Source: Minisyncoccota bacterium | Lineage (GTDB): Bacteria; Patescibacteriota; Minisyncoccia; Phycocordibacterales; UBA9973 | DNA: 64,000 nt | Assembly: GCA_041659845.1 (NCBI GenBank) | Contig: JBAZXM010000003.1 | Location: forward strand, 4,641-68,640 | Direction: 5' to 3' | In this document: positions 1 through 64,000 of the stretch, one piece after another | Layout of the letters: the number at the start of each line of letters is the position of its first letter | Numbering within the stretch: the stretch's first letter is position 1 | Position numbers and translations under genes: made by a program | The notes under the pieces: generated by a model | Told to the model about the DNA's origin: nothing | Seen by the model: the letters and a program-made list of their open reading frames with translations, nothing else | Database searches by the model: none

Positions 1-3000
1 TTTTTTTATAAATTATTCCTATGAGCTTTTCTGTCCTCTCGATATCTTCCTTTGTGACTTCGAATCGCTTCTCAACAATAGCCTGCTTCCCTTCCACGAT
101 TACTGGTTCAACAAAAAGGAATATTCCATTCTTCATTTTATACTTTTTGTAATTCTTTGAATTTTCAATCAGGAGTTGATAGAAAATAATCTGATTTTTG
201 AAACTCCATTCTTTCATTTTATCCCTTTCAGTTTTGTCTTTTTCTGAAACAGGCTTTCCTGTTTTAAAATCATATACCTCTACGTATTCATCGTCTAAAA
301 CCCTAAGCAAGTCTATTTTGCCCCCAATATGGGCGTCTTCTATGACCACCCCCTCGTGCTTGAAATCGACTTCAGTTTTGTCTGTATTCCTAAAATCTTT
401 TATCTTTTCGTCATAAAAAACATCTAGCGCTTCTTTACCCTTTTCCAGATATTTCTTCAAGTCTATTTCTGATATTCTTTTACGCGATAAAATTTTCTCA
501 AAGGATTCCAGTGTTTCATTTTTGGTCGGCAATATTCCGGTATTTTTTAATTGAATCAACGCAAGCTCTAGCACTCTGTGTATGGCAGTCCCAAAAATAT
601 TCGAAACACTCATCGGTTGAGGAAAACGCACCAAGTTTTGTTCAAAGAAAGTTCTTGGTCCATCACCATATACCAAATTCAAGAAATTGTTAAAATGTGA
701 AACACTCAGTATGTAATTCTCCACGAGCGGAGCAAGAAAAGCCTTTTCGTTTTCAATATAGGCAGGATCACTGTAATTAGGCGTTGTTGTTTCAAGAATC
801 GAACTGGTGTCTATGTTTTCATCCTCATCGCCCTCTTCCTCGGAGATGTCTCCGAGATTAAGAAACCTCACTTCCACTGCCTCCTTGCCATCGTCTTTGT
901 ATTTATATGTAGATAAGTACAAACTACTCTTCGCGCGCGTAAGTGCAACATAAAACAATCGCAAGTCATCGTCGTCATCACTACCCACAGGCTCAATCGG
1001 CAAATTTTCTGGAAGCCTAATGTTGTTCCTCTTTCCCCCGCTTCCCCAGTTATCATCCTGACAAGATAATAGAAACACTGTTCCGAACTCCAACCCCTTG
1101 GATTTATGCGCAGACATCAGCTGTACAGCATTCTCTGCTCCAGTGAAAGGACTGGTGTCATTCAATAGGACATTACTATTTTCATGAACATCAACAAAAT
1201 CCACCAAGTCTTTTACTTTTAACAAACTCTGACTTTTGTGATTACGAAGCGCGCTTATAAAAAATTTAAGTCCGGACAAAAATCGCAAATACTCAGGCTT
1301 GTTATGATCAAGTTTTTCTCGGCTGAAATAGTATTCTTTATACGGACTTACGAACGGGCGTTCTTCATTTTGTGTTTCAATAAAATCATCACCATTAGTA
1401 TCTGGAGCGAGCGGAACATGAGCACCAATCAAACTTTCCAAAATATATTCCACAGGCTCGTACTCTGCACGCGCGGACAAGCTCACGAAAAATTCTGCAA
1501 TTCTTTTTACTGAATCTTCTTCATGATTAAGCATTACAGAAATCCATGGAGTGTCTGTTTCTGTGTCGCTATTTTTAGGACGAGCACGAAGAGAAATATC
1601 CCAAATTATTTTTGGAGAGATATTCCAAAATGGATACGACAAAATCTCCGGCATCAAATTATCGCCAGCAGATGGCCCATTACCCTTATTTGCATTAAGA
1701 AATCTACAAATCTGAATGAGCTGGTGGATATGAGGAGTAGCCAGAATATTCTGCTGTTTTTCGTAAACAATAGGCACTTTGTGACGATGCATAAATGGAA
1801 CAATATTTTCCAGCTCTTTGTGTTTGCGGGAAATTACCGCAATCTCCTTCGGCTCGTGACCAGAGTCAATCAAATTTTTTATACGAAGCGCAATATTGTG
1901 ATACTGATGTTCTTTTGTGGAGAATTTTAGTTTTTTAATCTCACCTGGTTTTATTTCAAACCCTTTTGAAACAAGATTTTTATCAATATCATGGACAATA
2001 TTCTCAAGGCGATTTTCTCCAGTCACAATTACTTTTCGAGCCAAATCCAATATGTCCTGACTAGAACGATAATTCTCCGTCATTACGATAGTTTTTACAT
2101 CTTCATATAATTTACTGAATCCGGTGATGTTGGAAACATCTGCTCCTTGAAAACGGTAAATAGCCTGATCATCGTCTCCGACAATCATAATATTGGGTTT
2201 ATTTTCATTTACAGGATTTTCAGCAAGAAGCTTGATTAAGCGAATCTGCGCATCATTAGTATCTTGAAATTCATCCACCATTGTGTACAAAAATTGTTCC
2301 TGAAGCTCAGCACGAAGATTTTCATTATTCTTCATGGCTTGCACAACTTCCAAAATCATATCGTCGTAGTCATAATATCCTCTGCGATATAGCTCGTCTT
2401 TATATAGTCGATACACGGATGCGAGTGCCTTTAATTTATCTTGCGCATTGTATGATTTTAAAAAAATATTTTCATTCGTTCCACCTGTGTACTTTTTCTT
2501 CCAGTCGCTTATTGGAGAAGTTTTGTTTAGAGAGATAGAGTCTTCTAGTGCTTTTTTAAGCGATGAAATACATGAGATTGAAATCGGTCCGAAGTAATCT
2601 GCAGGGAAATTTGAAACAGGGATTTTCTCCCAGTCGGCAATTAACGCCTCAATTTTTGAAAAACTTTTTACAGACAATCTTTCACCAAAAGCCTCATTTA
2701 ATAACGAGTTCATTTTTTCTAGAACATTCGCATTATGATTTAGAATCGCATCAAATTCATTCGGGGTAATACCCGCCTTTTTCAATTGAGAAATTCTACT
2801 CAACGAATCGCCCAAAAAAGAAAAACCATTTTCTGGATGAAAACTAGAAAGTGGGTTTTTAAAATCTAAACCTTGGAAAATTTCAGTCATCACCTCTTGC
2901 TGAACAAGCTTGTCTGCCGGAAGCAGGCTTGCTTGGTTGAAAAAATATTCAGGATATCGACTGATTATGTTCGTACCAAAAGAGTGGAAAGTAAAAATAT

Positions 3001-3265
3001 TAACTCTGTATGCATCTATGCCAATAATCGTCTTTAAGCGATTGAGCATATTCACAGCCCCAGCGTCAGTAAAAGTCAGGCACAAAATCCCATGAGAAGG
3101 TGTATCTGTTTTATTTAAAATATTTGCCACACGCAAGGCCAAGATTTGTGTTTTTCCACTTCCTGGTCCCGCTACTACCATTACCGGTCCATCAATAGAA
3201 TCCACTGCTTCCTTTTGGGCAGGGTTCAACTTAGTGTAATTTTCTTCAAAAGCCTGACTTTTCAT
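1..3265 (-). CDS. UvrD/PcrA/Rep-family ATP-dependent DNA helicase with long C-terminal extension (possible AddA-like helicase-nuclease); C-terminus beyond left window edge
   Basis: Minus-strand translation from ATG at 3263-3265 gives MKSQAFEENYTKLNPAQKEAVDSIDGPVMVVAGPGSGKTQILALRVANIL (Walker A) and ILCLTFTDAGAV. The same frame near nt 1100 reads LMSAHKSKGLEFGTVFLL (helicase motif VI). The frame is still open at nt 1, so the ORF is absent from the six-frame track only because its stop lies outside the window. Plus-strand ORFs 198..3358 are antisense shadows. Confidence 0.8.
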   Translation of the reverse strand, partial: MKSQAFEENYTKLNPAQKEAVDSIDGPVMVVAGPGSGKTQILALRVANILNKTDTPSHGILCLTFTDAGAVNMLNRLKTIIGIDAYRVNIFTFHSFGTNIISRYPEYFFNQASLLPADKLVQQEVMTEIFQGLDFKNPLSSFHPENGFSFLGDSLSRISQLKKAGITPNEFDAILNHNANVLEKMNSLLNEAFGERLSVKSFSKIEALIADWEKIPVSNFPADYFGPISISCISSLKKALEDSISLNKTSPISDWKKKYTGGTNENIFLKSYNAQDKLKALASVYRLYKDELYRRGYYDYDDMILEVVQAMKNNENLRAELQEQFLYTMVDEFQDTNDAQIRLIKLLAENPVNENKPNIMIVGDDDQAIYRFQGADVSNITGFSKLYEDVKTIVMTENYRSSQDILDLARKVIVTGENRLENIVHDIDKNLVSKGFEIKPGEIKKLKFSTKEHQYHNIALRIKNLIDSGHEPKEIAVISRKHKELENIVPFMHRHKVPIVYEKQQNILATPHIHQLIQICRFLNANKGNGPSAGDNLMPEILSYPFWNISPKIIWDISLRARPKNSDTETDTPWISVMLNHEEDSVKRIAEFFVSLSARAEYEPVEYILESLIGAHVPLAPDTNGDDFIETQNEERPFVSPYKEYYFSREKLDHNKPEYLRFLSGLKFFISALRNHKSQSLLKVKDLVDFVDVHENSNVLLNDTSPFTGAENAVQLMSAHKSKGLEFGTVFLLSCQDDNWGSGGKRNNIRLPENLPIEPVGSDDDDDLRLFYVALTRAKSSLYLSTYKYKDDGKEAVEVRFLNLGDISEEEGDEDENIDTSSILETTTPNYSDPAYIENEKAFLAPLVENYILSVSHFNNFLNLVYGDGPRTFFEQNLVRFPQPMSVSNIFGTAIHRVLELALIQLKNTGILPTKNETLESFEKILSRKRISEIDLKKYLEKGKEALDVFYDEKIKDFRNTDKTEVDFKHEGVVIEDAHIGGKIDLLRVLDDEYVEVYDFKTGKPVSEKDKTERDKMKEWSFKNQIIFYQLLIENSKNYKKYKMKNGIFLFVEPVIVEGKQAIVEKRFEVTKEDIERTEKLIGIIYKK

Positions 3266-3301
3266 GAACTTATTATACAGGAAATATACACAAGAATATG
3301 T

Positions 3302-3329
3302 TTGACAAAAATTTTAGATACGCTACAAT
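3302..3329 (+). promoter_or_regulatory. sigma70-like promoter (TTGACA-16-TACAAT)
   Basis: ttgaca at 3302-3307 and tacaat at 3324-3329. It lies inside the 5' part of track ORF 3298..3648, which suggests the real start is downstream. Confidence 0.4.
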
Positions 3330-3390
3330 GGAGTTTCCTCTCTATTTTGATAGGATAAACCAAGTATTGTTGAACCTTAAAAAAATTCTT

Positions 3391-3648
3391 ATGCAAAAAA
3401 AGAATCAAAAATCAAACAGACAAGCTGTGAGAAAATCAGCTGAAAAATTTAAGACAGATCCAAGCCAAGAAAACTACGAGAGCCTAAAAGCATTAAAAGA
3501 ATCTTCAAGGCTGGGATTTGATAGTCTTGGTATGGGAAAATCAGCCACAGCAATAATTAAACAATTATATGGGCGATTTGAAAATCCAAACTCAAAAATT
3601 AAAACACACAAAACTAGCAATCTGATGCTGCCTGTAGAAATGGTTTAA
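3391..3648 (+). CDS. small basic hypothetical protein (track ORF 3298..3648; likely start at ATG 3391 after the promoter)
   Basis: ORF followed by a strong terminator. No recognisable domain. Confidence 0.35.
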   Translation: MQKKNQKSNRQAVRKSAEKFKTDPSQENYESLKALKESSRLGFDSLGMGKSATAIIKQLYGRFENPNSKIKTHKTSNLMLPVEMV

Positions 3649-3662
3649 TAAAAAAATCTGTC

Positions 3663-3692
3663 AGAGAGCTCCAAAATGGGGCTCTTTTTTTA
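3663..3692 (+). terminator. rho-independent terminator (AGAGC-N11-GCTCT + T7)
   Basis: Hairpin at 3665-3685 followed by tttttttat, between convergent genes. Confidence 0.6.
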
Positions 3693-4094
3693 TTTCTTCT
3701 CTAAATCAAGTGCGCAGGAATTCAAACAAAAGCGCTTACCGGTTGTCTCCTTCGGACCATCGTCAAAAAGATGACCAAGATGGGCACCGCATTTCGCACA
3801 TACGACTTCAGTACGAGTCATACCCATACTATTGTCTTCATTAAATTTCACTGCTCCTAGCAATGCTTGGTCAAAAGACGGCCAACCCGTGCCGGAATCA
3901 AACTTAGTATCAGAAGCAAAAAGCTCAGTACCACAGACTTTGCATTTATACATTCCTTTGTCTTCTGTATGTACATACTCGCCCGTGAAAGGCATTTCAG
4001 TCCCCTTTTCTTGGGTTACATAATACTCATCTGGAGTTAATTGTTTCTTTAATTCTTCTTTATTCACGCATATACATGCTACCATTTTTGCCAA
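3690..4094 (-). CDS. msrB: peptide-methionine (R)-S-oxide reductase MsrB
   Basis: 134 aa with two CxxC pairs (CKVCG, CAKCG) and the HLGHLFDDGP signature of SelR/MsrB. Confidence 0.9.
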   Translation of the reverse strand: MAKMVACICVNKEELKKQLTPDEYYVTQEKGTEMPFTGEYVHTEDKGMYKCKVCGTELFASDTKFDSGTGWPSFDQALLGAVKFNEDNSMGMTRTEVVCAKCGAHLGHLFDDGPKETTGKRFCLNSCALDLEKK

Positions 4095-4174
4095 TTTTAA
4101 GGTATAACTAGTTTCAGTTGGCCAAACTAATCAATAACTTGATTAGTTGCCCGATCTGCCTTTGGCAGATATAG

Positions 4175-4259
4175 GGAGGGTTCGCATAGAGGTCTAGTGC
4201 GCTCGCTTGGAAAGCGAGTGTGGGTAAAACCACCAGGAGTTCGAATCTCCTACCCTCCG
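4175..4259 (+). tRNA. tRNA-Ser (anticodon GGA), class II with long variable arm
   Basis: Acceptor GGAGGGT/ACCCTCC. Anticodon arm CTCGC-TTGGAAA-GCGAG. Variable arm GTGG/CCAC. T-arm AGGAG-TTCGAAT-CTCCT. Discriminator G. CCA not encoded. Confidence 0.8.
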
Positions 4260-4319
4260 CAAATTTTTTATGTTACAAAAAAAGAATGGCAGTTGTCGTT
4301 CTTTTTTTTGTTTAGTCTA

Positions 4320-4715
4320 CTAACTAAAATTTATCAAAAAATTATACATCCCCATACTGCACATTCCTTGTAGGGGTTGTCCGGCTTTGGGTATGCCAAG
4401 ATCAATTTCGGTTTCTCCTGTTTGAACTAATATCTTTTGGTATCCGAGCGATCGAATTACAAGTGATGCCGAGCAATCATATGTACTGTTTGTTTTGACA
4501 ATTAGCTTTGTCGGGATTCCCGCTTTCGCAATTGTTACATTAGGAAAATACCCTCCCTTAGCGTTGATGGTAATATATTGAACTCCATTCTTAATTTCAA
4601 TATTTTGTGTTGATCCCATTGTGTTTGCAATATCTTTTCTTGACCCACCGATAAAAATAATACCGATACCTACAACGAGAGCCAGGGTGATGATAATTGA
4701 AGACGTTTTATTCAT
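4320..4715 (-). CDS. cupredoxin-like (EfeO-N/Cupredoxin_1-like) putative metal-binding secreted protein
   Basis: N-terminal TM/signal (MNKTSSIIITLALVVGIGIIF) and C-terminal C-x-MGM motif (GQPLQGMCSMGMYNF). Operonic with the HMA permease. Start trimmed to ATG 4713-4715. Confidence 0.55.
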   Translation of the reverse strand: MNKTSSIIITLALVVGIGIIFIGGSRKDIANTMGSTQNIEIKNGVQYITINAKGGYFPNVTIAKAGIPTKLIVKTNSTYDCSASLVIRSLGYQKILVQTGETEIDLGIPKAGQPLQGMCSMGMYNFLINFS

Positions 4716-4722
4716 AAAGAAA

Positions 4723-5730
4723 TTATATATTAAATAAAGGATTGATAATGCCAAGTCCCGCAAGTCCTGCCAGAAGAGCAAAAAGTCCGAGTCCAATCAC
4801 AACAATGCCTGCTGATTTGAAAAAGAGGGGTGCATATTTTCCATGTGCGAATGATGCCGATCCGAATGATAACAAGGCGAGCACAGGGAGAGTACCGAGG
4901 GCGAATGCAAACATAATGAACATTCCAGATATAAAAGATCCGCTTGAAAGCGCTGTGACTTGCATTGACTGTGTGAATCCGCACGGTAAGAAGAATGTGG
5001 CGAAACCGATGATAAGCGGAGTAAGAGTTTTGTGTTCTATTTTCCTAAAGAAGTTAAAGATTCCAGAAGGTAATGCTACTTTATTTTTTGCAAATATTCC
5101 GACTAGATTCAAACCAAGAAGTAACATTACACTAGACGCGATAATTCCCAATACTGCTGTAAATGTAAAATTAATCCCTATAGCATTGCCAACTACTCCC
5201 AATAACCCACCAAGCAATGCAAAACTCATAAGCCTACCTGTGTGAAAAAGCAGGAACGTTTTAGTGTCGCTTATATTGTCTTGTGAAATTTTAGCTGAAA
5301 GTGAAAGCACTAGCCCACCAACAATTGCCAGACAGCTTGAGACTGATGCAATCAATCCTATGATAAAGCTTGTGGTGGGCGTTGTTTTTCCTCCGATACC
5401 GAGATTCAAAATACCTGACTTTTGGAGTATGAAGAAAAGCATTAGGAATACAAGACCGATTGGTATCGCTTTCCAAATCACATCGTCAGTCTTTTTCTCT
5501 TGAAGATTTTTTTCAACTGAGAGTGTGTAGCCATTCGGTTTTATTTTATTTGTGATTAGCTGTGCTATAGCCTCGGCACTTTCGTTACTTTCTGTTTCAA
5601 TGGTAACTGTTTCTTTTTTCAAATTCACTTGTGAGCCTTTTATAAAATCTTGCTCGTTCAAAATATCCTCTACTAAAATTTTACATGACGCACAATGAGT
5701 ACCTGTTATATGGAATGTATATGTTTTCAT
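4723..5730 (-). CDS. heavy-metal-associated (HMA) domain fused to DsbD_2/UreH-like polytopic membrane permease
   Basis: N-terminus GTHCASC (MxCxxC HMA motif). Multi-TM body with an LPCG motif. Confidence 0.65.
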   Translation of the reverse strand: MKTYTFHITGTHCASCKILVEDILNEQDFIKGSQVNLKKETVTIETESNESAEAIAQLITNKIKPNGYTLSVEKNLQEKKTDDVIWKAIPIGLVFLMLFFILQKSGILNLGIGGKTTPTTSFIIGLIASVSSCLAIVGGLVLSLSAKISQDNISDTKTFLLFHTGRLMSFALLGGLLGVVGNAIGINFTFTAVLGIIASSVMLLLGLNLVGIFAKNKVALPSGIFNFFRKIEHKTLTPLIIGFATFFLPCGFTQSMQVTALSSGSFISGMFIMFAFALGTLPVLALLSFGSASFAHGKYAPLFFKSAGIVVIGLGLFALLAGLAGLGIINPLFNI

Positions 5731-5749
5731 AAAGGATAATATAATTCGT

Positions 5750-6223
5750 CTAATACTTTTTACTCAAAAAACAAAATATTATTCCAGTCCAAATTGATAT
5801 AAGTCCAAAAAGTAATATTAATCCGGAAAATACGTAAGTTATAATTCCGAGATTAAGTGCAGTAGTAAGTGTTGTTGCTGTTATCCAAGTGTTACGAGCA
5901 TCATTGGGCACCATAACAGCCTTTCCTGTTTCATCAAGAATAGGATTATTGTTTTGATCAAGCTTAGGAATTTGTTGTGGCATTTCCGAATATGTTTTAC
6001 CGCCAGTTATTTTAAGTGTGTGAGTTCTTATAATGTCTGCTTGGGCTTTGAGTGTTAGAGGGCCGCGCACAGGAACACCTGGGATGGATGCGTCTTTAGA
6101 TGTCGTAATATTTTCCCGCGCCACATTATTATAAGTGAAGACAATACCCCATAAACCGCCAGAGATCATTACAAACCCCGCAATAATTGCCAGCACCGAT
6201 GAAACTAAAAGTAATTTTTTCAT
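5750..6223 (-). CDS. hypothetical membrane protein (N- and C-terminal TM helices)
   Basis: 157-aa ORF within the copper cluster. Confidence 0.5.
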   Translation of the reverse strand: MKKLLLVSSVLAIIAGFVMISGGLWGIVFTYNNVARENITTSKDASIPGVPVRGPLTLKAQADIIRTHTLKITGGKTYSEMPQQIPKLDQNNNPILDETGKAVMVPNDARNTWITATTLTTALNLGIITYVFSGLILLFGLISIWTGIIFCFLSKKY

Positions 6224-6245
6224 GTTTTTTATTGTAATAAAGATA

Positions 6246-6500
6246 TTATTTTTTTATTGTATTCCAAAGCCAAGCAAACATTTCGACAGCTAACACCGCA
6301 ATGATATTCCAAATAATAAGTCCTGAAATGAATGTTCCGAAAGTTAACACGTTTTGGAATGGACTAGTGTTCATGTGTAAAGCATACATCATAAATCCAG
6401 GGCGAATACCTGAAAACATCATTACTCCCAAAAAACAGACTGTGTAAACAATACTCGTCCAAGCCACAGTAACTTTAAAGAGATGGTTTGTGTTTATCAT
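6246..6500 (-). CDS. small hypothetical membrane protein
   Basis: 84-aa hydrophobic ORF upstream of the preceding gene. Confidence 0.4.
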   Translation of the reverse strand: MINTNHLFKVTVAWTSIVYTVCFLGVMMFSGIRPGFMMYALHMNTSPFQNVLTFGTFISGLIIWNIIAVLAVEMFAWLWNTIKK

Positions 6501-6546
6501 AATTTATTAAATAATTAACTAATAATATCTATATAATCTATTGTGA

Positions 6547-8841
6547 TTATAGCTTTTTTGTCTTAATTCGCAAAGAATTAGACACAACCGAGACACTCGA
6601 CATTGCCATAGCGAATCCCGCAAAAACTGGTGAGAGAAGCCACCCAAAAATTGGATAGAACAATCCGGCTGCAAGAGGGATACCGACGACGTTGTAAATG
6701 AAAGCCCAGAATAGATTTTGCTTGATACCTCGCATGGTCATTTTAGAGAGCTTGATTGCTTTTACTATTTTTGAGATATCTCCACCGAGAAGTGTAATGC
6801 CAGCAGATTCAATCGCAACATCGGTACCAGTACCCATTGCAATACCAATGTCAGCTTGAGCAAGAGCAGGAGCATCATTAACACCATCACCTGCCATAGC
6901 CACAATCTTACCTTGTGATTGAAGTTCTTTTATTTTGTCGAGCTTGTCGTGAGGTAGCACATGAGCAACGACATCATCTATGCCAACAAGCGATGCCATA
7001 TGCTTTGCGGCCTTCTCATCATCTCCTGTAAGCATCACTACTTTGATTCCAAGTTTATGCATATCAGATACGGCTTGTCTTGATTCAGATTTTACTTCAT
7101 CTGAAACCATTACAAAACCAATAACCATATCTTTAGTCATAAGAATAACAGGGGTTTTTCCTTGTGCTGTAAATTTATCAATCTTTGAAAAATCAAATAC
7201 TAATCCCAAATCTTTAACGAGCTTACCGTTACCCACATAATATTCCACATTTTTAATTGATCCTTTGAGTCCCTTGCCCTGAATGCTTTCAAAATTTGAA
7301 ACTTCAGAAATAGGTATATTTTTCTCCTCAGCATAGTTCACAATGGCATGCGCAATTGGATGTTCTGATTTCTTTTCAAGTGTTGCGAGAATGGATACGA
7401 TTTCATCATTACTAAGATTTGAAATATTTTCTATATCGACAAGAGTCGGCTTTCCGATAGTAATAGTTCCAGTTTTATCAACAATGACTGTATCCACTTT
7501 GTGGAGTTTTTCAAGAGTCGCCGCGTCTTTGATTAAAATTCCCTCCTTAGCTCCTTTGCCTACTCCTACGATAATTGCAGTAGGAGTAGCAAGACCGAGA
7601 GCACACGGGCATGCAATAACAAGAACACCCACAAATGAAACCAATCCATAGGATAATGCTTGCGAGAATCCAAGAGGTCCTATCCCAAGCAAGAGCCATA
7701 CACTGAGGGTAAGAAAGGCAATAACAAGAACAATTGGAACAAAGATGCTTGAGATTTTATCTGCGAGGGCTTGAATTGGCGCTTTACTGCCTTGCGCTTC
7801 TTCCACCATTTTAATTATTTGAGCAAGTAACGTTTCCGATCCGACCTTAGTCGCTTTGAATGTGAAAGATCCTTTTGTATTCATTGTTCCCGCAACAACA
7901 CTATTGCCGATCTTTTTTTGGGCAGGCATCGGCTCTCCTGTAACCATTGACTCATCAACAAATGATGAACCCTCAGTAATTATTCCGTCAACAGGAATCT
8001 TTGCACCTGGCTTTATGATGATAAGGTCGCCATGCTTGACTTCATTCACAGATATTTCTACTTCTTTTCCGTCACGAATTACTAGGGCAGTTTTCGCTTG
8101 GAGATTGAGCAGTTTTTCAATAGCATCACCTGTCTTTATCTTTGAACGTGCTTCAAGATATTTGCCAAGCGCAATAAAAGTAACAACCACGATCGTCACA
8201 TCGTAGTATTGATAATCGACATTTATGAAAGGTCGGAGTGTATCCTCAAGTGCAGTAACCGCGAAGCTGTACAAAAAAGCTGCAGTTGTTCCAATCCCAA
8301 TGAGCGTATCCATATTAGCTTTGCCATAGCGAAGAAAGCGATAAAAGCCGAGAAGGTAGGGCTTCCCAACCACAAAGAGCGTGTAGGTTGCCATCAAAGG
8401 TAAGAGGTGATGAAAGAACTCTTTGATCGTATAGCTCATAGCGGGAACTACATTGTATTGTGTAAAAATATCCCAGCCCATGACAAAAATGGCAAATGTA
8501 GCTAGCGGAATTGCAGAGAACACTTTTGTCCTCATATCAGCAACCTCGGCAATTTTTTCTTTTTTTGACTGATTCAATCCAAGATGCGCTGCATGTTCGT
8601 CTATTGACATTCCCATTTCTTCGGCCGTTGGAATCATAAGAGAGTATCCTATTGGTTCAAGTTTTTTATTAAAAATATCTGGATTCGTTTTTGTTTCATC
8701 AAAAGATATCTTTGCGTTTTCAGTGCCGTTGTTTACAGATATTTCTTCTACACCGTCTATTTTCTTTATGGCTCTTTCAATAATGCTCGCACAAGAAGCA
8801 CAGTGCATGCCTTTTACTTTGTATACCTTCGGAGTATTCAT
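6547..8841 (-). CDS. copA: copper-translocating P1B-type ATPase
   Basis: N-terminal HMA GMHCASC, CPC (ACPCALGLATP), DKTGTIT, TGDDEKAAKHMA and GDGVNDAPAL motifs. Confidence 0.95.
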   Translation of the reverse strand: MNTPKVYKVKGMHCASCASIIERAIKKIDGVEEISVNNGTENAKISFDETKTNPDIFNKKLEPIGYSLMIPTAEEMGMSIDEHAAHLGLNQSKKEKIAEVADMRTKVFSAIPLATFAIFVMGWDIFTQYNVVPAMSYTIKEFFHHLLPLMATYTLFVVGKPYLLGFYRFLRYGKANMDTLIGIGTTAAFLYSFAVTALEDTLRPFINVDYQYYDVTIVVVTFIALGKYLEARSKIKTGDAIEKLLNLQAKTALVIRDGKEVEISVNEVKHGDLIIIKPGAKIPVDGIITEGSSFVDESMVTGEPMPAQKKIGNSVVAGTMNTKGSFTFKATKVGSETLLAQIIKMVEEAQGSKAPIQALADKISSIFVPIVLVIAFLTLSVWLLLGIGPLGFSQALSYGLVSFVGVLVIACPCALGLATPTAIIVGVGKGAKEGILIKDAATLEKLHKVDTVIVDKTGTITIGKPTLVDIENISNLSNDEIVSILATLEKKSEHPIAHAIVNYAEEKNIPISEVSNFESIQGKGLKGSIKNVEYYVGNGKLVKDLGLVFDFSKIDKFTAQGKTPVILMTKDMVIGFVMVSDEVKSESRQAVSDMHKLGIKVVMLTGDDEKAAKHMASLVGIDDVVAHVLPHDKLDKIKELQSQGKIVAMAGDGVNDAPALAQADIGIAMGTGTDVAIESAGITLLGGDISKIVKAIKLSKMTMRGIKQNLFWAFIYNVVGIPLAAGLFYPIFGWLLSPVFAGFAMAMSSVSVVSNSLRIKTKKL

Positions 8842-8845
8842 AAAA

Positions 8846-9124
8846 TTATTGCATATTATATATTTTTAATAATTCTTTAACTGACCCTTCTTTGTCATTT
8901 TTTAATCTTTCAGCAAGACATGATTCCAAATGACCTTTGAGTAATTCTTTTCTGGCACTGTGAAGCAAACCTATAACACTATCTATTTGTTGAATGACCT
9001 CGGGGCAATATCGCTGATCATCAATCATCTCAGGAATTTTTGCGACACCCCCGATTGCCATATTGATAACCTTGCGAGCTTTTGTATTTGGCTCTCCATG
9101 CTTATGTTGTATTTGTTTTACCAT
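8846..9124 (-). CDS. csoR: CsoR/RcnR-family metal-sensing transcriptional repressor
   Basis: 92 aa with C-H-C ligand arrangement (RYCPEV..H..C), immediately upstream of copA. Confidence 0.8.
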   Translation of the reverse strand: MVKQIQHKHGEPNTKARKVINMAIGGVAKIPEMIDDQRYCPEVIQQIDSVIGLLHSARKELLKGHLESCLAERLKNDKEGSVKELLKIYNMQ

Positions 9125-9128
9125 AGAC

Positions 9129-9162
9129 CCTATAGTATAGGATATATAATTCTAGTAGTCAA
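9129..9162 (-). promoter_or_regulatory. csoR-copA promoter (TTGACT-17-TATACT) with palindromic operator CCTATAgTATAGG overlapping -10
   Basis: Palindrome at 9129-9141. -35 is RC of agtcaa at 9157-9162. Confidence 0.45.
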
Positions 9163-9245
9163 GAAATTTTTTATTTTATAAACTAATATTTTTATTAACT
9201 AAATAGATCTTGTTCTTCAAACACCTAAACAATTCTCTAGATTTA

Positions 9246-10136
9246 TTAACCTCTCAGTGCTTTGATTCTCTCCTCTACCGGCGGGTGGGTCATAAAAAGT
9301 TTGTGCATTCCACGAAGTGCTTTGCTACCAAACGGATTAGCGATAAAAAGGTGTGCTGTTGCATTTGATGCGCGTTGCATCGGCTGGCTCTGGGTGGATA
9401 TTTTCTCAAGCGCGGAGGCAAGGCCTTCGGGATAGCGAGTCAAGAGTGCGCCGGATGCATCTGCAAGAAATTCGCGCTTGCGAGAAATCGCAAGCTGGAT
9501 GAGTGTGGCGATAATTGGCGATAGAATGGCAAGCGCAATACCGACAAGCATCATAATACTCCCCGCCTTGTTGTCATTATCACGATGCCCACCACCAAAA
9601 AACTGCGCGCGGATAAACATATCTGAAAGAATTGCGATAAAGCCGACAAGTACAACGACGACAGTTGAAAGAAGCATATCGCGATTGCCGATATGCCCGA
9701 GCTCGTGCGCGATAACGCCTTCAAGCTCTGTCTTATTAAGACTTGCGAGTAAGCCGGTCGTCACAGCCACCACCGCATGTTCCTTGTCTCTGCCTGTCGC
9801 GAAAGCGTTCATGGCCTGATCATTAATGACGTAGACTTTTGGCTTTGGTAAACCAGCAGTAATCGCCAAATTCTCGACGATATTGTGAAGATCACTGAAT
9901 TGTCCACCATCAGGCGCTTCATGCGCTCCTGTCATAGAAAGTACGATTTTATGTGAGAACCAATAGCCGAGAATGTTCATAAAAAGAGCGAAAATAATTG
10001 CGATATAAAGAATTGCCGGATTGCCGTAGGCACGACTAAAAACAAATGCCGTAGCTATGACAATGATAAAAAACACGCTCATGAGAAGCCATGTTTTTCG
10101 AATATTTGAATCTTGATGTGTATACAACGTTGCCAT
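9246..10136 (-). CDS. htpX: zinc metalloprotease HtpX
   Basis: HELGH motif, 4 TM helices and typical length. Confidence 0.9.
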   Translation of the reverse strand: MATLYTHQDSNIRKTWLLMSVFFIIVIATAFVFSRAYGNPAILYIAIIFALFMNILGYWFSHKIVLSMTGAHEAPDGGQFSDLHNIVENLAITAGLPKPKVYVINDQAMNAFATGRDKEHAVVAVTTGLLASLNKTELEGVIAHELGHIGNRDMLLSTVVVVLVGFIAILSDMFIRAQFFGGGHRDNDNKAGSIMMLVGIALAILSPIIATLIQLAISRKREFLADASGALLTRYPEGLASALEKISTQSQPMQRASNATAHLFIANPFGSKALRGMHKLFMTHPPVEERIKALRG

Positions 10137-10137
10137 A

Positions 10138-10647
10138 CTATTCGATTATGATCGGGATCAAAATCTTTTTGTCATTTTCGCGAAGATCGGAAGGATTGTC
10201 ATTGTGAATTTCGAGATATGCGGGACCTTTTGGCAGACCAGAGAAATCAATATTGCCTTCAAAATCAACCGGACCGGAAGTCATCCAGTCGGTCGTCGCC
10301 ATTGCATTACTCTGGCGAATGATTTTCTGATTCATATCAGCCACACCGATCAATATATTCGCCTCAAAGAAATATGCTCCTTTGATAGTTCCCCTATACG
10401 ACACAACTCCATGCACTTTTGACCACGGCCAAATTGAAAATGAAATCAGATCATCTTTATTGCCCAATATCCCCTCTCTCGGCATTGTTGTCGAAGTTAC
10501 TGGCTCATTTGTAGCTGTAGGTTGTGAAAACCAAGGAATATATGTTTCTTTATTCTGAAGCATAACCCTGATTGCAATAATCATCAAAATAATAAGAACT
10601 AATAAAAGCGCTGTATTTAATTTTGATCCAAAATATTTATTTTGCAT
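10138..10647 (-). CDS. hypothetical secreted/lipoprotein-like protein (track ORF 10138..10710; start trimmed to MQNKYF)
   Basis: N-terminal TM followed by a soluble domain. Confidence 0.5.
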   Translation of the reverse strand: MQNKYFGSKLNTALLLVLIILMIIAIRVMLQNKETYIPWFSQPTATNEPVTSTTMPREGILGNKDDLISFSIWPWSKVHGVVSYRGTIKGAYFFEANILIGVADMNQKIIRQSNAMATTDWMTSGPVDFEGNIDFSGLPKGPAYLEIHNDNPSDLRENDKKILIPIIIE

Positions 10648-10672
10648 AGAATTTTTGTAATAAAAATAATAT

Positions 10673-10945
10673 TTAAATGAGAGGCTTTTCAATATCTCTG
10701 AAAATTTCATCTTGCGTATCTAAATCAATACCAATTTCTCGCAAAACAGATTCAGAATCTTTACGATTATTGATTTCGGTCAATAATTTTTGAAATTTTA
10801 AATACATTTCTTTATAGTCAGATTTTTCTTCTGGTGTTTCTATTACTGGTCCCGCCACCGTTAAATATCTGAGAAGGTTCTCCGCCTCGTGAGCAATTTC
10901 TTCACGATCTATTTCCTTTTTTTGTTCTGGTATTGCTTCTCTCAT
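10673..10945 (-). CDS. small acidic hypothetical protein
   Basis: 90-aa ORF. Confidence 0.4.
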   Translation of the reverse strand: MREAIPEQKKEIDREEIAHEAENLLRYLTVAGPVIETPEEKSDYKEMYLKFQKLLTEINNRKDSESVLREIGIDLDTQDEIFRDIEKPLI

Positions 10946-10955
10946 ATTTTTAAAT

Positions 10956-11513
10956 TTAAAACTTCACTTCCACTGGGTTCTTCTCTGAGCTATTTTCATC
11001 AAGCTGGAAGAATTCCATTTTTCCAAATTTGAATATGGAAGCGATGATGTTGCCTGGGAAAGATTCGAGGCCGATGTTTAGATCACGGACATTGGTATTG
11101 TAGAATCGGCGAGCGGCTTGGATTTTGTTTTCAGTATCTGAGAGTTCGCGCTGGAGTTCGAGGAAATTGGTATTCGCTTTCAATTCCGGATATGCCTCGG
11201 CGATTCCAAACAATCCTGTAATAGCGCTGCCGAGCATAGCTTCAGACTTTGAGTGTTCACCCATTGTCTTAGCGCCCATTGCGGCTGCGCGAGCTTGGGT
11301 AACTTTTTCAAATGCAGTTGATTCGTGCGTAGCGTAGCCCTTCACAGTATTTACAAGGTTCGGAATGAGGTCATAGCGGCGCTTGAGCTGAACGTCGATA
11401 TCCGCCCAGGCTTCCTTGGTGCGGTTGATAAGGCGGACAAAACCATTGTAGGCGCTAACGAGGTAGATAATGATAATTGCGCCGATTATAAGAAGGATAT
11501 TTTGTGTAGACAT
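10956..11513 (-). CDS. lemA: LemA family protein
   Basis: N-terminal TM and conserved LemA core (DIDVQLKRRYDLIPNLV ... AARRFYN). Confidence 0.85.
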   Translation of the reverse strand: MSTQNILLIIGAIIIIYLVSAYNGFVRLINRTKEAWADIDVQLKRRYDLIPNLVNTVKGYATHESTAFEKVTQARAAAMGAKTMGEHSKSEAMLGSAITGLFGIAEAYPELKANTNFLELQRELSDTENKIQAARRFYNTNVRDLNIGLESFPGNIIASIFKFGKMEFFQLDENSSEKNPVEVKF

Positions 11514-11583
11514 GATTTATTGATTAAAAATTAAGAAATAAAAATACAACGTAAGTATAGCAAAATTAAGCATTAAAACAACT

Positions 11584-11614
11584 AAAAAACCGCTCACTTA
11601 TGAGCGGTTTTTTA
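11584..11614. terminator. bidirectional rho-independent terminator (CCGCTCA..TGAGCGG flanked by A/T runs)
   Basis: Directly downstream of secF. Confidence 0.7.
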
Positions 11615-11626
11615 TGGATATATTTT

Positions 11627-12529
11627 CTATTTGCGAGCTTTTTTAGTCTGCATTTCCTCCGTGAGTACTAAGAGTGGAGATGCAAGGAAAATTGAGGAGT
11701 AAGTTCCGAAGAACATACCGGCAGTGAGCATCAAAGCGAAATACTTAGTAGAAGTCGGACCGAAGAAATATAGTGCCAAGAGGACGAAAATAACAGTGAG
11801 AGAAGTGTTGATTGACCTAGTGATGGTCTGAGTGATACTTTTACCCACTATCTCGCTGAAATTACCACCTGTGTAACCTCTCAAATTTTCTCTGACTCGA
11901 TCAAAAACGACAATCTTGTCATTGATTGATATTCCCAAAATAGTGAGTAGGGCTACAACGAAAAGAGTATCTACTTCAGCGCCTAAATAATGAGAAAATA
12001 TCGCAAATATTCCGACCGGTATAATTGCATCGTAAAGGAGCGTAATAATCGTAATGATTCCGTATCTCCATGAAGAAACTGGCTTAGAAACTTTTCGGAA
12101 GGCATAAGCGATAAACAAAATAATAGCGATTGAGACAAAAATTATAGAGAAGAGAGATTTCATCGCAAGCTCCTTACCGACTGATGGGCCGATGGATGTA
12201 AAACTTTTTTGCTCCGCCTTGTATTTACCGTCAAAAGAAAATGAATCAAACAAGGTCAATCTTTCCACCTCGGTTAGGTCTTTAGTTTTAACCAAGTATC
12301 CATTATCCCCTGTCGGCTGAATAAGAACGCTTCCCAAATCAAGTCCGTTGAGTTTTTCCTGAAGAACATTGATTTCAGGCTGGCCATCTGTGTAAACTAC
12401 TTCCGTTAAAGCTCCGCCCTTAAAATCAATTCCGAATTTAAGACCGAAAACAGATAAGAGCGCTATTGCGATGACAGCAAAAGAAATTGAAATCCAGATA
12501 AATATTTTTTTGTTTTTGATTATAAACAT
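11627..12529 (-). CDS. secF: protein translocase subunit SecF
   Basis: 300 aa, 6 TM, SecF family; follows secD. Confidence 0.9.
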   Translation of the reverse strand: MFIIKNKKIFIWISISFAVIAIALLSVFGLKFGIDFKGGALTEVVYTDGQPEINVLQEKLNGLDLGSVLIQPTGDNGYLVKTKDLTEVERLTLFDSFSFDGKYKAEQKSFTSIGPSVGKELAMKSLFSIIFVSIAIILFIAYAFRKVSKPVSSWRYGIITIITLLYDAIIPVGIFAIFSHYLGAEVDTLFVVALLTILGISINDKIVVFDRVRENLRGYTGGNFSEIVGKSITQTITRSINTSLTVIFVLLALYFFGPTSTKYFALMLTAGMFFGTYSSIFLASPLLVLTEEMQTKKARK

Positions 12530-12530
12530 A

Positions 12531-13946
12531 TTATTTGCTTAAGCCTGAACTGAATAAAAATTTCATAAACTTACTTTCGTTTTTAAACTTAAACGAATAA
12601 AGAAATATTCTTGAAACAGTAATCGCAGAAAACATTGAGACTAAAACACCCAAGATGAATACGAGAGCGAACCCTTTAATGAGAGGAGTCCCTAGCCAGA
12701 AAAGAATTACTCCTGTAATTATGTGAGCGATGTTGGAATCTCTGATAGCAAACCATGCTCGGGAAAAGCCGTTCTTTGTCGCCTCAGTAATATTGCGACC
12801 AGCTCTGACCTCTTCTTTCAAACGCTCAAAAATAAGGATATTGGCATCTACTGCAAGACCGATAGAGATTATGAAGCCTGCGATACTTGCAGCTGTCAGT
12901 GTGACTGGAATCAATTTGAATATTGCTAGCATGAGCGAAACATAGATAGCAAGTGCAATAACAGCAATAATACCCGGCAAACGATACCAAAGAATGAGGA
13001 ATATTGCGATTACTAAAAGGCCGATGAGTGCGGCATGAGCGCCAGCCTTAACAGCTTGTTCACCAAGTGATGCACCGATAGTCTGTGTAGATACTAAAGA
13101 AATAGGCACAGGTAATGCTCCGGAATTCAGACGGCCAACCAAAAGCTTAGCTTCTTTAGCTGTGAAGCTTCCTGAGATAACGGCTTTACCTCCTGTGATT
13201 TCTTCATTAACAACAGGGGTTGAAATAGTGGAACCATCGAGGAATATAGCGACCATCTTGCCAACATTTTCTTTGGTAATTTTTGCAAAGAGATCTGAAC
13301 CCTCTTTATTGAATTGAAGTGCAACACGCGGTTCACCAGTGTTCTGATCAAATTCAAGTGTAGCTTTTTCGAGATAGCGACCGGTTAGATCTGTTGCAAT
13401 AAATTGATCATTAAGAGATGAAGGATCGATAATAGCATTGCCATCTTTATCCACTGTCATATTTTGCGGAGTTGGATTCGGATTTTCAATCCTAAATTCA
13501 AGCAATGGAGTCTGTCCTATCATTTCAACCGCCTTTGACACATCAGTTACTCCAGGCAAATCAACAATGAGCTTTTGATCCCCTTTCGCTGCACCAATAC
13601 CACCTTCTTGAATCTGAACTACTGGTTCGGAAACTCCAAAAAGATTCACTCTGCGCTCAATCACATCCCTAAGAGCATTCATAGAATCAGAGACTTCACC
13701 TGACTTCACTACCGAGACATCTGCCTGGTAAACAAGGTGAGTTCCACCAGATAGATCTAGTCCTAGTCTAAAAGGAAAATTAGATAAAAAGCCTGATTTC
13801 ACTCCTGTATCTGGATTAAAACGCGCTAATTCGGATTTGTAAACAAAAAAGCCGACGCCGAATCCAACCAATAAAATAAGGACTGCAGTAATTCTTGTTT
13901 TCCACATAATACCTGCCATTCTATAGGAAAAAACTTTTCTGGGCAA
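12531..13946 (-). CDS. secD: protein translocase subunit SecD
   Basis: 471 aa with periplasmic domain and C-terminal TM bundle. Confidence 0.9.
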   Translation of the reverse strand: MPRKVFSYRMAGIMWKTRITAVLILLVGFGVGFFVYKSELARFNPDTGVKSGFLSNFPFRLGLDLSGGTHLVYQADVSVVKSGEVSDSMNALRDVIERRVNLFGVSEPVVQIQEGGIGAAKGDQKLIVDLPGVTDVSKAVEMIGQTPLLEFRIENPNPTPQNMTVDKDGNAIIDPSSLNDQFIATDLTGRYLEKATLEFDQNTGEPRVALQFNKEGSDLFAKITKENVGKMVAIFLDGSTISTPVVNEEITGGKAVISGSFTAKEAKLLVGRLNSGALPVPISLVSTQTIGASLGEQAVKAGAHAALIGLLVIAIFLILWYRLPGIIAVIALAIYVSLMLAIFKLIPVTLTAASIAGFIISIGLAVDANILIFERLKEEVRAGRNITEATKNGFSRAWFAIRDSNIAHIITGVILFWLGTPLIKGFALVFILGVLVSMFSAITVSRIFLYSFKFKNESKFMKFLFSSGLSK

Positions 13947-13982
13947 GTTTTTTAGAAAGTGGAATAATCAAAATTTGGCTCA

Positions 13983-14010
13983 TTGACATATTTAATATTT
14001 AGTATATAAT
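13983..14010 (+). promoter_or_regulatory. sigma70-like promoter (TTGACA-16-TATAAT)
   Basis: ttgaca at 13983-13988 and tataat at 14005-14010, about 40 nt upstream of ORF 14051. Confidence 0.5.
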
Positions 14011-14050
14011 GGTTAGAAATAAAAAATTCATCTTTAAAAACTAAAAATTC

Positions 14051-14614
14051 ATGAAAAAAGACTTAAAAGATTACTATGATTCTTACCCAAAAGGATTCTT
14101 ATCTTTGGCAGAAGAAGACGAAATTAGAAAAAATGATTTACGTCTTAAATCAAAAAGTTCTATTGAGATAGTAATCTTAGTAGAAAAATCGATAAATAAT
14201 ATTTTTGTTATTCTTCGTAACCCTTCGATTGTTTTTAAAAAAACAGAGAAGGAAAAACATGAAATTATTACTATGAACAAAAGAGCTAGAATGAAAAGGT
14301 GTGGTAAAAAAACCACAGCGAAAGTAGCTATAATTCTAATTCTGTTAAAACAAGAAGAACAATATATTAATAGCTCTCCAAAAATTCGGAGGGTTACAAA
14401 AGGTAAGTTTGGTACACTCATCAGTACGCTGATGAATGACCTTATCATTCCATCAAAAGATGGAAAGAAAGATGGGATTATAAATTTCAAGAATGGATTG
14501 TCTTCCCTTTTAGAAAAGAATTTCCCTCCAGAAAATTTTTATACAGAAAACCTTAGTGTTAATAAAAATGAATACTCTAGTTGTGAGAATTTAAATTTAG
14601 GTATTTTTGGATAA
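14051..14614 (+). CDS. Lys-rich low-complexity hypothetical protein
   Basis: Bracketed by a consensus promoter and a strong terminator. No recognisable domain. Confidence 0.35.
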   Translation: MKKDLKDYYDSYPKGFLSLAEEDEIRKNDLRLKSKSSIEIVILVEKSINNIFVILRNPSIVFKKTEKEKHEIITMNKRARMKRCGKKTTAKVAIILILLKQEEQYINSSPKIRRVTKGKFGTLISTLMNDLIIPSKDGKKDGIINFKNGLSSLLEKNFPPENFYTENLSVNKNEYSSCENLNLGIFG

Positions 14615-14626
14615 TTAATTGTTCAC

Positions 14627-14661
14627 AAAAGCAGTTCTATTGATAGACTGCTTTTTTTTAT
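14627..14661 (+). terminator. rho-independent terminator (AAGCAGT-N11-ACTGCTT + T8)
   Basis: Perfect 7-bp stem followed by a T-run. Confidence 0.7.
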
Positions 14662-14696
14662 TTATTTCGAATGAATAGACGAGTCGAATTTTATGT

Positions 14697-15248
14697 TTAT
14701 TTTAATAGTTTTTTACCGACCCAATAAGTGGCAAGTGTAATAATCGACCCCAAAATAAAACCGCCCAGAATATCCAGCGGGAAATGCACTCCTCCGATAA
14801 TTCGTGCAAGCCCTATCAAGAGAGCACTGATCGCATATATTATGCCTATCCGACGATCAATCAGCCACAACGAAACAGCGAGAGCTGAAAAAGATACAGC
14901 ATGACTTGATGGGAAACCATAGCCAGTCTCCGGAAAAAGTACGTGAACTCCGGAAAGCATATCGAATGGACGAGGTGATTGAATTATGATTTTCAAAATT
15001 TTGCTCGTCAACCATGCAAACCCAGATGCAAAAAATACAAAAAACATACCGAGAACTTTTACCCGAAACAATTGTAGTGGGTTTTTATTCTCTCCTTCAA
15101 TTTTCCTAACAAACAAAAAAATAATCGCTACGGCAATAAGCAAATTACCGAAAGTTACAGCCGTAAAAATTACAACCTGATCGAGTAAGGCAGATTGTAG
15201 GGCAAAGTTATTCAGATATCGGAACAATTCGATGTTTATCATATACAA
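14697..15248 (-). CDS. PAP2-family phosphatase (undecaprenyl-diphosphatase BcrC/PgpB-like)
   Basis: KX6RP-like (SPRPFD), PSGH (FPSSHA) and SRX5HX3D (ARIIGGVHFPLD) motifs. Confidence 0.8.
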   Translation of the reverse strand: MYMINIELFRYLNNFALQSALLDQVVIFTAVTFGNLLIAVAIIFLFVRKIEGENKNPLQLFRVKVLGMFFVFFASGFAWLTSKILKIIIQSPRPFDMLSGVHVLFPETGYGFPSSHAVSFSALAVSLWLIDRRIGIIYAISALLIGLARIIGGVHFPLDILGGFILGSIITLATYWVGKKLLK

Positions 15249-15251
15249 ATA

Positions 15252-16418
15252 TTATACCGCATGTTCGAGACCTAAAAACTCGTTTTTCATATCATCACGA
15301 TGAGCAGTGCGAGAATATTTACGCATACCCATTAAAATCCCGAGAGCGGTAAATTCCATAAGTATATGGGACCCTCCATAACTCATGAAAGGCAGTGTGA
15401 TACCTGTCACCGGCATAAGCCCAATATTCATGCCGATATTTATGACAATGTGTGTCATAAACAGTATTGCGATACCCATACCGTAGAGCATTTCAAAATT
15501 AGTGGCGCCGATAAGCGCAGTCGCCAAAATACGCCAGATTACCAAACCAAAAAGAATCAGGATAATAATACCTCCGATAAAACCCCACTCTTCTGAAAAT
15601 GCAGCGAAAATAAAGTCTGTTTCATATTCCGGTAAAAATTGCAGTCTGGACTGTGTACCGTACCCTACTCCTTTACCAATAAGCTGGCCGGAACCGACTG
15701 CAATCGTCGCCTGGTAGACATTGTAACCTGACTTTCTAACATCAGTGAGCGGATTTAAAAAACTCACAATACGAGCCTTTTGATACGGCTTGAAAACAAA
15801 TACCCAAAGCGAAGTAAAAACAAGCGCGCCGATCACAAATACGAGTAGCAAATGCTTTTTTGAAATTCCGGAGACCAATGTCATACCGAACCAGATGAGA
15901 AATATGACCATTGCCGACCCGAAATCCGGCTGAAGAAAAACTATGATAAAAGGAATAAATGCATAAATAAAAGAAATGAAAATATGCTTGAAGTGCGCAA
16001 TTTCGACATGTCGACGTGAAAAATATTTTGCAAGCATCAAGACCACGATGAGCTTCATCAAATCGGACGGTTGAAAAGAGAAAAATCCGAAATTAAACCA
16101 GCTCTGCGCTCCATGCAAAGTACTGCCGATTACAAACAATGCTACCAATAATAAAATAAGCGAGATAAAAAGTCCGACTAATACATCAGTCCTTCGCAAA
16201 AAGCGAAAATCGACTTGAGAACAAAATAAAAAAATACCGAATGAGAGCACCACCCAAACAAGCTGCTTTTCAAAAAATGCATCAGCCTCACCGAACGACT
16301 TCATAGTGACAAGCCCGGCAGCAATTATTGGAATAAGAAAGGCTACGAGCAGCCAATCAATATTTGAAAACATGTGGCGCCGGATATTCCCTGGCACTTG
16401 AGTGAAGGAAGAAAACAT
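15252..16418 (-). CDS. ftsW: SEDS-family peptidoglycan glycosyltransferase FtsW/RodA
   Basis: 388 aa, about 10 TM helices, conserved SEDS loop. Confidence 0.85.
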   Translation of the reverse strand: MFSSFTQVPGNIRRHMFSNIDWLLVAFLIPIIAAGLVTMKSFGEADAFFEKQLVWVVLSFGIFLFCSQVDFRFLRRTDVLVGLFISLILLLVALFVIGSTLHGAQSWFNFGFFSFQPSDLMKLIVVLMLAKYFSRRHVEIAHFKHIFISFIYAFIPFIIVFLQPDFGSAMVIFLIWFGMTLVSGISKKHLLLVFVIGALVFTSLWVFVFKPYQKARIVSFLNPLTDVRKSGYNVYQATIAVGSGQLIGKGVGYGTQSRLQFLPEYETDFIFAAFSEEWGFIGGIIILILFGLVIWRILATALIGATNFEMLYGMGIAILFMTHIVINIGMNIGLMPVTGITLPFMSYGGSHILMEFTALGILMGMRKYSRTAHRDDMKNEFLGLEHAV

Positions 16419-16425
16419 AACGTAA

Positions 16426-17205
16426 TTAAAAAGCTACAGAGAAAATATTGATTCGCGGAATCACCTCTATAGTCGAGATAGTATCCCCAAATGGTTTCGA
16501 CCATGTAAAGAACACTGGAACAGATGAGCTTTTAGCAAGCGAATCTATTACGGTTTTTGAAGCGGCAATAGCATTGCCATCAGCATTATAAAGAATCGCC
16601 ACTACTTCAACATCAAAAAGATCATAGAATGAATTATTCACGATAGTCGAAGTGAGTTTAGGGGTGGTATCAATATTAATCAGGTTGTTGTCGCGAGACA
16701 CAATCGGGAGATTTTCAATTATATGCGAATCAACCTTAATCCAATCCAGCTTGCCGATAAACTCAAAAGATGTGCGTACGGGAGTTCGATTGCCGACGGA
16801 TATCGTAGATTCGAAAATAGGAGTGCGGCCGTTCGGTGGAATAAATGCAATTCCCTTTCGACTTGTGATAATTATGCTGTTTTCATCATAGATTTTGAAT
16901 TCATACGGAATTGATTTAATTGCTGCGTTGGAATTTTGGTTTTCAATATAGGCTACTGCATTATATGTATTTGTTGATGACTGAAATGACCGCGCCCAAA
17001 GTACGATTGCGCTGTTTACTTCAAAGGGACAGAAGTTCGGACACTCTCCTCCGCAGTCTATGCCCGCCTCTGTACCATTTTGTTTAGTGTCGGTACAAGT
17101 AGGCTTAGCAATTAACTTAGGAACAGCTAAAATACCAATGATAAGCATTATAAGGCCGAGAAAAATAGAGATGAAAAAAAGTTGTCGTTTCACTGCCCAG
17201 TTCAT
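16426..17205 (-). CDS. hypothetical membrane-anchored protein with Cys-rich region
   Basis: N-terminal TM followed by CTDTKQNGTEAGIDCGGECPNFCP. Confidence 0.5.
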   Translation of the reverse strand: MNWAVKRQLFFISIFLGLIMLIIGILAVPKLIAKPTCTDTKQNGTEAGIDCGGECPNFCPFEVNSAIVLWARSFQSSTNTYNAVAYIENQNSNAAIKSIPYEFKIYDENSIIITSRKGIAFIPPNGRTPIFESTISVGNRTPVRTSFEFIGKLDWIKVDSHIIENLPIVSRDNNLINIDTTPKLTSTIVNNSFYDLFDVEVVAILYNADGNAIAASKTVIDSLAKSSSVPVFFTWSKPFGDTISTIEVIPRINIFSVAF

Positions 17206-17252
17206 AGTGATCGGTAGTTAATAATTAAGAATACCGAAAGTATAGCAAAAAA

Positions 17253-17285
17253 AAGAGCGCGCCGAAAGGCGCGCTCTTTTTTTTT
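17253..17285. terminator. bidirectional rho-independent terminator (AGAGCGCGCC-GAAA-GGCGCGCTCT)
   Basis: Perfect 10-bp GC stem flanked by A9 and T11; terminates the 23S-5S transcript. Confidence 0.8.
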
Positions 17286-17299
17286 ATTTGATTAATTGC

Positions 17300-17415
17300 T
17301 TTGTGTTGGCGATAGCCTACTTTCCCCTTTATGAGTATCATCGGCTCAACAAGGCTTAACTTCTCTGTTCGAAATGTAAAAAGGTGTTTCCCTTGCGACA
17401 AATCACCAACACGGA
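17300..17415 (-). rRNA. rrf: 5S rRNA
   Basis: Minus-strand sequence contains CGAACAGAGAAGTTAAGCC and CCGATGATACTC, with a terminal helix TGTTGGTGA/TCGCCAACA. Confidence 0.75.
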
Positions 17416-17581
17416 ACAATCAATCAATTCAACTTTTAAAAGCTAAGTAGTGAGGGTGATCTTACAAATGATCACCCCTGGGGCCTGTGGGAGATTTAAA
17501 TACTCCCATCCCTTGAGCTAAACTCAAGGTCCTAGAAAAACACAATAAAATGTGTTGAAAGAACAGGTTATCCCCCTTCGA

Positions 17582-17656
17582 GGACGCGACAGGATTCGAA
17601 CCTATGACCTCAACCCATGGGAAGGTTGCGCTCTGCCAGTGCTGAGCTACGCGTCC
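17582..17656 (-). tRNA. tRNA-like gene in 23S-5S spacer with an 8-nt anticodon loop (UUCCCAUG; Gly(CCC)-like, discriminator U)
   Basis: Minus-strand sequence is GGACGCG-TA-GCTC-AGCACTGGCA-GAGC-G-CAACC-TTCCCATG-GGTTG-AGGTC-ATAGG-TTCGAAT-CCTGT-CGCGTCC. The 7-bp acceptor and 5-bp anticodon stem are perfect and the T-loop is canonical. Confidence 0.6.
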
Positions 17657-17754
17657 GTAAAGAACAGTGTGAGAAAAATCTCACTACTTAACTTTCAAAT
17701 TTATTTGTTTGTGTATGTTTCTATGTCTCTTAAATATGTGATTTTCAAATTTCC

Positions 17755-21245
<3,491 letters not shown>

Positions 21246-21586
21246 TTCCTATTAGGAAATTTAAAAACCACATAAACGTTTCTCCCACAACCGCTTGTGC
21301 GGAGAAACATACACAAACAATATCCGCCACCTCTCTCCGAGGATGACGGACCAATTTTTCTGCCTACACTGCGGCTCAAAAGACCCAAAAATCATTTCAT
21401 TATTCCATAAATGGACTAATGAAACGATAATTTGCAATGCGACAGAATGAAGTTATCAAATATCGAGCCGTGCAGTCATTTTTTAACTAAAAATACCCCT
21501 TTCGGGGCAGAAAATAAAAAACCTTAGAGGTCTCTCAATTTCTCCGCCCGAAGAAATAATTAGTCATATTCATATCAGTAATTGCC

Positions 21587-21615
21587 ATACTATACGAAAG
21601 CGAAAACAAAGTCAA
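21587..21615 (-). promoter_or_regulatory. candidate rRNA promoter (TTGACT-17-TAGTAT) about 340 nt upstream of 23S
   Basis: RC of agtcaa at 21610-21615 and atacta at 21587-21592. Confidence 0.3.
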
Positions 21616-21669
21616 GCATGGATAGTTAGGGGCTAATTTAAGGGTATTGGGGTAGTATAAAATAATGTA

Positions 21670-21697
21670 TTGACAAATTATATAATAAGTGTATAAT
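21670..21697 (+). promoter_or_regulatory. sigma70-like promoter (TTGACA-16-TATAAT)
   Basis: ttgaca at 21670-21675 and tataat at 21692-21697, upstream of ORF 21728. Confidence 0.55.
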
Positions 21698-21727
21698 ATA
21701 GACAAACGTACTTAAAAAATAAAAATC

Positions 21728-22141
21728 ATGAAAGTTACGACCAAGGGATTTAATATTGAACGATTTAAGCCTGGTGCTGTATTGTTACGTCTTCGCCCTG
21801 CAAATTCTGGAGATCGAAGTTATATAGGCTGGCCAGCAAAATTGGTTGAAATAGGCAAGAATACTTTTACAATTATGACTAGACTGTCCATCTTACGTGG
21901 TGAGCATGTTGAGTTAGAATTAAAAAACTTTAGACACGGTTGGGTAAAAATGGAAGACGTAAGTCATCCAGGACTTGGTTTACCAGATAGTGTACTTACA
22001 GCATTAGAGAATAAAGATTACTATGCCGTAAGTTCATCATTAGGTCACCACAACCGAGTCAATGAGTTGAAAGTATTTCTTGAAAGACAGATTCCGTATA
22101 AGGAAAGAGAGAAATATAAAGTACGGAACATCAAAATCTAA
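21728..22141 (+). CDS. hypothetical protein
   Basis: 137-aa ORF between a consensus promoter and a terminator. Confidence 0.5.
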   Translation: MKVTTKGFNIERFKPGAVLLRLRPANSGDRSYIGWPAKLVEIGKNTFTIMTRLSILRGEHVELELKNFRHGWVKMEDVSHPGLGLPDSVLTALENKDYYAVSSSLGHHNRVNELKVFLERQIPYKEREKYKVRNIKI

Positions 22142-22158
22142 CTATTCAACATGACATT

Positions 22159-22190
22159 TAAGACTCACCTTTTGTGAGTCTTTTTTTTGT
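22159..22190 (+). terminator. rho-independent terminator (AGACTCAC-N5-GTGAGTCT + T9)
   Basis: Perfect 8-bp stem followed by a T-run. Confidence 0.75.
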
Positions 22191-22210
22191 TTCCGTGGCT
22201 AATTTAATCG

Positions 22211-22235
22211 ATAGCTAGGCAAGACCTAGCTAGAT
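22211..22235. repeat. hairpin repeat copy 1 (atAGCTAGGcaagaCCTAGCTagat)
   Basis: 25-nt element. Second copy at 23745..23769 matches 23/25, and the stem is maintained by a G-U-compatible change. Confidence 0.6.
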
Positions 22236-22252
22236 TATTTGCATATAGATAA

Positions 22253-22465
22253 TTATAAACTATTCCATTCTTTTACTGAGATTCCAGATTGACGCAAGAT
22301 TTCAGAAAGTAAGTGTTTAGAGATATCACCATGATGCGGATTTGGTACGCGAAGTTTCAAACTTCCCTTTATCATAAACATATGCCTTCCGCCGGAACAT
22401 GGTCCTTCGAAACCAAACTGGCGTAGATTTTGGATAATTTTTCTGACTGAAATTGACTTAGGCAT
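22253..22465 (-). CDS. hicA: type II toxin-antitoxin system toxin, HicA family
   Basis: 70 aa; SVRKIIQNLRQFGF..GGRHMFM..PNPHHGDISKHLLSEILRQSGIS is HicA/YcfA-like. Confidence 0.75.
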   Translation of the reverse strand: MPKSISVRKIIQNLRQFGFEGPCSGGRHMFMIKGSLKLRVPNPHHGDISKHLLSEILRQSGISVKEWNSL

Positions 22466-22772
22466 TTTTTGCTAAAGAACGCATGCTAGGAAAGCGAAAA
22501 CCAGATATTTTTTTATCAGTTTTTATAGATAAAACAAGCCAACCCTCAAGAGTTTCTTGAAGTTCTTTTCTGCAATTTTCTAAAGTCTTGGCATTTGCCC
22601 ACACTCCTCGTACTCCAGGTATTTCGCCAAAATAAGTTTTGTCCTGCAAAAGCTTATATTTTGCTCCCTGAAGTCTTTTTTGAATAAAGTCTGTTAACAT
22701 AGAGCTATTATACCATAAAATTTTGAAAGCCAAACTGACTGTAGCATATGCCCGAAGCTTAGCTTCGGGCAA
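22458..22772 (-). CDS. hicB: HicB-family antitoxin (alternative start ATG at 22700)
   Basis: UPF0150/HicB-like core (YFGEIPGVRGVWANAKTLENCRKELQETLEGWL). Overlaps hicA by 8 nt. Confidence 0.6.
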   Translation of the reverse strand: MPEAKLRAYATVSLAFKILWYNSSMLTDFIQKRLQGAKYKLLQDKTYFGEIPGVRGVWANAKTLENCRKELQETLEGWLVLSIKTDKKISGFRFPSMRSLAKNA

Positions 22773-22810
22773 TTCAAAATAAAGACTTTTTATACATAAT
22801 TTGATATAGT

Positions 22811-23740
22811 TTGGGTATGGAAAAAAGCATAATAGAAGGAATAAAACAGCAGGGCGAGCAGGAAATATATGCCGAATTTGATAAGGTTGAAAAAAACTTG
22901 GAAATTATTCCCAAAATCGAGAATCTTACAAAAGAGATAAGACAAAAAGAACAGAGACTTCATCGAGTAAAAAATACTGATGAAGAAAATAAAATATACA
23001 GAGAAATCGAACCCCTTAATGAGGAGAAGTCGAAATTAGAGTATGCACTTGTAAATAAAAGTGAATTTTGGATGTATAGTCCTAATTTTTACGAAAAAAT
23101 AAAACCGGAAGAAGCGCTCAATTTTAAAACTTATATCTCAAAAGAACTTGATTTACTGAAAAGTGGCATTAGTTTGGCAAAAGATAAAGTTAACAAAAAC
23201 CCAGATTTTACAGACTTCCTTTCCTTAAGGAAACAATATGATGATCTTGTTTACCATACTGAAAATGAGCTTGAGTATGATTCACCGGAATTTATCGCAA
23301 ACATGGAAAAGGCCAAGGAGCTTGAAAAACAGGGTGAAGCCCTTTTCAAGAGTAAACCACCAGAAGTGCAAGTAAAGTTTAAAGAACTTCAATCAGATTG
23401 GTTCAAAAAGGAGAAAATTTATGATGATTTTGAATATATTGCTGAAAAGAAAATTAAAATTTTAGACGAAGTGATAATCCCGACACAAGAACAGCAAGAA
23501 AAATATGCTAGTTTAAAAAAAATGTATCAGACAGGATTTTATGAAACAATGAGAGGTAAACTCTATGAAAGATTAGAAAAAGATCCCAATAACAATGAAA
23601 TAGAGAAACAAATCCAAGATGTTGAGATAAAAATTGAGAAAAAAGACGAAATACTCTATAAAGAAAGGGAGAGGTCAGAATCTATGTTAGAAAAAATACC
23701 GATGCGAGCGAAAGAAATAATGGATCAAATAGTTTTGTAA
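22811..23740 (+). CDS. hypothetical coiled-coil protein (Lys/Glu-rich)
   Basis: 309-aa ORF; no motif recognised. Confidence 0.5.
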   Translation: MGMEKSIIEGIKQQGEQEIYAEFDKVEKNLEIIPKIENLTKEIRQKEQRLHRVKNTDEENKIYREIEPLNEEKSKLEYALVNKSEFWMYSPNFYEKIKPEEALNFKTYISKELDLLKSGISLAKDKVNKNPDFTDFLSLRKQYDDLVYHTENELEYDSPEFIANMEKAKELEKQGEALFKSKPPEVQVKFKELQSDWFKKEKIYDDFEYIAEKKIKILDEVIIPTQEQQEKYASLKKMYQTGFYETMRGKLYERLEKDPNNNEIEKQIQDVEIKIEKKDEILYKERERSESMLEKIPMRAKEIMDQIVL

Positions 23741-23744
23741 TTGA

Positions 23745-23769
23745 ACAGCTGGGCAAGACCTAGCTAGAT
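23745..23769. repeat. hairpin repeat copy 2 (acAGCTGGGcaagaCCTAGCTagat)
   Basis: Sits exactly between the convergent stop codons at 23740 and 23769. Confidence 0.6.
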
Positions 23770-24266
23770 CAATTTAAAAATCTAACGGTCCCATTCCCTC
23801 CCAAGAACTCCGTTTTAGCTTTTCGGTATTCGGAATACATTTTGCCTTCATAGGCTCTTTTTAATTCATTATATTCTGCTAAAAATTCTGGATGGTTTTT
23901 AAAAAAGTCACGAACTTTATGAAAATCATCTTTTTTTGAATCAATTACGGTAATCATATAGTCGAGAGGGGCTTGATACTCATGGCTTTTAAATATAGCA
24001 AAATCATCAGTCCATAAATGAGGATGTTTCTGGAGGAAATTACTATTCATAATAGCCAGAACATCTTGAAATTGATGGGGTAAAACTCTAATCTGTATAT
24101 CTAAATCTTTCTTTGAAAGAGCTCCTGGAATAGCTGAACTGCCCACATGCTCAATTATCACATTTGGTAAAAGCCCTTCTAAAACAGCCTTCTCTTTATT
24201 GAAAACATCTTCCATCTCTTCTCGAATATCTTCTGATGGGTAAAAATTTACTACGTAGTCATTCAT
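23769..24266 (-). CDS. GrpB-family (UPF0157) protein
   Basis: HVGSSAIPG motif and typical ~165-aa length. Confidence 0.7.
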   Translation of the reverse strand: MNDYVVNFYPSEDIREEMEDVFNKEKAVLEGLLPNVIIEHVGSSAIPGALSKKDLDIQIRVLPHQFQDVLAIMNSNFLQKHPHLWTDDFAIFKSHEYQAPLDYMITVIDSKKDDFHKVRDFFKNHPEFLAEYNELKRAYEGKMYSEYRKAKTEFLGGNGTVRFLN

Positions 24267-24281
24267 ATTGAGAGTATACCA

Positions 24282-24316
24282 AAAAACAAGCGCGCCGTGA
24301 GGCGCGCTTGTTTTAT
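24282..24316. terminator. bidirectional rho-independent terminator (CAAGCGCGCC-GTGA-GGCGCGCTTG)
   Basis: 10-bp GC stem flanked by A6 and T4. Confidence 0.75.
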
Positions 24317-24355
24317 AATCTTTTTTTGATTAGTTTAATGCTTTAAAAGCAAAGA

Positions 24356-25045
24356 CTATCGAGGCATTATGTCCTCTTTGATCTTTTCGATTGTTCGAGC
24401 AGCAGCATCTTTGCCACCGAGGCCGAAAGCAAGACCACCAGCAAGTGCAAGCATTGCAACAATACCGATAAAGAGAATCTGCATGAATTGAGGAGCAATT
24501 CCAAGCTCTGAAAGAGCGATCAAAAGAGCAAAAATCCAGATTGCGTATTTAGTAATAACACCAAGGAGGTTTGCTGATTTAACATTTGCGGCTTTTGCTG
24601 ATCCTGAAACCATGCGGGAAGCTGCATCAGCGACAATTGTCGCTACAATTAGAATAAGTGACGCAACTACGACCTGTGGGAGGTAGCCGAGCACTACTTC
24701 GCGAAGGAATTGATTAACCTGTGTCAATCCGACGATTTCAAGCGAAGTCATCAAGAATACGATGACAATGAACCAGCGAATGAGCCCGCCGATGAATCCT
24801 CCTACAGAGAATTTCATGCCCATCTTGTTCATAGTCTCTTCAGCGCCCGTATTCTTAAAAAGACGATCGATTTTGAGCGCATTGATGACACTCTCAAATG
24901 CTTGACCGACGATAGCACTGATGACCCAACCGATAATAAAAATGATTACTGCAACTATTAAACTCGGAACATATGACATGAAACCGAACCATAGATTTTG
25001 GAGTGATGCGCTAAACACCTCTCCCCATGCACTTAGTGTATACAT
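24356..25045 (-). CDS. membrane protein with conserved-TM-helix repeats (MscS N-terminal-like)
   Basis: 229 aa, multi-TM, repeated amphipathic helices. Confidence 0.5.
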   Translation of the reverse strand: MYTLSAWGEVFSASLQNLWFGFMSYVPSLIVAVIIFIIGWVISAIVGQAFESVINALKIDRLFKNTGAEETMNKMGMKFSVGGFIGGLIRWFIVIVFLMTSLEIVGLTQVNQFLREVVLGYLPQVVVASLILIVATIVADAASRMVSGSAKAANVKSANLLGVITKYAIWIFALLIALSELGIAPQFMQILFIGIVAMLALAGGLAFGLGGKDAAARTIEKIKEDIMPR

Positions 25046-25195
25046 AATAATGGACTGTCCGTTCCGTCCAGTAACGGAGCGGATTTCGGAAAATATTACC
25101 TAATAAAAATTATCTTCTTCAAGGTATGCCCTCAAAGTACATTCTTATTATAGCAAATAAGCTTATAAAAAGAGACTACCTGTGGAAAACTAATA

Positions 25196-25837
25196 TTATG
25201 ACTTTTTAATTAATCCGGTGAACTTCCCTAGATCAATTATTTTCTCATGAGGAAAATCAAAAATGTCGCGGACGAGCTTGTCGTACATATTTAGGCGGTA
25301 TATAAAATCCTGGGTTTCAAACATTGCATAGGAAATTTCTTTGCCGATTTCAGCCTCGATCCCCTTTACGGCCTGCTCTACATGCGAACGCTTGATATTG
25401 TCGCCAACAATCAAAAGATCGACTCTGCTGTCTGGATCTTGGATGAAAATACCAGCTGCCACGAGAAGTTTAATCTTGCCCACTGATTTGAAACGATCGG
25501 CTAGATCTTCCTTTTTTAAAAATTCTGCATCTATCAAGAGCGCTTGAAGCGCCGTCAAATATGGAAAAGAGTGATTAAGAAACCATCCTGGCATTTTTTT
25601 CTTTGTGATTTTCTTTGAACGGCTATTTTCAATTTCTTTATAAAAACTTTTCGCCTTAATAAAACCCATTGCTTCGAGAGCATTAATCTCTTTGCGAAGC
25701 GCCGTGCGAGCGACTCTGCTTCTAGTGGAAATTTCTTTAGCGTCAAAAATCATATCAGGGCTGAGTAGAAATAAGCGCATGACTTTCACGCGAGCGAGCG
25801 AACCGAATAATTTACCTAAAATCTGTACCGGATCCAT
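25196..25837 (-). CDS. hypothetical protein with N-terminal winged-helix and C-terminal nucleotidyltransferase-like region (track ORF 25196..25888)
   Basis: RVKVMRLFLLSPDMIFDAKEISTRSRVARTALRKEINALEAMGFI is wHTH-like. The C-terminal half contains a ...DSRVDLLIVGD motif. Confidence 0.45.
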   Translation of the reverse strand: MDPVQILGKLFGSLARVKVMRLFLLSPDMIFDAKEISTRSRVARTALRKEINALEAMGFIKAKSFYKEIENSRSKKITKKKMPGWFLNHSFPYLTALQALLIDAEFLKKEDLADRFKSVGKIKLLVAAGIFIQDPDSRVDLLIVGDNIKRSHVEQAVKGIEAEIGKEISYAMFETQDFIYRLNMYDKLVRDIFDFPHEKIIDLGKFTGLIKKS

Positions 25838-25950
25838 AATGTCCCATTCTAGCACTTTTAGCTTTCCAAGCAAAACAAAAGCCCCCATAAATGGGAGCTT
25901 TTGTTTAATTGAGTCTATCGAGGTTGAACCTTGATTACCGAAAGCTTGAG

Positions 25951-26313
25951 CTATTTAAGCTCAACTTTTCCACCAGCTTCTTCAATCTTCTTTTTAAGAT
26001 CTTCAGCTTCTGCCTTCTTCATACCATCTTTAAGTGTTGCTGGAGCGCCATCAACGATATCCTTAGCCTCTTTAAGACCAAGACCGAGAGCTTCCTTCAC
26101 AACCTTCATAACAGCGATTTTCTGTTCGCCGGCTGAAGCGAGGACTACAGTGAATGCATCCTTTTCTTCAGCTGCCGCTGCGCCTGCTGCTGGAGCAGCT
26201 GATACAGCTGCTGCGGAAACTCCGAATTTTTCTTCAATAGCCTTTACAAGGTCATTGAGCTCAAGAACTGAAGCACCTTCGAGTTCTGTAAGAAATGAAT
26301 CAAATTTTGCCAT
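25951..26313 (-). CDS. rplL: 50S ribosomal protein L7/L12
   Basis: 120 aa with Ala-rich hinge and C-terminal domain ([32 protein letters not shown]). Confidence 0.95.
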
Positions 26314-26338
26314 AATAATTTAGAATTAGTTTTATAAT

Positions 26339-26827
26339 TTAAGCTTTCTTCCCTGCAACCGCATTTACCGCAATGGCAAGGCGCTGCATAGGAGATTTGA
26401 GCAAGTATGCAATCTGTGACAGCAAGACCTCGCGTGGAGGAATTGTAGCAATAGATTCCATTTGACCCCTATCCATGAATTTCCCTTCAAAAACTCCTCC
26501 GATAATCGCGAGATTATCCTTGTGAGTTTTCTGGAAGTCATAGACTCCGCGTGCCGGAGCGAGCAGATCTTTCGCATATGCGATTGCAATCTGCCCATCA
26601 AGAGCCGGTAAGTCTCCGGAAATTCCAAGCGAATCAATGACTCGCTTCAGGAGTGTTTTCTTGGCTACCAAGTATCCAACACCTTCCTCGCGCAAATTCT
26701 TGCGGAGAGTATTGGAATCGGCGACTGTTAATTTGTTGAAGTTCACGAAAACAATAGACTCTGCACCCTTGAGTGCTGAACCGATCGTACTCACAATTTC
26801 AACTTTCTTTTCTTTTTTAATTGCCAT
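26339..26827 (-). CDS. rplJ: 50S ribosomal protein L10
   Basis: 162 aa of L10 family, immediately upstream of rplL. Confidence 0.9.
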   Translation of the reverse strand: MAIKKEKKVEIVSTIGSALKGAESIVFVNFNKLTVADSNTLRKNLREEGVGYLVAKKTLLKRVIDSLGISGDLPALDGQIAIAYAKDLLAPARGVYDFQKTHKDNLAIIGGVFEGKFMDRGQMESIATIPPREVLLSQIAYLLKSPMQRLAIAVNAVAGKKA

Positions 26828-27017
26828 ATAAATTTAGGATTTATTTGTTTTTTGCTTCAAATAAAAAAATCGACCATTCGGCCGCTGTAGAAAAATCCAT
26901 AAATTGGATTTAACCTTGGCAGGGCTTATCAGGATTTCTCCCATTGCCTGCTGTCTACGGCGTACGAATGAATCCTAGCATACAAGAGGTTTTTGTCAAA
27001 ACAATGAGAAACTAGTT

Positions 27018-27158
27018 AGTACTGTCATAAGGCGTCGCAGTAGAACTGCCAGACTGATCTTGATCATAATAGTTAATAACCATAAGCCCGACAATACCGA
27101 GAGTAAGCATACCGATAAAGCCGAAAAGGAATTTGAAAAAATGTTTATTTAACATATT
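27018..27158 (-). CDS. possible 46-aa small membrane protein (below the track threshold)
   Basis: Hand translation gives MLNKHFFKFLFGFIGMLTLGIVGLMVINYYDQDQSGSSTATPYDSTN. Confidence 0.25.
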
Positions 27159-27191
27159 TATAGCCATATTTTAACATTATTTAGAGCAAAT

Positions 27192-27222
27192 AAAAAACCG
27201 CTGTTTGGAGCGGTTTTTTATT
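27192..27222. terminator. bidirectional rho-independent terminator (CCGCT-GTTTGG-AGCGG)
   Basis: Flanked by A6 and T6. Confidence 0.6.
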
Positions 27223-27239
27223 ATAGTCTTTTTAAACTA

Positions 27240-30227
27240 TTATTTGGAATCAGTTGAATTAAACAATGATGCAGTTAAGAATCGTCCGAGAGAGCGAGCT
27301 GTGTTTTTAACTCTGGACCAGAATGAGACACGTTTCGGAGCAGTATCACCTGCTACGGTAGCAACTTCAACTTTTTCGGCAGTATTTAGAGAAATATTTG
27401 CCTTTGTTATTTTATTTGCAGATTGTGCTGATGAGATTGTTCCTTGTGTTTTAGTTAGAGGCTTCATGATTGAAGTCAATACGCTTTTCAACGGATTAAC
27501 TAATGTCTGATCCAAAACTTTCTCAATCGTGGAAGGTTCAGTTGCAGTTTCATCAGAAACAACTAAGAGTTCTGTGTTTGTTGGTGTTGTCGGTGTTGTC
27601 GGTGTTTCAACGCTCGTATAAGAATGAACTCCGGCAACATTCAATTCCAAAGTAATGACCTGCTGAGGGCTGGAATTTGAAGTACGGTCAGTATAGTTAA
27701 CAAACTTCTCATAGTGATATGGGAGATTATTTACTGCGTGAAGCACTGTGTCAACATGCGAAACCGGAATAGAACAATAATAAACTCCCGTTGTTCCAAA
27801 TTCAGGGCAAGTTATGGTGAAATTGTTGCCTGCGGTAACGGTATCGCCGGAAATATTAGTATTATAAATAGTTCGAATATCCACTACTTTCAATCCGAAT
27901 AATACATTTGAAACGCTGATTGATGCTCGAGGAGAAATAGCTGTACGATTTGTCGTTCCGAATGAAGTATTGGTAACATAAGTATCTTTCACAACAGTGA
28001 TATCCCCTGCTCCGCCATCTTGTGCTACAAGTACTGCACAGTAGTAGATACCTGCGCCACTTTCAATACATGCGGTTGCAGATGATCCGGCAGTGACGAC
28101 TGCTCCTGAAAATGCCGCTCCGTCGCCCTCACGTGTGACTGTAAGTTTCTGCGCGAATTCCAAGCCTTTACAAGAAGTAGATGCTGAAACAGAAGTCGAA
28201 CACACAGGATTTGCGCCAAGTGTGATTACGAGCTGGCCTGTAGCTGAAGTGTTTATAGTGGAAAATCCAGCATTGGTTATACCTGTATTAGCGTATCCGT
28301 CCTTGTACAATGAGAGTGCGTTTGTTCCTGAAGCCGGAGCCCAGTATGCACTGTTGGTAGAACTGTATGACGGAGCAACTCCGCCGAATGTCGCAGTGTC
28401 GAGGTTGGAAATATTGAATACTGTTCCCAATTCATTAGAAACGATTGTTTTGAATTGGAATAAAAGATTTGAAATAGCAGTTGAAGATTGTATGGATGTT
28501 CCGGAAGTTCGATTGGCTGTCGTATCATTTTTGGTAACATAGCCAGTTTTTGCAACAACGATATCATTCGCTCCACCATCCTCTGCCACTGGCACAGCAC
28601 AGTAATAAGTTGAAGCGTTTTCAATACATGCAGTTGCTAGAGATCCAGCAGTGATTGTTGCTCCAGAAATTGAAGCATTGTCGCCTTCGCGGGTTACTGT
28701 AATCTTCTGGCCGAATTCTAGACCTTTACATGAAGTAGAGGTTGAGATAGCAGATCCGCAAACAGGATTTGCGCCAAGTGTAATCACAATCTGACCTCCT
28801 GCTGAAGTAGTGACATTCATTAATCCGGCATTGGTTGTTCCAGCATCAACATAACCGTCTTCATTTAAAATGAGCGCAGCAGTTGCCGGAGCGACTGCCC
28901 AATAAGCAGTGTTGGTTGAATTTATATCAGCAGATGAACCATTAAAAGTCGCCGTATCAAGTCCTGAAAAAGTAAAAGCAGTTCCCAATTCATCAGAAAC
29001 TATTGCTTTTAATTGAAAGAGAATACCTGATACAGCAACACTAGCTTGTGCTCCAGTACCATCCACACGATCAATCGTTGCGCCTGATGTATTAGTAACG
29101 TATCCAATCTTTGTGATTTGAATATCACCTACTCCCCCATCCTCTGCCACTGGCACAGCACAGTAATAAGTTGAAGCGTTTTCAATACATGCAGTTGCTA
29201 GAGAACCGGCAGTGATTGTTGCTCCAGAAATTGAAGCACTGTCGCCTTCGCGGGTTACTGTAATCTTCTGGCCGAATTCTAGACCTTTACATGAGGTTGA
29301 TGCTGAGATCCCAGCTGCACAAGGAGCGCTTGTGTCGAGCGTAAGAGCAACTTGAGCGGTATCAGAAGTCGTAATCGCTGATAGGCCGGCGTTGGTTGTT
29401 GTTGCATCTACATAGCCGTTCTTATCTAAAACAAGCGAAGCTGTCATTGGGGCAGTTGCCCAGTAGGCAGTATTTCCTGAAATGAAATCTGGAGTGGCAG
29501 TGTTGAACGTTGCTGTATTAAAAGTAGCAAAAGGGAAAATATTTCCTAATTCATCAGCTGTAGTCACCTTCAGAGCGAAGAGAACATTCGAAACTGTGAT
29601 TGATGCCTGTGCATCTCCGTCTGTGGTACGGTCAATAGTGCTTGCAGTTGTTGTAATATATCCTGGGAGAGCTATTGAAATATCATTTGGTGTGCCGTCT
29701 TCTATGAAAGGAGTAGCGCAGTAATATACTGAAGCATTTTCAATACATGGTGTTGCGAGAGACCCAGCGGTAATTGTTGCGGCTGAAAGTGAAGCATTAT
29801 CCCCTTCGCGTGTAAGAGTAACTTTCTGTCCGAACTCTACAGCAGAAACATTATAGATGTTCGGATCAGCAACGAGCGCATCATAGGTTCCCACATTAGT
29901 CATGGTCTTTGTCACATATCCTGAAACACTTATTTGAAGATCTACTGTATCAGTATCATCACAACTTTCAGTCGTCATTGGAAGCGGCGCAGTAATCATT
30001 CCTGATCCATCAGTTGTACCGAGGGTTGCAAATGTTCCCCCCGCACACTGTATTTCAACAGTCGCGCCGGAAAGAGGAGCGTTATCCACCTCTCGAGTTA
30101 CGGTAACCTGTACATCACCTGCCGCAGCCAATACTTGACTAACAGGAGGCATTACAGAAAAAATTGCTAAAAATACTGATAAAATACTGATAAAAAATAG
30201 ATTCGCACGCAGTTTTGTTATTAACAT
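27240..30227 (-). CDS. large secreted surface protein with 4-5 tandem ~160-aa Cys-containing repeat modules and C-terminal Thr/Pro-rich region
   Basis: Signal peptide MLITKLRANLFFISILSVFLAIF. Repeats contain CKGLEFGQKITVTREGD..ATACIENASTYYCAVPVAEDGG. About 190-nt near-identical DNA repeats at 28570-28760 and 29145-29310. Confidence 0.7.
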   Translation of the reverse strand: MLITKLRANLFFISILSVFLAIFSVMPPVSQVLAAAGDVQVTVTREVDNAPLSGATVEIQCAGGTFATLGTTDGSGMITAPLPMTTESCDDTDTVDLQISVSGYVTKTMTNVGTYDALVADPNIYNVSAVEFGQKVTLTREGDNASLSAATITAGSLATPCIENASVYYCATPFIEDGTPNDISIALPGYITTTASTIDRTTDGDAQASITVSNVLFALKVTTADELGNIFPFATFNTATFNTATPDFISGNTAYWATAPMTASLVLDKNGYVDATTTNAGLSAITTSDTAQVALTLDTSAPCAAGISASTSCKGLEFGQKITVTREGDSASISGATITAGSLATACIENASTYYCAVPVAEDGGVGDIQITKIGYVTNTSGATIDRVDGTGAQASVAVSGILFQLKAIVSDELGTAFTFSGLDTATFNGSSADINSTNTAYWAVAPATAALILNEDGYVDAGTTNAGLMNVTTSAGGQIVITLGANPVCGSAISTSTSCKGLEFGQKITVTREGDNASISGATITAGSLATACIENASTYYCAVPVAEDGGANDIVVAKTGYVTKNDTTANRTSGTSIQSSTAISNLLFQFKTIVSNELGTVFNISNLDTATFGGVAPSYSSTNSAYWAPASGTNALSLYKDGYANTGITNAGFSTINTSATGQLVITLGANPVCSTSVSASTSCKGLEFAQKLTVTREGDGAAFSGAVVTAGSSATACIESGAGIYYCAVLVAQDGGAGDITVVKDTYVTNTSFGTTNRTAISPRASISVSNVLFGLKVVDIRTIYNTNISGDTVTAGNNFTITCPEFGTTGVYYCSIPVSHVDTVLHAVNNLPYHYEKFVNYTDRTSNSSPQQVITLELNVAGVHSYTSVETPTTPTTPTNTELLVVSDETATEPSTIEKVLDQTLVNPLKSVLTSIMKPLTKTQGTISSAQSANKITKANISLNTAEKVEVATVAGDTAPKRVSFWSRVKNTARSLGRFLTASLFNSTDSK

Positions 30228-30349
30228 CCTGAAAGTATACATAAGGAAAATCTTATGTCAAGAGTCATGTATAAGTGTTTGGAATAAATGATGGCTAATT
30301 TTTTCCCTTATTTTTATAAAGGACACTGTGTGTAAAATCTAAAGGACAT

Positions 30350-30378
30350 GAAAAACCGCTATTTTATAGCGGTTTTTC
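30350..30378. terminator. rho-independent terminator (AACCGCT-ATTTTAT-AGCGGTT)
   Basis: 7-bp stem flanked by A/T runs. Confidence 0.65.
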
Positions 30379-30420
30379 TGCGAAGTTCGATCTTAGAGCT
30401 AATTAATCTGATTTAACCAA

Positions 30421-30939
30421 TTATGCCTGAAGAAGGATAGTTAGGACGTTTTGATACTGGTTACAATCAACCATATATGTCTTTGGCATACTAGAGCTGT
30501 AGAGCGTTACGATTCTGAAGCCGTAAGCCGGAACAGTGTATGTATCCCCTCCGATTTTGATAACGTCTGAGATTGCAGTACGATTATCAAGCATGATTTT
30601 TGTGCCGTTCTTGTAGGTCACATTGTTTGGTGTTGCGAAACAACTCCTGTTGGTCGCAGAGTCAGTACCAAACTGAATACGCTTTGTCGCATATTTTTTA
30701 AGAGCATTGATATATGACTCTTTTGCAGATGGAACTACATCGGGAGAAAGATCATTTGCTCCTTCAAGAGCTATGTTTTCATCCTCAATCTGTGTTGATG
30801 CCTGATCATAAGGAGCATCGTCTTTTCCATCTCTATAATCCTTTTTAAAACCCCACATAGCTATCAAACCGATAATGATAACAACACCAGCTATTAAAAG
30901 ATACTTATTCTTGTTTTGATTATTTTCTATCATATGCAC
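30421..30939 (-). CDS. hypothetical membrane-anchored protein
   Basis: 172 aa with one N-terminal TM. Confidence 0.5.
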   Translation of the reverse strand: MHMIENNQNKNKYLLIAGVVIIIGLIAMWGFKKDYRDGKDDAPYDQASTQIEDENIALEGANDLSPDVVPSAKESYINALKKYATKRIQFGTDSATNRSCFATPNNVTYKNGTKIMLDNRTAISDVIKIGGDTYTVPAYGFRIVTLYSSSMPKTYMVDCNQYQNVLTILLQA

Positions 30940-31044
30940 ATTAATTAATTGTTATTAAAATTCTAACTAATCGACTTATTATTATACTTACATTATATAT
31001 CTTTTAGTAAATATTAGACAACAACATCTGTGCATAAAGAGAAT

Positions 31045-31078
31045 ACAAAAAACCACCCGATAAAGGGTGGTTTTTTGT
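31045..31078. terminator. rho-independent terminator (ACCACCC-GATAAA-GGGTGGT)
   Basis: 7-bp stem flanked by A7 and T6. Confidence 0.7.
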
Positions 31079-31147
31079 ATTGATTTAGAGTTTCAATAAA
31101 CTTAATCTATTAACCTAATTTCTATTGCTAGAAACTAAGCTGTTAGA

Positions 31148-34100
31148 TTATGACGTCTTTTGGATTGTTCCAAGAGCCGGCTTACCGTCAGCTGGAAGAG
31201 CTGTGATAGTGCCAGTTATGTCACCATCTTGCTCACCATCGTAACCAAGGTTAGCTTCAGTTACAGAGAACTTAAGATCACCAATGTTTGCGATAGACAA
31301 TGAGAAGGTGTCGCCAATTGCAACAGTAGTAACTGTAGAAATAGTTACCGTGATGTATCGGTATGAACCACCATTAATTGTCGTAGTTGCTGTAAGACTA
31401 CCAAAGTCTACAGAGTCAGTACCTGAAACTTCAAGAGAGTTTGCAAGGTAGTCACTTGAGTTTTCGCTTGAAGCGTAAACTGTGTAACGAGCCGCTGTAC
31501 CAGTGTGAGCTCCGCTGTCAGTGAACTTTGCGTTAGTCAAAGTAACTTGAGCAGAACCATTATTGGTAACCTTAAAGCGTCCAAGCACTGTACCAGCACC
31601 AACATTTGATGTGGTAGATGAACCATTCGTTGGATACTCACCTGAAGCGAGTATCTGGAATGGAACAATTGTGTTTACTGAGCCTGAAAGGTTAGCTGAA
31701 CCAGCGTAAGTTGGAGCGCTGTTTGTTACAGAACCCTTTGCAATGATACCACCGTTCGCTGTTGTAGCGACATTTGCTTGGTTAGCGTCTACAGAAATTG
31801 TAAACGGAAGACCAGCAGTGTCGGAAGTAACAGTGTAAACAGTTGTACCATCAGCAGCAGTTACAACTGAAGCTTGTGCGCTTAAGTTGATTGCAGCTGT
31901 CAAACCAGCTGTGATTTCAGCAACTGTTGCAGAAGCATCAGAAGTGTAAGTTATAGCTGTGCCGTTGATAGTTGTAGTGTATACAGTGCTATTAACAGCA
32001 GTTGGGGTAACTGTGTTTACCTGTGCAGTCTGAGCTGCAACACTCATGTAGAAATCATTGCCCAATTTAGCAGTGTTTTCACCGAGAATGTCAGCCTTTA
32101 CATACAATGTAACCGGTGTTCCTGGATTTATGGTCATAGGAAGAAGGTTATCAGTTGCAGTAAAGGTGTAGTAACAGATATTTGAAGTACAAGTTGAGAA
32201 GAGACTTGCAGTCTGGAATGCAGTTGTTGCATCCAAGAGAGCGCCTGTTCCAGCCTGAGCATAAACACGGATATTACTTAGGTTGTTCTGAGTAAGAGCA
32301 GTACCTGTTGCACGAAGCTGAAGACTTGTGATCTTCTGAGCTTCATACTGTGAAGTCAAACGCGCAGAAAGGTAGATACCGTTCATTGTGTTGATCTTTA
32401 CAATCTGAGCAACAGTAGGAGTAGCACCAGTGCCTGAAACTGTTGAGAGTGTCAAAGTTCCGCCAGCAACTAGTGTCATTGCCTGACCACTTCCAGCGAT
32501 TGTAGGTGAAGAGATGCTGTTGCCAGTATCCTTACCAGTAGCAGTAACGCCACCTGAAGCAATCTTGTAAGTGTGTGTACCTGATGTACCTGTAATGATG
32601 TCACCGTAAAGCTTCAAAGTAGTATTTGTGCTTCGTCCAACAATAATTGGGCTTGTGAAGCTAAATGTTACTGTGTTTGCGTTTACAGAAGTTGAAGATG
32701 ATGTATTCATCACTGTACCAGCTGAATCCTTCATTACAAGGTTTGCAATGTTAGAGTATGCAGCTGCGCCACCGATTGTGTCGGTAACTACTATAGATGA
32801 AATGCGAGCATCCTCACCAGAAGACTGAGCGTTAAACTCGAAGTTTGCAAGCTCAAAATTGTTTGTACCAGCAACAACTGATGCAGCAACCGGAGTTGTG
32901 AGAGTTGTTACGGACAATGAAGCAGCTTGAACTGCGCGAGTAAAGCCATCAGAAACAGATACTGTAGGATCAATAGTGTCGTTAGTCAAAAGACGCTTTA
33001 CAGATGTAATGTCAAAATCATTTACAAAGTAAGCATCAGATGAAGTAGCGCTACTAGAGATAGAAGCAGTTACTTCTATGAAGCTATCAGTACCTGCAGG
33101 AAGTACGTAGTAGCTTGATAGTGATCGAGCTGAAGCAGTACCAACTACTGGGAAGTTTGTAGTGTTAGCGGCTGCGCTGTAAACAACTGCGCCGTTAACC
33201 TTAACAAATACTGTACCAGTAAGAGCTACTGATGAAGCATCCTGATCGAGACCGAATGAAACTTGGCGGAGTTCCATGTTTTCGCCAACAGGCTTAACAC
33301 GGTACTTAGCAAGTACTACATCGTTAGCACCAGGAACAACTGCAACTGAAGGTGAATCAGTAGCGCGTACAAATGTAAGCGTACCTGAACCGATAGTTAC
33401 GAGGTTGTAGTTGGTAGCATCACCGATTGGGAATGATGTGTCAGTTGTACCAGCTGCAGGCAATAGGCCAGCACCAGTACTAACGCCACGAAGATCAACA
33501 TCTCCATTTTCTTCTACGACAAACTGAATTGTTCGTGAAGCACCGTCAACGATCTTAGCGCGTATTGTAAAGTCTTTTGTCTGTCCCTTAGTGATAAGGT
33601 ACGGAGTTGCAAGAGTAAACATTATGTCGCCATTTGTTGAAGGCTGAGCTGTCGCAATAATAGAACCTGTCTGATCAAGGAGTTCTACATCCTTGTAGTC
33701 AGTTGCTGAAGCATTTCCATTGTTTCGGACCTTGAAGCCATGAAGTCTTACGTCTTCATTACTTGAAGTTTCGCGAATTCGGAATTTAGTGATTTCCTGT
33801 GCGCTTGTAGCATCAGCATTCATAGTGATACCTGAAGCGTTAACCGGCTGAACATCAAATGTTGTAGTACCGATAGAAGAAGTTCCATCGATAACTGACA
33901 TTAGATTTCCGCTGATTGGGAATGAACCACCAACAGTGCCGCCTGAAACTATAACATCAGAAGCAGACTTGATGTTGAAACCAAGAGTTCCTGCGTTAGA
34001 TGTAGAAGCGACATTAACCTTGACCCATAGAGTCATTGTCTGACCAGCAGCAATGACGATAGGATCAGAAGAGAATGTCATGATTGCAATGCCGTCAGCA

Positions 34101-34840
34101 CCAAGAGTGGTGACAACATTACCATGGCGTACGCCACTTCCATCATAAACAGAAATACCTGCAATGTTAGTGTTGCCGTAGTAACCTGTTTTTGTAAGGT
34201 TTACACCGCTGACATTAACTGTTGAAGATGTACTGTTTGTAATGTTGAAGCCCAGAACTTTGTTGTTCGCACTACCGGTTGCAATGTATCCGGAAGCAGG
34301 ATTTTCAGAGGAAAGTGAAACAGTCACTGAACCTGTGATTGAAGTACCTGAACCAGAACATGGCTGTCCTGTAGTTGAACTGAATCCTGCAGTTGATGAA
34401 CAACCTGCTGGATAAGTCGTAGTCAAAGTAGTAGAACATGCTACTCCTGTGGTAGGACTAAATCCTGTGGTTGAAGTACAACCTGCTGGAAGAGTTGTTG
34501 AACCGCCCATTGAATTCAACACACCTCGTGTGATTGAACCAACGAATCCGGCAACAGGGCTGATGTTGTGCTTAGCCTGGAATTTCAAAACAGCAGAGTG
34601 AGTCTTCGCACCGAAGTATGAAGTCTCCATGCCGATTGAACCAGCACCAGAAGCGGAAACGAGAGTAGCAGCATCTGTGTTAAGAACTTTTTGGAGTTCT
34701 TTAACATCAGGTGATGTCATACCCATCTTCAAGTTTGTGTTGAAGGTGTAAGCGTGTGCGACTGAAGCGCCAGCAAGCACGAGTACTCCTACGAACAAAC
34801 CTAAAGCTGCTTTCGCAAATTTAGAATATGTTTTTAACAT
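31148..34840 (-). CDS. giant (~1230 aa) secreted surface protein with N-terminal peptidoglycan-binding-like domain and Thr/Ser/Ala-rich repeat region
   Basis: Signal peptide MLKTYSKFAKAALGLFVGVLVLAGASVAHA. Peptidoglycan-binding-like block LQKVLNTDAATLV..KFQAKHNISPVAGFVGSITRGVL. Long low-complexity repeated region follows. Confidence 0.7.
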   Translation of the reverse strand: MLKTYSKFAKAALGLFVGVLVLAGASVAHAYTFNTNLKMGMTSPDVKELQKVLNTDAATLVSASGAGSIGMETSYFGAKTHSAVLKFQAKHNISPVAGFVGSITRGVLNSMGGSTTLPAGCTSTTGFSPTTGVACSTTLTTTYPAGCSSTAGFSSTTGQPCSGSGTSITGSVTVSLSSENPASGYIATGSANNKVLGFNITNSTSSTVNVSGVNLTKTGYYGNTNIAGISVYDGSGVRHGNVVTTLGADGIAIMTFSSDPIVIAAGQTMTLWVKVNVASTSNAGTLGFNIKSASDVIVSGGTVGGSFPISGNLMSVIDGTSSIGTTTFDVQPVNASGITMNADATSAQEITKFRIRETSSNEDVRLHGFKVRNNGNASATDYKDVELLDQTGSIIATAQPSTNGDIMFTLATPYLITKGQTKDFTIRAKIVDGASRTIQFVVEENGDVDLRGVSTGAGLLPAAGTTDTSFPIGDATNYNLVTIGSGTLTFVRATDSPSVAVVPGANDVVLAKYRVKPVGENMELRQVSFGLDQDASSVALTGTVFVKVNGAVVYSAAANTTNFPVVGTASARSLSSYYVLPAGTDSFIEVTASISSSATSSDAYFVNDFDITSVKRLLTNDTIDPTVSVSDGFTRAVQAASLSVTTLTTPVAASVVAGTNNFELANFEFNAQSSGEDARISSIVVTDTIGGAAAYSNIANLVMKDSAGTVMNTSSSTSVNANTVTFSFTSPIIVGRSTNTTLKLYGDIITGTSGTHTYKIASGGVTATGKDTGNSISSPTIAGSGQAMTLVAGGTLTLSTVSGTGATPTVAQIVKINTMNGIYLSARLTSQYEAQKITSLQLRATGTALTQNNLSNIRVYAQAGTGALLDATTAFQTASLFSTCTSNICYYTFTATDNLLPMTINPGTPVTLYVKADILGENTAKLGNDFYMSVAAQTAQVNTVTPTAVNSTVYTTTINGTAITYTSDASATVAEITAGLTAAINLSAQASVVTAADGTTVYTVTSDTAGLPFTISVDANQANVATTANGGIIAKGSVTNSAPTYAGSANLSGSVNTIVPFQILASGEYPTNGSSTTSNVGAGTVLGRFKVTNNGSAQVTLTNAKFTDSGAHTGTAARYTVYASSENSSDYLANSLEVSGTDSVDFGSLTATTTINGGSYRYITVTISTVTTVAIGDTFSLSIANIGDLKFSVTEANLGYDGEQDGDITGTITALPADGKPALGTIQKTS

Positions 34841-35031
34841 AGTGATAATTAAGTGATGCACCTCTCTGTACAAGATCGCTCTCATATAAAAAGATGCGGT
34901 GCGCGATTAAATTTAATTTCGACAAATTAATAGTGCGCACCATGATTGAAAAAATTATCCGGAGCAATAATTATAATAAATGCCCGTAATAATTTCCCAA
35001 GCCATTTCCCCGTGAAGAGAAATGGACGAAC

Positions 35032-35096
35032 TCTCACATCACAGGATTTAATATTCTTTAATACTTTCAAAAAATACTAAATCCTGCGATGTGAGA
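35032..35096. repeat. imperfect 24-bp inverted repeat (TCTCACATCACAGGATTTAATATT ... AATACTAAATCCTGCGATGTGAGA)
   Basis: 22 of 24 positions complementary with a 17-nt spacer. Lies about 190 bp upstream of the giant surface-protein gene. Confidence 0.5.
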
Positions 35097-35463
35097 ATAT
35101 CTGCCTTGTCGACAGGGCCGATACCAAACAAATTTGGCAGAGCTCATGATTAATTAAAAATTAAAAACGATCTCATGCCGACGGCAGATAATTGAAAACA
35201 TGCAAACTGATACATACATATATATACGTATGTGTGAGTCTATAAAATTTTCAATGATCGTGCCGTTAAAGCGGGCTATATTGCGAAAGAAAAAACTCGC
35301 ACAATACGCCTGCGTACATATTAGCATAACGTATAAAAACAAGCTATACCATTGTGGAAAACTAGTGGAGAGGAAGAGATGAAAATAGCCAGAGAGCTTA
35401 AGGGTTTTAGAATAGAAAAGTAAAGGACAAGCATGGCGAGTCTCTCGCCCTATAGCTCTCTGG

Positions 35464-36342
35464 TTATTGAGCTAACTTGTACTTGCTCCATCTCTTGTCC
35501 CCTTCTTTTTTAAGGACACCTTCTGAGACAAGAAACATTAATTCTCTTTGGATAGTCTTCTCGCTACATTCGGAAATAATTCGGGAAACTTCTTTTATTG
35601 TAACTTCTTTTTTATCTTTCACTAGGCGAAGTATTGCATTCCGGCGAGCCAAGCGTAAAGCAATGTCTGACTTCGGTAATCGAGTATTCAATTGAATATT
35701 TTTGTCTTTTAAATTTGAAAATGATTGTCCTTTAGATTTTTCTTTAAGGACATGGGGTAATTCAATGTGCCCAGAAAATGTTTTATGTCCCTGATAACTA
35801 GCTGGTATGTCTGGCAAACGGACACTTTCATTTTCCATTTCAAAAGCGAAAAAATTTTCTGGGAGAGCTATTTCATTCGATCTTTTATCTTGAAATATTT
35901 CTCCGGAGAACTTTTTCTTTTTGATATCGTGCTCGATATTTTCCACAATAGCCAGTAAAGCGGAAAATTCTTTTATTAACACACTTCCGTTCATAGAAGA
36001 TATCATTCCGACAGTGGAAGAAATTTCCACTAGAGACATGATTTCTTTAATACTATTTCTAAGCTCAAAAGTTGAAATTTCCTTATCGGACAAATTGGCC
36101 GTATTAAATGCGTAAGCTTCAGAAATGAGGCTGATACCGAGTGAGCGAATACTCTCTTTCATCGGCTCATGGAGATCCATGCAATCAGTGACCATATATA
36201 GTGCCGTAACTAATTTTTCTGATTTTTTATTAAGGACACTCGAAAAAAGATTGGCCTGCATAGTCAAAGTATTGTTATTTTCCAAGCCTGCTACGTGATG
36301 TCCTTTATAAATAGATTCGCTTTTACTAATGTCCTTTTCCAT
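35464..36342 (-). CDS. hypothetical protein with C-terminal winged-helix (DeoR-like HTH) domain
   Basis: C-terminus RRNAILRLVKDKKEVTIKEVSRIISECSEKTIQRELMFLVSEGVLKKEG. Confidence 0.5.
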   Translation of the reverse strand: MEKDISKSESIYKGHHVAGLENNNTLTMQANLFSSVLNKKSEKLVTALYMVTDCMDLHEPMKESIRSLGISLISEAYAFNTANLSDKEISTFELRNSIKEIMSLVEISSTVGMISSMNGSVLIKEFSALLAIVENIEHDIKKKKFSGEIFQDKRSNEIALPENFFAFEMENESVRLPDIPASYQGHKTFSGHIELPHVLKEKSKGQSFSNLKDKNIQLNTRLPKSDIALRLARRNAILRLVKDKKEVTIKEVSRIISECSEKTIQRELMFLVSEGVLKKEGDKRWSKYKLAQ

Positions 36343-36497
36343 AATTATTTTCCGGTTGGTGTCCTTTTATTCAGAGACAGCTTTTAAAAATTAATAAGAG
36401 ATGTCCATTATATATCGGACATAATAAAATGCAAGTTAACATAGAGGTAAAAATTAAAATATTATATACATATATGATAAAATGTACTCATAAAATT

Positions 36498-38696
36498 ATG
36501 GCGAAAAATAAAACTGAAACCATCACAAAAAAGCAGATAATTACTAAAGATAATAAGCCTGGAAAGAAACCTACAGGGCTTGGGATAAAACAAGAAACAA
36601 AACACGGAGTTTTGGCGGTTGTTTGTTTCGCACTAGCACTATTTTTTATCCTAGCGGCATTCAATAAGGCGGGTATCGCAGGCGAATTCTTTTATAAGAT
36701 TTTCAGCTACTTGTTCGGCGTAGGCTACTCTCTTTTACCCATACTCTTGGTCATCCTCGGTATTTCTTTCACTCGTCCCACGAGACCAGATGTAGCACTA
36801 TCACACACCATTTCTTCATTCCTTTTTCTCGGTTCAACGCTTGGGATAATTTCCATATCAATAGGCGCAGATGGTGCGGGTGGAGCGTTGGGATCGATAG
36901 TCTCGTATCCGTTTCTGAAACTCTTTGATATTTACGCAAGTATCCTATTCCTCGGTGCGCTCTTAATAATCTCGCTCTTCGTACTATTCGATGAGCGCCC
37001 GAACCTTACCCCATTCTTCTCCTTCATACGATCCCTCTTCAAGAAAAAGGAAAAAATTGAGGAGGAAGAGCCTATACCTGAACCTGAAGAAGAACCCGAA
37101 ATTACATCTGATGAACCTGAAACAGAGGAGAAAAAATCTGTAAAAGAAAAAGTTGTGAAAATGCTTGGGCTTGAATCAAATGCAGATGAATTTATTCCTA
37201 ATACATCAAAATCAAAAAATCGAAGTTCTTATGTGCCGCCTCCACTCTCACTGCTTGAGCGTGATAAAGGCAAGCCGAATGTCGGCGACATCAAAGCGAA
37301 TGCAAATATCATCAAACGCACACTTTCCAACTTCGGCATCGAAGTAGAGATGGATGAAATAACTATCGGTCCGACTGTCACTCGCTATGCGTTAAAGCCT
37401 GCGCAAGGAGTTAAGCTTTCGCGCATTGTAGGGCTTCAGAATGATCTCTCTCTCGCACTTGCGGCACACCCTATCCGCATCGAGGCACCAATCCCCGGTC
37501 AATCGCTTGTCGGTATTGAAATACCGAATAAGGTCAAATCAATGGTCGGCCTCGCATCATTATTCTCTGATGAGAAATTCCAAAATGCGGTAAAGCCTCT
37601 GATGATCGGACTCGGCCGCGGACTTTCCGGTAAATCTGTTTTTGCTAACTTGGCGAAAATGCCACACTGTTTAATCGCCGGTACGACAGGCTCCGGTAAA
37701 TCAGTTACTATCCATGCCATTATCACTTCCCTACTCTACAGGAATGGCCCAGAAGATTTGAAATTGATCATGGTCGACCCGAAGCGAGTCGAGCTCACTC
37801 TATATAATAAAATTCCCCACCTTCTTACTCCTGTCATTACCGACGCCAAGAAGGCTATCCTCGCTCTCAAATGGGCAGCTAATGAAATGAGTCGCCGCTA
37901 TGACATCCTTGAGTCCGAATCGGTACGTGATGTCGAGTCTTACCACAACAATGTTGTTAAGCCTTATTTTTCTAAAAAACATTCCGAAACAGATGAAGAA
38001 GATGCATCGAAGCCGGACACTATGCCTTATATCGTGATAATCATCGACGAGCTTGCTGATATCATGAGCGCCTACCCTCGCGAACTTGAGTCTGCAATTG
38101 TGCGCTTGGCTCAAATGTCTCGAGCAGTCGGTATTCACCTTATACTTTCCACTCAGCGCCCGGAGGTAAACGTCATCACTGGTCTTATTAAAGCCAATGT
38201 CCCTGCCAGAATAGCTCTTAAGGTGGCTTCACAAATCGATTCACGCACCATTCTTGATTCCGGAGGTGCGGAAAAATTGCTGGGCGGAGGCGATATGCTC
38301 TACTCATCCGGTGAAGCACAGCCTGAACGCGTACAATGCGGATATATTTCTGAAGATGAGGTGAAGAAGGTCGTGAAATATCTGGCTGATAGTTACAAAG
38401 ATGAAATTATCAATGAAATCAGCCTTTCTGGCACTGTCAGCACGGATAAATCTATTTTTGAAAGCACTCTTGATGATGAAAATGAGGATGATGATATGTA
38501 TGAAGAAGCTCGAGTTACAGTAATCCAAGCTGGTAAGGCTTCGACATCATTCCTTCAGCGTAAGCTAGGCTTAGGCTATGCCCGCGCAGCGAGAATCATC
38601 GATATGCTTGAAGAAAGAGGGATTGTTGGCCCTGGATCCGGTGCCAAGCCGCGTGATGTATTAGAAAAGCCAGTTGATCATACTAGTGAAATCTAA
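36498..38696 (+). CDS. ftsK: DNA translocase FtsK/SpoIIIE
   Basis: N-terminal TM segments, Walker A GTTGSGKS, Walker B IIIDELAD and C-terminal gamma winged-helix (FLQRKLGLGYARAARIIDMLEERGIVGP). Confidence 0.9.
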   Translation: MAKNKTETITKKQIITKDNKPGKKPTGLGIKQETKHGVLAVVCFALALFFILAAFNKAGIAGEFFYKIFSYLFGVGYSLLPILLVILGISFTRPTRPDVALSHTISSFLFLGSTLGIISISIGADGAGGALGSIVSYPFLKLFDIYASILFLGALLIISLFVLFDERPNLTPFFSFIRSLFKKKEKIEEEEPIPEPEEEPEITSDEPETEEKKSVKEKVVKMLGLESNADEFIPNTSKSKNRSSYVPPPLSLLERDKGKPNVGDIKANANIIKRTLSNFGIEVEMDEITIGPTVTRYALKPAQGVKLSRIVGLQNDLSLALAAHPIRIEAPIPGQSLVGIEIPNKVKSMVGLASLFSDEKFQNAVKPLMIGLGRGLSGKSVFANLAKMPHCLIAGTTGSGKSVTIHAIITSLLYRNGPEDLKLIMVDPKRVELTLYNKIPHLLTPVITDAKKAILALKWAANEMSRRYDILESESVRDVESYHNNVVKPYFSKKHSETDEEDASKPDTMPYIVIIIDELADIMSAYPRELESAIVRLAQMSRAVGIHLILSTQRPEVNVITGLIKANVPARIALKVASQIDSRTILDSGGAEKLLGGGDMLYSSGEAQPERVQCGYISEDEVKKVVKYLADSYKDEIINEISLSGTVSTDKSIFESTLDDENEDDDMYEEARVTVIQAGKASTSFLQRKLGLGYARAARIIDMLEERGIVGPGSGAKPRDVLEKPVDHTSEI

Positions 38697-38699
38697 AAC

Positions 38700-39110
38700 G
38701 TGGCTTCAAACTTTAAACAAATTTTAAAGATAAGCTTGCTGGTTCTGTTGTTCGGTGGGATTCTAACATATTCATTCTATCGGGCACGAGATATTATTTT
38801 CGGTATCCCCCTTTCCGTTGAAGGCATTACTGATGGCATGTCGGTGAAGTCCCCGCTTGTAAATATAAGCGGGGAGGCGCCCCGCGCTAAAAGAATTACT
38901 GTGAATGATCGCGATATTGGCATCGCACAAGACGGATCGTTTACAGATGTTTTGCTCCTTCCCCGCGGGTATACTATAATATCCGTGAAGGCGTACGATA
39001 AGTTCGATAGAGTAACTGAAAAAGTCTTTCGTGTCGTGAATACTGAACCTGTCCCCGCTGTCGCAAGCCCTGAACCACCGGCACCAGCAGAGGAAATCCC
39101 AGAGTCATGA
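38700..39110 (+). CDS. hypothetical membrane-anchored protein (GTG start per track)
   Basis: 136 aa with N-terminal TM, directly downstream of ftsK. Confidence 0.45.
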   Translation: MASNFKQILKISLLVLLFGGILTYSFYRARDIIFGIPLSVEGITDGMSVKSPLVNISGEAPRAKRITVNDRDIGIAQDGSFTDVLLLPRGYTIISVKAYDKFDRVTEKVFRVVNTEPVPAVASPEPPAPAEEIPES

Positions 39111-39197
39111 GTATACAAAATAGTCACGGTCTGGTTGAGCCCAAAAGCGCATTCGGCTTGGGCGACCCGAGGACCTGAATATTTTGTATACTCATGA
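39105..39197. repeat. perfect 18-bp inverted repeat (TCATGAGTATACAAAATA / TATTTTGTATACTCATGA) with 57-nt spacer
   Basis: Left arm overlaps the upstream gene's stop codon; right arm ends 32 nt before the recA ATG. The spacer has its own GCCCAA/TTGGGC stem. Confidence 0.7.
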
Positions 39198-39228
39198 CTT
39201 GGTTTTATTAATAAAGTAACTAAATCAA

Positions 39229-40308
39229 ATGGCAAAAAATAAAACACCAAAAGAAAATGGAAGTACTATTGATGAAACAATCAAATCAATCCAGACAAAA
39301 TTCGGCGAAGGTGCAATTATGAAGTTGGGTGATGCACCTAAAGTAGCAATCAATGCCATCTCTACGGGCTCTATCGGCCTTGATAGCGCGCTTGGTGTTG
39401 GTGGGCTTCCTCGCGGACGCATAATTGAAGTATTCGGGCCGGAATCATCGGGTAAGACTACTCTCGCCCTCCACGTGGTGGCAGAAGCGCAGAAAACAGG
39501 CGGAGTCTGCGCATACATAGATGCCGAACATGCAATGGATCCGGAATATGCGAAGAAGCTGGGAGTAAAAATAAATGATCTACTTATTTCACAGCCAGAT
39601 ACAGGTGAGCAAGGATTAGAAATTACTGAATCACTCGTCCGATCAGGCAAGATTGATGTTGTTGTGGTGGATTCTGTCGCTGCTCTTACTCCGAAAGATG
39701 AAATTGAGGGCGATATGGGGCAATCACACATGGGCAAGCAGGCTCGCCTGATGTCTCAAGCGCTTCGTAAATTAACTGCCATCGTTGCTAAATCAAATAC
39801 TATCGTAATCTTCATCAACCAGATCCGCATGCAAATCGGTGTCATGTTCGGTAATCCTGAGACTACCCCGGGTGGTAAGGCGCTAAAATTCTACACATCC
39901 GTACGTTTGGATATTCGCCGCATCGCACAAATAAAAAAGGGTGATGAAATCGTCGGATCACGCACACGCGTGAAAGTGGTGAAGAATAAAGTCGCTGCAC
40001 CATTCAAACAGACTGAATTCGACATCATCTACAATGAAGGTATTTCCAAAGAAGGTGAAATCATCGCGCTTGGTGAGAATATGAAAATCCTTTCCAAAAG
40101 TGGATCATCCTACAGTTACTTCCCTGGCGGATCCAAGACTGATGAAATAAAACTCGGCCGCGGCTATGATGCCACCCGCACATACCTGCGCGAGAATCCA
40201 AAAATCCGCGATCAAATATTGAAAGAAATCAAACAAGGACTCAAAGAAGGCAAGATCGGTGATATGAAAAAACCGACAGCAAGTGAAGATGATGTGAGTC
40301 CGGAATAA
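39229..40308 (+). CDS. recA: recombinase RecA
   Basis: Walker [11 protein letters not shown]1/L2 loops and 359-aa length. Confidence 0.95.
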
Positions 40309-40322
40309 TTAGTAAAAGAAAC

Positions 40323-40354
40323 AAAAAAAACCACTACTTAAAGTAGTGGTTTTT
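40323..40354. terminator. bidirectional rho-independent terminator (CCACTACTT-A-AAGTAGTGG)
   Basis: Flanked by A8 and T5. Confidence 0.75.
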
Positions 40355-40369
40355 ACTAGAAACTAATTT

Positions 40370-40861
40370 TTATCTTGTTTTTTGAAATTTTTCTATGGCT
40401 TTAATTCTTACCGAATCATCAAAAAATTCTTTCGGCTTAATGAGGCCACAATTATCATCAGCGAGCATGATATTAACGGGAAACATTCCCGCCGCAGGAA
40501 CACTTTGACTATTACCACCATCAATACCGATTTCAGAGCAAATACAATATATAACCATTACGTCTTCGCCCCCAAGTTGTTGAAACATATGGGCAAGGAC
40601 TTCTGGTGTGTTCGGCCAATTCTTAATTGGTCCAATCATTATAACTTCAAACCGTTCTGGCTTGAGAAAAAATGTTTCCGCTTTAATATTTAAAGGGAAA
40701 TTAAATTGCATTCCTGATAAATCGAAACGATCCGATTCACCAAACCATTGAAGGAAAACAATGCCATCTTCGGTCTTGCGAAACAATCTCGGCATTTTGA
40801 CATTCTCCTTGCACACCTCGTGTACGGGTTGTCCTTTTTCGCGAATTATTGCTGTTGTCAT
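40370..40861 (-). CDS. hypothetical protein
   Basis: 163-aa ORF. Confidence 0.45.
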   Translation of the reverse strand: MTTAIIREKGQPVHEVCKENVKMPRLFRKTEDGIVFLQWFGESDRFDLSGMQFNFPLNIKAETFFLKPERFEVIMIGPIKNWPNTPEVLAHMFQQLGGEDVMVIYCICSEIGIDGGNSQSVPAAGMFPVNIMLADDNCGLIKPKEFFDDSVRIKAIEKFQKTR

Positions 40862-40922
40862 AATTTAAGTTTTTAAAGAGTTAAAGAATCCGTTTAATTA
40901 AAAACATATTACCATTTCATAA

Positions 40923-40951
40923 TTGACAAGTCAATGAATGCTTGGTAGTGT
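40923..40951 (+). promoter_or_regulatory. promoter with palindromic -35 region (TTGACAAGTCAA-TGAATgcTTGG-TAGTGT), copy 1
   Basis: Shares 25 of 27 nt with the element at 42721-42749. Confidence 0.5.
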
Positions 40952-40995
40952 AAGTTCAACCAACCTAGTACCTAACCAATTAAATCCAAAAAAAA

Positions 40996-41282
40996 TGAGT
41001 ACTGTTCTAGACAACACCGGGTATGTTTCTTATTTTATGAGAATGCAAATTATTGAACTTGTAAAACAAATAAACCTGACCATCACATTTTTAATCTTTA
41101 TTACAGTTTTTGTTGTAATTGTTTGTATTGCCATCATTTATGCACCACCTGAAGATTCTGTATTAAAAAATTTGGCTTGTATCTTAGGTGGAGGAATTGG
41201 ACTTTTTGTTCTTTATTTTATTCCGATCAATTATCTTGTGGTTGCTTGGAAAGTATTTAAAAGAAGGATAGAAAAATGTTAA
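40996..41282 (+). CDS. small hypothetical membrane protein (2 TM)
   Basis: Start taken at ATG 40996 downstream of the promoter; track ORF 40938 begins inside the promoter. Confidence 0.45.
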
Positions 41283-41402
41283 AAAATGACCGCCAATATA
41301 TCTTAGCTGATTGAGGTGGTCTTTTTATTTGTCTAAAATACTTATTCGAACATCCTCCCGAGTTTTGAGTACATCACAAATCTTCTTTGCTATAATATAA
41401 CC

Positions 41403-42071
41403 ATGTTTTTCGCGAATCACATTTATTTTCTAAGTGCTACAATCTTCTCTATTCTTTGGCTTGTATTATTTATCATAAACAAGAAAAATAGAAAACAAAT
41501 GGTTTTAATAGGACTACTACTAATGATTGGTGCGCCTTTTGCCGAACAAATGCATTTTACTGATTGGTGGCATCCACATTTTATTTTCAATTCATTTATT
41601 ACAATCGAAGACTTACTTTTCGGATTCAGTGTCGGAGGGGTTATTTCAGCAGTTTATTCTCTTTTAAATTCTCGAATTAAAGATGATTTTATCTTACCAA
41701 TAAATCTAACAGGTAAAATCCTCACTACCACCGCATTTCTTTTCTCAGTTTTCGGATTATTTTATATTTTCCATATTCACTCTTTTATATCTTCAATTAT
41801 TGCCTTATCTATTCCGGTTATTATTGTTGGCTATTACAATAAAAAATCTTTAATACCCATATTCTTAACAGGTATGTTTATGACCGTATTTGCCTTGGCT
41901 GGGTATCTTTTTTCAATTTATCTAAATCCTAATTTTGTTAAAGAAACATATTTACTTAATCATTTATCCAAAATATTAATACTTGGAATACCGATTGAGG
42001 AATTACTATGGTTCTTCTTTGCAGGTATGGGGGTATCTGCTTTTCAGAAAATTATTTGGAGTGAAAAATAG
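41403..42071 (+). CDS. hypothetical polytopic membrane protein
   Basis: 222 aa, 6-7 TM. Confidence 0.5.
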   Translation: MFFANHIYFLSATIFSILWLVLFIINKKNRKQMVLIGLLLMIGAPFAEQMHFTDWWHPHFIFNSFITIEDLLFGFSVGGVISAVYSLLNSRIKDDFILPINLTGKILTTTAFLFSVFGLFYIFHIHSFISSIIALSIPVIIVGYYNKKSLIPIFLTGMFMTVFALAGYLFSIYLNPNFVKETYLLNHLSKILILGIPIEELLWFFFAGMGVSAFQKIIWSEK

Positions 42072-42077
42072 AAAGAT

Positions 42078-42114
42078 AAAAAGGCTAGCTCATTTTTTGA
42101 GCTAGCCTTTTGGC
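42078..42114. terminator. bidirectional rho-independent terminator (AAGGCTAGCTCA-TTTTT-TGAGCTAGCCTT)
   Basis: Perfect 12-bp stem. Confidence 0.8.
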
Positions 42115-42130
42115 TTCCATCACAGGAAAA

Positions 42131-42646
42131 TTATTTTTGACTCTCTTTTATTTTTTCTCTTACCTCTCTGAGAGCATCCCTGACAGCTAGATACTTTTCT
42201 TCATCTGCAAATTCGGGATCAAAACCAAGACCAACAACCTGTTCACTAATTCTTTTCTTTTCATCATTAAATCCCAAATTACGCAGCGAGATGGAATTAT
42301 TGAAATGTTCTTTATCAAACTCAAACAGAATAATAATATTGTTCCAATATTTAAGTTTTAATTCATCAAAATATTCATGATGAATTATTTTAATTTCTCT
42401 TAAAAAAAGGCCGGTTCCCGGATAGTCTATGCTTTTGTAGAAATTATCCCTAAGCTGTTCATTTAAAAAAACAATGGTCTCTTCTAGTTGTATGGAAAAA
42501 AGAATGACCCCTTGTTTTTCTGCCTTTAGTCTTAGTGTAAGATCTTCAATTTCTTTATTGAATGCTAACTGTTTGACGGTTCTTTGTTTTAAAAATTTTA
42601 CTAGATTTTTAATCTTTTGAATTGATTTTAATTGAATTGTTTCCAT
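42131..42646 (-). CDS. hypothetical protein
   Basis: 171-aa ORF. Confidence 0.5.
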   Translation of the reverse strand: METIQLKSIQKIKNLVKFLKQRTVKQLAFNKEIEDLTLRLKAEKQGVILFSIQLEETIVFLNEQLRDNFYKSIDYPGTGLFLREIKIIHHEYFDELKLKYWNNIIILFEFDKEHFNNSISLRNLGFNDEKKRISEQVVGLGFDPEFADEEKYLAVRDALREVREKIKESQK

Positions 42647-42720
42647 TATTTAAGTTTTTAAAGGTTAAACATTTTTTTGTTTAATCCGAACTGGATTGAA
42701 AGAAACATAACATATAGATA

Positions 42721-42749
42721 TTGACAAGTCAATGAATCATTGGTAGATT
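42721..42749 (+). promoter_or_regulatory. promoter with palindromic -35 region (TTGACAAGTCAA-TGAATcaTTGG-TAGATT), copy 2
   Basis: Same element as at 40923. Confidence 0.5.
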
Positions 42750-42791
42750 TGGGTAAATTCACCCAGTTCCCACAATCTAAAATTAAATAAA

Positions 42792-42968
42792 ATGAGAAAA
42801 AATGTAAAAAATATCACATTAAATGAATTGTGTGGCAAAAAAGTTATTGACGAGAAAGCCACCAATGAGAAAACCGAAGCTAAGGAAAATTCTGATCATG
42901 AAGAAGATAATGATTGGGCAGAAAGAGAAGCACATAGCATAATAGCGATGTCGATTAAATCCAGATGA
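42792..42968 (+). CDS. 58-aa acidic small protein
   Basis: Hand translation gives MRKNVKNITLNELCGKKVIDEKATNEKTEAKENSDHEEDNDWAEREAHSIIAMSIKSR, followed by a terminator at 42983. The antisense track ORF 42819..43019 is rejected. Confidence 0.4.
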   Translation: MRKNVKNITLNELCGKKVIDEKATNEKTEAKENSDHEEDNDWAEREAHSIIAMSIKSR

Positions 42969-42982
42969 AGACCTAAAACTAA

Positions 42983-43006
42983 AACCTGCTTTGGCGGGTT
43001 TTTTAT
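42983..43006 (+). terminator. rho-independent terminator (CCTGC-TTTG-GCGGG + T6)
   Basis: Short stem followed by a T-run. Confidence 0.5.
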
Positions 43007-43068
43007 TTCCCATTGTCAAAATTCCAAAAATCGGCTAGAATCCTTAAATACTAATAAATTCTAGATAT

Positions 43069-43647
43069 ATGTCATTACTTGAATACAGTGAAATTAAAGA
43101 AAGAAAAATAGTCATTTATGAGGACGAGCCGTATGAAGTGCTTGAATCGCACGTCGCCCGTACTCAGCAGAGAAAGCCGCAAAATCAGGTCAAAATGCGA
43201 AGCTTGATAAATGGCCGAGCTGTGAATGTCACCTTCCGCTCATCCGATACGGTAGAGGAAGCTGATGTTAATAAAAAGGAAATCAAATTCCTCTACCACA
43301 ACCGCGGAGAGTACTGGTTCGCAGACCCGACTGATCCAAAAAGTCGCTTCCAGCTAAGTGCTAACCTTTTAGGTGATCAAACCAGATTCTTGAAAGACAA
43401 CATGCTCTTAAACGCGCTTGTGTTTGAATACAATGATGAGGAGAAAATTATCGGTCTTAAACTCCCGATCAAAATGGAATTCATCGTCAAAGATGCTCCA
43501 CCTGCAATCAAAGGCAATACCGCCCAAGGCGGAAACAAATTAGTAACGCTCGAAAACGGAGCAACCGTAAACGTTCCCCTCTTCATCGAGGCCGGTAATA
43601 AAATTGTAGTCAATACAGAAACAGGAGATTATGTCGAGCGAGCGTAG
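43069..43647 (+). CDS. efp: elongation factor P
   Basis: 192 aa of EF-P family with KOW-like N-terminus and two OB domains. Confidence 0.9.
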   Translation: MSLLEYSEIKERKIVIYEDEPYEVLESHVARTQQRKPQNQVKMRSLINGRAVNVTFRSSDTVEEADVNKKEIKFLYHNRGEYWFADPTDPKSRFQLSANLLGDQTRFLKDNMLLNALVFEYNDEEKIIGLKLPIKMEFIVKDAPPAIKGNTAQGGNKLVTLENGATVNVPLFIEAGNKIVVNTETGDYVERA

Positions 43648-43709
43648 GCGAACGAAGATCCTGAGCCGACCACGGTGAGGGTAAGAACGAGCGAATTAAA
43701 GACTAAATA

Positions 43710-43742
43710 AAAAAAACCACCCTCATTGGGTGGTTTTTTTTA
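43710..43742. terminator. bidirectional rho-independent terminator (CCACCC-TCATT-GGGTGG)
   Basis: Flanked by A8 and T9, between efp and rpsR. Confidence 0.75.
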
Positions 43743-43743
43743 T

Positions 43744-43944
43744 TTATCGAGCGATGAATGGGAGCAAACCCATGAATCGCGCATATTTAACTGCTAGAGA
43801 AAGCTTGCGCTGATTCTTCGCAGATACGCCTGTACGCTTACGTGAAAGTATGCGAGCGTTCGGATTTAAAAACTTCTTTAGAAGTTCTATGTCCTTGTAG
43901 TCGATATGTTTAATGTTGTTTGTTGAAAAAAAATCTTGTTTCAT
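43744..43944 (-). CDS. rpsR: 30S ribosomal protein S18
   Basis: 66 aa with the S18 signature (RILSRKRTGVSAKNQRKL..AVKYARFMGLLP). Confidence 0.9.
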   Translation of the reverse strand: MKQDFFSTNNIKHIDYKDIELLKKFLNPNARILSRKRTGVSAKNQRKLSLAVKYARFMGLLPFIAR

Positions 43945-43947
43945 AAT

Positions 43948-44394
43948 TTAGAATGGAATATCTTCCGGGTTAATGTCTTCATCTGGGTACTCGATAGATT
44001 CGAGCTCAGGAGCTTGCTGGATGTCTGCCGGCTTCTGCTCATAAGAGCTTCCGCCTGGTGCACCGCCTGTACGCGGACCGAACTGGATACGATCAGCGAC
44101 GATCTCTGTGCGGTAGCGCTTCTGACCATCTGCACCATCCCAGCTCCTCGTCTGCATTCGTCCTTCGACGAGAGCTGATGCCCCCTTCTTCAAGTACTGC
44201 GCTGCGATTTCAGCTTGTCTGCCGAAAACCACAATATTATGATAATCTGCAGCTTCCTTTTTTGCGCCACTCTGATCCTTCCAGACGCGATTTGTGGCAA
44301 GGCTCATTGTCGTTACTTTAATGCCAGACGGAAGAGATTTAAGCTCTGGGTCGCGAGTAAGATTGCCGATAACTAATGCTTTGTTTAAATACAT
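43948..44394 (-). CDS. ssb: single-stranded DNA-binding protein
   Basis: OB-fold N-terminus and acidic C-terminal tail ending DIPF. Confidence 0.9.
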   Translation of the reverse strand: MYLNKALVIGNLTRDPELKSLPSGIKVTTMSLATNRVWKDQSGAKKEAADYHNIVVFGRQAEIAAQYLKKGASALVEGRMQTRSWDGADGQKRYRTEIVADRIQFGPRTGGAPGGSSYEQKPADIQQAPELESIEYPDEDINPEDIPF

Positions 44395-44428
44395 AATAAT
44401 GATGAGTTAATGATATATACCTATCGTA

Positions 44429-44896
44429 TTACTCGGTGACGAGCGCGTCAATCTCTTTATCGACTGCCACTTCATCCATCTGCCCTGCAATTTCTTCCTT
44501 CGGCTCAAACTTCTTGCGAGCGCCTTCAGTGCGAGTGGCTTGGCGCTTCGGCATATAAGTGTTCTCTCGAACAGTCTTAATGATGAGCGAACGAATAATT
44601 TTGACATTAGCCTCGACTGCCTTCTTAAATTCAAGAAGAGTCTCAGGTGTAAGTTCAAATTTAAGCCAGCCGAAATATCCTTCAGAAAATTTCTGCTTCT
44701 TGTTTGCGACCATCTTTTCCATATCGTACGCCAAATCGATTATGCGTGGAGTTTCACCAGTTATCATCACGCCACCAAGCGATATGATCAAATCTTTGAC
44801 TGCCTGCTCCTCTCCAGCGACTTGCTCTTCAGCAATAGACGGGACGAGAATATAGGAAATCTCATAGACTTTATTGTCTTTAATTTCTTTTTCCAT
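44429..44896 (-). CDS. rpsF: 30S ribosomal protein S6 (with C-terminal extension)
   Basis: S6 family N-terminal ~95 aa; rpsF-ssb-rpsR gene order. Confidence 0.85.
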   Translation of the reverse strand: MEKEIKDNKVYEISYILVPSIAEEQVAGEEQAVKDLIISLGGVMITGETPRIIDLAYDMEKMVANKKQKFSEGYFGWLKFELTPETLLEFKKAVEANVKIIRSLIIKTVRENTYMPKRQATRTEGARKKFEPKEEIAGQMDEVAVDKEIDALVTE

Positions 44897-45037
44897 GCGT
44901 TTAATAGTTCAGGACAAAAATGCCCTATAAAAAATAATAAATTAGACCAGCTACGGACCTTGCGACACAAGTGCAAATGCACGGTGTCGAACTGGTGCTA
45001 CGCCATCTAATCTAGCAGATTAAAGGATTTTTGTCAA
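44897..45037 (-). promoter_or_regulatory. rpsF promoter (TTGACA-17-TAGATT at 45009-45037) and structured 5' leader, candidate S6:S18-binding rpsF-leader element
   Basis: -35 is RC of tgtcaa at 45032-45037 and -10 is RC of aatcta at 45009-45014. About 110 nt of leader with complementary segments. Confidence 0.4.
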
Positions 45038-45058
45038 AAAATATATTCTAAATATCTT

Positions 45059-48000
45059 TTAAGGTATTATTGGTTCAGGATTAGAAATTGGTGCTGGGTC
45101 GGGAGTGGGAGCAGGATCAGATTCCTCAATTGGAGGAGTGATTGGGTCTGGCACAGGGTCAGAAATTGGTGCAGGATCAGGAGTTGGTGCAGGGTCCGGG
45201 GCTGGAGATGGATCTTGATAAGATTGATTAGTATTACAATCACCCGCTGTTTGAGAGAGTGATCCGTTTTTTATTTTTATACAATATAAAGTTCCAGTAT
45301 CTTCATCTTTGAGTTCAATCTTATCAAATGTTCCCTTTTGTGCGGTAATTGTATTCGCAATCAATTCCTGCACCCTCACAACCCCATTCACAATCTTCTC
45401 CTCAGTACTAAATAGATAATCCATGATGAGTTTCTTCAGAGTTGAGGAACCTGTTCCATCATCGAGAGTTTCAAGACCCTTGAGACGGAGATCCAGTGCT
45501 TGCACTGAACCCATGAGTAAGCCGTTGACTGAAACTTGATCGATGGAATTGCCTTGCATAAATAGCGGATCGACTTCGTCAGCAATGAATCCGAGGTGAG
45601 CTTTAGAAAGAGGGTTATCAGTACCGTAGCCTTGTACTTCTTTGATGTAACGGAACATTCTTAGTGGTGCAGAAACAACTTTATCAAGAGCTTGCGATGG
45701 ATCTGTGTATGGGGTGATGTCTTGTTTGGTATCTCTGGTTGATGTTTGATCTCCCACAACTACGCCTGCTGTGTCATTGGCATTCGTTGGAGCGGCGGTG
45801 TGTATGCGGAGCTTGCCGGCTGCGTCTTGCCATGTATAACCTGCGGTGCCAGTATTACTTTGAAAGTTGATGGAGCCTGCGCCGGGAGTAGCGTTGGTGT
45901 TGCGGCCGAGGGTGAGGACTGGGCCGGCGGCGCCGGAGCCGAAGTCGTTGTTGGCAAATGTAATATCGCCTGTATTTGTAATTCGCATTCTTTCAATCAA
46001 AGTTCCTCCTGTTGCTGTTGAGAAGTATATTGACCCTGCATTTTCAGCTGTTCCAAAATTTTCTAGCCCTATTCTGGCTGTATTCACAGGAGTAGTTGCT
46101 CCAACCCACCAGTTCAAGCCGTTCAAATCTGCTCCGTTAGATATAGCGTCTGAGTTAGACCAGAATTCCATTACTGGAAGAACAGAGTTGGCATTAGTTA
46201 TAGTAATACCCCTAAATCCTGCACCTGCTTTGATTGGAGTAGTGGTCCCGATACCCAAATTCCCCGTACTCCCCTGCACAAACAGAGAAGAAGTTCCGGA
46301 GGAATTCGTGAAGTTCGCAGTAGATCTGTGAATAGTATAAGTTTCTCCGGTTACTCCGGCTGTGAATGCAGGAGTGATTGTGAATGACGTACCTGTTGCT
46401 GTTGTGACTATTGCACGAGCTTGGCCAGTGGTGGTGGTAGGGATAATGTAATCGCCTGCGTTTAGGGTGACACTAGATGATGTGGTGAATGTGGTAGCTG
46501 TGTCTACTGCGGTCATTGTGACAGCTCCGCTGGATGTAGTACCTCCGAGTGTTTGGAGTTGAGCGGTAGGAGTGGTGGTGCCGATGCCGACGTTGCCGGC
46601 AGAATCTATTCGCATTCTTTCTGTACCTGTATTCGTTCCTGTTGGGGTGGTATAAAACATCAAACGACCAGGCATACTACCAACCCCCGGCACTCCATCA
46701 ACTGATGAACGAATCAATGCTGATTGTTGAAAAGTTACACCATCAGAACCTTGAAATTCTAATTCACCAATATTGTCAGCATTATTGACTATCGTTTGTC
46801 CGCCCTTAGTTGCCGAACGAGAAAATTGAAGTTTTAAACGAGAACTTCCGTTAGTATTACTAAAAAAACCTAAACGTAAAGCTCTAGTAGCACTAGTGTT
46901 TGATTGAATATCAAGAATTTCTGTCGGTGCTGTTGTACCGATGCCCATATTCCCTGCACTATCTATTCTCATTCTCTCAGTCAAAACACTTGGCGAAGCA
47001 TCAGTAGCTGTCGAAAAAGAGACATTTGTTGGAACTCTGTCAGTTCCTATCGTACCTTCCGCGGCGAAGTCAATCGAGCCCATTTGCTTAAAATTAGTTC
47101 CGTCATATCCTTCTGCAACAAAAGATGTCAACCTATCCCCAGTAACTATTGTTGTCGGAATTGCTTCTGTGCCTCTGGCTTTTCTTCCAAGAAAAATAGA
47201 GCCAAGTGTATTAGTAGAATATTGAGCAGACATTATACCTCGAACCGCCACTGCTGTAGTTTCTGAAACATGAATTTTTGATAATGGTGCTGTCGTGCCA
47301 ATACCAACATTCCCCATGATATTCATTCCCCCTTGGTAGATGTTGTTTAGAGAAATTGCAATGTAGTCGGTTTTGCCGGAGGTCATGACGCGATTGCCTG
47401 TTCCTGTGTTGGAGACGGCGACGAACATGCCGTTGCCATAAGTAATGCCTTCCCAAATATTGTCAGCAACGCTAGTGCGCGTTACCCATGTAATACCATC
47501 AGGTGAAGTCATGACGCGGTTGCCTGTGCCAGAAGCACCTATTGCAACAAACAGACCGTTACCATATGTAATACCAAACCAACTGTTGTCCGCTGCACTT
47601 GTTCTACTTGTCCATGTGATGCCGTCCGGTGAGGTCATGACGCGGTCGGAGGTGCCGGTGTTTGAAACCGCCACAAAGAGACCGTTACCATAGGTTACTG
47701 CAATCCAGTTGTTATCTACTGCACTTGTTCTACTTGTCCATGTAATACCATCAGGTGAAGTCATGACGCGGTTGCCGGAGCCGGTAGTAGATACCGCAAC
47801 AAACAATCCATTGCCGTAGGTGACACCAAGCCAGCTATTATCCGCTGCGCTTGTGCGGGATGTCCACGTAATGCCGTCAGGTGAGGTCATGACGCGGTTG
47901 CCGGAGCCGGTAGAAGCCACTGCAACAAAAAGTCCGTTACTGTAAGTGACATCACGCCAGGTATTATCTGCTGCACTTGTGCGGGATGTCCAGGTGATGC

Positions 48001-48448
48001 CGTCAGGTGAGGTCATGACGCGGTTGCTAGTGCCATCAGCAGAGATCGCAACAAAAAGTCCGTTGCCGTAAGTAATGCCAACCCATTGATTATCTACAGC
48101 ACTTGTACGAATAGTCCAGTTGATGCCATCAGGTGAAGTCATGACGCGGTTTCCGGAGCCAGTACCTGCTACCGCTACAAAAAGTCCATTTCCATAAGCC
48201 ACATTATTCCACTCATTATCCGCTGCGCTGGTGCGTGAAGTCCAGCTCGTACCCTTGGAAAGAGTATTACTGACATCTACAGTGCAGTCTACTGATCCCG
48301 GGGTACAATTGGGATCTAGTGTTTGACCAGGAGAGAATGATGCTAGGAGTTGTAATCCTGAGGAGAAGATCGCAAATGAAGCAAGCGAAACGATAAGAAT
48401 GGAGTTTCGTTTGAAAAAGAGTTTGGTATGTTTAAAAATAGTTGACAT
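45059..48448 (-). CDS. large secreted protein with eight BNR/Asp-box beta-propeller repeats, Thr/Gly-rich middle, C-terminal intramolecular-chaperone (peptidase S74, phage tail-fibre type) domain and Pro-rich tail
   Basis: Eight copies of MTSPDGITWTSRTSAADNxWxGVTYGNGLFVAV (SxDxGxTW Asp-box). The C-terminal block TRDTKQDITPY..LRMFRYIKEVQGYGTD..AHLGFIADEV..LDLRLKGLE resembles endosialidase-chaperone domains. Tail is PAPDPAPTPDP. Confidence 0.7.
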   Translation of the reverse strand: MSTIFKHTKLFFKRNSILIVSLASFAIFSSGLQLLASFSPGQTLDPNCTPGSVDCTVDVSNTLSKGTSWTSRTSAADNEWNNVAYGNGLFVAVAGTGSGNRVMTSPDGINWTIRTSAVDNQWVGITYGNGLFVAISADGTSNRVMTSPDGITWTSRTSAADNTWRDVTYSNGLFVAVASTGSGNRVMTSPDGITWTSRTSAADNSWLGVTYGNGLFVAVSTTGSGNRVMTSPDGITWTSRTSAVDNNWIAVTYGNGLFVAVSNTGTSDRVMTSPDGITWTSRTSAADNSWFGITYGNGLFVAIGASGTGNRVMTSPDGITWVTRTSVADNIWEGITYGNGMFVAVSNTGTGNRVMTSGKTDYIAISLNNIYQGGMNIMGNVGIGTTAPLSKIHVSETTAVAVRGIMSAQYSTNTLGSIFLGRKARGTEAIPTTIVTGDRLTSFVAEGYDGTNFKQMGSIDFAAEGTIGTDRVPTNVSFSTATDASPSVLTERMRIDSAGNMGIGTTAPTEILDIQSNTSATRALRLGFFSNTNGSSRLKLQFSRSATKGGQTIVNNADNIGELEFQGSDGVTFQQSALIRSSVDGVPGVGSMPGRLMFYTTPTGTNTGTERMRIDSAGNVGIGTTTPTAQLQTLGGTTSSGAVTMTAVDTATTFTTSSSVTLNAGDYIIPTTTTGQARAIVTTATGTSFTITPAFTAGVTGETYTIHRSTANFTNSSGTSSLFVQGSTGNLGIGTTTPIKAGAGFRGITITNANSVLPVMEFWSNSDAISNGADLNGLNWWVGATTPVNTARIGLENFGTAENAGSIYFSTATGGTLIERMRITNTGDITFANNDFGSGAAGPVLTLGRNTNATPGAGSINFQSNTGTAGYTWQDAAGKLRIHTAAPTNANDTAGVVVGDQTSTRDTKQDITPYTDPSQALDKVVSAPLRMFRYIKEVQGYGTDNPLSKAHLGFIADEVDPLFMQGNSIDQVSVNGLLMGSVQALDLRLKGLETLDDGTGSSTLKKLIMDYLFSTEEKIVNGVVRVQELIANTITAQKGTFDKIELKDEDTGTLYCIKIKNGSLSQTAGDCNTNQSYQDPSPAPDPAPTPDPAPISDPVPDPITPPIEESDPAPTPDPAPISNPEPIIP

Positions 48449-48508
48449 ATAGATATGGTAGACGGATTTCACATCCACTATACACCGTAATATTATATAA
48501 TTTTTTAT

Positions 48509-49351
48509 TCAGTCAAACAAGGATATCTTAAAAAGTTTCTGTGAATTCTCAACCATAGCCTGACGGACCATTTCTAAATCTTCCCTGCGGATTTCGGCAA
48601 TCTTTTTAACAACTTCGGTGACATATTCAGGACTGTTGCGCTTGCCACGATAGGGTACGGGGGCAGCGAACGGAGCATCGGTTTCGGAAAGTATATTTTC
48701 AAGCGGAAGCATTTTGATTACATCGTCATAATCGCGAGCGAAAGTTATCACTCCGGGGAATGACATAGTAAATCCAAGCGCGAGAAAGCGCTTAGCGATC
48801 GTGATATCCCCAACAAAGAAATGGGCATTGCCCGGCGGTAAAATCTTTATTTTTTCTGCACTCCCTAATTCGTCATTCGTAATTCGTAATTTATAATTCT
48901 CCAGTATCTCCAGCGTATCTTCATATGCATCCATAGTTCCCTTCGAGGGGCGACAATGGAGCATCAACGGCTTACTAGATTGTACAGAGATGGCTACATG
49001 CTCGCGGAATAATTTCTTTTGGCGTTCTTTTTCCGCTTCGATATTTTCTGTGAGTCTGAAATAATCCAGCCCGCACTCTCCTATGCAGACAACTTTCGGA
49101 TGCATAGTCATTTTTTCATACACCTCGCGGTTAAAAACTTCTTCTCGGTTATCCACTGGATGCATGCCGATACCTGCGAAAAGATTTTTATATTTTTCCG
49201 CAAGCGCTATCGCGCGCTCTGAACTTTCACGATCAACGCCGATAGTGATCGTCCCGATATTTTTCTCTTTGAGATTTTTAATCACATCTTCTCTGTCCAG
49301 ATCATATTCGGATAAGTTGAGGTGTGAATGGGAATCGAAATATTCAAACAT
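48509..49351 (-). CDS. tatD: TatD-family metal-dependent deoxyribonuclease/hydrolase
   Basis: DSHSHL, GECGLDY and ETDAPF motifs. Start trimmed to MFEYFDSHSHL (track ORF 48509..49435). Confidence 0.85.
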   Translation of the reverse strand: MFEYFDSHSHLNLSEYDLDREDVIKNLKEKNIGTITIGVDRESSERAIALAEKYKNLFAGIGMHPVDNREEVFNREVYEKMTMHPKVVCIGECGLDYFRLTENIEAEKERQKKLFREHVAISVQSSKPLMLHCRPSKGTMDAYEDTLEILENYKLRITNDELGSAEKIKILPPGNAHFFVGDITIAKRFLALGFTMSFPGVITFARDYDDVIKMLPLENILSETDAPFAAPVPYRGKRNSPEYVTEVVKKIAEIRREDLEMVRQAMVENSQKLFKISLFD

Positions 49352-49352
49352 A

Positions 49353-50906
49353 TTATTCAATTCGGCGGAACAAAGGCTCAGTGAGCTCTTTTGTCTTAAA
49401 TGAAATAAGTTCTTTGTTTTCATCGAGTGTAACACCTAGTAGATCTTTTATTTTTTTACTCGTATCCGGCATTGCAGGTTCAATCATGAGAGCGACATAG
49501 TTAAGCCCATACATTAAAGCCCACAGCACTTGGGCGGTTTTTTCTTTGTCGTCTTTTATTAATTTATAAGGCTCGTAGTCACTAACATAATGATCGAGAG
49601 CGGAAATAAGCTCCCACACCACATCAAGCGCTTTATTTATCTCATATGCTTCCATGGCATCCTGATATTTGGGAATAAAAATATGATTCACTGCATACGA
49701 AACGCTCCAGCCTTCGATTTTTTCCTTTTCAGTAATGCCTGAGATGTGATTGTTCATAGGCACGGAGACATCACTTTCCTTTTTCAGCACCCCATCGAAA
49801 TAAGTGTTAATCATTTTCAAACTGCGAGAAACCAGATTTCCGAGCCCGTTTGCTAAATTGGCATTGTATGCCTCGATGAATTTTTCTCGGGTGAAATCGC
49901 TATCAGCAAAAGGGTTCACTTCCCTACCCAGGAAATATCGTACTGCATCAATTCCGAATTCTTTTATATACTCTTTCGGATCGACCACATTGCCTATGGA
50001 CTTGGACATTTTCTTGCCATCAGAAGTCAAAAATCCGTGTACTAAAATTTCTTCCGGCAATGGGAGTCCGGCTGAAATGAGCATCGCCGGCCAAATCGCC
50101 GCATGAAAGCGCAAAATGTCTTTGCCTATGACATGCGCCTGTGCCGGCCAAAATTTTTTAAAATTTTCATCATCGTCCGTTCCATAACCGAGCGCAGTGA
50201 TGTAATTTGAAAGCGCATCACACCATACATACATAAGCTGACTATCATCTCCCGGGACCGGAATACCCCAGAGCACAGACTCCTTTTTTCTAGAGAAAGA
50301 GACATCTTCCAAGCCTTCATTTAGAAGCGCTAGGATTTCATTGCGAGCGGAAAGCGGAGTAATTAAAAGCTCTTTGCTTTCGATTTTTTCTTTGATTTCA
50401 TCTGTGTATCTGGAAAGCTTGAAAAAATAATTTTCTTCTTCTACTATCTCCGGGGCTTTGTTGTGATCTGGACACAATCCATCTACAAGTTCTTTCTCGG
50501 TATAGAATTTCTCACAGCCGACACAGTAAAGGCCGACATAAATTTTCTTATATATATCTCCAGATTCTACGAGTTTTTTCCACAACAGCTCTACTCCTGG
50601 CCAATGATTTTTCTTGCTAGACGTCCGCACAAAAAAGTCGTAGGAGATATTGAGCATTTCATCCAACTCTTTGAATGATTCAGCTTTTTTATCGACAAAT
50701 GCCTTAGTGCTTATTCCGACATCCTTAGCGGCGCGAGCTATCTTCATGCCATGCTCGTCCATGCCAGTTGTAAAATACACATCCATACCCTTTATGCGAC
50801 GATGACGAGCTATCACATCGGCAAAAAATAATTCATAAGCAAAGCCGATATGAGGGTTGGCATTAGGATACGCTATTGCTGTAGTGATGTAAAAAGTATT
50901 TTTCAT
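49353..50906 (-). CDS. metG: methionyl-tRNA synthetase
   Basis: HIGH-region variant (PNANPHIGFAYE), KMSKS and Zn-knuckle CVGCEKF..CPDH. Confidence 0.9.
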   Translation of the reverse strand: MKNTFYITTAIAYPNANPHIGFAYELFFADVIARHRRIKGMDVYFTTGMDEHGMKIARAAKDVGISTKAFVDKKAESFKELDEMLNISYDFFVRTSSKKNHWPGVELLWKKLVESGDIYKKIYVGLYCVGCEKFYTEKELVDGLCPDHNKAPEIVEEENYFFKLSRYTDEIKEKIESKELLITPLSARNEILALLNEGLEDVSFSRKKESVLWGIPVPGDDSQLMYVWCDALSNYITALGYGTDDDENFKKFWPAQAHVIGKDILRFHAAIWPAMLISAGLPLPEEILVHGFLTSDGKKMSKSIGNVVDPKEYIKEFGIDAVRYFLGREVNPFADSDFTREKFIEAYNANLANGLGNLVSRSLKMINTYFDGVLKKESDVSVPMNNHISGITEKEKIEGWSVSYAVNHIFIPKYQDAMEAYEINKALDVVWELISALDHYVSDYEPYKLIKDDKEKTAQVLWALMYGLNYVALMIEPAMPDTSKKIKDLLGVTLDENKELISFKTKELTEPLFRRIE

Positions 50907-50921
50907 GCTGAATATGTGAAA

Positions 50922-51986
50922 TTACGTAGTGGATAAAAAGCTTTTACGCTTTTCCACATCGTCAGAAAATTCCAAGATAGGCACAACGATAGGAATTGCA
51001 AGAATCAAACCCCAGAACCCGGCGAGTTCAGCGCCTACAATCACTGAAATAATGACTACAAGTGGCGAGATGCCAACAACTTTCTTCACGACAAGCGGAG
51101 CAATTAAATAGTTTTCAAACTGCTGAACTATCACATAAAATCCGGAAACAAGGAGCATAAGTGAAACTCCGCCTTCCGAATATGCGAATGCGATAGCGGG
51201 GATAGCGGCAAGTATGATACCAAAAGGAATAAGTTCGGAAAGCGCCGCAATAACTGCGAGTAAAAGCGCGTAGTGTACTCCCAAAATAGAAAGCCCTAGG
51301 AAAACCAGCACGCCGACTAAAATCCCGAGTAAGAGCTGGCCTTGGATCCAAAGGGCGATTTTTCGCTGTGAGCGGTCCCAGAGATTTATGACGTAATCCT
51401 CTTCTTTGCGCGGCGTCACAATGCGTAAAAACTTTTCAATCCCCTTTTCTTGAATCGAAAGATAGAAAGAAATAACGACTATCAAAACAAAATTAACAAT
51501 GCCTCCGAATGCAAGTGACAACATTTCCAAAAACCCGGCAGAAGCGCCAGAGGCTATAGCACGCGCATATGATGCAATATTCGTAATCGAATTATGTGAC
51601 AAATTTGAGGCCAATTCTTTAGCTCCAGTTATTGTTTCCGAAGAAAGCACCCCAAAAGAGTCGAGTCCTGGAAAGTATGCTGACATAGCAGTGGCAAGGT
51701 TGGACATTTCAATGATTAAAATTGGTGTGAAGAAGTAAAAGATGGTTATAATAACCGAAAACGATGCAAAATACATTAGAAAAACAGAAAGAGTGCGGTC
51801 GATGCCATACCGCGCCAGCCTTCGCGAAGCACGTTCGATAAATGATGCAATAACTATTGAAGTTAAAACAATAAGCACTATTTCTCGAAGGACGTATAGT
51901 GACACAAGCAAAAGGCCGAATAAAATCACTCGGATAATTGTGCCGTTCGATATTGCGAAAAGCTGTGGTTTTTCCTTCTCTGACAT
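50922..51986 (-). CDS. AI-2E family transporter (UPF0118/PerM-like)
   Basis: 354 aa, about 8 TM, typical architecture. Confidence 0.75.
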   Translation of the reverse strand: MSEKEKPQLFAISNGTIIRVILFGLLLVSLYVLREIVLIVLTSIVIASFIERASRRLARYGIDRTLSVFLMYFASFSVIITIFYFFTPILIIEMSNLATAMSAYFPGLDSFGVLSSETITGAKELASNLSHNSITNIASYARAIASGASAGFLEMLSLAFGGIVNFVLIVVISFYLSIQEKGIEKFLRIVTPRKEEDYVINLWDRSQRKIALWIQGQLLLGILVGVLVFLGLSILGVHYALLLAVIAALSELIPFGIILAAIPAIAFAYSEGGVSLMLLVSGFYVIVQQFENYLIAPLVVKKVVGISPLVVIISVIVGAELAGFWGLILAIPIVVPILEFSDDVEKRKSFLSTT

Positions 51987-52001
51987 AGACCTACTATAAC
52001 A

Positions 52002-53279
52002 CTATTTATTACTGAACGAAAGAATGGATTTGAATGCCTTTTGATCTTTAAACGGTCCGATTAAAGCAAAATTTAGATAGCGATTCGTGAATATTTCTTT
52101 TGCTAGACGCATGATTTCAGGTGCAGTGACTGAGCGGATTTTCTTAGCGATTTCTAGAGGTGTTTCAATCTTCTTTTTTAAAATCTCCTGCCCGCCTGTG
52201 AAATTCGCCAGAGAATCCGAAGATTCTAGTTCCAAATGCAAATTGCCTATCATGTAATCTTTAACTTTTTTAAGCTCATCTTCAAGTACCGGCTCTTTTA
52301 TTAAGCGCGTGCACTCGGCGAGGATTTCTTTCACTACTTCCGGTACGCGCTTCACATCAACACCGGCAGAAATTTCCAAAAATCCATGGTCGGTATACGC
52401 ATCATTCATGGAACGTACGTAGTAAGCAACACCCATTTCTTCGCGAAGCTTTTGGAATAATCTAGAGCTCATCCCCCCAGCAAGGATTGTCGATAGTACA
52501 TTCAATATGGGATTCTTTTTATTTAAAATATCATAAGCACGGACACCAAGTACAAAGTGTGCTTGGTCTGTTTTTTTATACTGCACAAATACTTGCGGAT
52601 TTGACTGTGTATCCTTAACACGAAGCTTGCCACCTTTAGAACTTACCCTTATTGGAGCGAAGTATTTCTCAACTTCCTTGACTGCTTCTTTTTCAGTTAT
52701 CGCGCCTGATACGACGACAGTAGTCGCTTTAGCCACATAGTGCATTTTTTTATATTCCACAAAATCATCACGCTTCATTTTTCGAATATTCTCTCTCGGC
52801 CCCGCTATACTCCAACCTGCCGGCTGATCGCCGTAAAGCAAAGATAAAAATAATTCTTGCACATGGCTCTGAGGCATATCTTCGTACATATTTATCTCTT
52901 CGATAATTACGCCTTTTTCTTTCTCCATTTCAGCTTCTGGAAACGTTGAGTGTAAATAAATATCTGAAACGACGTCCAAAATTTTTTTGAAATGCTTCTT
53001 TTCACTCTTGGCATAGTAGCCTGTGTATTCTTGCGAAGTGAAAGCATTGTATTGGCAACCAAGACTATCAAGCTCACGCGAAATCGCCATAGCTGTCGGG
53101 CGCTTCACGGTACCCTTGAAGCACATATGCTCCAAGAAGTGAGAAATGCCGTTTAATTTCTTTGTCTCGTATTTTGAACCGGTTTCTACTAGTACAAGTA
53201 CCGTTACCGTTGGATTATCCTTCATCGGCACAGTAATAATCCTCATCCCGTTCTTTAAAATTTTTTTCTTGAATTGCAT
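52002..53279 (-). CDS. M16-family (insulinase-like) zinc peptidase
   Basis: HFLEHMCFKGT inverted zinc-binding motif (HxxEH). Confidence 0.85.
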   Translation of the reverse strand: MQFKKKILKNGMRIITVPMKDNPTVTVLVLVETGSKYETKKLNGISHFLEHMCFKGTVKRPTAMAISRELDSLGCQYNAFTSQEYTGYYAKSEKKHFKKILDVVSDIYLHSTFPEAEMEKEKGVIIEEINMYEDMPQSHVQELFLSLLYGDQPAGWSIAGPRENIRKMKRDDFVEYKKMHYVAKATTVVVSGAITEKEAVKEVEKYFAPIRVSSKGGKLRVKDTQSNPQVFVQYKKTDQAHFVLGVRAYDILNKKNPILNVLSTILAGGMSSRLFQKLREEMGVAYYVRSMNDAYTDHGFLEISAGVDVKRVPEVVKEILAECTRLIKEPVLEDELKKVKDYMIGNLHLELESSDSLANFTGGQEILKKKIETPLEIAKKIRSVTAPEIMRLAKEIFTNRYLNFALIGPFKDQKAFKSILSFSNK

Positions 53280-53324
53280 AAGAAAAATATACCACAAAAT
53301 ACTTAAAAATACTTATTTAATAAA

Positions 53325-53361
53325 TCGCACTATATCTACGCTATAGCGTAATAATAGCGCG
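53325..53361. promoter_or_regulatory. imperfect palindrome containing ACGCTATAGCGT (operator copy 2)
   Basis: cgcactatatctACGCTATAGCGTaataatagcgcg, between the regulator gene's 3' end and the M16 peptidase start. Confidence 0.45.
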
Positions 53362-53389
53362 GTATGAAATAAGTACTAAAAAATTAACG

Positions 53390-53974
53390 CTACTTGAGAT
53401 TAAAAGCTTCTATGAGTGGTTTATCGTATTCTATTTTTTCCGCAATGACATAGAGGACATCTTTGCCTATTTTGAAATCAGCCTTAAGTAGAGTAATTAA
53501 ATCCTCGCAATCGTAAGGATAAATCCACACACTGTCTTGCAGGCGAATAAAACCGATTTGTAAAAGCGTACGCCTGATTTTATCGCGAGTACCTTTGCGT
53601 TCTTCCTTGATGTCGAAAATAAGCATTCGCCATTTACCGTCCCATCGTTTTGGTTTTTTGATTTTATAATCGCGCAATTCCAGTTGTCGCATTTTCGCCT
53701 CCCCTTTTCCAGTAAGACTAATAAAAGTTCCTTTTGGTGTTTTTTCAAAAATTATCAAACCATTCTCTTTTAATCTTGATACTGATCGATTGAACGAGTA
53801 CTTTCTGCTCTGTCTTTTCATAAACTCCGGTTCAAATTTCGCAAGCAGTTTTGTCATTTTGGGAGCAGATAAAGCAATACTTAACATCCCAACACTATAA
53901 ATAGTGGCCAAAATAATTTTTTGTATATTTGCCTTTCTGTTTCTTTGACGAACTTCTTTTTCTAAATTACCCAT
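53390..53974 (-). CDS. putative transcriptional regulator: N-terminal winged-helix plus C-terminal Cas2-fold/PaaX-like domain
   Basis: N-terminal region LSRLKENGLIIFEKTPKGTFISLTGKGEAK is wHTH-like. C-terminal WRMLIFDIKEERKGTRDKIRRTLLQIGFIRLQDSVWIYPYD matches the Cas2/PaaX-C beta-alpha-beta pattern. Confidence 0.45.
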   Translation of the reverse strand: MGNLEKEVRQRNRKANIQKIILATIYSVGMLSIALSAPKMTKLLAKFEPEFMKRQSRKYSFNRSVSRLKENGLIIFEKTPKGTFISLTGKGEAKMRQLELRDYKIKKPKRWDGKWRMLIFDIKEERKGTRDKIRRTLLQIGFIRLQDSVWIYPYDCEDLITLLKADFKIGKDVLYVIAEKIEYDKPLIEAFNLK

Positions 53975-53992
53975 TGCATAATTCTAGCATCT

Positions 53993-54026
53993 GCGCTATT
54001 TATACGCTATAGCGTATAAATAGCGC
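53993..54026. promoter_or_regulatory. perfect 34-bp palindrome GCGCTATTTATACGCTATAGCGTATAAATAGCGC (operator copy 1)
   Basis: Lies 19-52 nt upstream of the regulator start codon. Contains TATTTAT and TATAAAT boxes. Confidence 0.55.
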
Positions 54027-54081
54027 AGAGAGTACTTTCATACTTTCAGAGTTTTATTATAATCATGTTATATGATAATGA

Positions 54082-54855
54082 CTATTTGTGTTTTATTCCC
54101 TGTTTTTTAAATGCTTCGTATGTCTCTGGGCTGATAACCTTAGCATGACCAGTTGAATCATAATATACATACTGCCCCTTCCCGCCCGAGAGGTTTGTCG
54201 TATTCGGCTCATAATCAATCATGTTTTTTATTTCTCCTTGTTTTGTGTCTTGGATTTCTGCTTTTTTAATTTTTGGAGAAATAACTTCCTGAATTTTTTT
54301 CTCAGGCTCTGTCTCAACTTTTGTTTCCGGTTTATATATTATCTTCTGAGCTGGTTTTTTATAAAAAAATTCAGTAACATATTTTCCTTTGCCTTCTGGT
54401 AGTGACTCCGATGTAACAGAACTGAACCCTGGATGTGTTGGTTTAGGTTCTTTTTTGTTTTTTAATTTTAATTTATCAAACGCTTTTTTAAATTTTTTGT
54501 AAACAGACTGAGAATTACGCCATACCTCATAATTTGCCTTGGTTGAATGTTCAATTTTTATAGGTTCCAGATTGTTGTGTTTTTTTACCAAATCAACTAA
54601 ATCACCTGCGATATTATATAAATTTAGACTATCACGATATGTTTCTAATCTCGAATCATTTGGGTCATGTGTAATTATGGTGCCTTGGGGAATTTTGTCT
54701 TTGGTTTGAGCGTGAGATTCCTTAGACGGTAAAACGCTGGCAAGCATGGCAATGCCGGCTAAAGCGAATTTACGAGCAGTTTTTCCTAAACCTGATTTTT
54801 GTTCTAGTTTTTTCTCTTCTGGTTGTTCAGCTTCAATTTTAGGAAAATTTTCCAT
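54082..54855 (-). CDS. hypothetical secreted Lys-rich protein
   Basis: 257-aa ORF with signal/TM near the N-terminus. Confidence 0.5.
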   Translation of the reverse strand: MENFPKIEAEQPEEKKLEQKSGLGKTARKFALAGIAMLASVLPSKESHAQTKDKIPQGTIITHDPNDSRLETYRDSLNLYNIAGDLVDLVKKHNNLEPIKIEHSTKANYEVWRNSQSVYKKFKKAFDKLKLKNKKEPKPTHPGFSSVTSESLPEGKGKYVTEFFYKKPAQKIIYKPETKVETEPEKKIQEVISPKIKKAEIQDTKQGEIKNMIDYEPNTTNLSGGKGQYVYYDSTGHAKVISPETYEAFKKQGIKHK

Positions 54856-54860
54856 TTTTT

Positions 54861-56204
54861 TTATAAATCCTTAGAAATATATGCTATGAGTTCATCTTCA
54901 TGAATGCGATCTTGCTTGAGCGTATCGCGGTCGCGGACTGTGATGGTGCCGTCTTCGAGTGTTTGGAAGTCGATTACTACGCAGTATGGGGTTCCGATTT
55001 CATCTTGGCGGCGGTAACGCTTGCCGATATTACCATTGTCATCCCACATGATTTGAGGGATTGATGTTTTTACTTTTGCGTAGATTGCGCGAGCGCGCTC
55101 AACGAGCTCAGGTTTATTTTTCAAAAGTGGAGAAATCGCAGCCTTGACCGGAGCCATTTTGGGTGGGAATTTCAAATACACTCGATCCTCCCCTTCATTA
55201 CCCGGAACCGCTTCTTCGCGGTAAACACTTGAAATAAGTGCAAGCACAGTGCGGTCAAGACCGAATGAAGGCTCTATGACGTGCGGAATTATTTTTTCTC
55301 CCGATTCTTCATCAAGATACGAAAGTTCAACACCACTCACTTCGGAATGTTTAGTAAGGTCATAATTCGTACGATATGCGAGTCCATATAATTCTTTCTG
55401 TCCGAATGGAAATTCAAATTCAAAATCAATCGTGCGCTTAGAATAATGCGCGCGGTCATCTGCGGTAACTTCAACCTCATGGACTTTACCCATATCAATA
55501 CCGACATCATTAATCCACTCCAGCATCTCATCGCGGAAATATTCAAAATATTTTTCCCAATCTGATTCTTTCAAAAAGTATTCGATTTCCATCTGCTCGA
55601 ATTCTCGCACGCGAAAAATAAAATCTCGCGGAGTTATTTCGTTGCGGAATGCCTTGCCGATCTGTGCCAAACCGAATGGAAGCTTAGGATGAAATGAGTC
55701 GATAACATTTTTAAAATTAACAAACATCCCTTGCGCGGTCTCGGGGCGTAGATATGAAATAGATGAAGAATCTTCGACTGCTCCGACAGAAGTCTGGAAC
55801 ATCATATTAAAATTACGCTCCTCCCCGAAATTCCCGCCGCAATCAGGGCATTTGCTTTTATCATCCAAGTGATCGGTGCGGAAGCGGTGGTGGCATTTTT
55901 CACACTCAACCATCGGGTCGGAAAATCCAGAAACATGGCCGGAAGTTTTCCATACATTCTGATTCATTAAGATTGCCGCATCTATACCGTACATATCCTC
56001 ACGTTCATCGACGAATTTCCTCCACCAAAGTGCCTTAATGTTATTCTTCAAAACAACTCCCAAAGGACCGTAATCCCATGTGCCGGCAAGCCCACCATAA
56101 ATATCTGAGCCTTGGTAGATAAAGCCTTTACGCTTTGAAAGCGAAATAATCTTTTCCATTAATTGTTCATTTTTGATTAGAGACATAGCAGTATCATACA
56201 CCAA
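54861..56204 (-). CDS. glyQS: glycyl-tRNA synthetase (alpha2 dimeric type)
   Basis: Class II motifs; N-terminus YQGSDIYGGLAGTWDYGPLG; 447 aa. Confidence 0.9.
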   Translation of the reverse strand: MVYDTAMSLIKNEQLMEKIISLSKRKGFIYQGSDIYGGLAGTWDYGPLGVVLKNNIKALWWRKFVDEREDMYGIDAAILMNQNVWKTSGHVSGFSDPMVECEKCHHRFRTDHLDDKSKCPDCGGNFGEERNFNMMFQTSVGAVEDSSSISYLRPETAQGMFVNFKNVIDSFHPKLPFGLAQIGKAFRNEITPRDFIFRVREFEQMEIEYFLKESDWEKYFEYFRDEMLEWINDVGIDMGKVHEVEVTADDRAHYSKRTIDFEFEFPFGQKELYGLAYRTNYDLTKHSEVSGVELSYLDEESGEKIIPHVIEPSFGLDRTVLALISSVYREEAVPGNEGEDRVYLKFPPKMAPVKAAISPLLKNKPELVERARAIYAKVKTSIPQIMWDDNGNIGKRYRRQDEIGTPYCVVIDFQTLEDGTITVRDRDTLKQDRIHEDELIAYISKDL

Positions 56205-56210
56205 AGGTTT

Positions 56211-58124
56211 CTATCTCACCACTTTCTCATTACCAGATACGAATGCCGGGTCATTTGTGAGGCGTGTAGTCACTTGGCCGCGCTTGCTTGAAACTGTGGT
56301 ATTAGTAAAAGTATCTGTGCCGGAAAGTGTCGATTCAGAAACCAAAATCGGAACACTACCTACTTGCGTTATAGATGGTGTTAGCCCAACCTGGAAAGAA
56401 ACCTCTCGTGCCACTCCGGAGAACCCTGCTCCACGTGGCACTGAACCCGCCTTCCAAATAACTTGCCGACTAGACACATCAAAACTGACATCCTCGCCTG
56501 CGGGCGAAACAGTACCCAAGAAGCGCACGTAGACAGGCAGCGCCGCGCGAACTTCTGCATCAGAAACAGGATTAGCGGAATTAGCCATTGTCCACACTAT
56601 GGTATATGTGGTTTCCGTATCAGCTTTCGGCGGGATTGGGCCGGTATTTGTAAAAGCACCGGATGAATAGAGTGCTCGCGCAGCAAGATCAAGGCTTGTC
56701 GCGATTCGAATAATTTTCGTATCAGAATTATTAATCTCAGCCGCATTTTGACTCTCAGACAATTGACTACCCTTGATATCGATTGCCACCATGATAGATG
56801 GATCAGATATGATTGTTTGTGAACCGGTCAAAAGAGGTAATGGTGAGAATGTGAAGCTTAACTTCCCTGTTTCTCCGGGCTCTATTGTAGCTAGCTCTTT
56901 GCTTGTATTTTTATCCCAAATAATTTGACCGTTTTTTGAATCATAGAAGCCACCGAGAGGAGAGATTGAATTTGAATCAAGCGCATTACCAGTGACGCGC
57001 GCGGTTATTTGTACATCGTCAATTCGTGTCGGTAAATTATTCGTCCACACTATTTCCGCTCTGATCGGCGTAGTTCCGGAAACGACAAAATCTTTCTGGT
57101 CTTGCCCATTCACGATAAGCTTGGCCTCAAGGAACGGCTTCTTGATAGTAACACTGTGAAGCAATGAATTATATATGACGGCAATCGATGATTGATCTGT
57201 CTTGTCACCCTCGCCGGCATATGCACGGAAAGAACGTTCGTCTCCATCTTCACCATACAGCGATCCGATGATGGAAATGTTTTTCTCTGCGCCTTGCGCA
57301 AGGTCGCCGATAGACCATGCATTATTGCTGAAATCAGGCTTCGGATTTGCACTCGCGAATTGAAACCCTGGCGGATACTCCACTCTGACAAGCATGTTTT
57401 GAGCGGGCTTCGAAGCGTTCAAGGTCGCTTTGATATTGAGAGTGAACTGCTGATTGGAACTTGCTGTATTCGGAGCGTTGATTGAAATTGATAAAGGAGC
57501 GGAGTTGATAGTGATTGAATAGTGACGTTCTTTGACAAAAATGGCATTCGAACCGGCGACACGATACTCAAGCGTAGCTTTTACGTCTTTAATACTGCCC
57601 TGTTCACCATAGAGCGTGAGCTTTATGTTTTCATTTGCGGTCCGACCGGCTAAAATAGTGCCGAGGTCTTTACGAATTCGAACTATATCTTTTGTCTGGT
57701 CGCCTCCACCTTTAGAATATTCGATCACAAGAGAACTGAAATCGAGCGGGACGGTATTTTTATTAACCACTTCTATTTGAAGCGGAAGCTCTTCCCCACC
57801 GGCAGTGAATGCATTGCCTAAAATATTGATATCGATATTATCATTTGAGACAGCATTACCCCCGCCATAAAATTTGTATGCGACGAACCCAAGAACTGCA
57901 ACAAAAAAGACAATTGACCAAATAAAAAACTTTTTGAAAATTGAAGGACTTAATTTTGCCATGAAATTTTGCTTCGGGCCTTCCTCCTTATGAGACCATT
58001 CTGCGGGTACGGATAATTCTTTGCGATGAAGAGTGCCTTCCGTACGCTTACGGAGCAATTGATTGTTTTTAGTGTAGAGGCGCTTTTTTAATTCTTCTAT
58101 GTGATTTTCATCAGTCTCAGCCAT
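56211..58124 (-). CDS. hypothetical membrane-anchored extracellular protein (637 aa)
   Basis: One TM (FFIWSIVFFVAVLGFVAYKF) followed by a large beta-rich ectodomain. Confidence 0.55.
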   Translation of the reverse strand: MAETDENHIEELKKRLYTKNNQLLRKRTEGTLHRKELSVPAEWSHKEEGPKQNFMAKLSPSIFKKFFIWSIVFFVAVLGFVAYKFYGGGNAVSNDNIDINILGNAFTAGGEELPLQIEVVNKNTVPLDFSSLVIEYSKGGGDQTKDIVRIRKDLGTILAGRTANENIKLTLYGEQGSIKDVKATLEYRVAGSNAIFVKERHYSITINSAPLSISINAPNTASSNQQFTLNIKATLNASKPAQNMLVRVEYPPGFQFASANPKPDFSNNAWSIGDLAQGAEKNISIIGSLYGEDGDERSFRAYAGEGDKTDQSSIAVIYNSLLHSVTIKKPFLEAKLIVNGQDQKDFVVSGTTPIRAEIVWTNNLPTRIDDVQITARVTGNALDSNSISPLGGFYDSKNGQIIWDKNTSKELATIEPGETGKLSFTFSPLPLLTGSQTIISDPSIMVAIDIKGSQLSESQNAAEINNSDTKIIRIATSLDLAARALYSSGAFTNTGPIPPKADTETTYTIVWTMANSANPVSDAEVRAALPVYVRFLGTVSPAGEDVSFDVSSRQVIWKAGSVPRGAGFSGVAREVSFQVGLTPSITQVGSVPILVSESTLSGTDTFTNTTVSSKRGQVTTRLTNDPAFVSGNEKVVR

Positions 58125-58142
58125 ACCTCTATTGTAGCATGA

Positions 58143-58727
58143 CTAGAGCTGGCTTTCCCGAAGGGCGGTGTTGATTTCTCGCACTATGGATTGCTTCTCA
58201 GTAGAAGCAGAGGTGATGAGTTCCAAACTATACGGAGAAAGTATGAAATCTTTCGTTCGTTCACCATGAGCAATGTAACCGAGGTGATATAAAATACGGA
58301 GCACAAGAATAATTTCTGCTTGATCAAGCGCTTCGTTTGGAATAGATTCATTTTCCAAAAAAGTAAACATGCCTTGCACGTCGTCATATAGAGCTTCATG
58401 AACTTCCTCACCGGGGCAAAGCCTGCGGAGCAGGTTAAAAATATTCGCCACAAACATCCTCTTTTCATGGTTATGTAAAATAGCTTCATGCTCATTAATC
58501 TTCCCTGCGCTCGTTACTCGCCAAATTTCCTTCCCTCGAACGAGATCGACTTTCGCATATGAAAAATCTTGCAAGCTGAAGCGCAACCGCGAGCGCAAAT
58601 GTCGCACTCCCTGCACATGAGCAGACACTACACCGAGCTCTCTAGTGAAAAGCGTTAAAAATTTATTCGCCTCGCCCGTATTCGTATTTCCTAGGACAAA
58701 AGCATGAGTGTGGTAAATGTGGTGCAT
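58143..58727 (-). CDS. recO: DNA repair protein RecO
   Basis: N-terminal OB-fold (MHHIYHTHAFVLGNTNTGEANKFLTLFTRELGVV) and RecO-like length. Confidence 0.75.
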   Translation of the reverse strand: MHHIYHTHAFVLGNTNTGEANKFLTLFTRELGVVSAHVQGVRHLRSRLRFSLQDFSYAKVDLVRGKEIWRVTSAGKINEHEAILHNHEKRMFVANIFNLLRRLCPGEEVHEALYDDVQGMFTFLENESIPNEALDQAEIILVLRILYHLGYIAHGERTKDFILSPYSLELITSASTEKQSIVREINTALRESQL

Positions 58728-58730
58728 GAT

Positions 58731-59321
58731 CTATTTCGCAATTTCTAAAATACTTTCAAGCGCGGATGGAAGTTCACGACACCCACTTTTCCCATTCAAG
58801 TGACCACCATTAGGAATAGGAATAAGTTTACACTCAAGAACACCGGAAAGAAATTCTGCATGCTCAAAAGGAACCCTATCGTCATTGTCACCATGTATTA
58901 CCACAAATTTTTCACATGATGATTTTATTTTTTCAAAATCAAAAGGATGGTCTACAAAATGATCAATTTTTCTGATATCACCTTCTGTATCCTCAACACG
59001 CAGTGGTTTATATAAACCAGAAACGAGAACAGCGCCGGCAATTTTTTTACCTTCGGGAACTTGCTCAAGAAAACGCAAAACAGCCGGAACTCCAAGACTG
59101 TGCCCAACTAAACATACGTCTTCATACTTTTCTCCGACTGCTTTTTGTATAGTCTCCAACCATTCTTCAAAAATAGGATCATCGGGACTCGGCATACTAA
59201 GTGCTTCAGCCTCTATCCCCTTATTCTGTAATTCTTGAACAAGCCACGGCCTCCAACCACCAGTGGGCGAAGCATGAAAACCATGAATTATAATTACTCG
59301 TTTCATATTATTTTTATACAA
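58731..59321 (-). CDS. alpha/beta serine hydrolase, RBBP9/YdeN family (paralog 2)
   Basis: IIHGFHASP..W and GHSLG nucleophile elbow; 196 aa. Confidence 0.7.
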   Translation of the reverse strand: MYKNNMKRVIIIHGFHASPTGGWRPWLVQELQNKGIEAEALSMPSPDDPIFEEWLETIQKAVGEKYEDVCLVGHSLGVPAVLRFLEQVPEGKKIAGAVLVSGLYKPLRVEDTEGDIRKIDHFVDHPFDFEKIKSSCEKFVVIHGDNDDRVPFEHAEFLSGVLECKLIPIPNGGHLNGKSGCRELPSALESILEIAK

Positions 59322-59877
59322 CTTCCGCTAGAAGTTCCGGGAATGCATCGGTACCCATATCATCATAACAAAAGTGACCCATGTTTTTGAATTCAACAAC
59401 TTTAATATTCTTTATTTTATTTTTTAGGATTTCTAACGTATCCTGCATTTCTTTCTCATCATTTGTTGAACTAAAAACCATAACACCATTTGTTTTAGCA
59501 ACCAGATTTTCATCAATTTCAAAATCAAACATCCCAGTTTTTAAAAATGTATCCGGATCAATCCACGGAGCAACGAGTACAACCTTTCCAACTTTTACAT
59601 TGTTTTCACTGAGATATCTCACGATAAAACCGGCACCGCAAGAATGACCGATTAAAATAGTTTCTTGATTTAAGAGAAATTGTTCGAATATTTCTTTCCA
59701 AGAATTATAGTCTGGATTATATGGCACGGGCATTTCAGGGGTTTGAGCGACAATGTCTTTCAGTAAAAGTTGTTTTTGGATCCAAGGAAACCAGTGACGG
59801 TTGGAAGATGCTGGACGATTTATGTCGTAATATTCTTCTTTATTTGGCATTCCATGAATTATAATTGCGGTTTTCAT
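59314..59877 (-). CDS. alpha/beta serine hydrolase, RBBP9/YdeN family (paralog 1)
   Basis: IIHGMPN..W and GHSCG; 187 aa. Tandem with the previous gene and overlaps it by 8 nt. Confidence 0.7.
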   Translation of the reverse strand: MKTAIIIHGMPNKEEYYDINRPASSNRHWFPWIQKQLLLKDIVAQTPEMPVPYNPDYNSWKEIFEQFLLNQETILIGHSCGAGFIVRYLSENNVKVGKVVLVAPWIDPDTFLKTGMFDFEIDENLVAKTNGVMVFSSTNDEKEMQDTLEILKNKIKNIKVVEFKNMGHFCYDDMGTDAFPELLAEVV

Positions 59878-59878
59878 A

Positions 59879-62800
59879 TTACTTTTCTATTGTAACCTTA
59901 AACACCATATCTTCGATCTTGATTTCGGTGCCGTCATTTTCAGTAAATGAAACATCTTTTACCAGCACAGTCTTTTTGAGATCCGATTCGAATTTTTCTA
60001 TTAGAGATTTGCCAATACTATCTGTTTGGATTGAAAGAGAAATCACATCACTAGGGGTGAGCCCTTGTTGCTTACGCAAATCTTGCAATCCTCGGACAAG
60101 CTCGCGATAATTCCCTTCGGCTTTCAATTCTGGAGTGATTGTAGTATCAAACTCAAAATCCTCTGCGACTGCCGAATTTTGTACCACATTTTTAATATTA
60201 AGTTCGTCTTTAATTATTTCACTGTATTCTATTCCTAATTCGTAATTTTTAATTCGTAATTCATTCAGTGGTTGTCGTACTGGAATACCAAGCTTCTTGC
60301 GGAGTGCATTGCCTCCAGTACAGATAGTGCGCACTGTTTCTATGTTTTTAATAAGTTCTTCATCAGTAGTCCGAGATTCCGGCCAATTTTCAAGATGCAC
60401 CGATTCTTTATCTCCTTCATTCTTCAATTTCTGCCATATGTCTTCCGAAGCGAACGGCGCAAACGGTGCCATAAATTTCGCAAGGTTGATGAGAACAATA
60501 TAAAGTGTTTGTTTTGATTCCGCGTCCACTTCTTTTATACGATCACGCGAGCGGCGGACGTACCAAGTTGAGAGGTCGTCGATAAATGAGCGGATTAGAC
60601 GAACTGGTTCCAAGATTTTGAATCCATCCAAATGGTCAGTTATTTTTTTATTCAAGACATTCAGCTCCGCGAGAATCCACTGATCGAGTACATTCTTCGG
60701 CATGAAGTCGGTGGGCTGCGTCTCTAAATTCTTGTCTCGATACAATTCATAAAAAGCGAGAACATTATAGAGCAGGTTGAAAACTTTATTATGAAGTTCT
60801 GCGACAGTCTTTTCGTCGAAATTTTTAGAATCTCCCGGCTGATTAACTGCATACATCCACAATCGGAGCGTATCAACGCCGTATTTATCAATCATCGTCC
60901 ACGGGTCAACAATGTTTCCCTGTGACTTCGACATCTTCTTACCCTTTTCATCGAGAATATGCCCTAAGCAAATAACATTCTTGTATGCCTTACCGCGACC
61001 CATGAGAATTCCGACAGCATGAAGCGTGTAGAACCATCCGCGAGTCTGATCGATTGCCTCGGAAATATAATCTGCCGGGTAGCCTTTGGTATCTACCCAT
61101 TCTTTGTTCTCAAACGGATAGTGATCCTGAGCAAAAGGCATCGCGCCGGAATCAAACCAAACATCCATAACTTCTTTCACACGCTTCATCGGCTCTCCGT
61201 CATCAGACACGAGCTCAATCTCATCGATATATGGTCGATGCAAATCAAGTTCATACTTTTCATTGTGCGGAATTGGAACAAAAGGCAATAGTCTAATCTC
61301 TGCATTATTCGGCGGATTGTTTAAATCATTTCTTGTTGCCATATCAGCAAAAGTAACCCCTTCTGCAATAAAATTCAGAGCTCGCTCTGTCCCGGAGTGA
61401 CTGATAATTAATATATTTTTTCCATCATACTTCGCATCAATATCATAGATAAAATCTCCAGCCCTATTCACGACATCAGCGAAGCTTTCTCCGTCAGAAA
61501 ATCTTTTCTCGGGTTCAAATACATAATCATGGTCATAGTATTGCTTCATGGCAGAACGATCTTTTCCGATAAATTCAGAACTGATCTGCCATTCATGAAT
61601 GCGATCATCATAAACAACCTGATCTAAAGGAAAGTTTAATTGCTGGCATAGTATGGCAGTAGTTTCTTTCGTACGCACGTATGGAGAAGATATTATGATA
61701 TCAACTTTTTGATTAAACTCTTTTGTTTTTTCTAAAACTTGTTTTTGCCCGTTTTCAGTCAAAGGGCATGGGGCGGAATCAACAACACATTCCTCAGTAA
61801 CATTATTTACCGCTTCTCCATGACGCATAACAAAGTAGGTATTCCCGGATTTTTTGGTTTTTTTCTTAAGGTCTTCCAGCGAGCCTATGACCTCTGTTTT
61901 TCCGCTCTCCGTTGTCCATATCGGCAACGGAGTACCCCAATAACGCTCGCGGGAAATCGCCCAGTCTTTGATATCCTTCAGCCATTCGCCGAAGCGCCCA
62001 TCGCGAATATGAGCAGGTTCCCAATTAATCGATTGATTTTCTTTAACCATCTCGTCGCTAAGAGATGACATGCGGATATACCACGAATCACGTGCGAAGT
62101 AGATAAGCGGAGTCTTACAGCGCCAACAATGCGGATAGGAGTGCTCGTATTTTTCTTTTTTGAAGAGTAGTCCACGATGAGCCAAATCTTTGATTATTTC
62201 CACAGCCGTAGCTTCATCCTTCACAAATTTCCCCGCCAGGAATCCTGTCTCAGGCTTGAATGTTCCGTCATCATTCACGAGGTGATACTTCGGCAAACCG
62301 ACTTTCGTCCCAAGCTCAAAGTCCTCCTGCCCGTACATTACAGCGGTGTGTACGATACCAGTACCGTCGGTCGTAGTCACGAAATCCGCCGGATAGACTT
62401 TAAAAGCATTTGGAAGTTTTTCCCTTTCCGCACCGCTGACATCATCTTGAAGAAATGGGTAGAGTGGTTCGTATTCGAGACCGACAAGATTCGTACCTTT
62501 TATTTTTTCTATAATTTCATATGCTTCAGTGATAACTGACAATCGAGATCCAGCAAGATAAATAAAGCCATCGCCGATTTTAATTTTTACATAATCAATT
62601 TTCTCCCCCACGGCTAGCCCAACATTACCGGGCAATGTCCATGGTGTCGTCGTCCAAGCTAGAATATATTCATTCTCCTTCCCTGAAATTTTGAATTTCA
62701 CATACACAGACAAATCTTTCACATCTTCATATCCTTGCGCGAGTTCATGCGAAGAAAGCGCTGTTCCGCAACGCGGGCACCATGGCACAACCTTGTAGTC

Positions 62801-63358
62801 TTTATAGAGAAAATTCTTATCCGAAACATTTTTTAAAACATTCCAAACGGATTCTATATATTTGGATTCATAAGTGACATACGGATTTTCCTGATCTACC
62901 CAATATCCGATACGATGAGTAAATTTATTCCAAATGTCCAAAAATTCCCAAACGCTTTCTTTACATTCTTTGTTAAATTGCGCTATTCCGTAGTTTTCAA
63001 TTTCTTTCTTTGACGACAACCCGAGCTTTTTCTCCACCTGTAACTCCACCGGTAAACCGTGTGTATCCCAGCCGCCCTTTCTGCGTACATGAAATCCGCG
63101 CATTGTCTTGTAGCGAGGGATAATATCTTTGAATGCACGAGCCTCCAAGTGGTGAATACCCGGCTTGCCGTTCGCCGTCGGCGGACCTTCGTAAAAAACG
63201 AATTCACCCTTGGGCGCTTCTTTTTCCAAAGATTTTTTGAATATCTGCTGCTCATTCCAGAATTCCAGAATTTTTTCTTCACGCTCTGCAGCAGCTGATT
63301 TTTCTTGCTTTTTTTCCGAAGGTTCCATAGAAATCACTTTAGCATATTCCTGCTTCAA
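59879..63358 (-). CDS. ileS: isoleucyl-tRNA synthetase (type 2) with an inserted ~200-aa histidine-phosphatase (PGAM-family) domain
   Basis: P(T)ANG..HHL (HIGH), editing-domain WTTTPWTLPGN, WAISRERYWGTPLP, then the insertion FVMRHGEAVNN..SSPYVRTKETT..DDRIHEW..ILIISHSGTERAL, then LHRPYIDE..DVWFDSG..KMSKS. Confidence 0.9.
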   Translation of the reverse strand: MKQEYAKVISMEPSEKKQEKSAAAEREEKILEFWNEQQIFKKSLEKEAPKGEFVFYEGPPTANGKPGIHHLEARAFKDIIPRYKTMRGFHVRRKGGWDTHGLPVELQVEKKLGLSSKKEIENYGIAQFNKECKESVWEFLDIWNKFTHRIGYWVDQENPYVTYESKYIESVWNVLKNVSDKNFLYKDYKVVPWCPRCGTALSSHELAQGYEDVKDLSVYVKFKISGKENEYILAWTTTPWTLPGNVGLAVGEKIDYVKIKIGDGFIYLAGSRLSVITEAYEIIEKIKGTNLVGLEYEPLYPFLQDDVSGAEREKLPNAFKVYPADFVTTTDGTGIVHTAVMYGQEDFELGTKVGLPKYHLVNDDGTFKPETGFLAGKFVKDEATAVEIIKDLAHRGLLFKKEKYEHSYPHCWRCKTPLIYFARDSWYIRMSSLSDEMVKENQSINWEPAHIRDGRFGEWLKDIKDWAISRERYWGTPLPIWTTESGKTEVIGSLEDLKKKTKKSGNTYFVMRHGEAVNNVTEECVVDSAPCPLTENGQKQVLEKTKEFNQKVDIIISSPYVRTKETTAILCQQLNFPLDQVVYDDRIHEWQISSEFIGKDRSAMKQYYDHDYVFEPEKRFSDGESFADVVNRAGDFIYDIDAKYDGKNILIISHSGTERALNFIAEGVTFADMATRNDLNNPPNNAEIRLLPFVPIPHNEKYELDLHRPYIDEIELVSDDGEPMKRVKEVMDVWFDSGAMPFAQDHYPFENKEWVDTKGYPADYISEAIDQTRGWFYTLHAVGILMGRGKAYKNVICLGHILDEKGKKMSKSQGNIVDPWTMIDKYGVDTLRLWMYAVNQPGDSKNFDEKTVAELHNKVFNLLYNVLAFYELYRDKNLETQPTDFMPKNVLDQWILAELNVLNKKITDHLDGFKILEPVRLIRSFIDDLSTWYVRRSRDRIKEVDAESKQTLYIVLINLAKFMAPFAPFASEDIWQKLKNEGDKESVHLENWPESRTTDEELIKNIETVRTICTGGNALRKKLGIPVRQPLNELRIKNYELGIEYSEIIKDELNIKNVVQNSAVAEDFEFDTTITPELKAEGNYRELVRGLQDLRKQQGLTPSDVISLSIQTDSIGKSLIEKFESDLKKTVLVKDVSFTENDGTEIKIEDMVFKVTIEK
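61247..61852 (-). other. histidine-phosphatase/phosphoglycerate-mutase-family domain embedded in IleS (approx. residues 503-704)
   Basis: PROSITE-like [LIVM]-x-R-H-G-[EQ]-x-x-x-N matches VMRHGEAVNN. SPYVRTKETT, an E-containing RIHEW loop and SHSG supply the remaining catalytic positions. Confidence 0.7.
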
Positions 63359-63587
63359 ACATAAGAGAATAGAGATTTTCTAAATAGTCTTTATTCTCTG
63401 AGAGAATAACAAAATCATCAGCATAACGGATATAATATTTTGTTTTTAAATCGTGCTTCATGAATTGATCAAATTCATTCATATAAATATTCACTAAAAG
63501 CTGTGATGTTAAATCGCCCAAAGGAAGCTCTTTTTTAATCTCAGCCATGGCGTAGATTGGATTTTGAGTTTCAAAGCTGTCTACGTA
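63339..63587 (-). pseudogene. reverse-transcriptase remnant (RT motifs 4-5 only)
   Basis: In-frame from stop 63588-63590: YVDSFETQNPIYAMAEIKKELPLGDLTSQLLVNIYMNEFDQF..YIRYADDFVILSE. Fingers and thumb are absent. Overlaps the ileS start by 20 nt. Confidence 0.6.
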
Positions 63588-63590
63588 TTA

Positions 63591-64000
63591 TTACATCTTC
63601 TCCGGGGTGGAAATACCAAGCAGGGTAAGGCCATTTTTCATCGTTGTGGAGAAGGCTTCAACAAGGGCAAGGCGGTAGCTTGATTCTGAAACACTCTCGC
63701 CGATGATTTGATAGTGAGCATAAAAATTATTGAAGGCACCGGCAATCTCAATTAGATAGGTCGCAATATGATGGGGCGCGTAAAATATGCCTGACTCTTC
63801 AATCACCCCTGGGAAACGATATAATAATTTTTCAAGTATGATTATTTCCTGCCCTTCTTTTGCATCACTCGAAGCGGTGATGCCGGCAGTCTTGGCTTTC
63901 TCTATCACTGACTGGGCGCGAATATATGCGTATTGAAGGTATGGCCCGGAGTCACCCTCGAATGAAATGGATTTTTCAAAATCATAGACTATGTCGCTTC
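63591..64000 (-). CDS. argS: arginyl-tRNA synthetase, C-terminal (DALR anticodon-binding) part; N-terminus beyond right window edge
   Basis: C-terminus ..PHHIATYLIEIAGAFNNFYAHYQI..YRLALVEAFSTTMKNGLTLLGISTPEKM. The frame is open to nt 64000. Confidence 0.75.
   Translation of the reverse strand, partial: SDIVYDFEKSISFEGDSGPYLQYAYIRAQSVIEKAKTAGITASSDAKEGQEIIILEKLLYRFPGVIEESGIFYAPHHIATYLIEIAGAFNNFYAHYQIIGESVSESSYRLALVEAFSTTMKNGLTLLGISTPEKM

Follow-up and report, generated by a model that had tools for sequence, protein, structure and literature searches.

The mechanism of diversity-generating retroelements (DGRs), in which a template repeat (TR) is copied into cDNA and the cDNA replaces a variable repeat (VR), is established for the DGR of a Bordetella phage. 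The chromosomal DGRs of Patescibacteria have been reported as a CPR-restricted clade (‘DGR clade 2’, Roux et al. 2021, PMC8144416), and the reverse transcriptases (RTs) of DGRs in general carry an [I/V/L]GxxxSQ signature, as against QGxxxSP in group II intron and retroviral RTs (PMC3521204, PMC7826257). In the stretch of DNA analysed here (64,000 nt, hereafter the window), the space between the synthetase genes argS and ileS holds what is very probably a non-functional middle piece of an RT gene from the Patescibacteria DGR clade, the deletion-trimmed relic of a cassette that once lay in this slot. The genes argS and ileS and the RT-derived frame between them are all on the minus strand, and the features of the locus are the following:

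59879–63328, minus strand: ileS (isoleucyl-tRNA synthetase), 1149 aa from the ATG at 63328, immediately downstream of the relic
63339–63341, minus strand: TAA that closes the RT-derived frame, 10 nt before the ileS ATG
63339–63548, minus strand: 69-aa ATG-started ORF called by annotation pipelines (P0001), with the NCBI name ‘RNA-directed DNA polymerase’
63342–63587, minus strand: RT-derived open frame, read as the middle fragment of a DGR RT gene from its translation, RVT_1, a family HMM and tblastn
63402–63434, minus strand: RT motif 5, YIRYADDFVIL, with the YADD catalytic loop, from the translation and alignments
63468–63527, minus strand: RT motif 4, LPLGDLTSQLLVNIYMNEFD, which contains LGDLTSQ and aligns to residues 179–199 of 8ub7_A
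63531–63563, minus strand: NPIYAMAEIKK, a loop insertion directly preceding motif 4 and encoded by the imperfect DNA palindrome ATCTACGCCATGGCTGAGAT
63588–63593, minus strand: tandem TAA TAA of argS, the putative left deletion boundary, with RT homology from the next codon on
63594–64000, minus strand: 3′ part of argS (arginyl-tRNA synthetase), truncated at the edge of the window and homologous to argS of loci L004 and L036

The argS reading frame ends in ...GISTPEKM, followed by a TAA (63591–63593) and a second TAA (63588–63590), and the C-terminus of ArgRS is complete, with the DALR_1 profile matched to its last position (117/117). The RT-derived frame follows directly after these tandem stops, in the argS frame, and spans 82 codons or 246 nt with the translation YVDSFETQNPIYAMAEIKKELPLGDLTSQLLVNIYMNEFDQFMKHDLKTKYYIRYADDFVILSENKDYLENLYSLMFEAGIC; the original prediction had correctly placed an in-frame ORF after the argS stop, and its count of 83 codons becomes 82 codons plus the stop. 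This frame is free of stops, compared with 8 and 9 stops in the remaining two minus-strand frames, and ~0.1% of shuffles keep the frame open (P ~0.001). At the other end, an overlap of 20 nt with ileS had been described, which is true only for the TTG start of the longest ORF at 63358. Twelve homologous IleRS genes begin 13–18 residues before the conserved REE-ILEFW, and their N-termini match the ATG at 63328 as the ileS start, which leaves a gap of 10 nt. The argS–ileS spacer is therefore 262 nt long and ~90% RT-derived. No promoter or terminator signals were found on the minus strand of this spacer, and so the relic is probably transcribed by read-through from argS into ileS. One tblastn match of the L036 RT extended into the argS 3′ end, up to 63740, and was dismissed, since two stop codons interrupt it and ArgRS runs intact to its conserved terminal Met.

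The fragment matches Pfam RVT_1 with 38 bits (gathering score 29.6, E 1.9e-9) from residue 17 to 78, on profile positions 115–175 of 205, giving palm homology that includes the YxDD of motif 5 in the form YADD. With a family-specific HMM, a profile that we built from the RTs of 66 intact relatives, the score rises to 111.7 bits (E 4e-34), and the match covers profile positions 210–277 only, or ~68 of ~363. The surviving share of the RT is accordingly ~19% and consists of the loop, motif 4, motif 5 and a few residues past motif 5, whereas motifs 1–3 (the fingers and the first catalytic aspartate), motifs 6–7 and the thumb are absent. In local alignment with the closest subclade, homology to intact relatives begins at the codon that follows the argS stops, is contiguous up to about residue 77 and ends ~15–30 nt before the ileS start; an alignment made with mafft --add, which scattered the ends of the fragment onto motifs 3 and 7, was discarded. 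Searches of the 64-kb window by tblastn with full-length RT queries found no second RT, the fragment being the sole RT-like stretch, and no longer intact RT ORF lies in any other frame at the locus or elsewhere in the window. The original prediction of a decayed retroelement RT between two essential synthetase genes, with motifs 4 and 5 present and motifs 1–3 and the thumb missing, is borne out by these matches, including the significant RVT_1 similarity on which it had been staked.

Three origins had been offered for the fragment, namely a group II intron, a retron and a DGR. Residues 23–29, LGDLTSQ, fit the DGR signature, and the best match among solved structures is 8ub7_A (residues 179–230, E 1.4e-7), whose IGSLTSQ at 181–187 aligns with LGDLTSQ and whose YMDD aligns with YADD. 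A full-length relative also finds 8ub7_A as its best solved match, with E 1.6e-43 compared with ~1e-21 for group II and G2L RTs. We infer that 8ub7 is the DGR RT of Bordetella phage BPP-1 (bRT), whose motif numbering in PMC7826257 agrees, the database row itself reading only ‘Reverse transcriptase’. The nearest relatives of the fragment, described below, are RTs with TR/VR pairs that differ at adenines. We assign a negligible probability to an origin in another RT class, be it a group II intron maturase, a retron RT or a defence-associated UG/DRT/Abi RT. Generic RT models, among them retron St85, group II RT, Drt2/Drt3a and Cas1-associated RT, do match the fragment at E 1e-8 to 1e-13, but these scores are far under the curated cut-offs: the group II model TIGR04416 (cut-off 300) gives 37 bits for the fragment and 143–160 bits for full-length relatives, and retron_St85_RT gives 39.6 bits against a cut-off of 235. 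Such sub-cut-off matches show only that the fragment is an RT palm. Its motif 4 moreover has SQ and not QGxxxSP, and the 112 bits of the DGR-family HMM, the 8ub7_A top match and the TR/VR pairs and Avd genes of the relatives all speak against the other classes. Rfam, at its gathering threshold and at E<=1, found no group II intron, retron or other structured RNA near the fragment, so that the intron RNA structure suggested as a possible neighbour did not appear. Because of the SQ motif, the 8ub7_A match, the adenine-biased TR/VR pairs and Avd of the relatives, and a complete DGR in the same slot elsewhere, the DGR is, judged from sequence, the correct one of the three origins, and, as far as a match over 68 residues can tell, the group II intron and the retron are excluded.

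Scanning GTDB species genomes, we obtained 80 loci, almost all in Patescibacteria, and 66 of them have an RT frame that stays open over 320 codons or more. This count also led us to reject a ‘mini-RT’ family, a notion that came from a first protein search returning only proteins of <=144 aa; that search favours short proteins, and many genuine fragments exist. The intact RTs are ~335 aa long, with ~195 codons upstream and ~85–90 codons downstream of the part that survives in the window. Over residues 2–72 the fragment is 63–79% identical to its relatives, and its 79% identity to the nearest intact RT is inside the range found among intact RTs. The loop insertion before motif 4 is common to the fragment and one RT subclade (L009, L010, L013, P0002 and P0003).

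A TR/VR pair adjoins the RT in 53 of the 58 loci with enough upstream DNA. The repeats are direct and ~126 nt long, and nearly all differences between them lie where the RT-proximal copy has A; in total, 954 of 1010 TR/VR mismatches (94.5%) fall on TR adenines. Between TR and RT, on the opposite strand, lies a gene for a 100–135-aa Avd protein (Pfam bAvd, 51 bits with a gathering score of 40; NCBIfam DivGenRetAVD, E 1e-17), and the VR forms the 3′ end of a small target ORF of 205–245 aa immediately upstream of the RT that has no Pfam match. The whole makes a stereotyped cassette of ~2.6 kb, comprising the target with its 3′ VR, a spacer of ~345 nt, the TR of ~126 nt, the antisense avd and the RT as the last gene. 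Since they combine adenine-biased TR/VR pairs with an Avd gene, these relatives are bona fide DGRs, and with host taxonomy as the sole basis they are placed in ‘clade 2’. In them, an RT–Avd complex would copy the TR RNA to cDNA with misincorporation opposite adenines, and the cDNA would replace the VR, as the adenine bias of the TR/VR differences suggests.

Incomplete copies are frequent in the same family. P0014 is a truncated RT between ruvA and rpsT, P0018 is a C-terminal RT half behind a nonsense codon, and about 10 of the 80 GTDB loci have shortened RT frames as well. As N- and C-terminal pieces on long contigs are common, decaying copies are a normal state of the Patescibacteria DGR RT family.

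Within the 64-kb window, every feature of a functional DGR is missing. The RT is not complete from motif 1 to motif 7, and argS and ileS abut the fragment. Self-comparison of the window found no adenine-biased TR/VR pair, in keeping with the original observation, and tblastn with the Avd and target proteins of L004, L012 and L036 found no Avd or target homologue better than E 0.1. The large surface proteins of the window had been put forward as possible targets of diversification. They are unlikely to be such targets, because this RT family diversifies a small adjacent protein, the 205–245-aa product encoded upstream of the RT, which has no homologue in the window.

The argS–ileS slot does hold a DGR cassette, in the same orientation, in two other Patescibacteria lineages, of which one is complete and one carries a nonsense mutation:

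L036 (a Patescibacteria MAG), complete: argS at 2055–3782, 206-aa target at 3977–4597, VR at 4473–4599, TR at 4933–5059, RT open to 6453, ileS from 6481
L004–L006: argS, a 213-aa ORF, avd, RT and ileS in this order, the RT with a TGG>TAG stop at a conserved Trp

In L036, TR adenines account for 10 of the 14 TR/VR mismatches, and the others lie mostly at the 3′ edge. No TR/VR pair was found in the L004 cassette, which is itself decaying. The IleRS proteins of L036 and L004–L006 are only 43–46% identical to that of the window. We further collected 56 metagenome loci via the ArgRS C-terminus, in 39 of which ileS follows argS, with spacers of 35 to 2859 nt. A protein profile and a short-word DNA search found neither RT homology nor DNA similarity to the window spacer in these 39 other spacers, and the longer ones contain unrelated cargo: a zeta-toxin-like kinase, a PaaX-like protein, a Pif1 helicase, an FkbM methyltransferase and ORFs with no assigned function. 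The adjacency of argS and ileS is thus conserved while the spacer, with its varied and unrelated contents, is a variable accessory slot. Relatives whose IleRS is 56–68% identical to that of the window have no RT in the slot, and the loop signature of the fragment, NPIYAMAE-KK, is missing from the syntenic RTs of L036 and L004. Because the loop subclade of the fragment differs from these two RTs, the three occurrences in the slot are probably independent arrivals, or else the loop changes too readily to serve as a guide. One may go further and propose that the argS–ileS spacer of Paceibacteria-like genomes is a recurrent landing site for a ~2.6 kb DGR cassette that moves between genomes as a unit, an idea to which we give a low but appreciable probability; if it were true, the window would keep the footprint of one cycle of gain and loss. 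In a weaker variant of this idea, the retained palindromic loop sequence would have gained a role in the argS–ileS transcript.

How the piece came to its present form can be told in two ways, which differ in whether a whole cassette was ever present. In the account that we favor, a full DGR cassette once lay in the argS–ileS slot of the source lineage and was reduced by at least two deletions in the source genome. One deletion would have reached the argS stop codons and taken away the target gene, the VR, the TR, avd and roughly 195 codons from the start of the RT, and the other would have cut off about 85 codons at the RT end and stopped ~15–30 nt short of the ileS start. That exactly the middle piece survives would follow from larger deletions damaging an essential synthetase gene. 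The other account, to which we grant a small probability, is that illegitimate recombination, or the repair of a break with filler DNA, brought into the spacer a piece of a DGR RT gene that came from another place in the genome or from foreign DNA. It fits with the variability of the slot and its unrelated cargo in other genomes, and both the different subclade of the L036 and L004 cassettes and the lack of any RT trace in the slot of relatives with IleRS 56–68% identical speak for it. These last two points leave the arrival of a cassette in the source lineage and its decay in situ as inferred steps, not observed ones. Against capture, the fragment has the orientation of the intact cassettes, on the argS/ileS strand with the RT directly upstream of ileS, two flanking deletions bounded by essential genes account for its anatomy without an extra capture step, and a donor copy was not found in the 64-kb window. 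Trimming in place is thus the reading we retain. For its timing, the open frame and the 79% identity allow either recent truncations or some constraint, and we read them as recent truncation.

An RT piece without motifs 1–3, motifs 6–7, thumb, template and partner cannot act as a polymerase according to established RT biochemistry, and we know of no activity of a palm fragment without the fingers, the thumb and the motif-3 aspartate. Since all of these parts are missing here, as are the target and Avd, the fragment cannot reverse-transcribe or diversify anything, and today it simply forms ~90% of the argS–ileS spacer. In the GLPLGN of motif 4 the fragment has E in place of G and D in place of N, at columns that are invariant in the 66 intact relatives. 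These two replacements, the lack of a counterpart in the 39 spacers, the one-member protein cluster and the lack of a minus-strand promoter or terminator are signs of relaxed constraint or non-function. There is a very slim chance that the relic has nevertheless been co-opted, either as the 69-aa micro-protein, which would be an isolated palm hairpin, or through the palindromic loop as an RNA element acting on argS–ileS expression. The frame has stayed intact despite the 8–9 stops in the other frames, the imperfect palindrome is retained, the spacer ahead of an essential gene consists almost wholly of the relic, and translation of the 69-aa ORF is possible. However, inspection of the sequence upstream of its ATG at 63548 revealed no Shine-Dalgarno-like sequence, family-invariant residues are replaced, the P0001 cluster has a single member, and neither an Rfam match nor a promoter or terminator signal is present. 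The other argS–ileS spacers, some just 35–82 nt long, also argue against it; because relatives do with spacers as short as 35 nt, the relic sequence is dispensable for both genes. We therefore keep to the reading of a non-functional remnant.

The fragment adds another decayed DGR RT gene to a phylum in which DGRs and pieces of them abound, and the public annotation already names an RT. The modest lesson for annotation is that the 69-aa ‘RNA-directed DNA polymerase’ called here is a pseudogene relic and gives no evidence of an active retroelement. The locus also provides a data point on the loss of accessory cassettes in streamlined CPR genomes, where deletions appear to reach the boundaries of essential genes. 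The by-products of the comparison may outweigh the relic itself, namely the stereotyped antisense-avd cassette, the in-frame insertions of palindromic sequence at a single loop of the RT and the variable argS–ileS slot.

Like group II intron RTs and maturases, the fragment has motifs 4 and 5 of the RVT_1 palm, and TIGR04416 is the top NCBIfam match of its full-length relatives. Yet their best score is 160 against the cut-off of 300, motif 4 has SQ in place of QGxxxSP, no intron RNA domains were detected and the relatives have TR/VR pairs. The closest characterized relative is the Bordetella phage bRT, with which the SQ motif and YxDD align; bRT is a complete, active phage enzyme that works together with Avd and TR RNA, whereas the window keeps a palm piece alone. 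Compared with the DGRs of Patescibacteria, the window has ~19% of the RT left and none of the TR, VR, Avd and target, but the nearest relatives of the fragment are ~335-aa RTs of exactly such systems, with TR/VR, Avd and a small adjacent target, and the fragment has their SQ motif. These Patescibacteria cassettes differ from the BPP-1 phage in the orientation of avd, which is antisense in Patescibacteria, whereas in the phage avd, TR and brt lie on one strand.

The adjacency of argS and ileS is kept across 39 related metagenomic loci, collected among those recovered through the ArgRS C-terminus, and the length of the spacer between the two genes ranges from 35 to 2859 nt. These spacers contain unrelated accessory genes: unknown ORFs and genes for a zeta-toxin-like kinase, a PaaX-like protein, a Pif1 helicase and an FkbM methyltransferase. 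With essential genes on both sides, the spacer behaves like a variable slot. The catalytic domain of the window IleRS is interrupted by a histidine-phosphatase domain (Pfam His_Phos_1, 84.8 bits), and the same insertion is present in IleRS of L004 and L006, loci of a lineage that carries a diversity-generating retroelement (DGR) cassette between argS and ileS.

Window 61340-61834, minus strand: His_Phos_1 insertion in IleRS (residues 499-663; Pfam)

DGR cassettes of Patescibacteria are highly stereotyped in order, with the target followed by ~345 nt, the template repeat (TR), an antisense avd and the reverse transcriptase (RT), for a total of ~2.6 kb, and the housekeeping genes that flank them differ from genome to genome. 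The accessory gene avd lies on the opposite strand between TR and RT, where it abuts or overlaps the RT start. It was located in the following loci from other genomes or metagenomes.

L012, 5037-5444, minus strand: avd
L004, 4960-5382, minus strand: avd
L009, 5090-5440, minus strand: avd
L013, 5068-5370, minus strand: avd
L016, 5084-5416, minus strand: avd
L019, 5040-5390, minus strand: avd
L026, 5096-5401, minus strand: avd

The L004 cassette, which occupies the same argS-ileS slot as the RT relic of the window, is itself decaying. In its RT, a TAG replaces a conserved Trp codon (L004:5926-5928). Upstream of this RT, a 213-aa ORF (4344-4985) has an AAC-rich, TR-like 3′ end, for which no partner repeat is left in the 2.5-kb argS-ileS interval that we scanned.

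In the DGR RT family to which the relic belongs, ‘..VIxSF’ and ‘GLPLGN’ are usually separated by a loop of 6–8 aa, but about 20 of 88 loci carry in-frame insertions of 12–43 aa at this point. At the DNA level, these insertions are strong palindromes, with a hairpin dG of −15 to −27 kcal/mol and z of −3 to −7, and their sequences are unrelated from locus to locus. The loop looks like one tolerated site of repeated palindrome insertion. The loop segments directly ahead of GLPLGN are as follows.

L004, 5969-6008: RT loop segment, an insertion forming a perfect 40-nt palindrome
Window 63531-63563, minus strand: RT loop segment
L013, L010, L020, L022, L014, L015, L054, L083 and others: RT loop segment

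Elsewhere in the window, a tRNA gene lies between the 23S and 5S rRNA genes.

Window 17580-17656, minus strand: tRNA

It scores 53 bits with the Rfam tRNA model, and its anticodon loop is apparently 8 nt long (UUCCCAUG); ARAGORN reports a 4-base anticodon, ‘ccca’, with no amino-acid assignment. The 23S rRNA match (17753-21254, minus strand) spans 3502 nt vs 2925 nt for the model, which implies ~580 nt of inserted sequence in one or more places. The match contains no ORF of at least 120 aa, and the excess may represent an ORF-less intron or an intervening sequence.
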